A stretch of DNA of 64,000 nucleotides from assembly GCA_965649825.1 (NCBI GenBank), contig OZ287702.1, positions 186,001-250,000 on the forward strand, read 5' to 3'. The notes under the pieces were generated by a model, which was not told the origin of the DNA, made no database searches, and saw only the letters and a list, made by a program, of their open reading frames with translations. The translations under genes were made by a program, and so were the position numbers. Shown in pieces: positions 1-64,000 of this stretch (its first letter is position 1; every line of letters begins with the position of its first letter). This stretch comes from Penicillus capitatus. Its lineage: Eukaryota; Plantae; Chlorophyta.

Positions 1-114
1 CGTCACTGTCACATCAACAAACCGTTAACCATACTTAAATATCATCACTACAGACGACAGGAGACATGTAAAGTGTCCGTTCTATGGAGAAACGGGGAGA
101 TTCAGGTTTGAGAA

Positions 115-2734
115 TTAAAAATCGAACCGGATGATGAATTCTGGATGGATGGCTTTGTCGTAGATGGCTTGCTTTGCCGAGCAGCGGTCCACGAACCATC
201 TCTGATGCATAACGAGTATTTTCAGCTGTGGCATCTGGACGACATCAAAGAGACAGGGCACCGAGATTCTGACGCATTCGCTGATGTTCAACTCCTCCAG
301 TGATGCGCTTCGTCGCACGGCAGAAAGTCCATCAGGCGTCCTAAAAACGAATCCAGCAATGCTCAGTTTCTTCAGCATTCTTGTGGTCGCTATTTCAGAC
401 AGTCCTGCACCAAACAACCACATCTGATCGATCTCCAGATGCGCGAGAGGATCGACCTCTCTGTGTGATCCCGGGGCAGAAGCTAATATCGATATCCTCC
501 AGTACAGGATGCTGACATAGCGCACGCATCGCCGCGTCACGAACCGAAGTGCAGCCCTTGATGTGCAGCAGCTTCAACAGCGGCATGGAGTGGGTCAGTT
601 GCGACAGAAATGCATTGGTCATACCACAGCAACTGTAAGATCACACATCCTTTGATTGGAGTGATGTGACAGGCTGGCTCACGCACCCTCGGATTTCCAG
701 TTCCGTCAGGCGAGAGCACTGCAGGAGAATGGGGAATTCTTTTTCGACGGCTGTGTTTCGAACAGATTGCAATCGTAGGACCTGAAGATCTGTGACGGCG
801 TCCCAGTATCGTGTCCACCAAATGCAATTTGAGTGGACCGATCCGCCCTTCATCGTCAAGCTCGTCATGGGCGACAACTGCATCAACCCTTCCATTACTT
901 TTTTGAAATCGACAGAGGGCGGAGTGTGGATCAACATATGATCCAACCCAATGTCTCTTCGTGCCTGGCCAAAATTGCAGAGTCCTGGACATCAGCAATG
1001 CCAACACAAGTCTTTTCTGCCAGCGACAGACCAGATTTCTCGCTGCCATCGTAAGTAAGAATGAGGGTAGATAACGAAGGAAGTGCTCCGAGGTAACGGA
1101 ATCCATAGTCTGTAGGAGAGCAGTGACAGATGTTGAGCACCTTCAGCGATGCAAAACGCGAGATCTCTTCCGATCTGTCAAATGTTATTGCTGGATTTCC
1201 ACTGACATCCAACTCCGTCAAACACGGAAGAGCCATTGCCTACTCTCGCACATCCATGAAGCCAAGACGTGCGACAAGAGATCTACCAGCGACTCCAAGC
1301 AGACATCATCGATATGCTGGCAAGCTTTGAGTGAGAGATACGTGAGTTTCTTCATCTTGCATGCGCATTCCAACAAAGCTACGCAGCACAACGTACACGT
1401 CGTGTGCATTGAGGACAGAGCTGGTGCTTCAGTGCATGTACTCTGCTTTGTCACAGGGACGGCATTTAGATTGAGTCTCTCGATGTGGATCATATCTTTG
1501 AGAACGTGAAGTTTCCAGTTCTCAATGTCTGTGTGCGCCAACGACAGCTCAGTCAGATGATCCTTCATTCCCGTCACCATCATCGAAAAAGCACACGAGT
1601 GCAAGAGAGTGCTGCCTTGCAAGTTTAAGGATTTTAATTTCTTGATCGGGAAGTGAAACTCCGTAGAGCTATACAACATCCTCTAGGAAAGAGAGAAGGC
1701 ATGAGATCAGAATGGGTAGTGTTTTGGTGAACATACATACCTCAGACATCGTCAGCTCTTCCAGCCGTTCAAACTTTACACCAAGAGGCCGAGAAATGGA
1801 CTTTAGAGGATGGGTAATGTGCACGCTGCGGATCTCGGCATCGATGTATTGCTGCCACGTTCGACAAACGCATCTCAACTGTTTGATCTGCCACCAACAG
1901 ATACATTCACACCATGTCCATTTCAAGCAGGAGTGTGACATTCGAACGGTGGATGCGTTCGACCACAGAGATCAGGAAGTTGCGCGGAAGTTGACTCCAG
2001 TCCCTTCGCATTTCCGTCGTCGTCTGTTTCACATGTCGTGTCCTCTGCCCATCGGCTTGATGAACGGCATTAGACTGCCGTCTTGGATACGCTTTACGGG
2101 GCCAAGTCTGCACCCGATTTGGCTGTGTTTGTGCGAATTCTGGCGGATCACTCTTCTTCACACTTCTTTCCAATGGGCCATTGTCCATTCCGCGAGGGGC
2201 AGTCATCATTCGGCCACGTCCTCTCCCTGGTGCTTGTCTCATCGACCTCCGTTGCTCAGGACATTGCGTCTTTCTTGCCCAACGTCCTCTTCCATCCACA
2301 GCCGTGTGGGGATGGACAAAAACAATTCTCTGCGGAGGTCGAACACATTCCCAGACCTTCTGCGCCTCTTCTCCGTGTTTTCGTTCCAAGTACCAATCGA
2401 ACAGTCTTCTCTCTCGAGGATGGATCGGTACAGTCAACAACGACAGTTTGTCGAGATCTTCTTTCGAACTGGAGGCGCCATTGTGTGCGGCACTGACGTC
2501 TTCTGACACACGAATCTCCGTTCGCGCTGTCTCGTTTGCTTTCGCCACGTCGGCGTCGAACGAGATCGACTCAGCCGCCTGCTTTGGTCCTGTCTTCATC
2601 CGACGTTTCATCTCGCGATGCTCGCACCCACAGGTCTTCCTCTCTCGGGCGTTGTTCCTCATGCCGTCTTCTTCTAGTAAGCGAGGAAGGGACCAACCCC
2701 GTTGCACGCCTCGATCTCCGCGTTTCTTTTCCAT
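115..2734 (-). CDS. F-box / leucine-rich-repeat protein (multi-exon)
   Basis: F-box-like DWSQLPRNFLISVVERI...LRCVCRTWQQ, followed by LRR-type segments (LTELDVSGN, LKVLNICHC, LEELNISEC, LEDIDISFC) over several minus-strand ORFs joined by ~50-nt GT-AG introns (e.g. 50 nt near 633-682). Start approximate. Confidence 0.7.
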
Positions 2735-2892
2735 CAGATGCGATGTGCCGTGACGGACGATAGTAACGAGATCAATGTGACCATCTCGGTTCGGTCATTC
2801 ATTCATCGACGCCTACAAGACTGGTCATGTATTGCCGATGACGATGCATCGTATGGGCGGTTAGAGGATACGGTTGTGTTACACAGGGGGTT

Positions 2893-4605
2893 CTAGCAGT
2901 GTCTCTTGCTCATGGCCTCAAGCGTGAAATGCAGAAATCGTTGATCAAAGTCCTTCGCATGCACGTCGCGCTCCTCTCCTTCCCAGCCATAGATTTCCAA
3001 GTACTTTTCTCGCAGATCTTCCAGCACTGTGTTGGATCCGACGCCCGTTACAGCTGTGCCTGAGAGGACACCATGGAAGTCTCCCTTTGTCGCACTGCTG
3101 TCGAAAAGCGTCTCGGCATCTGTGACATCTGGCGGCGCAAACTCTGTCACGAAAGCTTCGAAATGGTCACGGAAATCGCAAGGCGTCTCAGTGCTCAGCA
3201 GCTCGTCCAGTCTTTCGGCAATGCGTTCCAGACAACTGTCGCGGAGATTCTGGACATCGTAGTCATCCGCGAGCACCAAAAGTTGACAAGTCTGATAGAA
3301 AGTGCTCTCTATTCTCTTGATCTGTTCACCGAGGAGACGTTTCGCTCGGAAAATCAGAAAGCGATCGGACAATTCGAAAAGCTCGGACAGCAATTCTGTG
3401 TCCAGCAGCTGCGTTTCGGAGAGGGAGCTCATGCCGTCTGTGTAGAGATACTCCAAAATACATCGCATGGACTGGACATGGACATCTCTCATGTGCAGTA
3501 AAGCGAGAGACTGTCCGAAGATGGGACACTTCGTTTGGGGCAGCGCTTCGAATCCATGCTCCGAACTGAACGTCAGCTGACGAAAGAAGTCAGAACGCGA
3601 GCACAGAATGCACAGATGTACGCGAAAGTGCGATTGCTCCACTCTGAGGACGGCATCCGCATAGTCGTTTCTCACACAAATCTCACTCAACAAGACCTCA
3701 TCTGTCCCCATCCATTCATCCAATGTGCGCGAACGTTGATAGACGGTTTGCAAATCGTGTTCCAACGATGCCTCATCCGGAAAAGAGTAGGGATAGAGGA
3801 TAAACCTTTTGGGCGCCGTATCCCGTTTTATCGACTTGAAATAATACTTAATGCTGTGCAGTTCCTTCTCTGTCATCTTCACCAGTGCTGGATTGCCATA
3901 ATGTTTTGCCAGTTTTCGCAATTGATCAACATCTGGCGTATCCAGTTCGATCTTTTCGGAGTAGACATAAATCAGCAAGGCCTCGACAACATGACGCAGA
4001 ACACTGCCTTCTGAGAACGAAATGCGATGGATGTCGTCCGAAATCGGCAGAGACGAGAGAATCTCATCGAAACGCGTCAGACGAGCAGCCAAGATTACTT
4101 TGTTCAGGCGGTAAACGACTTCGCCTAGTGTCAATTCCAGATCACACAGATCATCAAAACTCACATGCGCCTCTGCTGGCTGTTCTGGATCATCACACAG
4201 CGTACAGAGTTTCTTAATCGCCGTTCCGAGCGGCTTCAATGGTGGTGCCTTTTTGACATCTGCCTGGAGCAGCAAATCGCGAATCTCAATTGTCAGGGCA
4301 CCATAGAGACAACGGTCCCCATCGAATGTGTTTTCACTGCAGATGGCTCCCTGAGACAGGAGATACTTCACCACGTCGACATGTCCACAGAGACAGGCGT
4401 AGTAGAGCGGAACCGAATCCCAGAAATCGCGTCGGTTGATATCAACGCCGTCGCGTTCGACGAGCTTACGGACACGTGCAATGTCGCCCGTGCGAGATGC
4501 CAAATAAATATCCGCCTTCTCACAGAGTCGCGGCCGCGGAATCGCATCGCGGTCTTCGTCTGTCAGCGCTTCAAAATGTTGCAAGAAGGACAGCGATGAC
4601 AACAT
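2893..4605 (-). CDS. Ankyrin-repeat and BTB/POZ domain protein (ABTB1-like), apparently intronless
   Basis: Ankyrin repeats (ASRTGDIARVRKLV...DFWDSVPLYYACLCGHVDVVKYLL), then two BTB-like domains (LNKVILAARL; FRVHLCILCSRSDFF...ILEYLYTD). First in-frame ATG at 4605; the ORF track starts at TTG 4635. Confidence 0.8.
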   Translation of the reverse strand: MLSSLSFLQHFEALTDEDRDAIPRPRLCEKADIYLASRTGDIARVRKLVERDGVDINRRDFWDSVPLYYACLCGHVDVVKYLLSQGAICSENTFDGDRCLYGALTIEIRDLLLQADVKKAPPLKPLGTAIKKLCTLCDDPEQPAEAHVSFDDLCDLELTLGEVVYRLNKVILAARLTRFDEILSSLPISDDIHRISFSEGSVLRHVVEALLIYVYSEKIELDTPDVDQLRKLAKHYGNPALVKMTEKELHSIKYYFKSIKRDTAPKRFILYPYSFPDEASLEHDLQTVYQRSRTLDEWMGTDEVLLSEICVRNDYADAVLRVEQSHFRVHLCILCSRSDFFRQLTFSSEHGFEALPQTKCPIFGQSLALLHMRDVHVQSMRCILEYLYTDGMSSLSETQLLDTELLSELFELSDRFLIFRAKRLLGEQIKRIESTFYQTCQLLVLADDYDVQNLRDSCLERIAERLDELLSTETPCDFRDHFEAFVTEFAPPDVTDAETLFDSSATKGDFHGVLSGTAVTGVGSNTVLEDLREKYLEIYGWEGEERDVHAKDFDQRFLHFTLEAMSKRHC

Positions 4606-4638
4606 ACTGTTCAGCCGTTCCGAACGTACCAACACATT

Positions 4639-5091
4639 TCATGGCTTCCATGTCGAATACTTCTCCCAATTTCGCTTGTAGGGATTAAACCAACTGCCTT
4701 TCGGTAGGTATTGATCTGGTGTTCCACTGGGATGTGGACGATGGGGCTTCTTGTAAACGGGATCTCGCATTTCTGTGTTATTCGGATGCATGTCGCTTAT
4801 GAAATGCAACCATGTGTGCCACTCGGGAGGGATGGCACTGGACGAGTAGTCTTTCTTGTTGGGATAGACGACCCAGCGATGACGTCCATACATCTCGCCC
4901 GTGACCCTCTCGTAGTACTGGTTGCCAAGGGCGTCCGTTCCCACAAGCTTGGCGTCGTCCAGGTAGCCGTGAAAGATGGCGGTCTCTGCTACCTTGCCGT
5001 CCATTAATGCATATTTCACGGTGTCGAAGAAGATGTCTTTTGCCTTGGTCTTCCCCGTCACGCGCTGGAGATATTTGACAATGGTGCCCAT
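4639..5091 (-). CDS. NDUFA12: NADH:ubiquinone oxidoreductase subunit B17.2 / NDUFA12
   Basis: LVGTDALGNQYYE...GRHRWVVY...IPPEWHTWLH...HRPHPSGTPDQYLPKG is the NDUFA12 family signature. 150 aa from ATG 5091, no intron. Confidence 0.92.
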   Translation of the reverse strand: MGTIVKYLQRVTGKTKAKDIFFDTVKYALMDGKVAETAIFHGYLDDAKLVGTDALGNQYYERVTGEMYGRHRWVVYPNKKDYSSSAIPPEWHTWLHFISDMHPNNTEMRDPVYKKPHRPHPSGTPDQYLPKGSWFNPYKRNWEKYSTWKP

Positions 5092-5312
5092 CGTCGTTGT
5101 CGAATTGCACGAGAATTGCAAACGATGGAACCGAATGTCCGACTGATCGAGTCCATGGAGACGCTTTTTGTCTCCAGCCAAGCACGCGTTGTGATTGCTT
5201 TTGAAGTCTATGCCTCCTGAGTCTCTGCCCGCCTCGACGCAACAATGCGGCCTCTAGGTCTTGAAAGAGAAAGAAGGCGGGGCGCGCTATTGGAATAAGG
5301 TGTGAGACAGAT

Positions 5313-8300
5313 ATGAGGACGGCAGAGGCCGTGAAAGCGATTCTAGGGAGCATCGAAGAAGGCACGCAGTCCACGGGTCCTTTGTGTGACGGTGAAGCGG
5401 TCGAAAGATAGGGGATATAATGGGACACTGTTTGTGTGCAAAGCGACGCCACAGACACGGCCACAATATCAGGTGTGATGTGACAGATGAAAAAAGAGTG
5501 ACCAGGAGGGAACTGTGGTGTGCAGATTCGAAGTCAATGGGAGATGGGAAAGCTGGCATCCATCGATCTGCCCAAAACGACAGGCGGGTCACTCTCTTCG
5601 ATCGAGCTCAATTTCGAGAAGGAAGCACGAAACTACGTCTTCCATTCCGAAGAGCAACGTCTGTGCTTCGCTGCTGTCATATTAGAAATCTGCAGGTTGA
5701 GTAAAGGATTCCAAAAGTGTGATGATGTGATGTCTTCTGTAGACTGCATGAGAATCTGCGTCCGCCCGTGATCGGAACATCGAGCGAAACAGTGGAGCAG
5801 TGGTGGAAAGACCATTCAGCCATCGTTCTGTCATCGCTGGGCGAATTTGCTCAAGGTCTTTTCACGACCGGAACACATTTGGCATCCGAAGAAGAACAAG
5901 CTTGTCCGTCCACTGCCAGCCTCGATGTCCATAACCTAGTCTTCTGCTAGATTTGACATCCGATGTCCTTGTCTCGCAAAAAGAAGAGCGAGATTTGAAT
6001 GCCCTCTTGGAGCTCTTTGTCATGGGCCCTGGTGACGTTCAGGACTTTGAGACACGACTGCAGGATGAGCATCGTGCGCTGGAAGATGCCAATGTTCATG
6101 CCATGTTGGAGAACAGTCGAGCAGTGGATGGGATTATGGGCAAACTGAGATCAGCGTCACATCTGTTGGATGATTTAGATCAGAGTCTTCTGGTCTTTGA
6201 CATGAAGCTTCGTCACATGAAAGACGACATCGCCGCCATCGAAGCACGCAACAATACACTGGAAATGGAAGCGCGTAACAGTGCTAAGCTTTTGAGCACT
6301 CTGCAGAGTTTGTTATCGCATTTGGAACTGAACGACAGTTATGCATCCATTCTGGAGAAGGGAAGATTTGAATCGGACAGGTGATGACGGTTTGAGTTGT
6401 TGCAAGCAGGAAACGAACGCGGCATGATGTGCTGTAGACTGGCGAATCTGATCGAAGCGGCCAGAGCGCTGCACAGCACATTGAGCCGAATGGATCCCGC
6501 CAGCGAAAACAGTATCCCGGCGACACTTATCCGTATGCGGGCAGTGAAGGATCAGAAAGTGAAGCTCGAGCATCTTGGCACAGTAGGGACTTGAATGCAT
6601 GGAGTCAAGATACTGAGATCACTGTCCAGGGATTCATTGCTCGTGCAAACGACTACCTGGGCGTCACATTTCGTCAGAAGACAGATCTCGTTTTGAAGCA
6701 CATGTGCCCCTCGTCTCCCGTCGAAACTCCAAAGCCCGAGAGTTTTGGCTCCGAGATTCGACATTGGAGAGAACAGCATGCTCCATTGCTCCAGACAATG
6801 TATTTTCTCCAACGGGATTCTTTAGATGCACTTGGGCAGAATTACTGCTCCACTATGAACACCATTTTCAGGTGGCAAAACAGCACCACACCTTTCACTT
6901 CATATGCTGCTGTGGTCTAAGGCGTCGCATCCACGTGTACTTAAGCCGATTGAGAGGGACGGCGAAGATGAATCTGACCCACGCGTCACATGACTTAGAT
7001 ATCTCGAAGACATCTCCAGAAAGCCGCTTTTCGACACTGGAACAGATGGTGCACAAAGCAAAGGAGAGCGTTACGGGAAGCCATGCAAGCGACGTCGAGA
7101 GTTCCGTGCAGTACAGTCAAAGAAGCAGAGGCAAAGCAGGATCGATCCTCGACAGTGGAGGCAGTCCCACAGTGGCCAGCTCAAAGTACACCATCTACCG
7201 AGGATGCTCCTGTCGACAATCCTGTTCTATGATGTAGAATGCTGGCAATTGGAGATATGGAATTGGGATCTCAGCTGCACGAAACGTTTCAGTCCATGCT
7301 CTCATCTTTGATCCCTATGCTACTGGACGAGGCAAATGCTGCCGCTTCTTTTCTCATGCTCTGGCAAGGTGCCTCCCATCTCATGCAGACCGTCCACCGT
7401 TCAGTCAAAGTGTCCTGCAGATTCTGAAGATGAAGAGAGTGCAGATACCAAGTATTTGACACAGAATGGCATCAACTTGATACAGCAACTCGTTTCGGTG
7501 CGCCGCCATTTTGGAGAACAGACTGTGATGAGAGTACTGTCAGGGAATGGAGGACGATCTATTCTCGCTTGTGGATCTAACATCCAGAGGCGCACATCTC
7601 ATGTGTTTGCCGATGTTGGCAACCGTTCTCCAGTGGATTGAAAAGATGCACAACGATCCGATCTCGTGGGCTCTTCTTGGTTACCTGAGAAGTATTCAGG
7701 ATCGATTGAAGAAGACGTTCGATGACTTTATGCAGAAGAAGGTGGCAGAGATCGACAAGCAAGACACCCGATTGCCTGTGCTTCTAAGAGAATGGTGATT
7801 GCAGATATGACACAAAGCGTTCTGTCAAGGCCAATGGAGTCAAGAATGTTCATGTGCTGCCCTTTGTCTCCAACTTCGCCGTTCTCGTGCACAGAATTGA
7901 ACTACTCTTGACGGAAGTGGAGGACAGTCCTTCTATGGACCGTGCTATGAGTCTCTCCACTGCTCCTCTGTCGGCCGATTTCTCAGATATGGAACAAGAG
8001 GTCAGCCTCCCTCACCGTTTGCAGTAACATTCACTGCACAACAGGTGACCATAGAGGAGGATGCTACTGTGGGAGTCGGCAACAATGGCCCCGTTAGACA
8101 GGAAGTGGATCTGGCCTATATGCGACTCGTGGAGAGCATGTTTCGCAGCATCGAGAACTTAGCACGTTCGGATGAGAAGCACGGAGATCGTCTACGCCTC
8201 GAAAATTACTCATACTTCGACAAGAGTGTAGGGCCATTAGCACGTCACGTCGTTGCCTTAAACAAATACTGCGACGATGCCATTCCTCGCACAGTAGGCC

Positions 8301-8743
8301 AACGCATGGAGATCAGCATCTGTGCGATTGTATGCCTTTAGAATGAGGCAATGCGTAAGTACGTGCAACAACAACTGGAATACGGCCGTCTGTGGAATAT
8401 CCTTGCATTTTCGAAGCAGATCGAGTCGAAGCTTCAGGAAGTCGGCCCCCAAGAGATCGCTTTTCAGACGGGGTTCTCTTCCCAAGACGTTCGTACGCTC
8501 ATTTCGCAAACCATGGCATCGACAGATAAGAAGCTCTCCATGATGTATGCCCGTGTCAAGAAGCATCTGGGAGAATCTTCGCCAAAATTGCTTTACACCG
8601 TCTGGCAAAGTGTTGAGGCAGAAGTGTTGGATCGATACAGAAGACTGGAGCAACAAATGACCGAGTGTTACCCAAACATTCCACTCACACCCAGTCCAGA
8701 AGAACTGGCCGAATTATTCAAAACGACTGGGCCAGGTACATAA
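5313..8743 (+). CDS. SEC3: Exocyst complex subunit SEC3 / EXOC1 (multi-exon)
   Basis: N-terminal PH-like region, coiled coil (FETRLQDEHRALEDANVHAML...LRHMKDDIAAIEARNNTLEM) and C-terminal LRLENY...EEIAFQTGFSSQDVR...VKKHL. Start ATG 5313 is tentative. Confidence 0.9.
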
Positions 8744-8759
8744 CAGAGCGACGTGCCGG

Positions 8760-9545
8760 TCATTTCGCTTCTGTCTCGTCCTCCTCCATCGAGAATGCAT
8801 GCTCCACTTTGTAACCAGACTTTTCGAGAATCTTGACCTTTGCTTCGTTCCAATGCTTCAGCATTCGTGTCATCTGCAATTCGGAACGTGCCTAAACATA
8901 TCCACATCCAACCAGTACTTTGCAATGGCTCCACAAACGCACCTTCAATCTTTTCGCAAAGATTTCCATCTCGGCATGAAAGAACTCCCTCTTTGTCAAG
9001 TCCACCGAACACGGTGAGATCTGCCTCGTGCATTTCGCATCAGATCGCGAGATAACAGAGAGAGTAATGCTACCTGTACTTCAAAACGATTAGTATCGCT
9101 AAATTCGAGGATGTCACCATCACGCAGCTCAACAGCTAGGTGCACAGATTTCCGTATGGCATCCCTGTGCATATCCATACGTGTGACCTCACGTACCTCC
9201 GTCGATGACTTCAATGAGATTCAGAAATGTTCCATTGGAACTGCCGCGGTCTTGTACCATCCACACATCCAGACTGGTATCCCAATAGATACGCGCATGT
9301 TTCTGTGAGACGTAAGGATCGTCCAGGAACAGTTTCCATCTTCCTCTTTCGCGACCGACCAGAATGGTCGTGTCTCGCCGATCGTAAACGACTCCTTTCA
9401 ACGGTCCTTCGAGGCCAACGAGATTCAGTATATCAGGCTTCTTGCCACTCGGCGTCTTGCGCGACTACACAACGTCATTCGGCGCAATGGAAGCAGAAGG
9501 GGTGTATGTTGCCTTGGATGACCGTCGTTTGGAACTTGTCGGCAT
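8760..9545 (-). CDS. FHA-domain protein with C-terminal coiled coil
   Basis: LNLVGLEGPLKG...ILVGR...DPYVSQKHARI...QDRGSSNGTFLN...ELRDGDILEF is an FHA domain. Reconstructed splicing gives a C-terminus ...KRLKARSELQMTRMLKHW...ETEAK with stop at 8760-8762. Confidence 0.75.
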
Positions 9546-9847
9546 TGTATCGATTCCGAGATGTCGTGAAATGGACAGTCGTCGCGCAGAAGGAAATCGC
9601 TTTTTGTCGATCGCGACGAGACACTTCCTCCCACAGCGTGCTTTTACAGGCAGCATTCAAAGAATCTCACAGAAAACAGCAGCAGCAGTCCTGCTCAGCA
9701 CCCAATCACGCTGAGACCGTCACCGCAACGTCATGTCACATGACTTTTATCCAAAGCAAATTCGGATGTGTTACTGCACTCGCCTTCGTCCACGATCAAG
9801 AGTTCGTTGGGACTTGGCTTATATAGCAGAATACGGGTAAGAGAAAT

Positions 9848-10232
9848 ATGGCGGGTGCCAGTCAAGAAAGAATCCAGAAATTGTTCTACTCACAGATAGC
9901 AAATAGAAAAAGGAATGGTGATGTGTTCGGTATCCTCGAGATAAGCGTGGTATTCAGTCTGTTCAGAAATGCAATTCGATCTCCTTCTGCAAAGGGGTTT
10001 TGGAATGACGTGGTCCCGTCCGGATACTACGATGTCAAATCACAACAAGTGTGTGCGTCAGGTGGCTGCGTACATGGATTCGTTGGCGATCAACTCCGGC
10101 GGTTCCATCCAGTCAACGTTGGAGACGGCGAGGATGGGAGAATTGGAGATGCCTCTAGACCACAAGAAACGTGAGAAGGTGACAAGAAGGACGGTTGATG
10201 TTGAAGAAATGACGCAGCTAGTGGTCAGATAA
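9848..10232 (+). CDS. Small hypothetical protein (probably spliced)
   Basis: MAGASQERIQKLFYSQ... can be joined in frame to MQFDLLLQRGFG... by a 37-nt GT-AG intron. No recognised domain; 3' end uncertain. Confidence 0.35.
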
Positions 10233-10600
10233 CGTACGCATCTATACAACGAGTGGCGCGCTTAGTTAGGGTGTTACCTGCAGACCGGCAGTTTAGTACT
10301 CTTTCGACAAATCCAGGCATTCCTGCCCAGGACATTCAAGGAGTCGTCGTTTTCGGATGAACGTGGAGGAATGAAAACACGTGGGAAGCAGACGATCGCG
10401 TGAACCATGCTGTTCGTCGCAAACAGACCACAGGATAGACAACGAAGAGGCGGTCTTTTGAAAGAGTTTCTAGACAACGGGTTCAGAACAGGCTGCAAAT
10501 GATGAATCATCCATTACGCTCGAAACTCGACCGCGGAATCCTGACGCGGCTAGTTGCAATCAAAGCCATTACTTGCATCTCGTGCGCTGGATGCTGCTCT

Positions 10601-12042
10601 TTATTTGAAGAATTTCTTCAAACTGACATTCTTCTCAGAATCCTTTCTCATCACCTGCGATGGCCTCAGTGTTAGGAATGGAAGCAATGCGCCGATTGCA
10701 GTACTTTAGACACGGCCATTTCGAAATCCTCTTGAGTGACGTGGACTCGGCGTTCTCGCAGCGCAAACATACCGGCTTCGGTGCAGCATGCTTTGAGCTC
10801 AGCTCCGGACGCGCCTAAAGTACAGTCGTTACTTACTCGATGCATACGGCGCGCATACACTGAGTATACCTGACATTGAATTGGCAATTTTCATCAGATC
10901 GATGCCGCGTGTGAGATTCATTCTTCGCGAGTGGATCTTCAGAATGTCGAATCTCGATGTCTCGTTTGGGTTCGGAAATTCGATCTTGCGATCGATCCGA
11001 CCCGGACGCAGCAAAGCGGGATCGAGAATATCGATACGATTCGTCGCCATCAGAACCTACGAGACCGTCGACGACCGATGCATCAGGTATCGGGAGACCT
11101 TGATTTTGTTGGTCGCTTCGAATCCGTCCAACTGATTGAGCAACTCCAACATGGTCCTCTGGACTTCGCTGTCACCACCACCGCTCCCTCCTTCCACTCT
11201 GGTCGAGCCAATGGAATCCACTTCGTCCATAAAGATAATCGATGGTGCATGTTCCCTAAGGGCCCACCCACTCTCATTGTCGTGTCTCGTTGTGTTCGGC
11301 ACCTTACCGTGCCATGACGAAGAGCTCGCGGACCATTCGGGATCCCTCTCCGATGTATTTCTGAACCAGTTCTGATCCTGACACCCGAATAAATGTGCAA
11401 TCTGTGTGATGTGCTACGGCTCGAGCCAACAGCGTCTTTCCGGTGCCTGGGGGGCCAAACAGCAGTACGCCTTTGGGTTGAGCCACACCCAATGCTTCAA
11501 AGAGTTCTGGATGTTTGATTGGCAATTCAATGACCTCTTTGATCTCTTTGATCTGTTGGTCCAGACCACCGATCATATCGTATGTCGAATCTGGCACTTT
11601 CTCCACTTTCATCAAACTGACTAACGGGTCCACTTTCGTCGGCAGCAGGATGTGCAGAGCATAGCTGTCGTTTTTGAGAGCCACACGGGCTCCAGGGGTC
11701 ACATCAGCGATGTTGATATTCTTATCAATGTCCACAACGTGTTTGCCTTCTGGATGCACCTTCACCAGCACTTTGCTCTTTCCCATAGGTTTAATGACCT
11801 CGCCCACATAGGACCCTGGCTCCTGCAGCAATTGCAGCTCCTCTCTTAACAACCTCACTGAACAATGGGCCAGTCCGTCATGAGTGGTACAGAGGACAAA
11901 GGAGTGAATGACCCTGTGTGTTTAGCTCGTTGCGTTGCGCCTCTAGACGACGAAGATTGTGTGTCTTGTCCCGTATCTTGTGCTCAACGCCTTCGATCTT
12001 GGCGTCGTAATAGTAGGAGAGACCGACAGCTTCGCGCGACAT
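10601..12042 (-). CDS. RPT6: 26S proteasome AAA-ATPase subunit RPT6 / PSMC5, 5 introns (55, 52, 42, 55, 50 nt)
   Basis: [73 protein letters not shown]; stop TAA at 10601. Confidence 0.97.
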
Positions 12043-13116
12043 CGTCAGCAGATGTGTATGTTGTTCTGTTTGTGTGTGCGTCACCTCCACGCAACAATCA
12101 ACCTCATTAAAAAACAATCATCGGGGGTGTTTATTTTGCAGCAAAGTGTCCGAAGACGCGATTAGGGATCCCAATAACAAGATAACTTGCTCTGTCGCTT
12201 GATGTAACCCTCATGGCCCACCTCAGACGCTCTGACATGTGTTGAGCTTTGATCTGGCTCAGTGCATGTGCTCCACAAACAATTGGCTGGATGATATTAT
12301 TTTGAAGAAGAATAGCGGTTCATGAAGCCGCATGTACAGGATCCCAATGGAAATGTAAAAGTTTGAGCAGACACGCGACGACCCGACTACTGAGAAATGC
12401 GCTCCCAGTCATGAAACAGCTGCACGAATTTCAGTCAGGTATCGAGAATGAACAAACAGCATGGCATCATGTCTTTAAAGGACATGTTTCCGCCAACGCT
12501 TCCAAAGTAAGGATCTCATGAACAGAGAGGTTCGCAGATCATCAGACTCACGTTCATTCCATTCTTATTCAAGTCATCTGCAAATTGTGTCTATGAACAA
12601 CAATCTGCAGTGTGTCTGTCTACTATGATCTATCCTAGCTTGCAACAACATCTGATCGTGAGCGTGAGGTGCGCTGACAATATCTAGACCAAATGCATAT
12701 ATGCATGCATACTGAATCGCAAACGCCTAGCACAGAAAGAAAGTGATAATTGGGCATTGATCGTCTGGACCTGTGCAGACGACGCAGGCGATTCCAAGAT
12801 GATCTCAAAACGGAACGAGTACTCGAGTAGAAGAGATTCATTCGAATATACTCAAAGAGGGCGGGTGGATTGATAGACATAAAGCGCTACACTGACACAG
12901 ACCCTTGACCGCGCATCTAGACCTCTAAGAGCGAAAAGAAACAAAACAGAGTCCAGGCAGCTACATGAAATGATGTGGGCACAAAAGGGATTCCCACAGG
13001 TCTTCTCTCCCACTACCATATGTCTTGCCGATACCTCTCCCTTCATTATCAGTCAGCAAAAGCGATGGTAGAGTTAGAAAGCTATCCCGTATTTAGACGC
13101 AGGGGAAGGAGGGTGT

Positions 13117-14871
13117 TCAGTAAACATATTTCTCTCCCTGTATCGCCTTTCCACCGCTTCTTAATGAGCGTGCAAGCCGTTCTAATCTTTCCGGAAGCGG
13201 CCACCACCACGCACTCCAGTCATAAGCCTCGGGCTGAAAACTCGGCTCGAGTTGAAAAATCTGATTCTTTTCAAGGGCGTGGATATCCCACTCATTTGGG
13301 TTACAAGGATCGTCCAGATTCGCTGTTGGTGTGCCACGGTAAATGTTTGCATAAAACTCTGGCGGCAAATCGCCCACGTCATTGGGCAGCTTGAAGGGCA
13401 GCTTAGGGGCCTTAAAGGATTTCCTACATAGTGCACACACATGCCCGTTGACACACGACATCGCCTCGGGGCACATCTGCATACAGATAATGGGCGGAGG
13501 ACGGTCCATCATGATCCTGCGAACAGGACTTGCTGCCAGAACTTGAAGCTTTTGATGTCATCGGACAGATTCCTTTCTCCTTGCGTAGATGATTATAGTG
13601 TTCCAAGACCTCCTTGGCCAAGTCCTTGACTTGTCTGTTCCGATCACTGTTTGCGTCCTTTAACACCTGAAAAAGCATTCTCTTTTGTCAGGAGCCAAGA
13701 AAACGGGAAATCGGCGACAGACTTGTAAGATGTTGCGATCTTTTGACTTTAACAATCCGGCGACTTCTCCTTCTTCTTCGAACGGTAATTGCAGAATAGA
13801 TTTTATGATCTTGATTCCGTAGTACCGGGTCTACCAAAAACGCAGAGTGTTGTGCATACATATGCATGAAGTGACGTTTGCGTTTTGATGCGCCTACCTC
13901 CCAGACAGAAGAGTGCTTCGAACCTTCGAGTGCCCAGGAGAGGAGTTTTCCGACGACGTCTTCCGGAATGTCCGTCGACAAGACAGAGATACAGTCGCAG
14001 AGGATACCAAATCCTTCTCGGGCTGTCAGCACCAACTTATCTACATTGCCCATCCAATACCGCGATGATGCATGACATCTGATCAAAGGAGATGAGCTAC
14101 CGTGTTCGATGATTCGGATCACGTGCTTAAGGCACAGTTTAATGGATCGGCGAACACCAAGGCCCTGAGGCCATTCAGAGAGAGCAGCAGTGATGGCTCG
14201 AATCACTGGAAAGCACTTGTAAGAACCTCCTGCTCGCCTGGACCCAACACACAGACCATCAGACATGAATTGGAGGCAAAAGACGGCTTGCTTTTTCGCC
14301 TGCTTGAATGGACAGCGGATAAATGTGTTAATCACCCACTGTGACATTTTCTCTTCCCACTGCTCACCGATTTCCATATACTGCGACTCAAGATTTGTCA
14401 GCGAAAGCATAGTAATGCAGGAAGCAACGTCCGACAGCACCACCACGCTCCGCCCGCTGTCGGACAGATAGGGCAGACAATCGCAAACCTGTATAGGACA
14501 GGACAGGAGAATCGGATTAAGCATCCAGTCGTGGACAGCAGTGGCATTGCACCCACCTCGTACATAAGATTCCCCATGCTTTCTGTTGAGGGAATATCTT
14601 TCTGTTCGTACAGGTCTCGCAACACTTCACGTACAATGTTGCAGCGCGCGATGAAATCCTGGTTTCCAACAGTATGCAGCTCTGTGTCATCATCATAGGG
14701 GTCATTTCCATCGACCCACGGAACGGTCTCGCCTTTAAATAATGCTTCTAGCTCCGAGAGTTTGTCGGCAAGTGACATCTCTTTGAGACTCCGTACTCGA
14801 GAAGCATATTTCGTAAAGTTTCCGTTCTTTTTGGAAACAATCATGTTTCCGACAATCTTGCACCCTACCAA
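13117..14871 (-). CDS. Hypothetical helical-repeat (HEAT/TOG-like) protein, multi-exon; extent uncertain
   Basis: Consecutive minus-strand ORFs of 157, 278, 84 and 131 aa with amphipathic helices, e.g. FQVLKDANSDRNRQVKDLAKEVL, resembling a HEAT/CLASP-N repeat end. The last ORF is Cys/His- and Trp-rich. Similarity is weak. Confidence 0.4.
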
Positions 14872-15939
14872 GATTCCGAGAACCCTGGACGTCTTCGAAG
14901 TGACCCTGCAATACCATAGACTCCATTCAGGTTGATACGTTCATCACCGTATCGGTTCGAGTGAAAGAATGAACCGCAATGACAGTGAACGCGTCGGCGG
15001 CGTAGAGTACCTCATATACTTGCTCATCTTTGAATCGTCGTTTTTCGTCGGCAGAAAGCTCGTCCCGATCAACGCGGGAACTATGAATTCAGCGCGGGTC
15101 AAAAGCATCTCGCTAAACAGACGGGACAACGCGGACAGGGGAAAACAAGACGGAGTGTTGACGAAGAAACTGCGCAACGTGTTAGGAACGACAATGAAGA
15201 ATGGAGATACACGTAAACGCAATACTCATAGGCGAGATGACACGAGGCGGTTAGCCTGCGTGTCGCCACGCTTGGCCGACGGCCCAAACGTACAGTTGCC
15301 GCTGTTCAAAAGATACAGCAGCAGAAAGTAAGCCCAAGACGTGTATAAGACGCTGTGTTGCCCACCGCAACAACCTTGCCCAACGGTCACCGTTTCCAAC
15401 GAACTCCATGTGTAAGAAAGCAAACCAAAACTCGCATATAAATCAATGAAGCCACCATACCTTGCTGAACTTTATTGACACTCAACTTGTCTTCTTCTCC
15501 GTGGATGATGTTGTACAGGGGAAGTGTTCTTATCAACGATAATTCTCTGCGCTTATATCCGAATAGAGAGGAGGAGGTTGCGTTGTTCTGAAGCCTTTCG
15601 AGTGGCTACTAAAGACTGTCGTTGGTGACCAGAATGGACACCCTGAAGAGCCAGGCAAGGGGAACGTCTTGCCTCAGACGATTTCGTACGCCGTGCAAGT
15701 CACACCCGTTTATCGACGAACAAACGCAGAACCACAGCAAGCGTCTTCACGCCGTCTCTTCTTCGTCTCTCTCTTAGCGCAATGGGAACGAAAAACGGCA
15801 AATATCTTGCTCTCTGAAGCTCACGTTTTAACAGATTGAACAATGCACGATGCTCAATAATGTGTCGTAAATGCGCTCCTGTTGCTTTGGTTATCGCGAC
15901 CTCCGCTGACCACTTACTTGGACGACACTCGGTAGAAGG

Positions 15940-18283
15940 ATGTCGGGGACAACCTCGATCAACGCGACAACAAATGTAAGAACGCGCCGACACATTCGAA
16001 ACAAAACACCTCTATCTCTTCGACAGAGTATGGAGTCCGGTTCTTCGCTCGCCGCTAAAGGCGTGGATCTCAATACATATCTGCGCCAGAATGCGATCAA
16101 CGAAACGATCTGCGCCGAAATCATTCGCCAGGTGAGCAAATGAGGTCAGTCGAATTTGTGGACGTCCGAAGGTGATGCGCAGGCCGTGCGGTATTTGGAG
16201 ACTCTGGACAGATCGGGTGTTGCTCTCATGAAGGTGGATGCTATGCGTCTTGCCGGAGATGCCTACGTGCTGACTGGCCAGACCCAACAGGAACCCATTT
16301 TCGCTATTCACATAGCCGAGAGTTACCAAGATGCGATAGCATCTCTCAAAGATTTTTCCGAAGCCTGTCTGGCACATGTGCGGCAACACTCACGATCGAG
16401 ATCGAGAGATAAAGAGATGGTGTGTGGATTTGAAGGTACCTTCTTCCAGTAGAACAGAGAGATTCAGAAAGTCTATGGCGCATTGCACGACATTAGCCGA
16501 CTTCCATAGTCTGGAGTTCTTGAACAACGATGATTCGAGTCCCGAAGTGCTTGAGTATCTGGATCTTTCAGCTATCGATGTGGACGCGACATCTGAAGAA
16601 GAAGGAAGTATCCTCGGAATCGAAGAGATCGACTTGGAAATGTTTGCAAGAGAGCAGCAACGTGTGGACGATAGGGAGATGGAAGACAGTATGGATAGAA
16701 TTTTGGAGATGGAAGACAGTATTATGGATGGAATCTTGGAGATGGAAGACAGTACAGATGGAATTTTGGAGATCAAAGACATTGGCATGTTGCATTCGAC
16801 ACTGGAAATGCCACCAAGCAGGTCTGATGCCGATTCCCCGCCACATACGCCTGTACCAAACGAGGTAGTGAGCAACAGCACGTGTTCGGTCGATTATTTC
16901 TGGCGAATGGTGTTGTTATCAGACGAATCGTCAAAATGGAGTACACCCGAAGAATGGTGCCTCGGAAGGGACGATGGTGGATCGACAGGACGGTTGTCGA
17001 TCCTCTGAGCACCCTCTCGTCGCCATCGCGCCACTTGGGTCTGCTGAAGAATCTAGAATCAATGCCCCTAGCGAAGTCGCCGTCCCACATTTGGATACTT
17101 CGGGAGCATCTGGTTCTGTTGCGGCCAGCAAGAGCGTCGCCATTGAAGCCGCCTTGACAGAAATGACGATAAACAGCACGCAGTTATCCGAAGGCACAAG
17201 ATCAGATCGGAATGCATTTGAAACTCCAGTCTCTAAAAGATGTCGCCGACGATCGCCAAGTCCACTTCTGCAAAGAGCCATCGGCGAGAGAGCGAAGCCC
17301 GGACAACAAACGCCGAACAATTCGTCAGAGGTCCGATGCGCTTTCAGCTGTTCCTTATGTTAACTCTCTGCGATCCGAAGATGATCTATCGACTACGATC
17401 CAGAAGTGTCTTTCATCCATCGCGATTGGATACACTTCAAGGCGAAGCAGAAAGGTCAGCCTACTGGACATGTTTTTTCAACCGGATCGGATCGTTCGCT
17501 CTGTCTCGTGCGTTAGATTGGAGGAATGTGTTTGGATGGAAAGATCAAAGCGACGGAGTGGATTCGCGTACCAACGGCTGCTGCAGAAATGTTACGATAT
17601 GAAACCGTACGAGCGCGGCGATGCAAGAAATGTCTTCAGAACTGGATGCCAGTACAGAATCTACATTGGCCAATGGAATTTGCCAAAGGAACTAGGAATG
17701 GGTTTAGTCGCATTGGAATCCATTCCAAAAGGCAAAGCCGTTTTTGAGTATGTCGGTAAGCTCCGTCCTTATTCAAGACGATAGCGATGACATGACTCAG
17801 GGGAGGTACTGATGGAAGACGAGGCCGCCGACAGAGAATGTAAGTGTGTGCGGCCGTACATGTTTGCCCTGGACGACTGGGGGGAGCTCTATGCCAACAG
17901 ACAGGATTGCCCAAGCGCCATTGACGCAGAAAAGCGGGGAAATGCCTCGCGTTTCCTGAACCATTCATGTTCCCCAAATCTTAGAGTGCTCAAAGAAGCT
18001 CCTTTTGTGAGGTATTGTGTTGAGAATTACGGAGTGCAACGTCTCGTATTTGTTGCTGTCAAAGACATAAGCAAAGGTGATCAACGCGATACTGCATCCC
18101 TGTGTTGGATACTGTTCATGGTCGTCAGGTGATCCCTTAACCATCGACTATTACCCTGGGAGGACTGCAGAATCTCTGCAAAAAGCTGCAGACAGCAAAT
18201 CGCTGTGCAGATGTGGACACACGAACTGTCGAAGATGGATACTCGCAGCAGCGTCATCGGAGAAGATTTCAGCAGACAGTTGA
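15940..18283 (+). CDS. SET-domain lysine methyltransferase with post-SET; long unrecognised N-terminus
   Basis: GMGLVALESIPKGKAVFEYVG(E)...IDAEKRGNASRFLNHSCSPN...LTIDYYPG...CRCGHTNCRRWI at about 17690-18250. Linkage of the upstream exons (15940-17600) is inferred. Confidence 0.75.
16676..16790 (+). repeat. Coding tandem repeat, three 30-33 nt units plus a degenerate fourth (EMEDS[M/IM/T]D[R/G]IL)
   Basis: GAGATGGAAGACAGT...TTG units at 16676-16705, 16706-16738 and 16739-16768. Confidence 0.95.
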
Positions 18284-18484
18284 ATGTTCAAGAGCGACGT
18301 CGTCGCTTGTGGACACTTCTCTTGCATGCGATCCACATGTATTCAGCTCGAAAGACAGGAATTTTGTTAATTCAAACGCTGCTGTTTGCACGCACACTAA
18401 GGACTCGAACGAATGACGATGCCTGAGAACATGCGCATTCGTTGACCGAAGAAATCCGCGATCCGTATTGATTCGTGTTAAGCT

Positions 18485-21400
18485 ATGCATGGCTCTGTGG
18501 ATGGACAGCGTTTGAGTCAAGAGAGTGGATCGAATTCCTTTCCAGTGAATCGGCGGCGCAGTCGTGCGCGATCGTCGTTCTTTCGGCATCCCAGCAGTAA
18601 GTATATGACAAATCGCACAGTCGTGTCCGTCCCTTTGAACGAAGTATCTCTTCGCAGACCGTTCGAGTCAGAGATACAGCAGAAGTTCCGTCATTGGCGG
18701 TCGCAACGTCAAAGGAACGGAGAGTCATGTAGAAAGGATCCAGGTGAGACCATAACGGCATCGGAGAGAGGCGAGACGGATCGCAGGTGATAGATGACGG
18801 CGTGGATCGGACGCCGATGCCGATGACGGGCGTTCGGACATGCCTGCCATCTCGTATGACGGATGGCTCAAAGAGCTCCGGGACAAGCGGAATATCAGAC
18901 AATACGTTGGATCGAATGTCGAGTTTTAGCTTCGAAGGGGCGACCGTGCCAGAAAGCGGCGCACAGTCTCCGGCTCTGACCAAAGAGACGTCACACAGAA
19001 ACTCTGTGACATCTACTGCATCACAGTTATCCTCGCTGAAGACGTCATATCGTGCAGATGGCCCGCGATGCGCCGATTTTCGAGTCTCGACGCGAAACAG
19101 ATGATGCCATAGAAATGTCTTTCGAAGTTGTGGAGGGGGATGAGGCAGATACACTCCGTTTGCCACAGCTCGATCGTCTTGTGGATATCACACTGAGCAT
19201 CTCTCCGGTCTTCTGGATGATGGATGTGCGTGGTATGCATACGTATTCGTATCTGATCGAGGACTCTTTTGCTGTTTGCTTGGATATCAGGATGGGCAGT
19301 CGACGAGGACAGCCAAAATGCCGACAGCGTAAAAACGGCAAACGCTCAGTACGATGCCATGCTGAAGTCCCGCAACGAAGCGCCTGAAAAATTTGCTGAC
19401 GGCGACACCCAAACGATCAATCCGCTTCGCAAACAACAAGAGACACAAAGCGCATCACTCTTAAATGTCGACAAAGACACACAGGTGACGACGACTCCTC
19501 TCAGACACATGCTCCAATCGTGCAAAGGTGACCGCATGGGATATTTACCAAAGCTGGGAACGCACGATGCTCGACGGTGTGGAACAGGAGAACCATGGGG
19601 TCGACCCTATGGTTCAGTTTAAGCAAAGTATCCAAAGACACAGACGCTGACTCGTTGGATATTTTTGTTTGTTTGTAGATATCGTTCAAAGCTCTGAGCA
19701 CAACGAAGTGGACGTTGCCAGTGTCTATGTCGCAACGCATCGAGAGGTGCCTCATCATCAGATGCAGTTTTCCTTTGTCGAGTTCGCGTTTCGCCGATTA
19801 GTCGATGGAGCGCGGAAGTATGGAGGATCATCGCTCGAGCAGTGCGAGTTTCTTCAGTCAACCTTACTCTTCTCGAGCAAGCCTGGTTTCGACGGCGTCG
19901 TTCACGACATCTATCGCCACCGATTTTGAACAAACAGGAGCCCTATCGCATAGTTCCGATCCATCTGTCGACAAGGATGGAAATGAGAAGTCTACCGTGA
20001 ATCCGCTCGCGTCGATGTCGGGTTTACGTGATGCCTTGAGCCTCATGGATACCCTTACGGTTCAAGCGCACTACAGGACGCAACTCTTTGCCTACAGAGA
20101 TATGGCCGCCGTCAAGTTATATCTGCCAAAATGCGACGACCGAGATGACCTCGACAGTATTAAAGAAGGAAGCATCTGCAGCTCAAATAGAGGGCCACTT
20201 CGGATGAGCGCTCGGCAAACGCACCTCCTGATCGGCATGAGTCACGCTTCTCACGCAAAGCTAGAAACGGCATCAGAGGCGACAGACGATCACGAAACGA
20301 TGTCCCTCGCAACAGTCCGTACACCTGAGGACAGGAACTGCCTCGATGCCGGTTCAGGATGTAGAGGGGCGATCGACGATGATGATGCCACAGCTTCACG
20401 TTCTCTGGGAATGGAAGAGCGAAGAGGACGGCGGTTCAAAGATGGTGACGTGCTTGGACTGGAAACGAGGACACGAGGACGTTCTGGCCGTTGGTTACGG
20501 CAATCTACAGTTCACGCCGCATGCCTGTCCGGGCTGCGTGGCCTTCTGGTCTCTTAAGCATCCCGAACAGCCTCAATGGCAATTCCCAACGTCACACGGT
20601 GAGTATTTGCCGTTTCATTGGCGTATTCTGTCGACATTGAATGACAGGAGTGACAGCTCTTGCGTTTTCCAATGAGGCGCCGCAGATCCTGGCCGTCGGA
20701 ATGTACAACGGTGGCATTGTTCTCTATGACCTGCAAGAAAAAACGGCCAGAGAGTTCATGTCATCCTCGTCGTCTGACGGCGGACACACGGAACCCGTTT
20801 GGCAAGTGAGAACAGCTCGTCAAACTCGACATTCGCCGCCCCCTTTTGAGATGCGCATGCACGATAGCTCGAGTGGACGAGCGCGAGAGAAGGAGAGGAG
20901 CAACTACTCTCCGTATCCGGCGATGGCCGGGTGATCCAATGGTCCATCAGCAGAGGACTGGAACACTCAGATTTGATGAAACTGCGGCACCAGACGCGAA
21001 AGAAGAACGCCGAAGCAGCGCATCCGACTCGAACACCGTTCGTTAGTCGCTTAACCAGCGGTCTCTGTCTTGCTCTGTGTCCAACAAATCCGACACTGTA
21101 TCTCGTCGGTATCTTACGGTTGAATATCAGAAGTGATGGCATGTATAAGATTTGGTATAGGCGCTGAAGATGGTGTCGTTCGCAAGTGCTCGACATCTTA
21201 CAGAGATCAGCACATTGATGCCTATTCGGGGCATTTCGGGCCAGTCTACTCCGTTCGCTGGTCGCCTTTCTATCCTGGCGCGTTTATCACGTGTGGAGCG
21301 GATTGGATGATGCATATGTGGTTGTCGGATCGACCATCCTGCGTCTTTGCCTTCCATACGACAAAAGAGGAGATCATGGATGTGCAATGGTGTCCGTTTC

Positions 21401-21725
21401 GCTCAACTGTCTTCGCTTGCGCCCTAGCCAATGGCAAAATCGAAGTAGATTATGGCACTCGGCCTCTTCTTGGAGGCAATGTCCGCGTCTGCAGATTTGG
21501 GATGTCTCTATTTCGACAGTCAAGCCCATTGCCTACCACACCATTCCTGGCCGATCTCTCACCAAGCTAGCGTTCAATCCAAAATCCAAGGTTCTCATGT
21601 GTGGAGACGACCAAGGCTACATCACTGTGCTGCAACTGATCAATGTGATCACAGACGTCACATCATCCAGGGAAGAGCAACAAGAGCATCTCCGTCGCAT
21701 TATCCATGCCAACGTCAAGAACTAA
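18485..21725 (+). CDS. WDR78: Axonemal dynein intermediate chain WDR78/DNAI4 (IC138-like)
   Basis: QTINPLRKQQETQ, VTCLDWK...DVLAVGYG...AFWSLKHP, GVTALAFS...ILAVGMYNG, HTEPVWQV, HFGPVYSVRWSPF. Start approximate. Confidence 0.78.
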
Positions 21726-21761
21726 TCTGCGCATGGGCATTAACGATTCTATCGACGCGTT

Positions 21762-24700
21762 ATGTCTACGTTCAATGCGGTTGGCCATGAAGGTGGCGGC
21801 GTCTTTGTAAGACGGGCCCCTAAGCGTCGACGGCCTTATCGATCCCTCGGTCGCCGCCGTCGCAGTACCAATGTTACCCCCTTTATGCAGTTGGGTCGCA
21901 CCGAAGTCGTGGCGTCACACGATCTCAACAAAGAGACCTTTCTCGAGCAGGCTCTTGTGCACTGGAGGGACAACTGCGTCGCTGAGCACTTCCAGAGTGC
22001 TTATGATGAACTAACACCTCTCTCCGGTTCCCTCGCAAAAATCATCCATTCTCGCAAGAAGATCATCCGAATCATCTACATCAGACTCATACCAGAGGCA
22101 GCGCTCTCACTGCGGGCCTTGATGGAAGTCCTTGCCGGTTTCGTTCGTGACATCCAAGGCATCAACACATTTACAAGTGTCCCCGCGATTCGATGATGGT
22201 GGGTACTGTAGATATGTTCCTTGAGTTTGTCCCTGAGCTGGTCGAGGTTGTCGTTTCGTTGAGTACGAAGTTGGCATGGGAACCAGAAACGTTGGGGTAT
22301 GTATTCGTTGCGATGACAAAAGTGGTGAGACATTTGCGGAGAGCCATTCATCCAACGCTCAAAGATTTTTTGACCAAAACCATCCGGCCATTGATTCTGC
22401 ATCCAGATCCATTTGTGCGACGACTGTCGTGTCAAAGCTTGGCCGTCATCTTGGAACAGGTGAAAGTCCAGACACGTCGAATGGGGATCAGGTGTTTATT
22501 GGGATTGATATGCGTCAATCGTGGGAAACAGGAATTCATGCATGGATACGCGGGGCTCGTTGGGCAAATGCTCATGGGCGTCATGGGTACATTTCGATCC
22601 AAAGCTCCAGAAATCTTGCAGATCCTGGTGGAGAGCAATCTCATTCAAACAGCACATTTTCGCCAACACCGAACTTCCACTCGTAAAGAGACTGTACCCA
22701 AATGGCTCACGGAGGAATTTCTGCAGCACGCAACTTTAGAGTATATCAAGAGTGTCATCGGACGGTATGTGGTGAAACGAATGGATCCGTCCGCAGCCAT
22801 TGAACTGTGGAAAATACTCCTTCGTCTGACGCAGATCAAAATGAACGATGCCCGAGACAGCATAACGGAAGATGAAGAAGTGGACGCCACAGGCCTCTTG
22901 ATCGGCATCACCCGTCTCATATCCATTGCCTCTTTTGTGCTGGCACGAAAGAAGGGTGCTCTGCTCAAGAATCTAAATCCAATTTGCTGTTTCTTGAGAC
23001 TGGTTCTGTCAGAAACGGTTCAGGGAGAGCTGGACGCAATGGGCATTCCCTTGTGGGTGAGTGGAATGTTTGCAAGGGAGACGGTGACGTTCGTTTTGCA
23101 TGGACTGAACTTAGAAGGGCGTTTTCGGAGAGATCCACTCTGGAGTGACTGTCAGGCGCAGCTGAAGACGCTCACTGAAAATGTCAACCGACTGAGTCTG
23201 TCAGATCTGTTCGACATAAGCAAAGAAGCCAACAGAGATCTCACGTCACTGAAGAGTCTTGTCTATCCACTGCTGCGTCGTTTAGCAAAGATCGTCATGA
23301 ATGGCACAGCCTCAGTAGAACATCAAGAGATGGCATGGGTTCAGCTCGATATTTTTCTGGAGTCCATTTCGGCAGTAGATGTCGCATCAGAAGGGAAGGG
23401 ACTTTTTGGAGAGGTCTCTTTTCCGCTATGGCTTTGCGAAACAATGAAAGCATGGCCTTTGGATGAATGCACCCGACGTTTCTCCTCAAGGAATGTCCGC
23501 GCCGCATTCACGATGGGAACATACTATTTGAAGGGTTTATCCAAAATCTACATTCATGAACCTACTGTCATTGTGGAGAGCACAAGACCAATGCTGTCTT
23601 CTCTGGCATCGTTGGATACCGGTGATCCCTCCACGTTGTTGACAGATGAGGACGTTGCCTCTCTTCGTTGCCGTATCGTTCTGCAGTTGGCCGAAAACGA
23701 GGCTAAGATCAACAGAGAGGAAGAATCGGGAGATCCCGTGCCATGCTTAGTGAATTACTTGACGGAGGCGATGTCTCGACTGAAGGCCTCTCCCTCTGAA
23801 AGGGCGAATCTACGCTGCGTTTCAGAACTGTCGAAATTGATCCAGGGAATGACGATGCCGGTTTTGGATACTGTCGGTACAGATTCGGAAATGGAGATGG
23901 AGGAAGACAGCTTTGATTTTTCGGGCCTCATCAGAAAGGAAGACTTGGATTACTGGATGGCAGACCTGGGGCCATCTCTCTGCGATCCGGACAGCACTGT
24001 TCGATGTTACGCGCTAGAATTTTTGTCAATTGCAAACCGAAGTGTGCTAAAGAGTTCTTCTTCATCAAACAAGTGATGACAGCTTTTTTTGGGGGGGGGG
24101 GCTACAGGAAATACCTCATGTTCTTAGGTACTGCCTGTTCACAACGTTGCTCGAGATCGAGAGAGGAGATTTTGATGGATTGGATCGAAAAGCTGTACGG
24201 CTTGTGGAAGACATTCGAACGCAGATCGAACACGGTCTTCTTAGTGCGTCATTTCATTCTTCTTGTTTCCATAGTTTCTTGGGATTGCTGCATCTGCGCT
24301 ACAAGCCAATCTGGCCACTGGCAGTTCACACCTTGTCTTTCCTGACGAACATGCATTTTCAGAGCTACTGGAATCGGATCTTTGAACGCGTCAAAGCATT
24401 GCACTTCATAATCCTGAGCAACGCCAGATGTATAACCAAGACTCCTACCAATGGCACAACGGTTAATTCCGAGACCGTTAACGATGCAGAAGTTTCAGAA
24501 AGAGAAAGAGTAAAGAAGGTAGATGATGCGACAGATGAATTCACAGAACTCTCTTATCTCCTGCAAGCGATAAAGGGTAACTCTGTTCCCTCTTTCCTCG
24601 TACATGATCCCTGGTGCCATAGGAGTGGATCGATGTTATCTGGAGACAAAGATTCACGAATGGTTGCCTCTGGTGCAGAAATGGATTCGGCAAAGGCTGA

Positions 24701-27700
24701 TGAGAGCGTTCCCATCTCAGGGAGAGGACCCCGAAGATAGACAGCTGTCCCATCATCTGTGGATCAAGGGGACTCAGCTTTTCCTGGAGACTCTCTTGGG
24801 TATCGATTCTCTTTCCTCGATTGACGAAAGGGAGACACTCATCAAAGACGTTGGATCTCTCCTAACAGAAACTGACCTGCAAAAGCTGGTGCTGTCCGTG
24901 CTTTCCAAGCTGCACTTAGAATTTCTGGATCCGTATCTTCAATCTCTCATTAAAATGACAGAGAAAGCGGGAGTCAAACATGCTCTCATCCATTTCCAGC
25001 TAACCGTCGATGGTGGAAGCATTGCAGCCGTTGACAGAGAACAGCTCATTCCTGTCATCACCCGCCTGCTCTTTCCAAGTATCGCGACGAAAAAGAAAAG
25101 ACGCGGAGATGCTGTTCTCTCTTATCTCTCCAGTGCCGAACCAGATGACCTGCTCACCCTCATCGAACTCTGTTTCCGCCCTTGGGAGAATCTTCTCCAG
25201 CAACAGGCCCAAGACCGAGAACGTCTGTCGAGATCTCTAAAATTTGACATGTTTGATCATCCCTGGTGGTCCTCTTTTCTGCAGAATAGCTCCTTGGAGT
25301 TTTGGGTGCAGAGAGTTAAACTCGATCTCGCAACGGCAGTGGATCGTACGAAGCTTTTGCATTTGGGTATGGTCTTCAAAGTGAAGCGCATGTATTGACA
25401 GGCATTGCTGTCTGTCTAGTTGACATTCTGGTGTTCAACGTGGGACACAAGCTCCAACCATATCTCACCTTCCTGTTGATGTGGCCGATTTCGATTATCA
25501 GGTTTTACCTGGATAACGAGGAGGAAGAGGATTCTTGTGACCTGCAGCTTCGCTGTGTCGCCCTTCTGTCCAGTTTCCTCGAACAGTTCTCCGAATCGTG
25601 TGCATCGCATGTATTCTTGTTGGAGATCCTGACCAGCATCTCACACCAGCTCATTGCTAGATTCATGGACACAAGCACAACAGCAGGGTAAGATCGCATC
25701 AGAAACAGATCACCGTCTGATGATGTGATAAAGGATGTTTGCCACGGCAGAGCTTCTGCATTCCGTACTTGCCATTCCGCATTTCGCACGAGAAATGAGT
25801 TCTTCTACAGAGGCAGATACAGGCACAGATACACTGACACAGTTGTTGTCTCCAGTCTTTGCGCTGTTGTCGAATTCTGAATCATCTCGAGAGCGACAAC
25901 GTCTGGTCCTGGATATTGTGGATCTCTGCGTCGGGTACGAAGAACAGCAGATTCTTCAGCTCAGCGTCCCATTTCTGCACGGATTGCTCGTTAACATGAA
26001 AGACTACATCGATGCGACGACAACTAAGCATCGTCCGAATGCAGAGGATGTGCATCGAGCGCTCGGAATCTTGGAGCGACTGCTGCAGCTGGATCATTGC
26101 CAAGAGATACTGCATCCACTATCCCTTGCCCTTTTTGCCTTTCTCAAGACATCTCGATCAGATCCATCTGTTCTGCCGATTCTGAACTGCCTGACGAGTC
26201 TTTTCCTAAAGGCATCGCAGACAATAGATGCTCTCTTTTCTGCCGACGAGCTCTGGAGCTTTGTTTCGGTTTTGGCCGCCAAAGTGCTAAAGATTCAAGC
26301 AAGAGAATGCAGATCAAAGCTATCGGATGTTTTCATCGCCTTGTCTGCGCATCTGCCTTCCTTTGTGTTCTCTGCCGAGATCTTTGCATCTCTGTGCAGC
26401 TTCGTTCCCTATCAAGTCGATGAGATTGATTACGACCGGAGACTGGATGCATTCAGAACACTGACAGAATCTTTCTGGAGTCTGGAAAAGCAGGAAGAAG
26501 CAGATCTTCTGTTGAATGCCTGTCTGTTCGAAATGCAGAATGAGAAAGACTTCACATTGAGGCAGGCTGCATCTGCTGCACTGCAAAAGTACTCTATTCT
26601 GTTTGACAGAGCACAGCATCTGATGTCCTTTTCTGTAGAGTGGTGACCTCCTGTGATCCAGAAGCAATTGGCATGCTGGATGCTCTGTCTCTGAAAAGAT
26701 GGCTCTTCGACAAACTCATTCAGTCTATTGCCAAATCTTGTCTGGCTGTTCGCCAGGAACAGTTGGTCGTTGTCTGGACCATTATCGACGAGGACAAAGA
26801 CAGTGCTTACAGATGGAAGAAGTATCTGTTTAGCAAAGACACGGAGCAAGATTTCTTTCATAATGTTGCCAATATCAAGGTCTCCCGTCGCATCAAGGCC
26901 TGGAAACGGGTCACGAACCACCTGGAGAGCCATTTGTCATGTATACGTGATAGGAGGGATCGAACAGTGCCGCCAGAGCTTATTGAAATGGCAAAACTGT
27001 TAACGTCCTTACTGCTGCAGACCATCTTCGAAGGAGACAGAAATGAAAAGACCAAGACCAGACTGCACCATTTCGTAAGTCCGAGTCCCCGAATCTTCAT
27101 TCTGAATGTTTATATAGGCGACTCGAGCACGAGAGGCATGTTTGGTTGACATCGGTGCCCAGACTCTATCAAATGTGGCATGTCTGTTGCCATGGCCCCC
27201 GTACCGTAAGCTCTTGAATCAGATGTTGGCATTGGTCAGGAAAGAAGAACATCCCACGAAAGGAATGGTCCGAGCGCTCTGTGTTGTTGTGGACGCCTGT
27301 TACTCGAATGCACGAACAAACCAAACAGCAGGTGGCAGAAATGACTCTTCTGTTGCACCCGCTGACAGTGAGACCATAGACGAAGACAACAGCAAGACAA
27401 GTTAGAATCCATGACGAAAGTTGCTCGTTAGAAGGACTGGTTGTCTTTTGCAGATGACGAGGAAAGAATGTCCGAGTATCTGTTTGCAAACGTGTTGCCG
27501 GTGCTTGACAGTCTCTTGCTCAATCGAGCAGAAGATAGAGCATGTCTGCCAGTGGCTGTATCGCAAGCCAGGATTCTAGCATCCAGGTCAGAGACAGACT
27601 GTTCGGATCTTCGAGGTTCGTCTTGGAAAACAGTTTGCCAGTCGTTCATTTCGGTTATTGGTGTGGCAGGTTTCCTGTTGAAACTGGCACATCTGTTGCT

Positions 27701-30700
27701 GTGCCGAGAGCAGTCTATGAGAGACGATGCGCGGAAAGTCTTTGTAGCCGTATCCGTTGCCGTGGGGTCTCGATTTTTGCACCAGTGCATTCAAGCGCTC
27801 ATCAGTGCGCTTCCAATGAAAGGATACATGGCACATGTCCTCGATCACACCCTATTCTCAGTGAGATTCCCCAACGACATGAAGCGCTAGGCAGACAAGG
27901 GTTTATCATTAGGTTCTGGAAACGGTTGGCGAGCAGCCTTATGCCACAGATGTGGATATGGTTATGCACTTGGTGCTTCCGTTGATTGACCATTCCTTGT
28001 TTGGTGAATCTGCCGAAGCACGGGGTGCCAAAGAGTTTGCATCCAAGTATCGTGAAGCCAAAAGCACACGGTCGAAAGAAACCTTCTATCTACTTTGCAA
28101 ACACTGCACGTTCAAAACACAAAGCCTCGCCATCAAGCAATTCCTCGAAGGTGGCAATCGTGCTTGCGGTTTCACATCTGAATCCAGATGTGTAATGGAG
28201 TAGAGGAGATCATGAAGTGTCATCTCCTGTGGCGACGTCTGATTGTTGAGTCCCTGTTGGACTGCGCCGCACGAGGGTTCTTTGCGAATCCCACTGCTGG
28301 TCTTCCAGAAAAACTGGAGTTTGTTCGTAAGATTGCTCTCCAGGAGGTCACCGAAGAGAATGAGATCACCAAGTTGTTGGGGCCAGAGAACACTGACACG
28401 ATCGACCAATTGGAGCACAGCGTAGACCGACGGCGAAAGGATGTTCTTGCCAGGTATCCTTCAGTCAAGGCACCGAGCATACATGGATGGCAAACATAGG
28501 TATCGGCATTTGCTCTTGGAAATGACTGTCAATTTCTTGCGCATGTCGCTGAAGCATGCCTCAGTGTGCAGCGATACAACTCTAAGAGAGATCGATGCCT
28601 TTGTGCCTCTGCTCATCTCATGTCTGCACGGTCGTCGCGGAAAAGTGGCGAGCCTCTCGTTGAAGGCACTAACACACATGATTGCATTGCCACTCCCTTC
28701 GCTTAAAGACAACGCCGCTGAAGCGGGCAGTGCTGTTATTCGGCTGCTGGATGCTGTTCCGAACATGAACGATCCAGTTGCTCAAGACTGTCTGCGACTG
28801 TTGGCCAGAATCCTCCACGCAAAAGACTGGTTTCAACCGACATCCCTCCAAGTCAAATCTCATTCTTTCAATGCTTGGCAGCTTTCTGAGTGCTTACAGG
28901 TCAATTCTTTGCTGACATTGATTTCGGTGGATCTAGATGTTCGAACTGACCCACATGCGTCTTTTAGACTCCTTCGTTCCATCCTCGATCAAAAGATCGT
29001 TGTCCCCAAAGTCTATGATCTCATGAAACAGGTAAGAACGATCCACCATGGCAAGACGAGCAGTGTGTGGATTGGGGTGTTTGCAGATTCGGGAGATGAT
29101 GATTCAATATCTATCTGGTCCGATTCGGCAAATGGCGTCCAGTCTGTTTCTGCAGTTTCTCATGAACTATCCCCTTTCGGATCAGCAAGTGGAGCAGCAC
29201 ATCGTATTCACACTCGCAAACCTGGCATACGAATACGAAACAGGTTATCCGGCTCAACAGACCAATGATCTGAGTGCCTGTCACAGGTCGCGCTGAGGCA
29301 CTGGAAATGATTCGTCAACTTGTACAGAAGTTTCCAATCGAACTCGTGAAAGACAAACACGTGTTGATCTACGTGCCTCTTCTTCAGAGACTGCATCAAG
29401 AAACTGTCCCATCATTGAAGAAACAAACAGCCGAGGCAAAAACTACGTATCTTCTCGTCGCTGCGACGACCCAGATTCTTTTCGCAGGTTTTGTCGACCT
29501 TGTTTGCAAAACTACCAGAAAAGAGTATTGAAGAACTCATCAAGATGAATCTAACGTGGATAGAGACGCCATCCGATAGCCTACGCCTAATGGGCTTTCA
29601 GGCAATGTTTGTGTTAATGGAGAAGCATGCGCATCTCTGCAAGCATCACGAAGAAGTCCTGCTGCATCTTTGTCAGAAATGCCTGTCAACAAGAACATCT
29701 CTCGTCGCTTCGTACGACGCAGGCGAATCTCTTGAATGGAAGGGACTTTACTGTGCACTTCATTTGATGGAGTTGCTCTGTGAAGGGCCAACTCAACTCC
29801 TGCAGCCTCCCTTCGATGCTGAACCATGGGGCGGTATTGTGGAACTGTTGAGATTTCCGCACACCTGGATCCGTACCGTGTCCCTTCGTCTAATAGGCTA
29901 TGCGTTCAATGTCTTAGAGAGAAAGATCGATTCCCTGATGACGAAAGACTCCGTTGGACTCGTTGGGAATATGACAGCTTCACAGTTGGCATTCGCTTCC
30001 TACATGGTGTTGGAATCGAATGTCGTCGACGAAGGTGCTGCACTACAGAGCAGCAAGAACCTTGTATGGCTCGCTCCCATTCTCAATGTTCAGTCCGGCT
30101 GCCTACCGAGGAAGAATGAGATCGTCGTCGAAGACGAAGGCTTTCACTGTGAAGAGGCCGAAGGGCCACCTGGTTTATCCCTTATGGGTCTCATACGCCG
30201 CATGAATCGATATGCCAATGAACGATCCAAAACATCTGTTGGACTCCGGACAGCGTCTTTGAAGTTTCTGGCGGCTCTTGCCGTTCGGTTAAACAGTTAT
30301 CAGTGTTTGGAGCCATATCTCCCGCTTATGCTGGATCCTATTTACCGATTGGTGGAATGTAAGGAACTGCGCTCGACGGAGGAAGGTGCCAGGAATCTGG
30401 CAGAAGAAGTTATGGAGTACATAAGGGGAATCCTGGAGAAGGATATTTTTCTAAACGCTTATGCCACAGCCAAGAAGAACGTTGAGGAATCAAGAAAAAA
30501 ACGCAAGACTAAGGAGGCTATTCAGGTCATCTCTCTTTGCATTCTTCTGCGGTTCACTAGATCGTTTGTAGAGAGTTAAAAATCCAGAAGGAGCTGCGAA
30601 ACGCCGTTTGGAACAAAATCGCAAAAAATCGGCGTCCAAAAGACACAAGGCCTCTGTCGAGGAAGAAAAGATGGAGGCATCATCCACAGGGATCATGAAG

Positions 30701-30820
30701 GAGGAAAGGATGTTAGGTGAGGCAGAAGAGGAATTTGATATGGAGATGGCGGAGATCGACGAATCGGAGGAAGAAACAGAACGTGGCACCGTATCCAGAC
30801 GACAGCGCCTGGACGGATGA
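21762..30820 (+). CDS. UTP20: SSU processome component UTP20 (about 16 short introns)
   Basis: N-terminal FLEQALVHWRDNCVAEHF...PLSGSLAKIIH, a DRIM-like region (LIPVITRLLFP...DAVLSYL), LISALPMKGYMAHVLDHTL and C-terminal VKNPEGAAKRRLEQNRKK; ~9-kb HEAT-repeat gene. Confidence 0.9.
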
Positions 30821-30844
30821 GACAAGGCAGCCGACATGTTGTTT

Positions 30845-30921
30845 CTAGAATGCACATTTTTCCAAGAGGGTGATCGTCTCGACATGAGAGGTTTGGGGGA
30901 AGAGATCAACAGGGATGGCGG
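30845..30921 (-). pseudogene. rlmD: Displaced 3' end of the RlmD gene (AIPVDLFPQTSHVETITLLEKCAF*)
   Basis: Removing the element and one GCGG copy joins ...YCLKT to AIPVDLFPQTSHVE in frame, restoring the TrmA/RlmD D[M/L]FPxTxHVE motif; stop TAG at 30845-30847. Confidence 0.95.
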
Positions 30922-30994
30922 TGTGACGAGTCCTGAACGGCCAGACAAAATATTACAGGGATCGTGCATCATTCGGTCCATTAATCGCCCCACA
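30922..30994 (-). repeat. 3' LTR (73 bp)
   Basis: TGTGGGGCGATTAAT...GGACTCGTCACA on the minus strand, identical to the 5' copy; contains TGTAA. Confidence 0.98.
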
Positions 30995-31094
30995 AAGCTT
31001 CCACTGCGCTTCATTCCATCACGCCCAAAGCAAATATTAATAATGAAAATAATAAAGAATAAGTAATTCGGAAACTAACAAACTAAATGAAATA

Positions 31095-33935
31095 TTAGGC
31101 TGGTCGCAGGTGCGCCTTTCTCAACAAATTCCGATGCACGCGGATCGCCTTACTAGATTCTAACGATCGGGCTTCCCAGAAGTTATGGGCGATCTTTTGG
31201 GTGAGAATAAATGGCCCAGACCAGCGCGGCCTTAACTTCCCACTCCATTGTTTGTCCAGGCTAGCGTTGTAGACCCAAACTGTATCTCCATCCCGGAGTT
31301 CGTCTTCTGGGCTGTTGTCCTTGTAAGTCTTCCTTTCTTGATAACTGATGTTCTGATCCACTCCGCGGTGGCGCAAAGCCAGTACTGCAGCGACTCTCGT
31401 ACCGTCATCTCCGGCATACTGATGATCTACTGCCGCGGACGGTTCACTTGGATAAAACGACTCGAATCGGGGCTCGTAACCAAACATCATCTGAAACGAC
31501 GACAGTCCACTGATCTTGTTTTTACTCGAACGAAGCATCTGCTCGATTGATGGTAGGTAATGTGCCCACTTTTCTTCATGGTTCACCATTCTTCGAAGTC
31601 TCCGCAGCACCCCCTGATTCAATCTCTCACAACTCCCGTTGCATTGAGGAGTATACGCCGGTATCGATCTTCTACGGATGCCATGTTCTGCCAACCATGC
31701 TGTTACTTTCTTGGAGGCAAAAGCCGTAGCGTTGTCAGCGACGAACATAGAAGGGTTTCCGAAAAGGTGCGTCCACCTTTCTAGCATCTTCACGACTGCC
31801 TCGGATGATGCCTCGATCGTCGCTGACAACATGGGGAACCTCGTGCAAAGGTCGACGCATGCAAGTATGTATTTCTTTCGATTGTGGCTCTGGAGAGGCC
31901 CAATGAAATCCATTGCTATCGCTTCGTTTGCCTCGATCCACGACATGTTGCGGAAAGCTCGTGGCGTGTCCCTTCTCGCTTGCCTTTGACAGTTGATGCA
32001 TGTTCTCACATGCTGCTTCACATCTCGGTGGATCTCAGGCCAGTAAGCAAAGCGTCTTAGTCTTCTTTCGGTTTCAGCTTCACCATAATGACCTTGTCTG
32101 TCATGGGCATCGGTCAGCGCCTCTGTTTTGTCTTCATCGCGCTCCCAGCATCGCACCCATTGACACCCGTTGAAGTATTCGAGCTTCGAATTGCACATGC
32201 GAAAGTTCTTTGCTCGCTCCCGGATCCTTTTTTTCTTGATCTCGTTCCAGTTCTTCGGGTACGTATTGTTCAAGAGGAATTCGGGCAGGCTCTCGTACCA
32301 GCCATCCGGCGCAACGTCTTCTTGGACTTCCTCACCTTCCGCTGCGTGCTCGTTTTGCTTGGCCTGGTGACAGGTCTGCCTTCCTTGTTCGTTCTTCATT
32401 GGCTTGGGGTTCGTTAAGTTTGTTTGCCAAAACCTGGATCGAGACAGAATGTCCGCAATTGTGTTTTTTATACCGTCGATGTGATGTACACTGCCGGCTG
32501 ACAGGTTCAGCGAGTCCAAGAATCGCTGCACGACTAGGCTTTGGTTCTTGGGATTGGTTCCGTTCAATACCACCGTGGAGTCAGTGAATATCCGAAACTG
32601 CCGCCCGATGATGAAAGGTCTGCAGCTATGTAGCGATCTCTTCAATGCAAGCGCTTCTGCGTGTCCCGACGATTTAAATTTGGTCGCATCCAAATGACCG
32701 CAGCCCATGTGGACTAAGCGCTGTTTGTCTGCGTCAAACAGTGCGAACCCGTATCCATGTCCGCATGCATCGACGTACATATCGAGACGTTCGCTCGGGA
32801 TTCCTTGATTGAGATACCAGCACTTGTCGAATTGTCTGGTTATCTCTGCCCATTTGTCTTCATGTTCCTTCCAAAAACGGACGATCTGGTCACCCTTCCA
32901 TTTCAGCATCTTTTGCAGGAGCGCTAGGCTTGCAGTGTCGATCCGACAATGATTGAGCATGCACCTCATCAAGCCCAGCGCGGACCTGAGTTCTCGCACG
33001 TTTGTAGGCGGCGGCATTTGCTGGGCTCTGCTTCTGATGTCGTCTGATATGTTAACCCCGTCTTGCGACAGGGTTCGTCCGAGAAATTCGGTCTCACGTG
33101 CTGCCCACACGACCTTGCTGGGCTTTATCGTCCATCCATGTGATTTGAAAACTTCTAGACTTGTCATCACAGCGCGCACGTGGTCATCCATTCTGTCACT
33201 CGCTATGGCCAGATCATCGACGTAGCTTGCGATCTGAGCATTTATATCCCGCCTTCGAAATTCCGCACGGATGTCGGCCACCGTTTCGTTCACAGCCATC
33301 ATGAACCATGCACTGCTATTCTTCCATCCCATGGGCAGACGCGCAAATGCCCACAGCTCGCCTTTCCAAGAAAATACGAAATACGCTCTCGTGTCGAGGT
33401 CCAGCCCGATCTGAAAGTAACCTGAGGTCAGGTCAACCTTCGTGTAATACCTCTTTCCTGCCACGATCTCGATGGCTCCATCTCGGTCGAGAGGTACTGC
33501 TGGTGTTGCAGTCGTGAGGCAGTTGACGGCCCTGAAATCCATTACGATGCGACGGGCCAATTGCCCCTTTTTGTTCACCGAAAACCAGGGGATCAAATGT
33601 CTTATCTTGCCCCTGAAAGGCACCACGATGTCTTGACGAACGAGTTCCTCCAATTCTTCACACACGGAGTCAGTTTCGGCCTTTCGGATGTGCATGGCCC
33701 TCGTCGACACGTATCTGACTGCTCCACAAACATCGGCACGAGACAAACGCCACTTCTTAAACAATCCAATCTCGGCGGAGAGGACGTCAGGAAACCGCGT
33801 CTCGCACTCTGTTTGTAGGTCTGCAGCAGTCGTTGTCTTCTTAATCAAAGGAGCGTCATATGACTGCGTTATCACGCCCCCTGCTGAAAAAGTCTCGGCT
33901 TCCTCTGATGAGCGAGTGCACGGAAACTGCCATTG
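31095..33935 (-). CDS. Retrotransposon pol: RT - RNase H - integrase
   Basis: RT (RIVMDFRAVN, KVDLTSGYFQI, LPMGWKNS, YVDD), RNase H (YVDACGHGYG, EALA, IFTDS, NTIADILSR), integrase HHCC (AHDRQGH...CINC), DDE (AMDF, ADNA, NGSCER) and GPF motif. Frame is open from 33935 (after a TAG) with no nearby ATG. Confidence 0.97.
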   Translation of the reverse strand, partial: QWQFPCTRSSEEAETFSAGGVITQSYDAPLIKKTTTAADLQTECETRFPDVLSAEIGLFKKWRLSRADVCGAVRYVSTRAMHIRKAETDSVCEELEELVRQDIVVPFRGKIRHLIPWFSVNKKGQLARRIVMDFRAVNCLTTATPAVPLDRDGAIEIVAGKRYYTKVDLTSGYFQIGLDLDTRAYFVFSWKGELWAFARLPMGWKNSSAWFMMAVNETVADIRAEFRRRDINAQIASYVDDLAIASDRMDDHVRAVMTSLEVFKSHGWTIKPSKVVWAARETEFLGRTLSQDGVNISDDIRSRAQQMPPPTNVRELRSALGLMRCMLNHCRIDTASLALLQKMLKWKGDQIVRFWKEHEDKWAEITRQFDKCWYLNQGIPSERLDMYVDACGHGYGFALFDADKQRLVHMGCGHLDATKFKSSGHAEALALKRSLHSCRPFIIGRQFRIFTDSTVVLNGTNPKNQSLVVQRFLDSLNLSAGSVHHIDGIKNTIADILSRSRFWQTNLTNPKPMKNEQGRQTCHQAKQNEHAAEGEEVQEDVAPDGWYESLPEFLLNNTYPKNWNEIKKKRIRERAKNFRMCNSKLEYFNGCQWVRCWERDEDKTEALTDAHDRQGHYGEAETERRLRRFAYWPEIHRDVKQHVRTCINCQRQARRDTPRAFRNMSWIEANEAIAMDFIGPLQSHNRKKYILACVDLCTRFPMLSATIEASSEAVVKMLERWTHLFGNPSMFVADNATAFASKKVTAWLAEHGIRRRSIPAYTPQCNGSCERLNQGVLRRLRRMVNHEEKWAHYLPSIEQMLRSSKNKISGLSSFQMMFGYEPRFESFYPSEPSAAVDHQYAGDDGTRVAAVLALRHRGVDQNISYQERKTYKDNSPEDELRDGDTVWVYNASLDKQWSGKLRPRWSGPFILTQKIAHNFWEARSLESSKAIRVHRNLLRKAHLRPA

Positions 33936-34447
33936 CTAAGCTCGATGTGATGTCTCTCGTTCTCGTCCTCTAGCCCCACGTCAAACAACACCGTCCTGGG
34001 GGTTATTTTCAACGGCTCTGCCTTGTGATTCGTCACTAGGATTGAGCAGAAATCCTTGTATGTTCCGCCCAGTTGCGTGGAGAAGTGAGGATTGACCACG
34101 CCGTTTCTGCGCCATTTGTGCGGCGCATATAGTCCAACTGGCACCTTGATGAGTCGACGCTCCTGGGGTCCAAGGTACACGGATCGATTGGCAGAGAAGA
34201 CGACTCGATCGCCAGTGCGCACTGGCAGGACGTCGACCTCTTCGGTCATTCTCCCAATCGTCAATGCAGGTCGCTGTGCAGCAACAACCGGCTCTTGAGT
34301 GACCTTCTGGCACTGGAAGGTCCTTCCATTCATTACCACGGCCCTCTTCTTGGGATGCACTGTGGCGTCGTTGGCTTGAAGGAAATCCATGCCTAATAGG
34401 ATGTCGTAGCCCGGGTTGGCATCACCAGGCATTCCACAGAAAGAGTC
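33872..34447 (-). CDS. Retrotransposon ORF2: protease C-terminus plus degenerate dUTPase-like segment
   Basis: YDILLGMDFL (retropepsin C-terminal motif), then VYLGPQERRLIKV...GVVNP...ILVTNHKAEPLKITPRTVL, which follows trimeric dUTPase strand spacing without the catalytic motifs. Confidence 0.75.
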   Translation of the reverse strand, partial: DSFCGMPGDANPGYDILLGMDFLQANDATVHPKKRAVVMNGRTFQCQKVTQEPVVAAQRPALTIGRMTEEVDVLPVRTGDRVVFSANRSVYLGPQERRLIKVPVGLYAPHKWRRNGVVNPHFSTQLGGTYKDFCSILVTNHKAEPLKITPRTVLFDVGLEDENERHHIELSNGSFRALAHQRKPRLFQQGA

Positions 34448-35583
34448 CTATTCCACTGATTTCCCTTCAGCTTAGCCTTGATCGTCGCCTTTCTGCGGAT
34501 TTCGACCTGTGATCCATCCGCTATAGAAAGCCTGTTGTTGCAAGGCTCAGTTGGCAGTTCAAGCTTCTTGACGATCTCTTGACTGACGATCGACTTTTCG
34601 GCTCCTGTGTCGACAAGTCCCGTGGCAGCTAGGGTGACTATTCCTTCGTTGGGAAGGAGCACCATCGGGAGCTTCATGACACGTCCGGCCGCCTGCCTGC
34701 TTGTGCTTCCGCCATCTTTCCCTTGCGAGCAGTGAACTCGCGCAACACCGCACACGCCGTATTCCTCGTTCTCGGATCCGGATGGTTCATCATCGTCATC
34801 GATTCCTTCGATCATCTCAGGGATGTCCAAATCCGTAGCTTCCCGATCCAAGGTTGCTCTGTGAGCTTTGGGGCGTTGAGTTCGTCTCGCACTCGTCCCG
34901 CGATCCAAATACTCCAGGAAGCGTCTCATGCCAGCAGCTTCTCTGTGGCTGCTTTTCATTGCTTCTCTGGCCGCAACCATGAGTCTTCCAATGTTCGTTA
35001 TATTCTCGAAAAAGATCTTCCCATCGACCACTACCTTTCCGCTTGTAGGCTGTGCATTGCCCCCGCGTCTTACGAAGTTGACCGTCTGTTCCGTTTCTTC
35101 GTACGCCCGGGCGACGTCAATGTCCATAGCGTCAGGACTTTCCAAAGAGGACAGTTCTCGCACGAAATCCTCGAAGGAAGTTCCGGGCATTGTGCGTTTC
35201 AATCCCTTTGCTGTTACGCACCAATGTCGGACGAGACTCTCCAAGAAGATCTCAATCTTCTGTTCCTCGTTCAACCATGCCGACTGGAGTAGATCGGCAG
35301 CTGCCATGAATCGCACGATGTAGTCATTCAGATTCTCCCCATTTCTCTGTCGAATCTTTAACAGCTTTTGCCAGGCACCGGCCTGTGTCGGCTTCAGACG
35401 ATCGAGGAGGCGTTCTAGTATCTCCTTTGCTGTCAGGCTGGCTGGTAATGCCGCAGCATGCTTCAGGACTGCTCCTTCAAGTGACTGCATTAAGATCAGC
35501 CTCTCTTCTGGGGGCGAAAGCCCTGTCACTGAGCAATAGTCCTTAAAAAGTTTTCCGAACACGTTTATGTCCTCGAACGACAT
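34393..35583 (-). CDS. Retrotransposon gag (capsid) plus protease N-terminal part
   Basis: IRQRNGENLNDYIVRF (gag major-homology-like), DAMDID, and LVDTGAEKSIVS (aspartic protease active site). No CCHC knuckle seen. Confidence 0.92.
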   Translation of the reverse strand: MSFEDINVFGKLFKDYCSVTGLSPPEERLILMQSLEGAVLKHAAALPASLTAKEILERLLDRLKPTQAGAWQKLLKIRQRNGENLNDYIVRFMAAADLLQSAWLNEEQKIEIFLESLVRHWCVTAKGLKRTMPGTSFEDFVRELSSLESPDAMDIDVARAYEETEQTVNFVRRGGNAQPTSGKVVVDGKIFFENITNIGRLMVAAREAMKSSHREAAGMRRFLEYLDRGTSARRTQRPKAHRATLDREATDLDIPEMIEGIDDDDEPSGSENEEYGVCGVARVHCSQGKDGGSTSRQAAGRVMKLPMVLLPNEGIVTLAATGLVDTGAEKSIVSQEIVKKLELPTEPCNNRLSIADGSQVEIRRKATIKAKLKGNQWNRTLSVECLVMPTRATTSY

Positions 35584-35595
35584 TTTGCTTAGTTT

Positions 35596-36096
35596 CTAAG
35601 TCCAGTGTAGTTTTGGACCCACGGTACCGCTGCCAGTCGAGTGGCTCGACCTCGAATGCGTCGATGTCGTCGCTGTGCGAGCGATTGGCGTGCTACTGGG
35701 CGTTGACGATGCCATCGCCACGACGCGTTTCTTGAGGTTCTCCACCTCCGTCTCAACGGCGCCTACCCTTTGTCCGTCGCGTTTGGCACCTTCATCCATG
35801 CACTCGAGCGTAGATCTCATATGGGACACGTCGCCGCCGATGGTCATCATTTCCTGCTGACGCTCGACGCTGCCCTTTTTGAGTTCTTCTAGCTCTTCCC
35901 TTAGCCTTTTCAGCTCCGAGCTCTGTTCATCGGCTCCTCTCATGTGCGTTTCCACGGCTTTTTCGATTTCTTTCTGCCGACTGCGTAGCTTGCTACGGTT
36001 GTCTTCGACTTGCCTCTCAAGCGCCGGTAGCTTTTCGTTGTTCCACAGCTCTACCGTCTTTATCCATTCTTCAATAACTCGGATCCGTTGTTCCAT
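35596..36096 (-). CDS. Retrotransposon ORF0: coiled coil plus Ser/Thr-rich tail, in frame with gag
   Basis: MEQRIRVIEEWIK...LKRLREELEELKK...SSTPSSTPIARTATTSTHSRSSHS; ends at TAG 35596-35598, 12 nt before the gag ATG in the same frame. Confidence 0.8.
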   Translation of the reverse strand: MEQRIRVIEEWIKTVELWNNEKLPALERQVEDNRSKLRSRQKEIEKAVETHMRGADEQSSELKRLREELEELKKGSVERQQEMMTIGGDVSHMRSTLECMDEGAKRDGQRVGAVETEVENLKKRVVAMASSTPSSTPIARTATTSTHSRSSHSTGSGTVGPKLHWT

Positions 36097-36100
36097 GAAT

Positions 36101-36113
36101 CGCTCCGAAACCA
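36101..36113 (-). promoter_or_regulatory. Primer-binding-site-like sequence TGGTTTCGGAGCG
   Basis: Begins with TGG 3 nt after the 5' LTR; 10/12 match to the plant tRNA-iMet PBS TGGTATCAGAGC. Confidence 0.75.
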
Positions 36114-36116
36114 ATT

Positions 36117-36189
36117 TGTGACGAGTCCTGAACGGCCAGACAAAATATTACAGGGATCGTGCATCATTCGGTCCATTAATCGCCCCACA
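36117..36189 (-). repeat. 5' LTR (73 bp)
   Basis: Identical to 30922-30994. Confidence 0.98.
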
Positions 36190-37579
36190 GCGGTTTTCAA
36201 GCAATAGGTACCGGAATGGCACAGAATATTCAGATCCCGTGCCAATGTACTGGGTTTGCAACTCACGTAAACGATGAGCCGCGGTCGAATTCTCAGAATA
36301 ACGTCCAAAACCTCTCTGTCACATCCTTTTCGTGGAGGATCCAACAATATCACATCGGGGATGCATGGCAATCGTTGAACCACATGTTCAAATCTTCCAA
36401 CCTGGTGATCACACGATGCCTACTCGTAGATAGTTAATTGTTTTCCTCTTGACCTGAAAACGGACGTTATGAATCTGGTTGTGCTCAGCATTGATCTGTA
36501 CACAATCAATGGATGCTGAATGGCTGTCAATGGCCCAGCACTGAAAGAGAGGATGTGCCTTAGCGATAGGCAGTATCATGGTTCCAATACCGGCATATCC
36601 ATCGACAATCGTTTCGTTTTCATTCAGTTCCAGGAGCGAAAGCAGTCGCAGGACCATGCGTTCTGCCTGTTGTGTGTTAACTTGGAAGAAAGCTGTGGAG
36701 CGGATTCGCAATTCCAGTCCACAAAAAATTTCCTTGATATAATCTCGTCCATGAAGGCAGATGGTCGCTGGTCCGAAGATGCGATTCGAGTGATCGGAAT
36801 GATGGTTCAGACAAATGCCGACCACTGAAGGAAAATTCTCCATCCACTTGGCACTCCGTTCACACAAACCTGACAGATGCGATTTGGTCGACACCAAGGT
36901 GATCAATACTTCGCCTGTTCGCTGCCCCACGCGCAGCACAAGGCTCTTCAAATCGCCCTTCTTCGTCACCTCATCGTAAATCTCCCAGGGATCCAATTCC
37001 GCCTTAAGTCTGGCAAGAACGAAGTCGAATGCGTTATCTTGTACCGGACACTGATTGACGTTCACAATACGATGTGTGCCTTTCCGATAGTATCCAGCTA
37101 TGACGTTTCCCGTACTGGATCTCCCCAAAGGGTAAATCACTTTATTCCGGTAGCCAAACGGACTGGATTCCATGATCTCCTTCAGCTCAATCTCTTGAAA
37201 TTTGCCAATTCTCTTGAGCGATTCTTCCACCTTTGTGCATTTTTTAATGATGTAGAGATCACCTCTCTGAAGATTGGTGCTTTACTTGTCTGCTCTTGAA
37301 AGTGAGCTGAGCAGAGTAGGCGACGTTTTGCCATTGGCATCCACCACACTTTCCTGCCAAGATACAAGGCGCGCGGACACGATGGTTTGATGCGTCCAGA
37401 ATATCGATCAGCTGTCCTTCGGCATAGGCTGGTCGGACTTTGACAAGTCGCGCGAGGAGCGTATCGCCGGGAACGCCGCCGGGAACGAAAACAACGCGAT
37501 TCTCAAACCGTCCAACTGCATATCCATTGCTCGCTAAATCTGTTATATCGAGAGCAACGACACTTCCTTGTCGCCACAT
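36190..37579 (-). pseudogene. rlmD: Bacterial-type 23S rRNA m5U methyltransferase RlmD/RumA (TrmA family), 2 introns, interrupted by the retrotransposon
   Basis: TRAM domain (ITDLASNGYAVGRFENRVVFVPGGVPGD), Fe-S motif PCILAGKCGGCQW, YRNKVIYP, AFFQVN, DGYAGIGT, LDPPRKG and YVSC; introns of 55 and 52 nt; the C-terminal motif lies beyond the element. Confidence 0.93.
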
Positions 37580-37601
37580 CGAAGCATAATCATCCACATG
37601 T

Positions 37602-40600
37602 CTATCCCGACGGTCGCGTTCTCGCGGCCTTGTTCATTTGACTGACGCCTGGAATAACGTCAGGCAACACAGCCAGTGGATACGTCTTGAGTTTGACGCG
37701 CGACGAAGAACACTTATGTTGACGCGTAGACCGGCGCATCATCGACTGCTCCAGTGCCAGAAGAGATGCCTTGCGATTGTCCTTTCGACCAAGATCCTCC
37801 TCGTCGTCTTCCTCTAGCAGAAGATCCTGCTCCGGGTAATATCCAAGCGTCCTTCGCGAATGGGCACAAGACACACCTCGTCCGAGTAGTCGCTGCGGTC
37901 AGAGATCGGTGCACACGACTTCTCTCCGTTTGGATCTTTCCATGTACTTGGATCGTCGAGACGCCAAACGTCGACGCCGAAATGCCCAATGAGGCCTCCT
38001 CTCGTCGTCCAAAGTGATACTCTTGTATCGGTGCTGCACGTCAGCAGCAAAGGATCTCTGTCGGCTATGAGAACCGTATCAATACTCGAAACGGCCTGCT
38101 CATGAGCGCGCCAATGTGCCATCTGTACAGAGAACGCCATACGAACACAGCACTCAGACGAGATGCGTTTCCTGGTAGAAGGAGCGTCGCACTGACAGAT
38201 CCGTTGAAATGTCGATGCCTGCTGAAATATCAAAGACGCGTACATGGCCCGCTGTGTCCCCAAGGACAACATGATGCCGACCTTCTGAAAATGCAGACAC
38301 CTGCAATATCCTCTCTGTCAGTCGAACGGCGTCGTTCTTCCGCATCGACGTTGCCTGTTCGAATCGCCCGTGTGCACCGTCGAACGTCGTGAGCAGTTGA
38401 GGCGATTGCGCAATTCGCCAGACGCGAATCCTGCCGTCCCCTCCGGCAGAGAGCAACAGCAAGAGTTCTCTAGCATCTGTGGCCGTATGCGTCACCAGCC
38501 AGAATACCTTGTCCACAGCTGCTTCATGTCGATCTGCCTCGTGACGCACTTCCATCTGTTTCGATCCTGTGCTCAGACGCCAGATCAAAATCCGCCCTTC
38601 GTAATCGCCCGTTGCCATCAGATCTCTCTCTTGGCAGACTGAGAGTCGGAGCCAACGGTTCGGCTATCCCGTGTCAATAATGGATGATCCCACCTGCCAT
38701 GTGAAGAATGTCTTCGTGGTGTCCACTGAGTGTTTTGTGTTCGATGACTTCGCTCTTGTCTTCATCGTCCCATACAAAGATCTTGGAACTCCATCCCGAA
38801 GCGATGATACGATCGCAGCCGCTCGTGGAGTCGGGTATGAACAACGCGGTCGTGATTTCGATGTCTTTGATGCCATGCACGTATTCTCTCAAAAGGCATC
38901 CTAGGAGACGGCATCTCGAAAGCGACAAGAGCGGGTAGTGCGTACCGCTGTTGAAATTCCACATCCTGAGAGAAACGCTATTCGCCGCTGTGAGGAGCTT
39001 TCTCTGATTGCTGTCAAAAGCGACAGTCATGAGTTTCGTTTCGGGCCCATGGGAAGCACAGAATTTTGATTCCCTGGAACCGTCGTCCATGTTCCATACA
39101 CAGACCGTGCCCTCCTCGTCCGCACTCACAACCACACGAAAAAGGCTGTTGTAGATTGCCGACTTCACAGGATGCCTAACCACAGAACCTCCTTGACAGC
39201 TATCCGTTAGCAGGAGGAACACCACACGGATGTCCAGATCTGTCCTGTGAAATCAGTTTGTGCGGCCAGGCGACCAGACGATTGGAACACATGACCAGAC
39301 GTCGCCGTACTCTGTCGTAGATCATACAGGAAGCTTGCTGTTCGGCATGTATTGGCCAGTCTTCTGCTGCAATCGTCTGGAGGCATTTATGATTGCGCAG
39401 ATCCCACACTTTTGCTGTTCGGTCCAGCGACAAAGTAATGAGGTTATTGCTCTCGGCATCCAATGCAAGGTGCGTCACACTGGACGTGTGTCCTGCGCAC
39501 AGAGGACCCCCTTACTACAGAAGGATGGACCTTAGGACGAACCAATAAGCTCGCCGATTTTCTTTGCGTTTGACGAAGCCTGCCACAGAAGGATGTTGCG
39601 CTCGACGCCAGCGCTGGCGAAGAGCGAATAGGCTGGACACCACTCAAAAGCGTGGACGCCGCGTTGGTGATGTGCATAGTTGTGTACAACGCGCCCGCGA
39701 GAGATGTCGTAGATCCGAATCTTCGCATCCAGCGACGCGGAGACCAAACCGACGTCGTGAACATGTCGCACCTATACCACGCGCACTATTCGCAAGAGAG
39801 GTAGGCCACTTTTCGAACAGTCTACAACACCTGGGTCACCCAGTCGTCGTGAGCATGCAGCATTTCAAAGGCCTCTGCTGGAGAGAATCCATTTGCGCAG
39901 CGTCGAGACGTCTTCTCCGGTTCGGCAAGCAGAAGCGAAACGCAGCCGTTGTCGTCTCCCGCCGCGACATACTCTTCATCATGGGCTTCCACCAGGCAAA
40001 GACACTGGGGCGCTCCCAACCGCTCCGTCATGTACACCTTTCCCAGCAGATCATACGATCCGCGTACCATACCGCAAAAGGAGATAGCGCCGTCGGAAGA
40101 AGAGATCGCTATGCGACGTGACAGCGGCATGTAGACGCTTGCCGTCACCCAGGCCTTGGGATGGACCGTTATCTGTGCGTACCAAACGTGCGGCAAGTGG
40201 CGCAAAAACCGGCTGTCATATTACTGTTTTGACATGTTTGAGATTTTCTGCGTTCCACACGCGAACGGATCCGTCGCGGCCAGATGTTAAGTACTTCTCG
40301 GTTTGCTCGACATGCAGGAGATGCGCAATGGGAGCTCGGTGATAACAGCTCACGTCATTGCGAACCTCGAAATCTTGCGTAAAGAATCTCCAATTCTCGC
40401 TGTCGTCTTCTTGGGTATCCGTTCTTTGCAGAAACATGAAGTTCGTGAATTCATCCCAGTCGACCGTCCCTCCCGCATCGGCGTCGATCTTCATGAAAAG
40501 CTGCGTGAGTTGCGTCTTGGTGAGATCGTTGCCGAGGTGTGGCCCGATCCGTTCGATAAATTCATCGAGATCCAACTCGCCACTACCATCCTCATCTGCT

Positions 40601-40757
40601 TCCTATGGGCGCCTCTTAGCGATCGTAAGACGATACGTCGAATGACAGGTACTTCAAAAACCCTCTTGAGCTTAAGAAGTCGTTCGATGTGGATCTCGGA
40701 ATCGGGATCTTCCATCGTATCGAAATGATCGGCCGACAAAGAATCGTCGTGCCTCAT
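37602..40757 (-). CDS. EF-hand plus WD40-repeat protein (WDR49/WDR64-like)
   Basis: FEEADEDGSGELDLDEF...LFMKIDADAGGTVDWDEFTNFM, then multiple WD40 repeats (HDDWVTQV, LVSASLDAKIRIYD, GHTSSVTHL, GHHEDIL). Confidence 0.8.
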
Positions 40758-40844
40758 TAAACAATCGCTGATGGCAAAAGAATGCTGAAACAATGACCAA
40801 CAAATGGGAAGAATCAATTAAAGCCGTCCTTGATTGAAGCTTAA

Positions 40845-42755
<1,911 letters not shown>

Positions 42756-43635
42756 TTCACAGTCCGCATGCAACAGCGTCTGAAAACGAAGGAACCACCA
42801 CGCAAATACCGATCTGTCGTCAAGATTACGTGAACCACCCGATGACTTACTCAATGCTGACACGATGTTTAATATCTGATGATGACAAGAAAAGCGAAAT
42901 CTTTCAGCAGACCGTAACGCACGCCCTCGACAACAAACAATCACGAGGGCGTTGCCTGTCTGCATGGACGGATCAGACAGATGCTTGACTGTTTGTTGTT
43001 AACACAGATAGAATCTATCCACATGACTCTGCTTCGCCATGCTTCCAGTGGGAGTCCGTCATCACAGAGAAACGAATGGCGTTGACGTGGTCGCGGAATG
43101 GATCTTAGAATGTTTGATCTCACACCGCAGAAACATTGACGTGTTGTGATCGTGCTTTTCAGACTGCACAGAAAGGAACTGTCACTTAAAAGAAAAAATG
43201 AATAGAAGGCATGCTTTTGGCATAGATAGACATGTGGACAAATCCCTCCCTTTTTAAATGCGTCATGACAATCGGAAAGCAAATGGATGGGCGTACTCTC
43301 CCCCTCGGACAGATGGAATCAGTGCCAGGAAGACATCAATACAGATTGAGCAAAGCATAGAAGACCATAATAACAACTGATCTCTAACAGACACTGCTTG
43401 AGACGGAACACAAGTACCCAATCGATGAACAGAGATGCCAGAAGGCAGATGGTGCTCTCTTTTGCGATAAGTGGATTGATTGATTATGTTGTTCATCTTC
43501 CCCATCTCGTCCATCCAGCACATAATTTTCTCGCTTATTCGTTTTGTTTTTTACACCGCAAAACAACAAGAATCACCGGCATATGCTAACTCTAGTGCAG
43601 GAAACCTGCAAACTTGGTTCAGAGACCATCATCAT

Positions 43636-45412
43636 CTACGATCGTGCGCCAGAGGAGGTTTCCTCTTGAATTAGCTTCTCCCAATGCCTCATATTGTCCT
43701 TAGCGATGCTTAGGGCCATCTCTGCGAAGGTAGGCACCACCCTTCCAAATGTTTGAAAGCATGGAATGACAAACAACTCAAGGAAGGTTTTCTGAGACTT
43801 TGCTAAATTTGCCTGTGCGCGGTCGCACCCCCTTGTCACAGGGAGTTTCTCATTCTTCTCTCTATCGCCCTGTAGGCAGTTTTCTTCGGTAATCATCTCA
43901 GACCATTCTCCACATAAGGGCATTGGCCGAAGAGGATTCGAGATATCTGCACAATGCACCACCATCTGCAGCAGCAACACCCGTTCCGACGCACGTAATC
44001 TCTTGCTTTTGAACATTCCCCTCTTTACTGGAAACCTCTCGCCAAAGTCACCTCACATATGCAGACACACCTAAGAAGTTCGTCCTACACTTTCCAAACG
44101 TAGGACGTACTCACAAGTTTCTTGTGTCTCGCCATATCCGTCGCTATAATAATGGCATCGATATAGTCTCTCATCAGACGGGAGTCAGCCTTCTTCAAAT
44201 TCCTAAGCATGTCATTCTCTCTAGCGCTGGTCAGGATCTCGTACGCCCGATCTATGTGCATTCGCTCATTTATACTGTCTTTGTATCTCTCAGCCAATTG
44301 CGATTTCGTCTTCACATGATATTCGTTATTGACTCCTACACACGAGGACACACAGACTTCATTTCGGGCAAGGCGAAGCCTGTCGTCGCACCAGGATGAC
44401 ACACATCGTGCACAGCGGCGGCCAAGATCATAGCCAGAATCTCCAGTTTGTTGAATTTTTTATAAAAACAGCCGGAGAAGAGAATGGCGCCCACAGATTG
44501 CAGAACATCTGCTGCGTGGATTCGGTTATGGTATGCATTCTCTTGGTATTGACGTTCGATCGCCCGAATATAGTTTCGACAGGCACTTCGATCCAGGTTC
44601 AGAGCTTTTGCCAGCTTAAAGGCATCAATGAATTCCATAAAAACAACTTCAAGCGAGTGTTTCTGCGTTTGCTCGTCCACTCGAAAGACATTGAAATCCT
44701 TCCAGCTCCTAACCTGCACCGCCACACCCTTTCAACCAATTAGCAATCGACACAGATCCAAATAGCATACATCATCCGATTCTTTCCACGATGCCTCTGA
44801 CGTCTTCTTCGTCTTCTTCGCCATCTAAACAAACAACCACATGTACGTCTCTCTGAAATCCATCTAGATGATGCAGCAAGCAGTCTGCGTTTCCTGCATC
44901 TGACTTACGGCGTCGAAGCATCGTCCAAGGAACAACCTGTACCACTGAGTCGGCTTCTGGCGCGTCTCGCACACATTTGGTGATGATGGTCTTTGATGAT
45001 GGATTGCAGTCCCAGTCGTCGTTGAATTTCTCCCAGCGTCCTGCAAGCCATCTATTGCAGGTGCACGCACGCCGCTGTCAGCCATCCCGTTACGCCCATC
45101 TACCATCTAAGGGCATCCCAACACGTTATGAGTACATTGTGAGTGTCTTGTTCGCACAGTTCCTCTTCGAGCAGTCATTCCCTGCGTCATGGGATTCTTG
45201 TCCTTCAATGAATTTTTCGCTAAGTTCGCGTCCACAGCCGCAATCGATTTCTGCTCACACGCGTGGATCGCATCGACAAGCGTTGACGTGACGTAGGAAG
45301 AAAGAGAAGAATAGCCCACTGGCCATACCTCGTGACTCTGTCTATCGTCAGTGACGCGCGACTCCTTGTCGAGTTTCGTCGTTCCGCACCCACCAACGAT
45401 TTGCAACATCAA
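43636..45412 (-). CDS. Class I 3',5'-cyclic nucleotide phosphodiesterase
   Basis: YHNRIHAADV, AAVHDVCHPGVNN, IIATDMARH, HCADISNP and QGDRE are PDEase_I motifs. 5' exons approximate. Confidence 0.92.
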
Positions 45413-45782
45413 GCAGCACTCGGCTATGCTTTCGAAATCGTACCGTTACCCTGAACAGACCGTACTAGCGCTGAGTACGTAAAGAGTAGCGCATTTTGCC
45501 GCACAGATGCATGCACGCACTTTGATGCACAAAAGAAGCTTTCAACAGAGCGAGGCTGCTGTCGAGGGCTACGTTGTTGAAAGCTCAACGTTGGTTTGAC
45601 GACAACAAACGGTCAACGGCGTTGGGCGGAAAGAATTAAGTGGAAGGGCAGAGAGCAAGAACCGCGAAATGCGCTGCGGGTGCCGGCGGCATCATAACCG
45701 TCAGCAAATAGGGGTGCGGCACCGCGTAGATACTCTTCGGTAAGTCCCGGTCTTTTCACGGTCACTTTCTTATGAAAAAGAG

Positions 45783-48700
45783 TCACGCGGCTTTCTCTTT
45801 TGAGATTTTTGTTGTTTGATGTGACAGGAAGCCCTTCTCTGGAGGCAATGAGGCAGGAAATGCACGCTTTAGACCAGACTCTACGGCAAACGTCAATAGG
45901 AAATCCAGGATGCCCAAGGAAAGAATCTTGACGCAGAGAATGCGTGGAATAGCAACCATTTCCAGCATAGAAGAAAACCCAGGGACGATATCGGTCGTCA
46001 ACAGGACAGATGCACCCGCAGAAATCAAGAGTGACCAGCAGAGGCCTTTATTCTCCAGAAGCGGTGTCGTGAATGGACGTCCAGAGTAGTTCACAGCAAA
46101 TGTCACAATCTACACAGACACCATACATCGCACACAACAACGTACTTGATGCATCCGTTTTACCTGAATGATGAAATTCACGACGAAGCAGACGCTGTTG
46201 ACGAGATTCGGTTTGAAACTGCTCTCGACGACATCCTGCACATCTGTCTCTTCGGGCTCTGGACTGAGATCCACGGCGCATTGACTGATGTAAATCAAGT
46301 AGCTCATGTGAACGGCGAATTGGCCCAGAACGGAGAGAAAGACATAGGGACAGAAGATGTTGGGATGTGGACGGACTTTGGACAGAACAGACAGAGGTTG
46401 AGTATTGGACAAAAACAGAAACATTCCTGCAATCAGTAATCCAGAGAGCGTAATCTACACGCAAAGACACTTGCAGAGGCATTGCACAGAAAGGCGCTGG
46501 CTGACCTGAACGTCACCCGTTTTGACACCCTGTAGGCGCATGACAGAAAGCGCATAGGCGTTGGCCAGGGACATAAGTCCCAGTATCTTGAACATCTGCA
46601 CGGTGGATACCAACGTGCTTCGGCCTTGCATGATCAGATCGGTACAGGGCATCACTGATGCCTGCTTGGCAGTGAAGGGTGCTGCCATAGAAGCATCGCC
46701 TGGTTTCAGAAGTCCTGGGTCCTCGTTCATTTCGTCCATCAGTTCTGCCATCTTGCGAAGCCTTGGATGCACAGGTCTCCCCTGTCGCTCCATCTCTTCG
46801 ATCATCCGCACGGCTGGATTGCTGTCCGATGCTGCACTTCTAGATAACAGCAGCAGTAGTTGTGTGAGATGCAGTCCCAGTCTTCAGTCTGACCTGCTGC
46901 TCGGCTTGGCTCTCTGCGTCAAAGATCTCTGTGGCTTATTTCTTTCGCCCTTTCGCCGTTGAGCAAGTTTCTTGGCCCTGTCGTATCCAATGAGCCAGGA
47001 CATCGTTTTAGAGTCATGCATGATGTACCGTTCAAGGACTCCAGTTAAAAGAGCAACGCCGACGTGTGCAGCCTTCAAAGCGCCGACATCATTGGTTCCA
47101 TCTCCACACATGAGGACCGTTCGTCCACTCTCTCGCAGTGTATCCACAACCTTCTCCTTGTGCTCCGGTGCCACTCTTGCAAACACCTGGGCGACACCTT
47201 CAGCAAGGACACCAAAAGAACATACACACTTGAATGAGTGGGAGGATGAAAGAGGAGAGGTTTTTCTTCTCGAAGAAAGGAAAGGCTTCGCCAGTGACGC
47301 AGAGATCCCATTCCTCTGTCAGGCTCAAAATGGCCTTCTTGTCCACATCGAACGGAATTCTCTCGGTCTCTTCTGGATTCATCCAGACAAACGCATCTTC
47401 CAAGGCTGTCAAAGACTGAGCAGACTCCGATCTTTGATTGTGCAGAATCAGTACTGGACGGGTAACAATATGCACATGCTGTGCAACATTGCAGGCAGTT
47501 AATGGCGCATCGCCCGTAATCATGACGAGTCGATGGCTGGATTTCTTCAGCATGAGCAAGGCAGGTGCCGAATCGGATTTGATCGGACACTGAAACACAG
47601 CAAAACCAATGAAGCACAAACCCGTCTCTGCTGCTTCCCTGTTGTTCCCACGCATGATCGATTCGTCTTCTTCCTTCAGGTTATCAAGCATTTTCGATCC
47701 AATTGCAATGATGCGTCCTCCTTTTGCAGCGTAAGATTTGTAAAGGTGGTTGTAATTTGGTGGCGCGTTTCGAAATCTACTGTGCATGACTTCTGGAGCG
47801 CCTTTTGAGACGACGAGATGTGTGATCTCTCCTGTTGAAGGGCGGCAGCGTACAATGGTCGACATGCGCTTCAACTGGGCAGAGAAATGGTATCGGTGCA
47901 AGATGAGCAGCTCCTCTGAACGCCTTGGGTGCACTGCCAAGTCAGAACGATAGGACCAGCCAATCGCCTGACAGAAGTTCTGATCATTCAGGTTGACAAG
48001 ATGGAAAGACTGACCTCGAATGCAGCTTTCTCGAGAGGATCTCCGACAAGTTCTCCTTCCACCACCACCAGAGAATGGCATGCAGCTAGCACTCGGGTCA
48101 CATCTTCTTGTAGATCTTTGGCAGAGGACGCAGATTCTTCACTGCCTCCAGAACCGACGCCGACGACACCTTCCAAGATCATGGAGTCATCTGTCAATGT
48201 CCCAGTCTTGTCAAAACAGCACACATCTACCTAATGCCTCACGCTTTCTCTGCATGATCCGCATCGAAGCGAAGAAGCACCTTTCCAGCAAAAGGGATTC
48301 TGAAAGGCTCAGTACAGTAAATTTTCTGCTTCATGAGTCGAATCAACGAGTGATTCACTGCAATGGACAGTTCCATTGGGAGCTCTGGAGGGATGACAGA
48401 CGTGATGATCATCGTGCAGCTCAGCAATAGACTGAATCGTGACTTAGTGGGATCCTGAAGTCCATGGTACAGTACATAAGCCGACGCCGCCACGGCAAAG
48501 CACAGCAAGAACAAGATGAAGATCCCTGTTTCCCAATTATTGGCAGTGACGTGCTCCGTGGAATGCAGAATCATTCCCATCAGATTTCCCTGAGCCGTTT
48601 CGAAGCCTGTGCGCACGACAACGGCCAGACATCCTCCGTCTGGACTCCTAACAGGATTTCTCTTCAGTCAATCCTAAGTCATCACTGATCAGGATGAACG

Positions 48701-50122
48701 CACTTGATGTTTGTTTCTTTGGAAGGGGTGTGCTGGAGACATTTGGTGCCTCCGAACAAAACGTGTGCTTTGTCTCGTTTGAGATCGAGTGACATTTGCG
48801 TCGTCATTCCCTCCTCTAAGGCACTGGAGAGCGGAGATTTCCATTGCGGTGTGGATTCTCCTGTGAGAACAGATTCATCGACAATGCATGTACCGTTGAT
48901 GAGCACCACATCTGCAGGAATCACCGATTCATCATGACCTAGATAGATACCACGTCGGCAGGATAGGAGGACAAATAGAGACCTACATACCTGGAGCAGG
49001 ACGCCCGATGGAAATGATATCGCCAGGTAGAAGCAGCTCCCCAGGAATCCTGTCCCATCTTTGCGATCGGTAGACGTTCGTTGGCTGTTTGGGAGACTGC
49101 AGACTTCTCAAGTGATGCAAGTTTCTCAGGCGTTGTCCAGCAACGGTGCATTCGAAGAAGAACAGCATAAGGAGCGAGAAGACAGAATACATCCTGCAGC
49201 ACAGTACTGTCCGACACACTTCTCTTCCCACATAACAGCGTACCAGTATTCGTCCAGACACCAGAGACCAACACAGAAGACTTGGAAGACGAAGAATGGA
49301 GCCAACACTTGTTGTTTGAGCAGGGATGAGAACTGCGGAATGGAGACTTCGAAGATATTGGGTCCCCACGTCGCCAAAGCGGCAGCCGTATCATCATCAT
49401 TCCTGAATCCTTCTCGGCGCAAATACCACGAAAGAGGCTCCTAGATCGCATGCGATAATCGGGTAGAAAAAAATGCAGAGTACCTGAACAGGAAAACTGA
49501 GTTTCTGAAAAGCGTGCGTCTCGTAGTTGTAGACGTATCTTTGCAGAGCAATTTCGAATCCGAGTTCCTCATAGTGATCTCGCCCCAACGGCTGCCTCTG
49601 TAGACATATCTCACTCATGTACCCAGCATCATATGCATTCAGTGTACTCACCAGTCTGCGATGTGTGAGATGCGCAAGAACTGTTTTCGAGGTATATCCT
49701 TTCAGTCGTGCCTGCGAAACGATGCGAGCATTGATACTAGATGGATGGGTGTCGGGATAGACCATGACAGCGTTGGCGTCGTGGATGTTCTTGGCCTTCA
49801 CATATCCCACAAATGCCTTGACGCTCACACTCCAATGGCAAAACAGCACGAGCAGGACATGCAATAAAGCCACGATGCCCAACTGTGCCGCGATCCATAG
49901 TGCTGCGTCTCTAAGCACATCTCTCGCGTTGCCTTCCACTCTGAGCAGGTCGGCAGGTTCCTTTTACTTGCGACCCTCGAGTACGTATTTGGCACTGTCG
50001 CCTAAACCGATGCCATAGACGAGGGCGAAGGGTAACCAATCCAGGCGAAAATGCGTCGCCCTGCGTTTGAGAAGGCGCACGTGGGCAAGTCCATCTTCTG
50101 TCTCGTTCAACGCATGCGACAT
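45783..50122 (-). CDS. ATP13A1: P5A-type ATPase (ATP13A1/Spf1/PDR2)
   Basis: [87 protein letters not shown]. Confidence 0.96.
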
Positions 50123-50216
50123 TTTCGTCGAGCATCAATCAAAATTGCAGCAAGTATTTTTCTACGATCTTTCAATTTGCCTGTTTGTTTGGAACTTAGC
50201 ATCTTACCCATTCGTC
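50123..50216. promoter_or_regulatory. 94-nt divergent intergenic spacer (putative bidirectional promoter) between the P5A-ATPase and CNNM genes
   Basis: ATG at 50122 (minus) and ATG at 50217 (plus); inferred from geometry only. Confidence 0.5.
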
Positions 50217-52114
50217 ATGGGTCTCGCGTTTGACTCGACCTATGTCAACGTCCTTATCTCGGTCGGACTCGTTATTATGTCGGGTCTGTTCAGTGGATTA
50301 ACACTGGGCTTGATGAGTCTGGATATCGTCGGATTACAGATTCTGGCAGAGTCTGGTCGGCCAATTGACAGAGAACGTGCAAGTTGTGGCCTCTCTCTGT
50401 TGACCGAGGAAGTGTGAAAACAAATGATGGTGTTCAGAGAAAGTAATTCCGGTACGGAGGCATGGGAATTTGCTGCTCTGCTGCTTGCTGATTGGAAATA
50501 CGATTACCAATGGTGCACATGCGGCGTCTAAATCTGGTGATTGACGAATGTGGGGTGTTGCTTAGCTCTCCTGGCGATTTTTGCGGCGGAATTGACAAAT
50601 GGGTTTCTGGGATTGCTCATGTCGACGGGGCTCATTGTGGTTTTTGGCGAAATCACGCCACAAGCTGTGTGTTCGCGCCATGGATTGGCCATTGGAGCGC
50701 GAACCATTCTGTTGACCAAGTTGCTGATCGTACTGCTCTTTGTGGTTGCATATCCCATTTCCAAGATTCTTGACACTGTCCATGCCACATTCTCTAAGAG
50801 ATCATCGCAGACGGTTCTGTTGGCTAGGCATTGGGTAAAGAAATGGGGACCGTCTACAATAGAGAAGAACTCAAGACACTCATTAATTTGCAAGTGGACA
50901 ATCCTGATGCACAGTTGGCGTCTGGGCTGACGCAGGAGGACTCACACATCATGTCTGCTGTCTTGGATTATCGAGTGAGATGTCTGCGAGGATGTTCTGT
51001 GTGATGTGACAGGTCTTGTGCAGGATCGTTGTGTGAAGGATGTCATGACAACCATCGATCGAGTCTTCATGCTGGACAGCAACATGCGTCTGACATTTGA
51101 GACGATGCTGAAGATCTACAAATCTGGCTACACAAGGATTCCGGTCTATGAAGGAGACAAGAGCAACATCATAGGCATCCTCTATACGAAAGATCTGGTC
51201 TTGATTGATCCAGATGATGAAGTGGACATCAAGTCCGTCTTGGCATTTCATGGAATGGATCGCGTTCAGTCCGTTGCCGATGACACACGACTGCATGAGA
51301 TTCTCTCCCTCTTTAAACGCAGCTGCAGTCACTTGATGATCGCTGTGTCCAACAAAGGAAAATCTCTGTTCGGTGAGCATCTGAAACCTCGAAACTGATA
51401 GAGACGGACTTTTGTTTGTGGATGTGACAGTGACAGGTGTCATCACCCTTGAAGATGTGATCGAAGAGATCATCAATGATGAAATCGTCGATGAGAGCGA
51501 TCGATATCTTGACAACACACAACGACAGAGACCTAACCGTACGGATCGTTCAGACGGGACGGACTTCCTAAAGCTCTTCGGGCATAAGCTGAGGAAACAT
51601 AAACGTCTGAGCAGGGAAGAGATCTCTGCTGTCTGTGCCTTCCTTAAAGCAATGATGCCTGAATTCGCGGATTTCGCCGACAGTCCCCTGACGGCACTTG
51701 TGCAGAGATCTGAGGTTGTTGAGATCGATCTCCCAGAAAGAGCGACGAGCAGCATCGACTTGGATGCGTCCCTCTCGGCAGCTTCCGATGCACTCAGCTA
51801 CGAAGAACGCATCATCTACCGCCAAGGCGTCCCAAACGAAACGTTTTCCGTGATTCTGCAGGGCCACCTTGCTATTCAAGCTGGAACGGAAAAGTTTCCA
51901 TCGAATGTTGGACCGTGGAGTGTTTTAGGTCCTTTGTCCCTTCGATCTAAGAGAATGCATCGGGGAATGTGTTTTAGGAGTGATGGCACTGAAGAAAGAG
52001 TCTTACGTTCCAGATTTCAACGCCATTGCTACCAGCAGTTGCCGGATTCTGCAGATACGAAAAGATGACTTCCAGAACGCACTGAAGTTTAAAAAAGTTA
52101 GCCGGTTTCCTTGA
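50217..52114 (+). CDS. CNNM / DUF21-CBS-cNMP-like metal transporter
   Basis: SGLFSGLTLGLMSLD, VFGEITPQAVCSRHGL, VKDVMT, GYTRIPVYEG, GVITLEDVIEEII and a C-terminal cNMP-like domain. Confidence 0.92.
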
Positions 52115-52853
52115 TCTGAAAGAAGCTTAGCAGTTCTTGCACGATTCTTTCAGGTTGGTCAGAGTAGCAGTTCCAAACTCCTTCACCGCGACAGCGATTA
52201 GGAAAAACCTTGACCACCGCGCTCTCCATCCACTCTATATCTGTTGTCCCATTGTGACATTGTGAAGGAGAGACGGTCGTCTGCGATGTTATCTTTGATT
52301 CTGTGCTTTTTTACGGTGTCTGTGTGATTGACGTTTGTTGATGTAGTCTATTGATGTTCTTTCTTTTGTTTGTTGTTTATTCTTGCACAGTCGCATTCGC
52401 TGAGGATTTGTGCGATATACCCTTCTCATTCGAAAGATCTGACATGGGAACGGTGCTTTGTGTCTCACAGAGAAAGAAGCATCCGTTTTGATCGTAGTCT
52501 GAACAATAGTGTCCCATTGCGGCGGGGCATCTGTTTCGAGAACATTCTGTTGCACGATCATGGTACAAATAACTAACAGCCCACTCTGTGATGCACCATC
52601 GTGTAGAAAGCAATGACGTAACCCATTATTCACATCCCAATCACTTATGCACTTGGAAAGGAGACAGAGACGTGCGTCAGGTATCATCACTGTCCTAGTT
52701 GATTGATCTGTACGCAGAGTCTTCTCTCATCGGACGTCATTCCATCACGAAGTTTCCCGAATCATCGCGTCGTTTCCGCGTTGTTGATGTAGCCATTCGG
52801 TATTCCTCGAAACGTACATACATGCCTTACGTTGCATTGCTGTTCAGGTGACG

Positions 52854-53943
52854 ATGTCTGTACCAGAATGGAAAGGTATACGGCATCTTGACGTTGTCGG
52901 ATGGACAGCACTGTGAAATGGCTGCTGTACAGGATTGTTCGAATGGACGATGCGTCACAGCGACGGGACACGCATTTCGGAGTTGAGGCAGACGGAAATT
53001 GATCCAACAAAGATGGCCTGGTTGCAAGACGTCCTCACCAACTACGTCCAAGATCTCACTGGCAAACTTCGAGAAATCAAAACAGCATTCGAAGAACCTG
53101 AAAACGCAGCAATCAGTCTTCAACACCAAGAGGCACTGTTGGAGGAACTGCAAGAAATTGTGGAAGATATCGATCAAGCAAAAAGTGGCATCGACCTGCA
53201 ATGCATCCTCGCCTTTGAATACCATCGTCTGCAGATCTGCATCTGATTGGAGGACTCCCAATGCTGATGGATATTTTGGAGAGTGGTCACGAGAATCTCA
53301 AGTGGAGAGCGGCAGAGGTTGTGGCGACATGTGTGCAGAACAACCCTTCCGTTCAGCAAGTCCATCACATTCTGCATCTCACAGCAACAACAGATCACAC
53401 GTCTTTTATCCTCAGGCGTTCTTTGAGGAAGGGATCCTACCCAGAGTTCTATCCATTGCGCAGAGCACACACAATATTTGTCGATTGAAAGGATGGATGG
53501 CTGTCTCGTGCCTCGTTCGAAACTTTGAACCTGCCTACCGAGCATTTCTCGAGGCAGATGGCTTCGAATGCTTGCTGTCGAGTTTGGATCTTGATGATGT
53601 TCGATTGCAGCGGCGGTGTTTGTTTCTCCTTGAGTACCTCCTCTCACAGCAATTGGAACAGCACCTGGCTGATCTGCAGCAGGAGAAAGAATTTCAGAAA
53701 CTGATACGCTTTATGAGCTCAGAAGATGTGGACGTTCGAGAAAACGCGCTGAAGGTCCTGTGTGTCATGGTCAAGAGCTCTCGGGGAAGAACTTTTCTCC
53801 AAAAGCATTCAGCGTTTCGGCAATCTCTGCACAGAGAGGGAGTCGTTTTGGAGAATCTTACAGATGATGAGAAGGAATGCCGTTCATCCGAAGTGCAATG
53901 GCACGGCCATCTCAAAGAGGCAGTACTCGAAGATCGCGTCTAA
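52854..53943 (+). CDS. Hsp70 nucleotide-exchange factor Fes1/HSPBP1
   Basis: Spliced start MSVPEWKGLFEWTMRHSDGT; EDIDQAKNLHLIGG; AAEVVATCVQNNP; ARM repeats. Confidence 0.9.
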
Positions 53944-54196
53944 CAAACAGAAAACGCATCCACATCTCAGTCTTTCGGTGTAGAATCCTGAAAACGGGCC
54001 CCTTCTCCAATACGGCTTGCGTGGTGCACTTCACGCTGTTGTTTTCTTGGCACCATGACGTGTAAGCGACATGTCGAAGACAGGCAATTCCCCTCTGCCA
54101 TACAATGCATATGAGTGTTTGTCTCCACTGAAGGGGCTGTTATTCTGAATACCTGCGTTTGAGATCTTGCAATGGTATGTGCCCTTGTTGAGTTTG

Positions 54197-55790
54197 CTAA
54201 CGTTCTCGATTCGAAGTGTCTTGAGAGTGGCAGTATCCGAAGTTAACTTCGTGGAACCTTTGTACCACTGGTAGTGAAACGTGCCGCTTCCCTGTGACTA
54301 AAATCTGGAGAAAACTGCCAAAGGAAAGCGCATTGACCTTTGCCAGGACTTTAAGGACGGCGGCATGTCCCTCTTTGACGCGAATATCGGAGGGAGGTTG
54401 TCGGACGATGTGTGGTGGGCTGAGATTTTCATTCACAACTGGCATCGCCCATTCACTCCCACGTGCCTCTTCCATTCTTCTCTCGGCCCGTTGCAAGACA
54501 GCAATCAATCCTGGATCTTTGAAATCCTCGAGATCCCCCTAAACACAGATCTGTCTTCAGGATTTGGAAATTCGATATCTGTGCACGGTGTACGATTGCA
54601 CAGGTCTTCTTCGTCTGAATCAACTTGCGGTTCTCTTCGTTGTATCGCTGAACAGCGCAGTTCAGGATGACCTGCAAAGAACGCTCGTTCGCAGAAAGAG
54701 CGATTGGCCACGAACGAGACTTGTATCGAACCGCCTGGCATTGTGCGTATGCCTCTCTGTCTGAGTTTCTCTGGAAGATCTTTCTCTCCGAGTCCAAACG
54801 CTTTCGATTCCAGTTCGATGCTCGCACCCATCCATCTATGTTTCCATCGTTCGACACCTGTCGCTGAACAGAGAAGCGCGACGGATGCCACTCTCTAAAA
54901 AAGAATGTGAGATACCAACGGGCTTCCAGGTTTGCACATCCACTCGGTGGTGACCGACACGCAATGCCAGCGTGGCATATCCTTCGCAAACCTCCCGGCC
55001 GCCTCGCCGGCAGCTGTAGACCTGCCGGCGAAGGGCGATGCCTTGCAATACATAAAACGAGAGGGAGACTTTCAAAAGAAGAAGAGGCCAGTTGAAGTGG
55101 CCAGGATCCTCTTCCGTTTCCAACATAACCTCGATAGGGTGTGCAAAGTGCGCCACGTTTCCTGCTCCTTTCACCGTCGATCGTTGTCGCATAACGGTGG
55201 AAGATGGAGTACATCCCTGTACACTGTTTGTAGCTACGCGCTTATTGTCAAAGAGATCACTGTCGTGGCGGGCCGAGTATGAAATGCACATCCGCTGCGG
55301 CTTTTCCACAATTGCTGATCGTATAAAAACGCGTATTCGACAAAGAGACGACGCTGGCGTCCGAAATGCCGAACAGACTGTATACTGCAGAGCACTGCTA
55401 GCCTCACAGCATCTGGCAATGCGCCACCTGGTATCGATCTCCGTCGCTTCTGTCTAGCCATCTATCTGTGCATGCGTCTTGCCTGGTGGAGGAACGAAGG
55501 CTTGTGTCATGTGACTAAGCGAAGAAGCATCATGCCACTGTGCTGTGCGAGACGCTTCCATCTTCCGAGTGGGTCTCGTCGTTGACGCGTTTCGTCATGC
55601 GACATTGATGTGACAGCAACGCTCATGTTCAGAAGCGCACCTGCGTCCATTCATGCACACGATAGACTCCGAGACATCCTCTCATGGATGCAGGAAGCGT
55701 CGACGAGCGATCGCGATCGACAGTGTACATGACCTTTCTTGCGGCGAAAGAGTAGCGAATACAGGGGTCAATGTCGAAAAGGAGACCATA
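54197..55790 (-). CDS. MKS1: B9/C2-domain transition-zone protein, MKS1-like; 5' end uncertain
   Basis: LFVEY...LW, HPIE...WPLLLLKV...EGY...GHHRVDVQTWKP (B9 domain) and a C-terminal VLQRAERRMEEAR resembling the MKS1 tail. Confidence 0.65.
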
Positions 55791-55799
55791 GATCTGAGG

Positions 55800-57404
55800 C
55801 TAGGCATGGCTGAACTGTCGAGAATTCGTTTGGAAACAGAAACTCTTAGAAAGGCGCTTCTTCAACGAGATCGGCGAATTCTTTTGATGGTTCAGTGGCA
55901 TGAGCTTGAATGCAGTTCTGTTCTGGTCGATGCTCGGTTGCTGTCTGAGAAGCGGCAGAGAGATCGTTTCGCCTTCGGCGTTCTGAGATTGCAACGAAAT
56001 CTTGTGACCGATCAATGGTTCAATCTCTTTACTCGACAAGCGTCGCGGGACAAATGGCTGCGGCTCCATCACCGCCGTTTTCTGAGACGATGTCCGACCG
56101 AGTGCTCGACTCTTCTGAGTATGCTGTTGTCCATAACTAATGACATTCGGCGACAGACCAAGACTCGATCGCCGACGATTCAATTCCTTTGAAGCCATTC
56201 GCGAGGATGATGACAAAGAGGGCGGCGGTCGAATGGCGCTTTGGAAGTAAGGATGCTGTAGGCATTCGATCGCCGTCGGTCGTTTTCGAGGATCCCATTG
56301 ACACGTCGCCGCAATGAGATCGATGGCATCCGTCGATGCGTGTTTGATCAGTTTGCTCAGAGGCGTTGGAGCCATCCGGGGAAAACGGAACTTCATGGCA
56401 GCCGCCAACTTCACTCCGTCTGGCCACGACTGCTCCGTTGGCGTCCCCAGCAAACAACACGTTCGATATATCTGGTCCGCCTAAAAACCACCACCACCCC
56501 GATACACACGCCTCCTTCTATGAAATCACACTTCGGAATTTCCTGGCAGGAGTGGCCGTAGCGTATAAAGTTCCGAGAGAATCGCGCCCATGGCAAAGAT
56601 GTCAATGGGCGGTCCATAGTAAGGCGACCTCAGCAACACCTCCGGCGCCCGATACCTGACCAGTCATAGATCGTTCAACGCGTCGTCGAGTGCCTGGCGT
56701 CTACCAGCGAGTCGACACGTAGTCGGTGAATGGAGGCCGAGAGCGTATCTCTTTTGCCAATCCAAAATCCGCGATCTTCACCGTGTCCTTCGTAATCAAC
56801 AGATTCTCTAACCACCTCACATGTCGTCACGTATGTCATACATACTCTTTGATCCAGCGACACCTGGTTTCATGTCGCGATGGAAGTAGCCTGTTTTGTG
56901 AATGTAGGCCAGTCCCTGGAATACTTGATAACACCAGGAACGTATGCGCGACTCGGGAAAGTATTTTCGCCGATCCTTCATCATCTGGTAGAGATTGTAC
57001 TCCTGCAAGCATCTTCGGCCGATTGGCTGTTCGACAGACAGCAATGGTACCATGTGTTCGAAGACGAAATGCAGTTCGTCGTTCTCTCGAATGACTTCTT
57101 TGAGTCGGACAATAAAGGAGCTCCTCATGCGTTTCAGCGACTTTACTTCGCGCAGATTCATGCATTCTTCCCAGCAATAGTACTTTCGCTTCATTGTCTT
57201 GATGGCAACCTGCTGCTGGACGCGTGCACTCTGTGGCGACGTTTGGATACTGTGTGTGATGACACGCACCACTTCTTGCGTCTCACGGTTCACTGCTCGC
57301 CATACACTGCCGTAAGTACCGTCTCCGAGCAGCTCTAGCACGCGATATCTGCATCAGCAGAGGCCCAGTCGTGGAGAAACGACAGAGACGGGAGACTTGT
57401 TCAT
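55800..57404 (-). CDS. MAK/ICK/MOK (RCK family) Ser/Thr kinase with TDY activation loop
   Basis: Spliced start [19 protein letters not shown]; VAIK; REVKSL; FHRDMKP; DFGLA; [14 protein letters not shown]; WDPRKRPTA. Confidence 0.93.
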
Positions 57405-57598
57405 TGCTATCCAAGCGGATATTGCACAGACACGTTCGAGATCCGCCTCTGCTAAGCGCAAAAGTGCATGAAGCGGCGTTGCCGACGACGACGATGCTCA
57501 AGTCAGAAACACATCTAAATGCGAGATCGTCGTCGAGAAAGTCAGACAACATAGCCCAGTACGTTCGCGTCCAATATCAAGACCGTTCGATATTTCAG

Positions 57599-60500
57599 TC
57601 AAGCGGATTCCATCAGACGTTGATACTCAATGACACTGCCACCGACACGATACGGAACACCTGTTGTGATCTCACCCCCGGCCTCTTCTGAATCCATACC
57701 GCTATCGCCAGAGCTTTCATTGAGTTTGCCGAAACCACCTCCTCCAGGACTGTGGATCACGATGGAATCGCCAGGACCGACGTCCACCTCAGCCTTGCCT
57801 CCTAGAAACGAAACAGCGGCTGTGCAAGTGTATGTGCGATGTGACGTCGCGTACCGATGCTGATGACTCTGCCATCGTGGGTCTTTAGCAGATTCAAGCC
57901 GGGCATACCAGATGCGCCGCCCAGCAGACCAAATGGACGTATCGCTCTCCGTTCGGATAGAATGCATGCCGTCACTGGTCTCAGAAACTCCACCTGTGCC
58001 AGGCAAACAGTCAGTCATATATATACATGCGCGAGCGATTTGCGCCGGGTGGGGTGTCTCACTTCTCGGACGATACCATCTCCTCCACTGTTCTTTCCAC
58101 GGCCTCCCGAATGGCGTCTCAGATGAAAGCGTCTGAGAACAACGGGATAACGTTGCTCCAAGATCTCTGGATCTGTAATGCGGGTATTTGTCATGTGTGT
58201 CTGCACACCGCTGCGTCCATTCCAGTCAGGGCCTGCCCCTGCTCCGCCACCAATGGTCTCGTAATACACTGTAGATGCATCTCCAACCGTGAAGTTATTC
58301 ATGCATCCCTAACATTCCTTCCCACTTTTCAATAAGAATCGGGAGATGGATGGTACTTGAGATGCAGCTGCAGCTGAAAAAGCCTTCAGCACGACATCTG
58401 TCACTCGCTGACTTGTCAAGACGTTTCCGCCACAGACAGCGGCGTTTTCTGATGGACTCAAGATGCTGGATGGTGGCAGGATGATGGTGATTGGCTCCAG
58501 ACATCCCTGATTCAATGGAATGTCGCGTTTGACCATGCATCTCAAGGAATAGATAATGGCAGAATAGGTCACGGCCGGAGGTGCATTACAGTTGCCCAGG
58601 ACCTCTGGACCCGTCCCTGTGAAATCAAATTCTGCACTGCCAGTCGATCGATCGATGGTGACAGTGAGATGAATGGGCGTGCCATCGTCCATCTGATCCG
58701 AGGCGCTGACAGAACCAATCTCAGGAAGCCCTTCTGACAAAGAGAACCTCTTGAGCATTTCGCGGACCGTCTCTTCTGCATGTTTCCGGATATGATGCAT
58801 GTATGCGTGTACAACTGCGAGAGAATAAATCTCCATCAATTCGCGGATGAGCACAATGCCCTGATTGTTTGCAGCCACTTGAGCTCTGAGATCGGACAGG
58901 TTATCCGACAAACAGCGAGCATCCTTCAGCAGGGCTCGCATCCCGTCTTCCTGAAACAAAGGCCATGATGACGCATTTCAAAGCTGCTGGAGATGCCAGG
59001 ACCTGAAAGGTGACGGTACCATCGGGACTGCGCTTGACAAGTTTGTAGCTGATGATGTGTGCGCCTTCATCGCTGAGGGACTTGGATTGTGGAGGCATCG
59101 AACCCGGTGTCATTCCTCCGATATCGGCATGATGTCCTCGAGAGGCGACAAAGAAAACGATCTGGTCGTTTGAAAAGACAGGAGTGATGACTGTGATATC
59201 CGGCAGATGGCTGCCACCAGCCATGGGATGATTAGACACCAAAACATCGCCATCGTGCAAACCTTCTTCGTGGCCAGGTCCATTAACGCCATAGTAGGCT
59301 ATCTGATATCACGTAGAGCGGCAATGAAAGGGTATCATAAGCGAGATTATACCTGGAATTTGACAGCTTCAGACATGGCTCCCAGATGGACAGGCAGATG
59401 GGGAGCATTGGCAACAAGCCCGCCATCTGGACTGAACAATGCACAAGAGTAGTCCAATCGCTCTTTAATGTTGATCGACACCGAGGTTCGTTGCAATGTA
59501 CGGCCCATCTGTTCAGCAATACTCATAAACCTGCACGCAAGAGTGAATCTCCGTAAGCATGCCCATTTCACTGGCCATTCACCTGTGTGAGAAAATAGCC
59601 AACTGTATGGGGTCACTCTTTTCGCCGTACAGATGTGATGGTGCTTTTTGAGCTGAGACATCAATGCGAACATTCTTCGCTTCTGTCAAGAACGCAGTGC
59701 ATTCAGGCTCGACCACAATGGAAGTGATATCGTCGATGAGCAACGCAGGACCGGAAACGGAACAAAGGGGTGAGAGTTTTGCCATTTCGTATATCGGCGT
59801 ATCCACGAAACCAGTCTCTTCAAAATAGACCATCTGGGAACCACTTGATTCCATCTCCTTCTCTGCCAGTCACGAGACCACATCACTAAGCCAATCGTTT
59901 CTTCCCATAGCCCTTACTTACCCTTTGATGGCGTCTCTTCTGTGGTTGAGGTGATGATTCGCGTTTTCCCATAGGCTCGAACACGGGCATCATCGATGAG
60001 GATCTCCCGGTCCAATGTAAAGCCGAACTCTTTCTTGTATCTCTGTCGAAAACTCTGGGAGAATTCTTCGTTCGATTCTTCCACCATTATGGCCACATCT
60101 GTTCCACGATATCGCAGATTCAGATAGCGTTCGATGTCGATGGCGTCTTCTTTGAATCCCTATATTCTGTTATGAAGGTAGGCAGTGCTGCACACGACAG
60201 TTCCACCTTGTTAAGCAAAGCCTGACGGGCTTTGGATTCGAGTGCATCGAGCTGAGCCATCGCCTGCGAAGCTCTTTCTTGCAAGTCGCCATCAAATGGA
60301 CACTGCTCCTCATGCACAACATCTGCAACGCCCATGCCCACTGCCGACAGAATACTTGAGTATTTGTGAATAAACACCGTCGGAATGCCCAGAGCCCTGG
60401 CCAGAGCACAAGCATGCTGTCCACCGGCTCCGCCAAAAGAAGACAGAATGTGTTTGGTTATGTCATGCCCCTGAAACAGACGATCGATCCATGGATCCCT

Positions 60501-62210
60501 GTCAAGCAAAGCATGCCTTCATCTGTGTTAGAGCACGGATCGGCCGAGACATAGTTTCATTGGCCACCCTGATGCATCCCATCGCCACTTCTTCCAGCGA
60601 TTTTGGTGACTGGCCCTGTTGTTGACCATGCCGATTCACCTCTTCTGTCAATTTTTCAAAAGCAGCACAGGCACCTTGCACGTCTAAGGGTTCGTTCTCG
60701 TCCGGGCCAAAGATCTTGGGGAAGTAGTCAGGGACAATGCGTCCCAAAACGACATTGGCATCTGTGATCGTCAGCGGACCACCCTTCTTATAACAAACAG
60801 GACCTGGATGTGCTCCAGCCGACTCTGGCCCGACCATCAGCATTCCTGAGCGAAAAAAGATGCGACTGCCGCCTCCTGCTGCGACGGTGTTGATATCAAG
60901 CTGTGGTGCCTGTATCGCAATGCCAGCTGTGATGCTCTCGAAGACATGCTCATATCGTCCATCGTAGCGAGACACATCCGTTGACGTGCCTCCCATATCA
61001 AATCCAATAATCTAACACATCACCCGGCAACAAGAATTGCTGTCTTCTCTCCGACTAACATTGAAAGACCTGCAGATTGGGTGGACACCCTTTCCATTTT
61101 GTCAGATTGGCATAGCCAACGTAACCTCCTGCCGGTCCAGAGAGAATTGCCTTGTGTCCAGAGAAGTCCTGTACATGGGCCAGTCCGCCGTCCGACTGCA
61201 TGAAGAGGACCTGCACGTTCTCCAGACCCTCGTCAAATCCCGCTTTGAATCCATCGATGTATCGTTTGATATGGGGAGTGAGATACGCATCCGCAGCTGC
61301 TGTGAATCCCCGAGGCACCATTTTGACCATCGGCATGACTCGATGTGACAGCGAGATCTGAGTAAATCCGATCTCTTCTGCTAACTGCCCGATTTCGATT
61401 TCATGATCCGGGAAGACGGCTGCGTGCTTCAACACCACGGCTAGACTGCGGATTCCTTGCTTGAACACGCTTTGCAGCTCCCCTCTGAGCGACTCCAGAT
61501 CAACAGGTGATGTGACATATCCTTTCTCCCCTGTCACACCCTCCACGATTGGCACGTCCATGTAGTGCCTACGTCACCAGGCGGATATTGTATCCTGTGA
61601 TGTGACAGCACGGCATTGTACTTGGGATCTGCAAACTGTGCAAGGCGAATTTGCTCTTCGACTTCCACCACCTTCTCGTACAGCACATCTGGGCACCGGA
61701 TGCTCAGATCAAAGATATCTGGCCGAGACTAAGCCACCCATTCCGTCAAAGGAGGCAGATTGGATGACAGCACCTGATTTCCAATGAAGAGCAGATCGCG
61801 GAATCCCTTTGAAACAACCAAAGCCATGCGTTCTCCTTTCCGCTCTAGCAATGCATTTGTGGCAACAGTGGTGCCCATTCGGATTGAGAAAATGCGCGAG
61901 GTATCGATGGGGACATCCCTCTTGATCTCCATCCCCAGTTCTTCCTCCAAAATTCTCCGAATCCCTTCAATAGGTGCATCTGCATAATGGCTCGGATCTT
62001 CGGAGAGCAGTTTCAGTGTTCTGCACGAACATACATCGATGGATCTGATGTCCCATCGTCGATCACCTGTAACGAGCATCGCCTTTCTTATCTGTCACCT
62101 GCAAAGAAGGCGTCTGTAACCGTTTGGAAGATTACCCTTCTTGGCATACCGCTGCAAAAACGTCTGTGAAAGTGCCACCGCGATCGATGCAGAAGCTGAA
62201 GTCTCGCATG
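57599..62210 (-). CDS. OPLAH: 5-oxoprolinase (ATP-hydrolysing; fused hydantoinase A and B domains)
   Basis: [85 protein letters not shown]-like SPGGGGFG. Confidence 0.97.
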
Positions 62211-62492
62211 GCACGCAATCGCCAAACACCACGCGGAGGTCTATGACGTCCTTTTCTCGTCAGCCGACAGTGCACTCGCGGGAGACGATCCACTTTAATG
62301 GATATCATTTATGCGCCTCTTAAACCAGTGGTCGTTTCGCTTGAAGTCACTCGCGTTCGGCGTAACGTCCCGAAGTCACACATAGGGTTTGTCAGTGTCA
62401 GTCAGTCAGTCATTGTTAGTACAACGATCCCTATGTACATTCAAGCAAGTATGACGCACACTCTGTCAGCCACCGAGGCATCGAATACGATA

Positions 62493-64000
62493 TCATGGAG
62501 CAGAACACATTGAAGCTTTTCGGAAGCTTGGATTGTACGACAGATTTAGGGAGAGTGCACTGCACGGCGTATCGAGATACTCTTCTGGGTGTGGAAGAGT
62601 CCGTCTTACGGGCGCCGTGACATGATGGCTTCGACTAATCGAACGGCAGATGAGCAAGCGACTTGTGCATCTTCTTCTGAGGCATAGACGCCCATGGTAT
62701 GCATAGCTGTACCATCCCAAACCACGGCGTTCCACTTTGAATAGTTGACCATGCGATGAATCAAGCCGAACTGATTCCGACTGGATCCAAGAATGACTTT
62801 GGCTTCTTCGATGTCGCTTCCGGCAACGGTCTCAGAAATGACGGAAGATACATGGAGAGGTGGTTCATCATTCTGAGAGGATTGAAGGATTGGAACGGGC
62901 AGTCTGTCAGAGAAGGCCGATGTATCCAATGTCTGCGCTACTGGACGCTTCAGCGGAAGTTGTGGACCAGCAGGCGTCAACCCCATCCGCTGCTCTGCTG
63001 AATCATCTCCCCCCTTAGGCAGTACATTCTTGAATGCACTTTCATTGGTGCCAAATATTGATGCTTGATCCACCGCCTCCTTGACACGGGTACTAAACTA
63101 CAAGCATTGCAAAACCAACCGATCATTTTACTCAGATGAGATGCGGAGAGTCGTACGGCTGGTGTGGTGATGCTCGGTGTCTTGATGGGTCGCGGCGGTT
63201 GATTGGTGGAGTTCGGGGTTGTCGAATTGGTAGCTTTTGCAATTCCGCTTGGCAAGAAGAAAAATGGCGATCTTTCGAAGGGAGATCCGAGATTTTGGAT
63301 GTGTCCATGTGTTAGATCTCTCCCCGATGGCGCGGGTGGAAACTCTTGCTTGATTTTGGTTTGGCCGGCGATCGCAGGATTCGACAGAAAAGCGCTATTT
63401 AGAAACCGCTGTTCTGCTCGATCGAATGCGCGTTTTCCAAATCCTGCTTCTTCATACCGGCCACGCTTGACGGGTACCTGTATAGCTGCGAACTGTGAAG
63501 GATGAATTTTCTTCATTGGAGTGCCAGTAAATTGCCGAAAAGGAGTTGGCTTCGGTCGAGCAGCTCCACTCATGTATTTCTCGACCAGATGTGGTGGCGC
63601 ACCACCTTTCCAATCCGCTTCGGCATAGCTGTCCACACTAGACCACACAGAACCATTCCTTCAGCAGTGTGTGTGCATTGTGTACCTGAAATTCAGTTTT
63701 GTATTCCTGCCTCTAATCTGCAAGGCTGCTAAATCAAATGCTCTTGCTGCTTCTATGTCCGAAGTAAAGCTTCCAAGATAGATGTAGCGGCCTCCGTTAT
63801 TGATTGCCGCCTGCCACCGTTTATTCTTTTTGTTCCAACATACACCACGAAAGCGAGAAGATCGAGTCTTGGTCGTCTGGGTTAATAATGGTTAAAGTGT
63901 GTAATGGTCGATATCATGTATAATGGCGATGTGACGTCGTACCTCTGGCGTAGAATTGGAGGTATTCTGCGGTTCTCGCGCCACGTTATCGTGCGGGGCG
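62493..64000 (-). CDS. AP2-domain transcription factor (5' part outside the window)
   Basis: SRFRGVCWNKKNKRWQAAINNGGRYIYLGSFTSDIEAARAFDLAALQIRG...LNF at about 63680-63865; a degenerate AP2-like segment near 62650-62770; last exon ends at 62493. Confidence 0.88.

What the first reader, a model, noticed from the sequence alone, without database searches (positions are those of the whole stretch)
30922..36189. Full-length Ty3/gypsy element with ultra-short (73 bp) identical LTRs and a 4-bp TSD
Seen: two identical 73-bp direct repeats with TGTG...CACA ends, a GCGG duplication on both sides, a PBS-like site and a complete RT-RH-IN frame. Established: LTRs of coding-competent Ty3/gypsy elements are normally hundreds of bp (Ty3 sigma is about 340 bp), and most plant gypsy elements make 5-bp TSDs. 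Inference: 73 bp must hold U3, R and U5, leaving almost no room for a promoter, so this may be an undescribed minimal-LTR lineage that LTR finders with a 100-bp minimum would miss. Identity over only 73 bp is a weak age bound.
Basis: partly seen in the sequence, partly recalled or inferred. Interest (0 to 1): 0.8.

Follow-up and report, generated by a model that had tools for sequence, protein, structure and literature searches.

The report
Gypsy-type retrotransposon with 73-bp LTRs
This is a genuine Ty3/gypsy-type jumping gene from an unidentified eukaryote whose terminal repeats are naturally only 67-83 bp long in three related families, which is near the smallest known for a protein-coding element and below the 100-bp cut-off of common LTR-finding settings.

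Summary
Two identical 73-bp repeats (30922-30994 and 36117-36189, TGTG...CACA) are flanked by a GCGG duplication and enclose a 5,268-bp element. It lies on the minus strand and encodes gag, protease, RT, RNase H and integrase.

The short LTRs are a lineage trait, not deletion remnants:
- Three other complete copies of this family have LTRs of 71-73 bp.
- A sister family (76% pol identity) has 67-bp LTRs, and a cousin (49%) has 83 bp.
- More distant relatives (38%) have 181 bp and probably at least 104 bp.

All share an invariant primer-binding site (TGGTTTCGGAGC), a conserved polypurine tract, and a -1 frameshift signal with a covarying hairpin and a likely pseudoknot. Target duplications are 4 bp and were perfect in 6 of 7 insertions, mostly at NCGN.

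The window copy is not coding-competent. Its gag-protease frame carries a private TAG codon and a private 1-nt deletion; only pol (926 aa) is intact.

Outside this small clade, no protein exceeds about 28% identity. The host, the primer tRNA and the U3/R/U5 borders remain unknown.

Verdict: a new variant of a known kind, of moderate interest.

The parts
30918..30921 (.). Target-site duplication, left copy (GCGG on +; CCGC in element orientation)
   Evidence: Read directly. It matches 36190-36193.
30922..30994 (-). 3' LTR, 73 bp (TGTGGGG...GTCACA in element orientation)
   Evidence: Identical to 36117-36189. The same 73 bp bound the copy in L006, and 71-73-bp versions bound L019 and L020.
30995..31017 (-). 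Polypurine-tract-like plus-strand primer site, GGAATGAAGCGCAGTGGAAGCTT, abutting the 3' LTR
   Evidence: The core GCAGTGGAAGCTT|TGT is identical in L001, L003, L006 and L007. L008 and L009 have GC[GA]CAGGGAAGCGAT|TGT.
31095..33875 (-). pol frame, 926 aa, intact: RT (YVDD), RNase H, integrase (HHCC, DDE core, GPF module)
   Evidence: ORF list, Pfam, motifs. The best solved-structure match is Ty3 Gag-Pol 7q5b, E 1.3e-44, collinear.
33826..33891 (-). Inferred -1 ribosomal frameshift signal. U-run with in-frame CUU UUU C (33891-33887); hairpin arms at 33880-33874 and 33856-33850; loop GCAGUC at 33867-33862; downstream GACUGC at 33831-33826. The gag-protease stop TGA is at 33874-33872.
   Evidence: pol lies in the -1 frame in all five families. 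The stem sequence differs between families but still pairs. The two hexamers are invariant and keep the same spacing, and in L008 the downstream hexamer is read in a different codon phase.
33872..34432 (-). Distal part of the gag-protease frame, put out of frame in this copy
   Evidence: In L001, L006, L019 and L003 this stretch is continuous with the protease frame.
34416..34418 (-). Private 1-nt deletion (GCCAACCC here, GCCAAACCC in siblings) that breaks gag-protease
   Evidence: Pairwise alignment with L001. L006 also has AAA. An assembly error in a homopolymer is not excluded.
34396..35595 (-). gag core (weak Retrotrans_gag match) and aspartic protease (LVDTGA)
   Evidence: Pfam and motif scan. 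No CCHC zinc knuckle was found.
35596..35598 (-). Private in-frame TAG; siblings have CAG (Gln)
   Evidence: Stop-codon statistics for the window give no sign of a variant genetic code.
35599..36096 (-). N-terminal coiled-coil part of gag. The start ATG (36096-36094) lies only 20 nt inside the 5' LTR.
   Evidence: ORF list; only weak coiled-coil-type Pfam matches. L019 has the same ATG spacing and an uninterrupted 741-aa gag-protease frame.
36101..36113 (-). Primer-binding site TGGTTTCGGAGCG, 3 nt (AAT) downstream of the 5' LTR
   Evidence: Single match in the window. The 9-mer TGGTTTCGG matched in L003, L006 (twice, once in the nested mini-element), L007, L008 and L009, and TGGTTTCGGAG in L019 and L020. 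The flanking reads show all 12 bases TGGTTTCGGAGC in each.
36117..36189 (-). 5' LTR, 73 bp. Candidate signals: ATTAAT at LTR positions 10-15 (36180-36175) and TGTAATA at 38-44 (36152-36146).
   Evidence: Repeat. These are the only internal blocks shared with the 67-bp LTR of the sister family. Their function is inferred, not shown.
36190..36193 (.). Target-site duplication, right copy (GCGG)
   Evidence: Read directly.

Best explanation
The feature is a 5,268-bp Ty3/gypsy-type (Metaviridae-like) LTR retrotransposon on the minus strand. It sits between a UTP20 gene and a tRNA-methyltransferase-like gene of an unidentified eukaryote. It belongs to a small, isolated clade whose LTRs are naturally tiny: 67, 73 and 83 bp in three families. 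More distant members have 181 bp and probably at least 104 bp.

Shown:
- LTRs with TG...CA ends, and a 4-bp target duplication.
- A conserved PBS and a conserved polypurine tract.
- Gene order gag-PR then RT-RH-IN.
- pol in the -1 frame, behind a conserved U-run and hairpin.
- A very compact layout, with about 95% of the element coding and the gag ATG 20 nt after the LTR.

Inferred mechanism:
1. Transcription starts inside the 5' LTR, perhaps about 30 nt after the ATTAAT block, and ends in the 3' LTR. This would leave an R region of about 10-30 nt.
2. An RNA ending in ...GCUCCGAAACCA, most likely a tRNA, primes minus-strand synthesis at the PBS.
3. RT-RH-IN is made by -1 frameshifting at UUU, stimulated by a hairpin-type pseudoknot.
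4. The integrase makes 4-bp staggered cuts, preferring NCGN.

This particular copy has a nonsense codon and a frameshift in gag-protease. It could move only with Gag and protease supplied by sibling copies.
For: - Repeats and TSD.
- Domains and strand. Best solved relative is Ty3 Gag-Pol, collinear over RT-RH-IN.
- LTR length is constant within the family: L006 has 73/73 bp identical to the window's, L019 71/73 bp, L020 73/73 bp. L001 has a 3' LTR 98.6% identical.
- Relatives: 67 bp in L007 and L002; 83 bp in L003, whose LTR end coincides with the end of the contig; 181 bp in L008.
- 4-bp TSDs: window CCGC, L007 CCGG, L019 ACGG, L020 CCGG, L008 GTAC and the nested mini-element ACGG are perfect. 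L006 has CCGA/CCGC, one mismatch.
- PBS and PPT conservation.
- Frameshift signal.
- Private lesions.
- Isolation of the clade: the best proteins outside the window's own family are 75%, 49%, 38% and 38% identical over pol length (plus two partial ones at 39-45%), then there is a drop to 28% or less among 1.84 billion representatives.
Against: - No RNA data exist, so the transcription start, the poly(A) site and the U3/R/U5 borders are guesses.
- The primer RNA was not identified. No tRNA gene was found in the window or the seven host-lineage loci scanned.
- There is no clean empty site. The alternative contig L011 lacks the element but carries 473 nt of unrelated sequence at that position.
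- Every copy of the 73-bp family that I examined has at least one damaged or interrupted reading frame, so current activity of this family is not shown.
- The U-run is not a canonical X XXY YYZ heptamer in most families.
- The second stem of the pseudoknot is invariant, so it shows no covariation.
Confidence: 0.9

Rival explanations
1. The 73-bp repeats are what remains of ordinary LTRs several hundred bp long after internal deletions, or this is one degenerate copy of a long-LTR family.
For: Only a prior expectation: coding LTR elements usually have LTRs longer than 100 bp. This copy does carry lesions.
Against: Four complete copies at different loci in two samples have the same 71-73-bp LTRs, directly abutted by the PBS and the PPT. 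Sister and cousin families have 67 and 83 bp with the same junctions. Identical deletions in both LTRs of every copy are not credible.
Confidence: 0.02
2. It is an ordinary member of a gypsy clade already described with very short LTRs (for example the Mag lineage of animals), so nothing about it is new.
For: - From memory only, the Bombyx element mag was reported with LTRs of about 77 bp.
- Mag-lineage elements of mosquitoes have short LTRs of 119-304 bp (PMC3286476).
- The nearest named proteins are arthropod gypsy polyproteins.
Against: - Those named proteins are only 25-28% identical, no closer than different gypsy clades are to one another.
- Mosquito Mag-lineage elements mostly make 5-bp TSDs and use tRNA-Ser, Leu or Arg primer sites. 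This clade makes 4-bp TSDs and has a different, invariant PBS.
- No reference phylogeny could be run.
Confidence: 0.2
3. The element replicates by self-priming, as Tf1/sushi-type elements do, or by some other non-tRNA route, and that is what lets the LTR be so short.
For: No tRNA matching the PBS was found. The implied acceptor stem would begin with UU, which is unusual.
Against: - The short-LTR elements have no complement of 6 nt or more between the PBS/leader and the LTR. From memory, Tf1-type priming needs about 11 nt.
- The PBS is invariant while the LTRs diverge almost completely, which points to a conserved external primer.
- The PBS begins with TGG, as expected for pairing with a CCA 3' end.
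Confidence: 0.05
4. The repeat pair is an assembly artefact or a chance duplication around an unrelated RT gene.
For: The window comes from a metagenome assembly.
Against: The same architecture was assembled independently on at least six contigs in two ENA assemblies and one Logan run. An exact 73-nt repeat with PBS, PPT and TSD in the expected places is not a chance event.
Confidence: 0.01

Closest known systems
Ty3 of Saccharomyces cerevisiae (type member of Ty3/gypsy, Metaviridae)
   Same: Gene order PR-RT-RH-IN. It is the best solved-structure match, collinear over RT-RH-IN (7q5b, E 1.3e-44). It has LTRs with TG...CA ends, a PBS and a PPT, and makes pol by frameshifting.
   Different: From memory, Ty3 has LTRs of about 340 bp, a 5-bp TSD, +1 frameshifting, an initiator-tRNA primer and a CCHC knuckle in gag. 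This element has 73-bp LTRs, a 4-bp TSD, pol in the -1 frame behind a hairpin or pseudoknot, a different PBS and no CCHC motif.
Mag lineage of animal gypsy elements (mag of Bombyx mori; mosquito Mag-like families)
   Same: A gypsy lineage known for short LTRs: 119-304 bp in Culex (PMC3286476) and about 77 bp for mag itself (memory only, not verified here). Elements are compact, about 4.5-5.5 kb. The nearest named proteins to this clade are arthropod.
   Different: Identity to any named protein is 28% or less. Culex Mag-like elements mostly give 5-bp TSDs and use tRNA-Ser, Leu or Arg primer sites. Clade membership was not testable.
SMART / FRetro129 and TRIM elements (miniature LTR retrotransposons of plants)
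   Same: LTRs of about 85 bp with TGT...ACA ends (PMC3281118). This shows that LTRs of this size can support retrotransposition and solo-LTR formation.
   Different: Those elements are non-coding (292 bp in total) and have 5-bp TSDs. Their putative autonomous copia partners have LTRs of 105-117 bp. The window element encodes the full protein set. A TRIM-like 768-bp element with 127-bp LTRs, the same PBS and the same 4-bp TSD is nested in the sibling copy L006.
Retroviral and plant-virus -1 frameshift sites with an H-type pseudoknot
   Same: A U-run ending in UUU, a 5-7-nt spacer, a stable hairpin, and a loop hexamer complementary to a downstream hexamer.
   Different: The heptamer is non-canonical (N NNU UUU) in most families. 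Frameshifting and the second stem are inferred only.

Membership tests
Ty3/gypsy LTR retrotransposons (Metaviridae) | Direct long terminal repeats ending in TG...CA | tested here: met
   73-bp identical repeats, TGTG...CACA. Relatives have the same kind of ends.
Ty3/gypsy LTR retrotransposons (Metaviridae) | Short target-site duplication (4-6 bp) made by a DDE integrase | tested here: met
   The 4-bp TSD is perfect in 6 of 7 complete insertions of the clade.
Ty3/gypsy LTR retrotransposons (Metaviridae) | Domain order protease - RT - RNase H - integrase (integrase after RT, unlike Ty1/copia) | tested here: met
   Pfam order Asp_protease, then RVT_1, RT_RNaseH, Integrase_H2C2, rve. Collinear with Ty3 Gag-Pol.
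Ty3/gypsy LTR retrotransposons (Metaviridae) | PBS complementary to a host tRNA next to the 5' LTR, and a PPT next to the 3' LTR | tested here: inconclusive
   Both motifs sit in the right places and are conserved across the families. No matching tRNA could be found.
Ty3/gypsy LTR retrotransposons (Metaviridae) | RT/IN phylogenetic placement within the superfamily and in a named clade | not testable with these tools
   No GyDB, REXdb or Repbase reference set was available. The only indirect evidence is that Ty3 is the best PDB match and that named hits reach 28% identity or less.
Chromoviruses (gypsy elements with an integrase chromodomain) | Chromodomain at the integrase C-terminus | tested here: not met
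   No chromo-domain Pfam match at E <= 0.01. The C-terminus has only a GPF module.
Errantiviruses / env-bearing gypsy elements | A third, env-like reading frame after pol | tested here: not met
   Only 100 nt, including the 23-nt polypurine tract, lie between the pol stop (31095-31097) and the 3' LTR.
Tf1/sushi-type self-priming elements | The 5' end of the transcript is complementary to the PBS (about 11 nt) | tested here: not met
   The 67-, 73- and 83-bp elements have no complement of 6 nt or more between the leader/PBS and the LTR.
TRIM / SMART miniature elements | Non-autonomous: no coding capacity between short LTRs | tested here: not met
   The window element encodes gag, PR, RT, RH and IN. 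The feature is met only by the nested 768-bp element in L006.
Mag lineage | RT-based clustering with mag, SURL or Cer1 | not testable with these tools
   No reference sequences were available, and I did not type any from memory.

The most novel reading that the evidence does not exclude
This is a previously undescribed, deep-branching Ty3/gypsy clade confined to a poorly sampled eukaryote lineage. It has shrunk its LTRs stepwise (181, then 83, 73 and 67 bp) to the smallest size known for protein-coding LTR retrotransposons while keeping a fixed primer site, a fixed polypurine tract and a fixed frameshift pseudoknot. If so, about 70 bp is enough to hold both integrase ends, a promoter, R and a poly(A) signal. 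The clade also supports its own miniature parasite, which uses the same primer and the same integrase target.
Probability: 0.45. Interest if true: 0.55.

Novelty: new variant of a known kind. Interest (0 to 1): 0.4.

Why it matters
It marks the lower size limit of a working LTR. Three related families of protein-coding elements have LTRs of 67-83 bp. That space must hold two integrase recognition ends, a promoter, an R region long enough for strand transfer, and a 3'-end signal. This makes the minimal LTR directly testable.

It also exposes a blind spot. A published pipeline setting of a 100-bp LTR minimum would miss the whole clade, so such elements may be under-counted in protist and invertebrate genomes.

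The conserved frameshift pseudoknot and the invariant primer site are ready-made markers for finding more members.

Tried and rejected
- Variant genetic code (TAG = Gln) to explain the in-frame TAG: rejected. Reading frames do not lengthen under TGA-only stops, and siblings have CAG.
- Clean empty-site test with the low-coverage alternative contig L011: the element is absent there, but the intergenic filler differs (473 nt against 180 nt, no homology), so the site cannot be joined cleanly.
- Host identification with a UTP20 exon and a P5-ATPase exon: only unnamed ENA and Logan proteins were found. There were no Rfam or tRNA hits in the window.
- Search for relatives in JGI metagenomes with a pol profile and with the PPT-LTR junction: nothing real was found. 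The 7 DNA hits were chance matches without RT.
- Names for the nearest outgroup proteins: only pseudoscorpion and scale-insect 'hypothetical' or 'K02A2.6-like' entries at 25-27% identity.
- Literature check of the remembered 77-bp LTR of mag: not retrievable in the library held.
- MAFFT alignment of the frameshift region put the stems out of register. I therefore read the stems from single-sequence folds and by eye and did not run a formal pair count.
- Self-priming: rejected.
- Solo LTRs of this family elsewhere in the window: none.


Full report
**Observation**

The window holds two exact 73-nt direct repeats at 30922-30994 and 36117-36189. On the + strand each begins TGTG and ends CACA. GCGG lies immediately outside both (30918-30921 and 36190-36193), and a fifth base does not match. 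I did not print the element as a whole; I read only its ends and short internal stretches.

**Anatomy**

All long reading frames between the repeats are on the minus strand, so 36117-36189 is the 5' LTR. In element orientation the layout is:

| Feature | Window coordinates | Note |
|---|---|---|
| 5' LTR | 36189-36117 | 73 bp |
| Spacer | 36116-36114 | AAT |
| PBS | 36113-36101 | TGGTTTCGGAGCG; unique in the window |
| gag ATG | 36096-36094 | only 20 nt after the LTR |
| gag, N-terminal part | to 35599 | coiled-coil type |
| gag core and protease | 35595-34396 | weak Retrotrans_gag match; protease LVDTGA |
| Rest of the gag-protease frame | 34432-33872 | out of frame in this copy |
| pol | 33875-31095 | 926 aa |
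| Untranslated tail | 31094-30995 | 100 nt, ending in GGAATGAAGCGCAGTGGAAGCTT |
| 3' LTR | 30994-30922 | 73 bp |

- The pol frame has RVT_1 (YVDD), RNase H, the integrase zinc-binding domain (HHCC), the rve core and a GPF module.
- There is no CCHC knuckle, no chromodomain and no room for an env frame.
- About 95% of the 5,268 bp is coding.
- The best solved-structure relative is the Ty3 Gag-Pol polyprotein, collinear across RT-RH-IN (7q5b, E 1.3e-44).

**State of this copy**

Two lesions are private to the window copy.
- Codon 35598-35596 is TAG, where the sibling copies L001 and L006 have CAG.
- Near 34417 the window has GCCAACCC, where L001 and L006 have GCCAAACCC. This splits the gag-protease frame.
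- In L019 the same frame runs uninterrupted for 741 aa.
- A variant genetic code does not explain the TAG.
- The 1-nt deletion sits in a short homopolymer, so an assembly error cannot be excluded.

As assembled, this copy has an intact pol but a broken gag-protease. It would depend on proteins made by other copies.

**Where the window comes from**

An exact-protein look-up places the window on ENA ERZ25074695 contig ctg340592_344x_l (6.9 Mb), from a metagenome assembly. The flanking genes are eukaryotic. UTP20 exons lie on the + strand up to 30579, and a TRM5/TYW2-like methyltransferase lies on the minus strand from 36409. UTP20 and P5-ATPase exons find only unnamed proteins. The host is therefore an unidentified eukaryote, and nothing suggests a plant.

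**Are the 73 bp remnants of longer LTRs? No.**

| Locus | Relation to the window copy | LTRs | TSD |
|---|---|---|---|
| L006 | same family, same sample, another contig; ~99% nt identity | 73/73 bp, identical to the window's | CCGA/CCGC |
| L019 | same family, sample ERZ26696514 | 71/73 bp | ACGG |
| L020 | same family, sample ERZ26696514 | 73/73 bp | CCGG |
| L001 | same family, 5'-truncated | 3' LTR only, 98.6% identical | - |
| L007 | sister family, 76% pol identity | 67/67 bp, identical | CCGG |
| L002 | sister family, 5'-truncated | the same 67-bp 3' LTR | - |
| L003 | cousin, 49% identity; circularly collapsed Logan contig | 83 bp | - |
| L008 | distant relative, 38% identity | 181/181 bp, identical | GTAC |
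| L009 | distant relative, 38% identity | probably at least 104 bp | - |

- In L003 the contig ends exactly at the ...CCACA end of the LTR, which is preceded by the same PPT and followed by the same PBS.
- Short LTRs are thus a trait of the lineage, most extreme in the subclade that includes the window.
- LTR sequences differ almost completely between families. The shared parts are the termini and two blocks common to the 73- and 67-bp LTRs: ATTAA[T/A]GGA at positions 10-18 and TGTAATA at 38-44.

**Conserved cis elements**

- The PBS TGGTTTCGGAGC is invariant in all five families, in hosts of very different base composition. It is also present in a nested 768-bp non-coding element in L006 with 127-bp LTRs and TSD ACGG.
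- The PPT core GCAGTGGAAGCTT|TGT is identical in the three short-LTR families.
- No tRNA gene was found in the window or the seven host-lineage loci scanned, so the primer is unidentified.
- The implied 3' end ...GCUCCGAAACCA has the A73-CCA and U1:A72 pattern that I associate, from memory, with tRNA-Glu-like species. This is a lead only.
- Self-priming is not supported.

**Expression of pol**

In all five families pol is in the -1 frame relative to gag-protease. The junction contains:
1. An in-frame NNU UUU followed by C or A.
2. A 5-7-nt spacer.
3. A hairpin whose arms differ in sequence between families but still pair: GGGGCGT/ACGCTCC, GGGGCGT/ACGCCCC, CGGGCA/TGCCTG, GACAGTAG/CTACTGTC and GACAATAAAC/GTTTATTGTC.
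4. An invariant GCAGUC in the loop.
5. An invariant GACUGC at a constant distance downstream.

In L008 the downstream hexamer is read in a different codon phase, so its conservation acts on the RNA, not the protein. I infer -1 ribosomal frameshifting stimulated by an H-type pseudoknot. The first stem is supported by compensatory changes. The second stem is supported only by conservation. Frameshifting itself is untested.

**Integration**

Six of seven complete insertions in the clade have perfect 4-bp duplications: CCGC, CCGG, CCGG, ACGG, ACGG and GTAC. The seventh differs at one base. Most targets fit NCGN. The flanks beside the 3' LTRs of the truncated copies L001 (ACGG) and L002 (CCGT) fit the same pattern. 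The 4-bp TSD is therefore real, and the integrase appears to have a weak target preference.

**How a 73-bp LTR could work (inference)**

The two termini serve as integrase recognition ends. The ATTAAT block could act as a TATA-like element. L003 and L008 have clear TATAAA boxes in their LTRs. A start about 30 nt downstream would fall near position 40-50 and leave about 25-30 nt for R plus U5. R regions of about 10 bp are documented (PMC3601003). TGTAATA could be an initiator or part of a 3'-end signal. None of this is shown.

**How isolated the clade is**

In a search of 1.84 billion representative proteins, the best matches outside the window's own family were 75%, 49%, 38% and 38% identical over the length of pol, with two partial ones at 39-45%. 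After those, identity falls to 28% or less. The few named proteins at that level are arthropod gypsy polyproteins. JGI metagenome scans found nothing.

**Comparison with what is known**

- The element meets every structural criterion of Ty3/gypsy that I could test.
- It fails the criteria for chromoviruses, env-bearing elements, self-priming elements and TRIMs.
- Placement in a named clade needs reference sets I did not have.
- Short LTRs have precedents. FRetro129/SMART has 85-bp LTRs but is non-coding, and its putative autonomous partners have 105-117 bp (PMC3281118). Mosquito Mag-lineage elements have 119-304 bp (PMC3286476). From memory only, mag of Bombyx has about 77 bp.
- The REXdb survey used LTR-FINDER with -l 100 (PMC6317226).

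**Verdict**

This is a real, structurally complete but gag-protease-defective copy of a Ty3/gypsy-type element. It belongs to a small, isolated clade with naturally tiny LTRs. I rate it a new variant of a known kind, of moderate interest. Its main value is as a natural minimal LTR and as a warning about annotation thresholds.

Noticed in passing
L006:1522-2289: A 768-bp non-coding, TRIM-like LTR element is nested in gag of a sibling copy. It has 127-bp LTRs (TGT...ACA) and TSD ACGG. Its PBS TGGTTTCGGAGCG sits flush with the LTR. It therefore uses the same primer site and the same 4-bp target type as the 73-bp-LTR family, and is probably mobilised by it.
   Followed up: partly
L001:3589-3932: A 339-bp solo LTR (TGTT...CACA) of an unrelated family, with a 5-bp TSD (GCTGG), interrupts pol of a sibling copy. 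The host lineage therefore also carries conventional LTR elements.
   Followed up: partly
L011:11123-11595 versus window 30912-30921 and 36190-36359: A low-coverage (16x) alternative contig of the same locus, 97-98% identical in the flanks, lacks the element. It has 473 nt of unrelated sequence where the window has 180 nt, so the two haplotypes or strains differ by more than the insertion.
   Followed up: partly
L007:9340-9859: A called gene with a weak Cas12f1-like_TNB Pfam match, possibly a Fanzor/TnpB-like nuclease, lies about 2.8 kb downstream of the 67-bp-LTR element.
   Followed up: no
L002:94-287 and L002:166-2193: There is an exact 97-bp tandem duplication. A LINE-like reverse transcriptase (RVT_1 plus zf-RVT) on the opposite strand abuts the 5'-truncated 67-bp-LTR copy.
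   Followed up: no
window 22193-30579: A multi-exon UTP20 gene (UTP20_N and UTP20_C matches) ends about 340 bp from the element. On the other side, a TRM5/TYW2-like methyltransferase ORF begins about 220 bp from it. The insertion is therefore in a short intergenic spacer of a gene-dense region.
   Followed up: partly
window 2893-4635 (minus strand): A 580-aa frame combines ankyrin repeats with two BTB/POZ stretches. Ankyrin-repeat genes also flank the sibling copy in L001.
   Followed up: no
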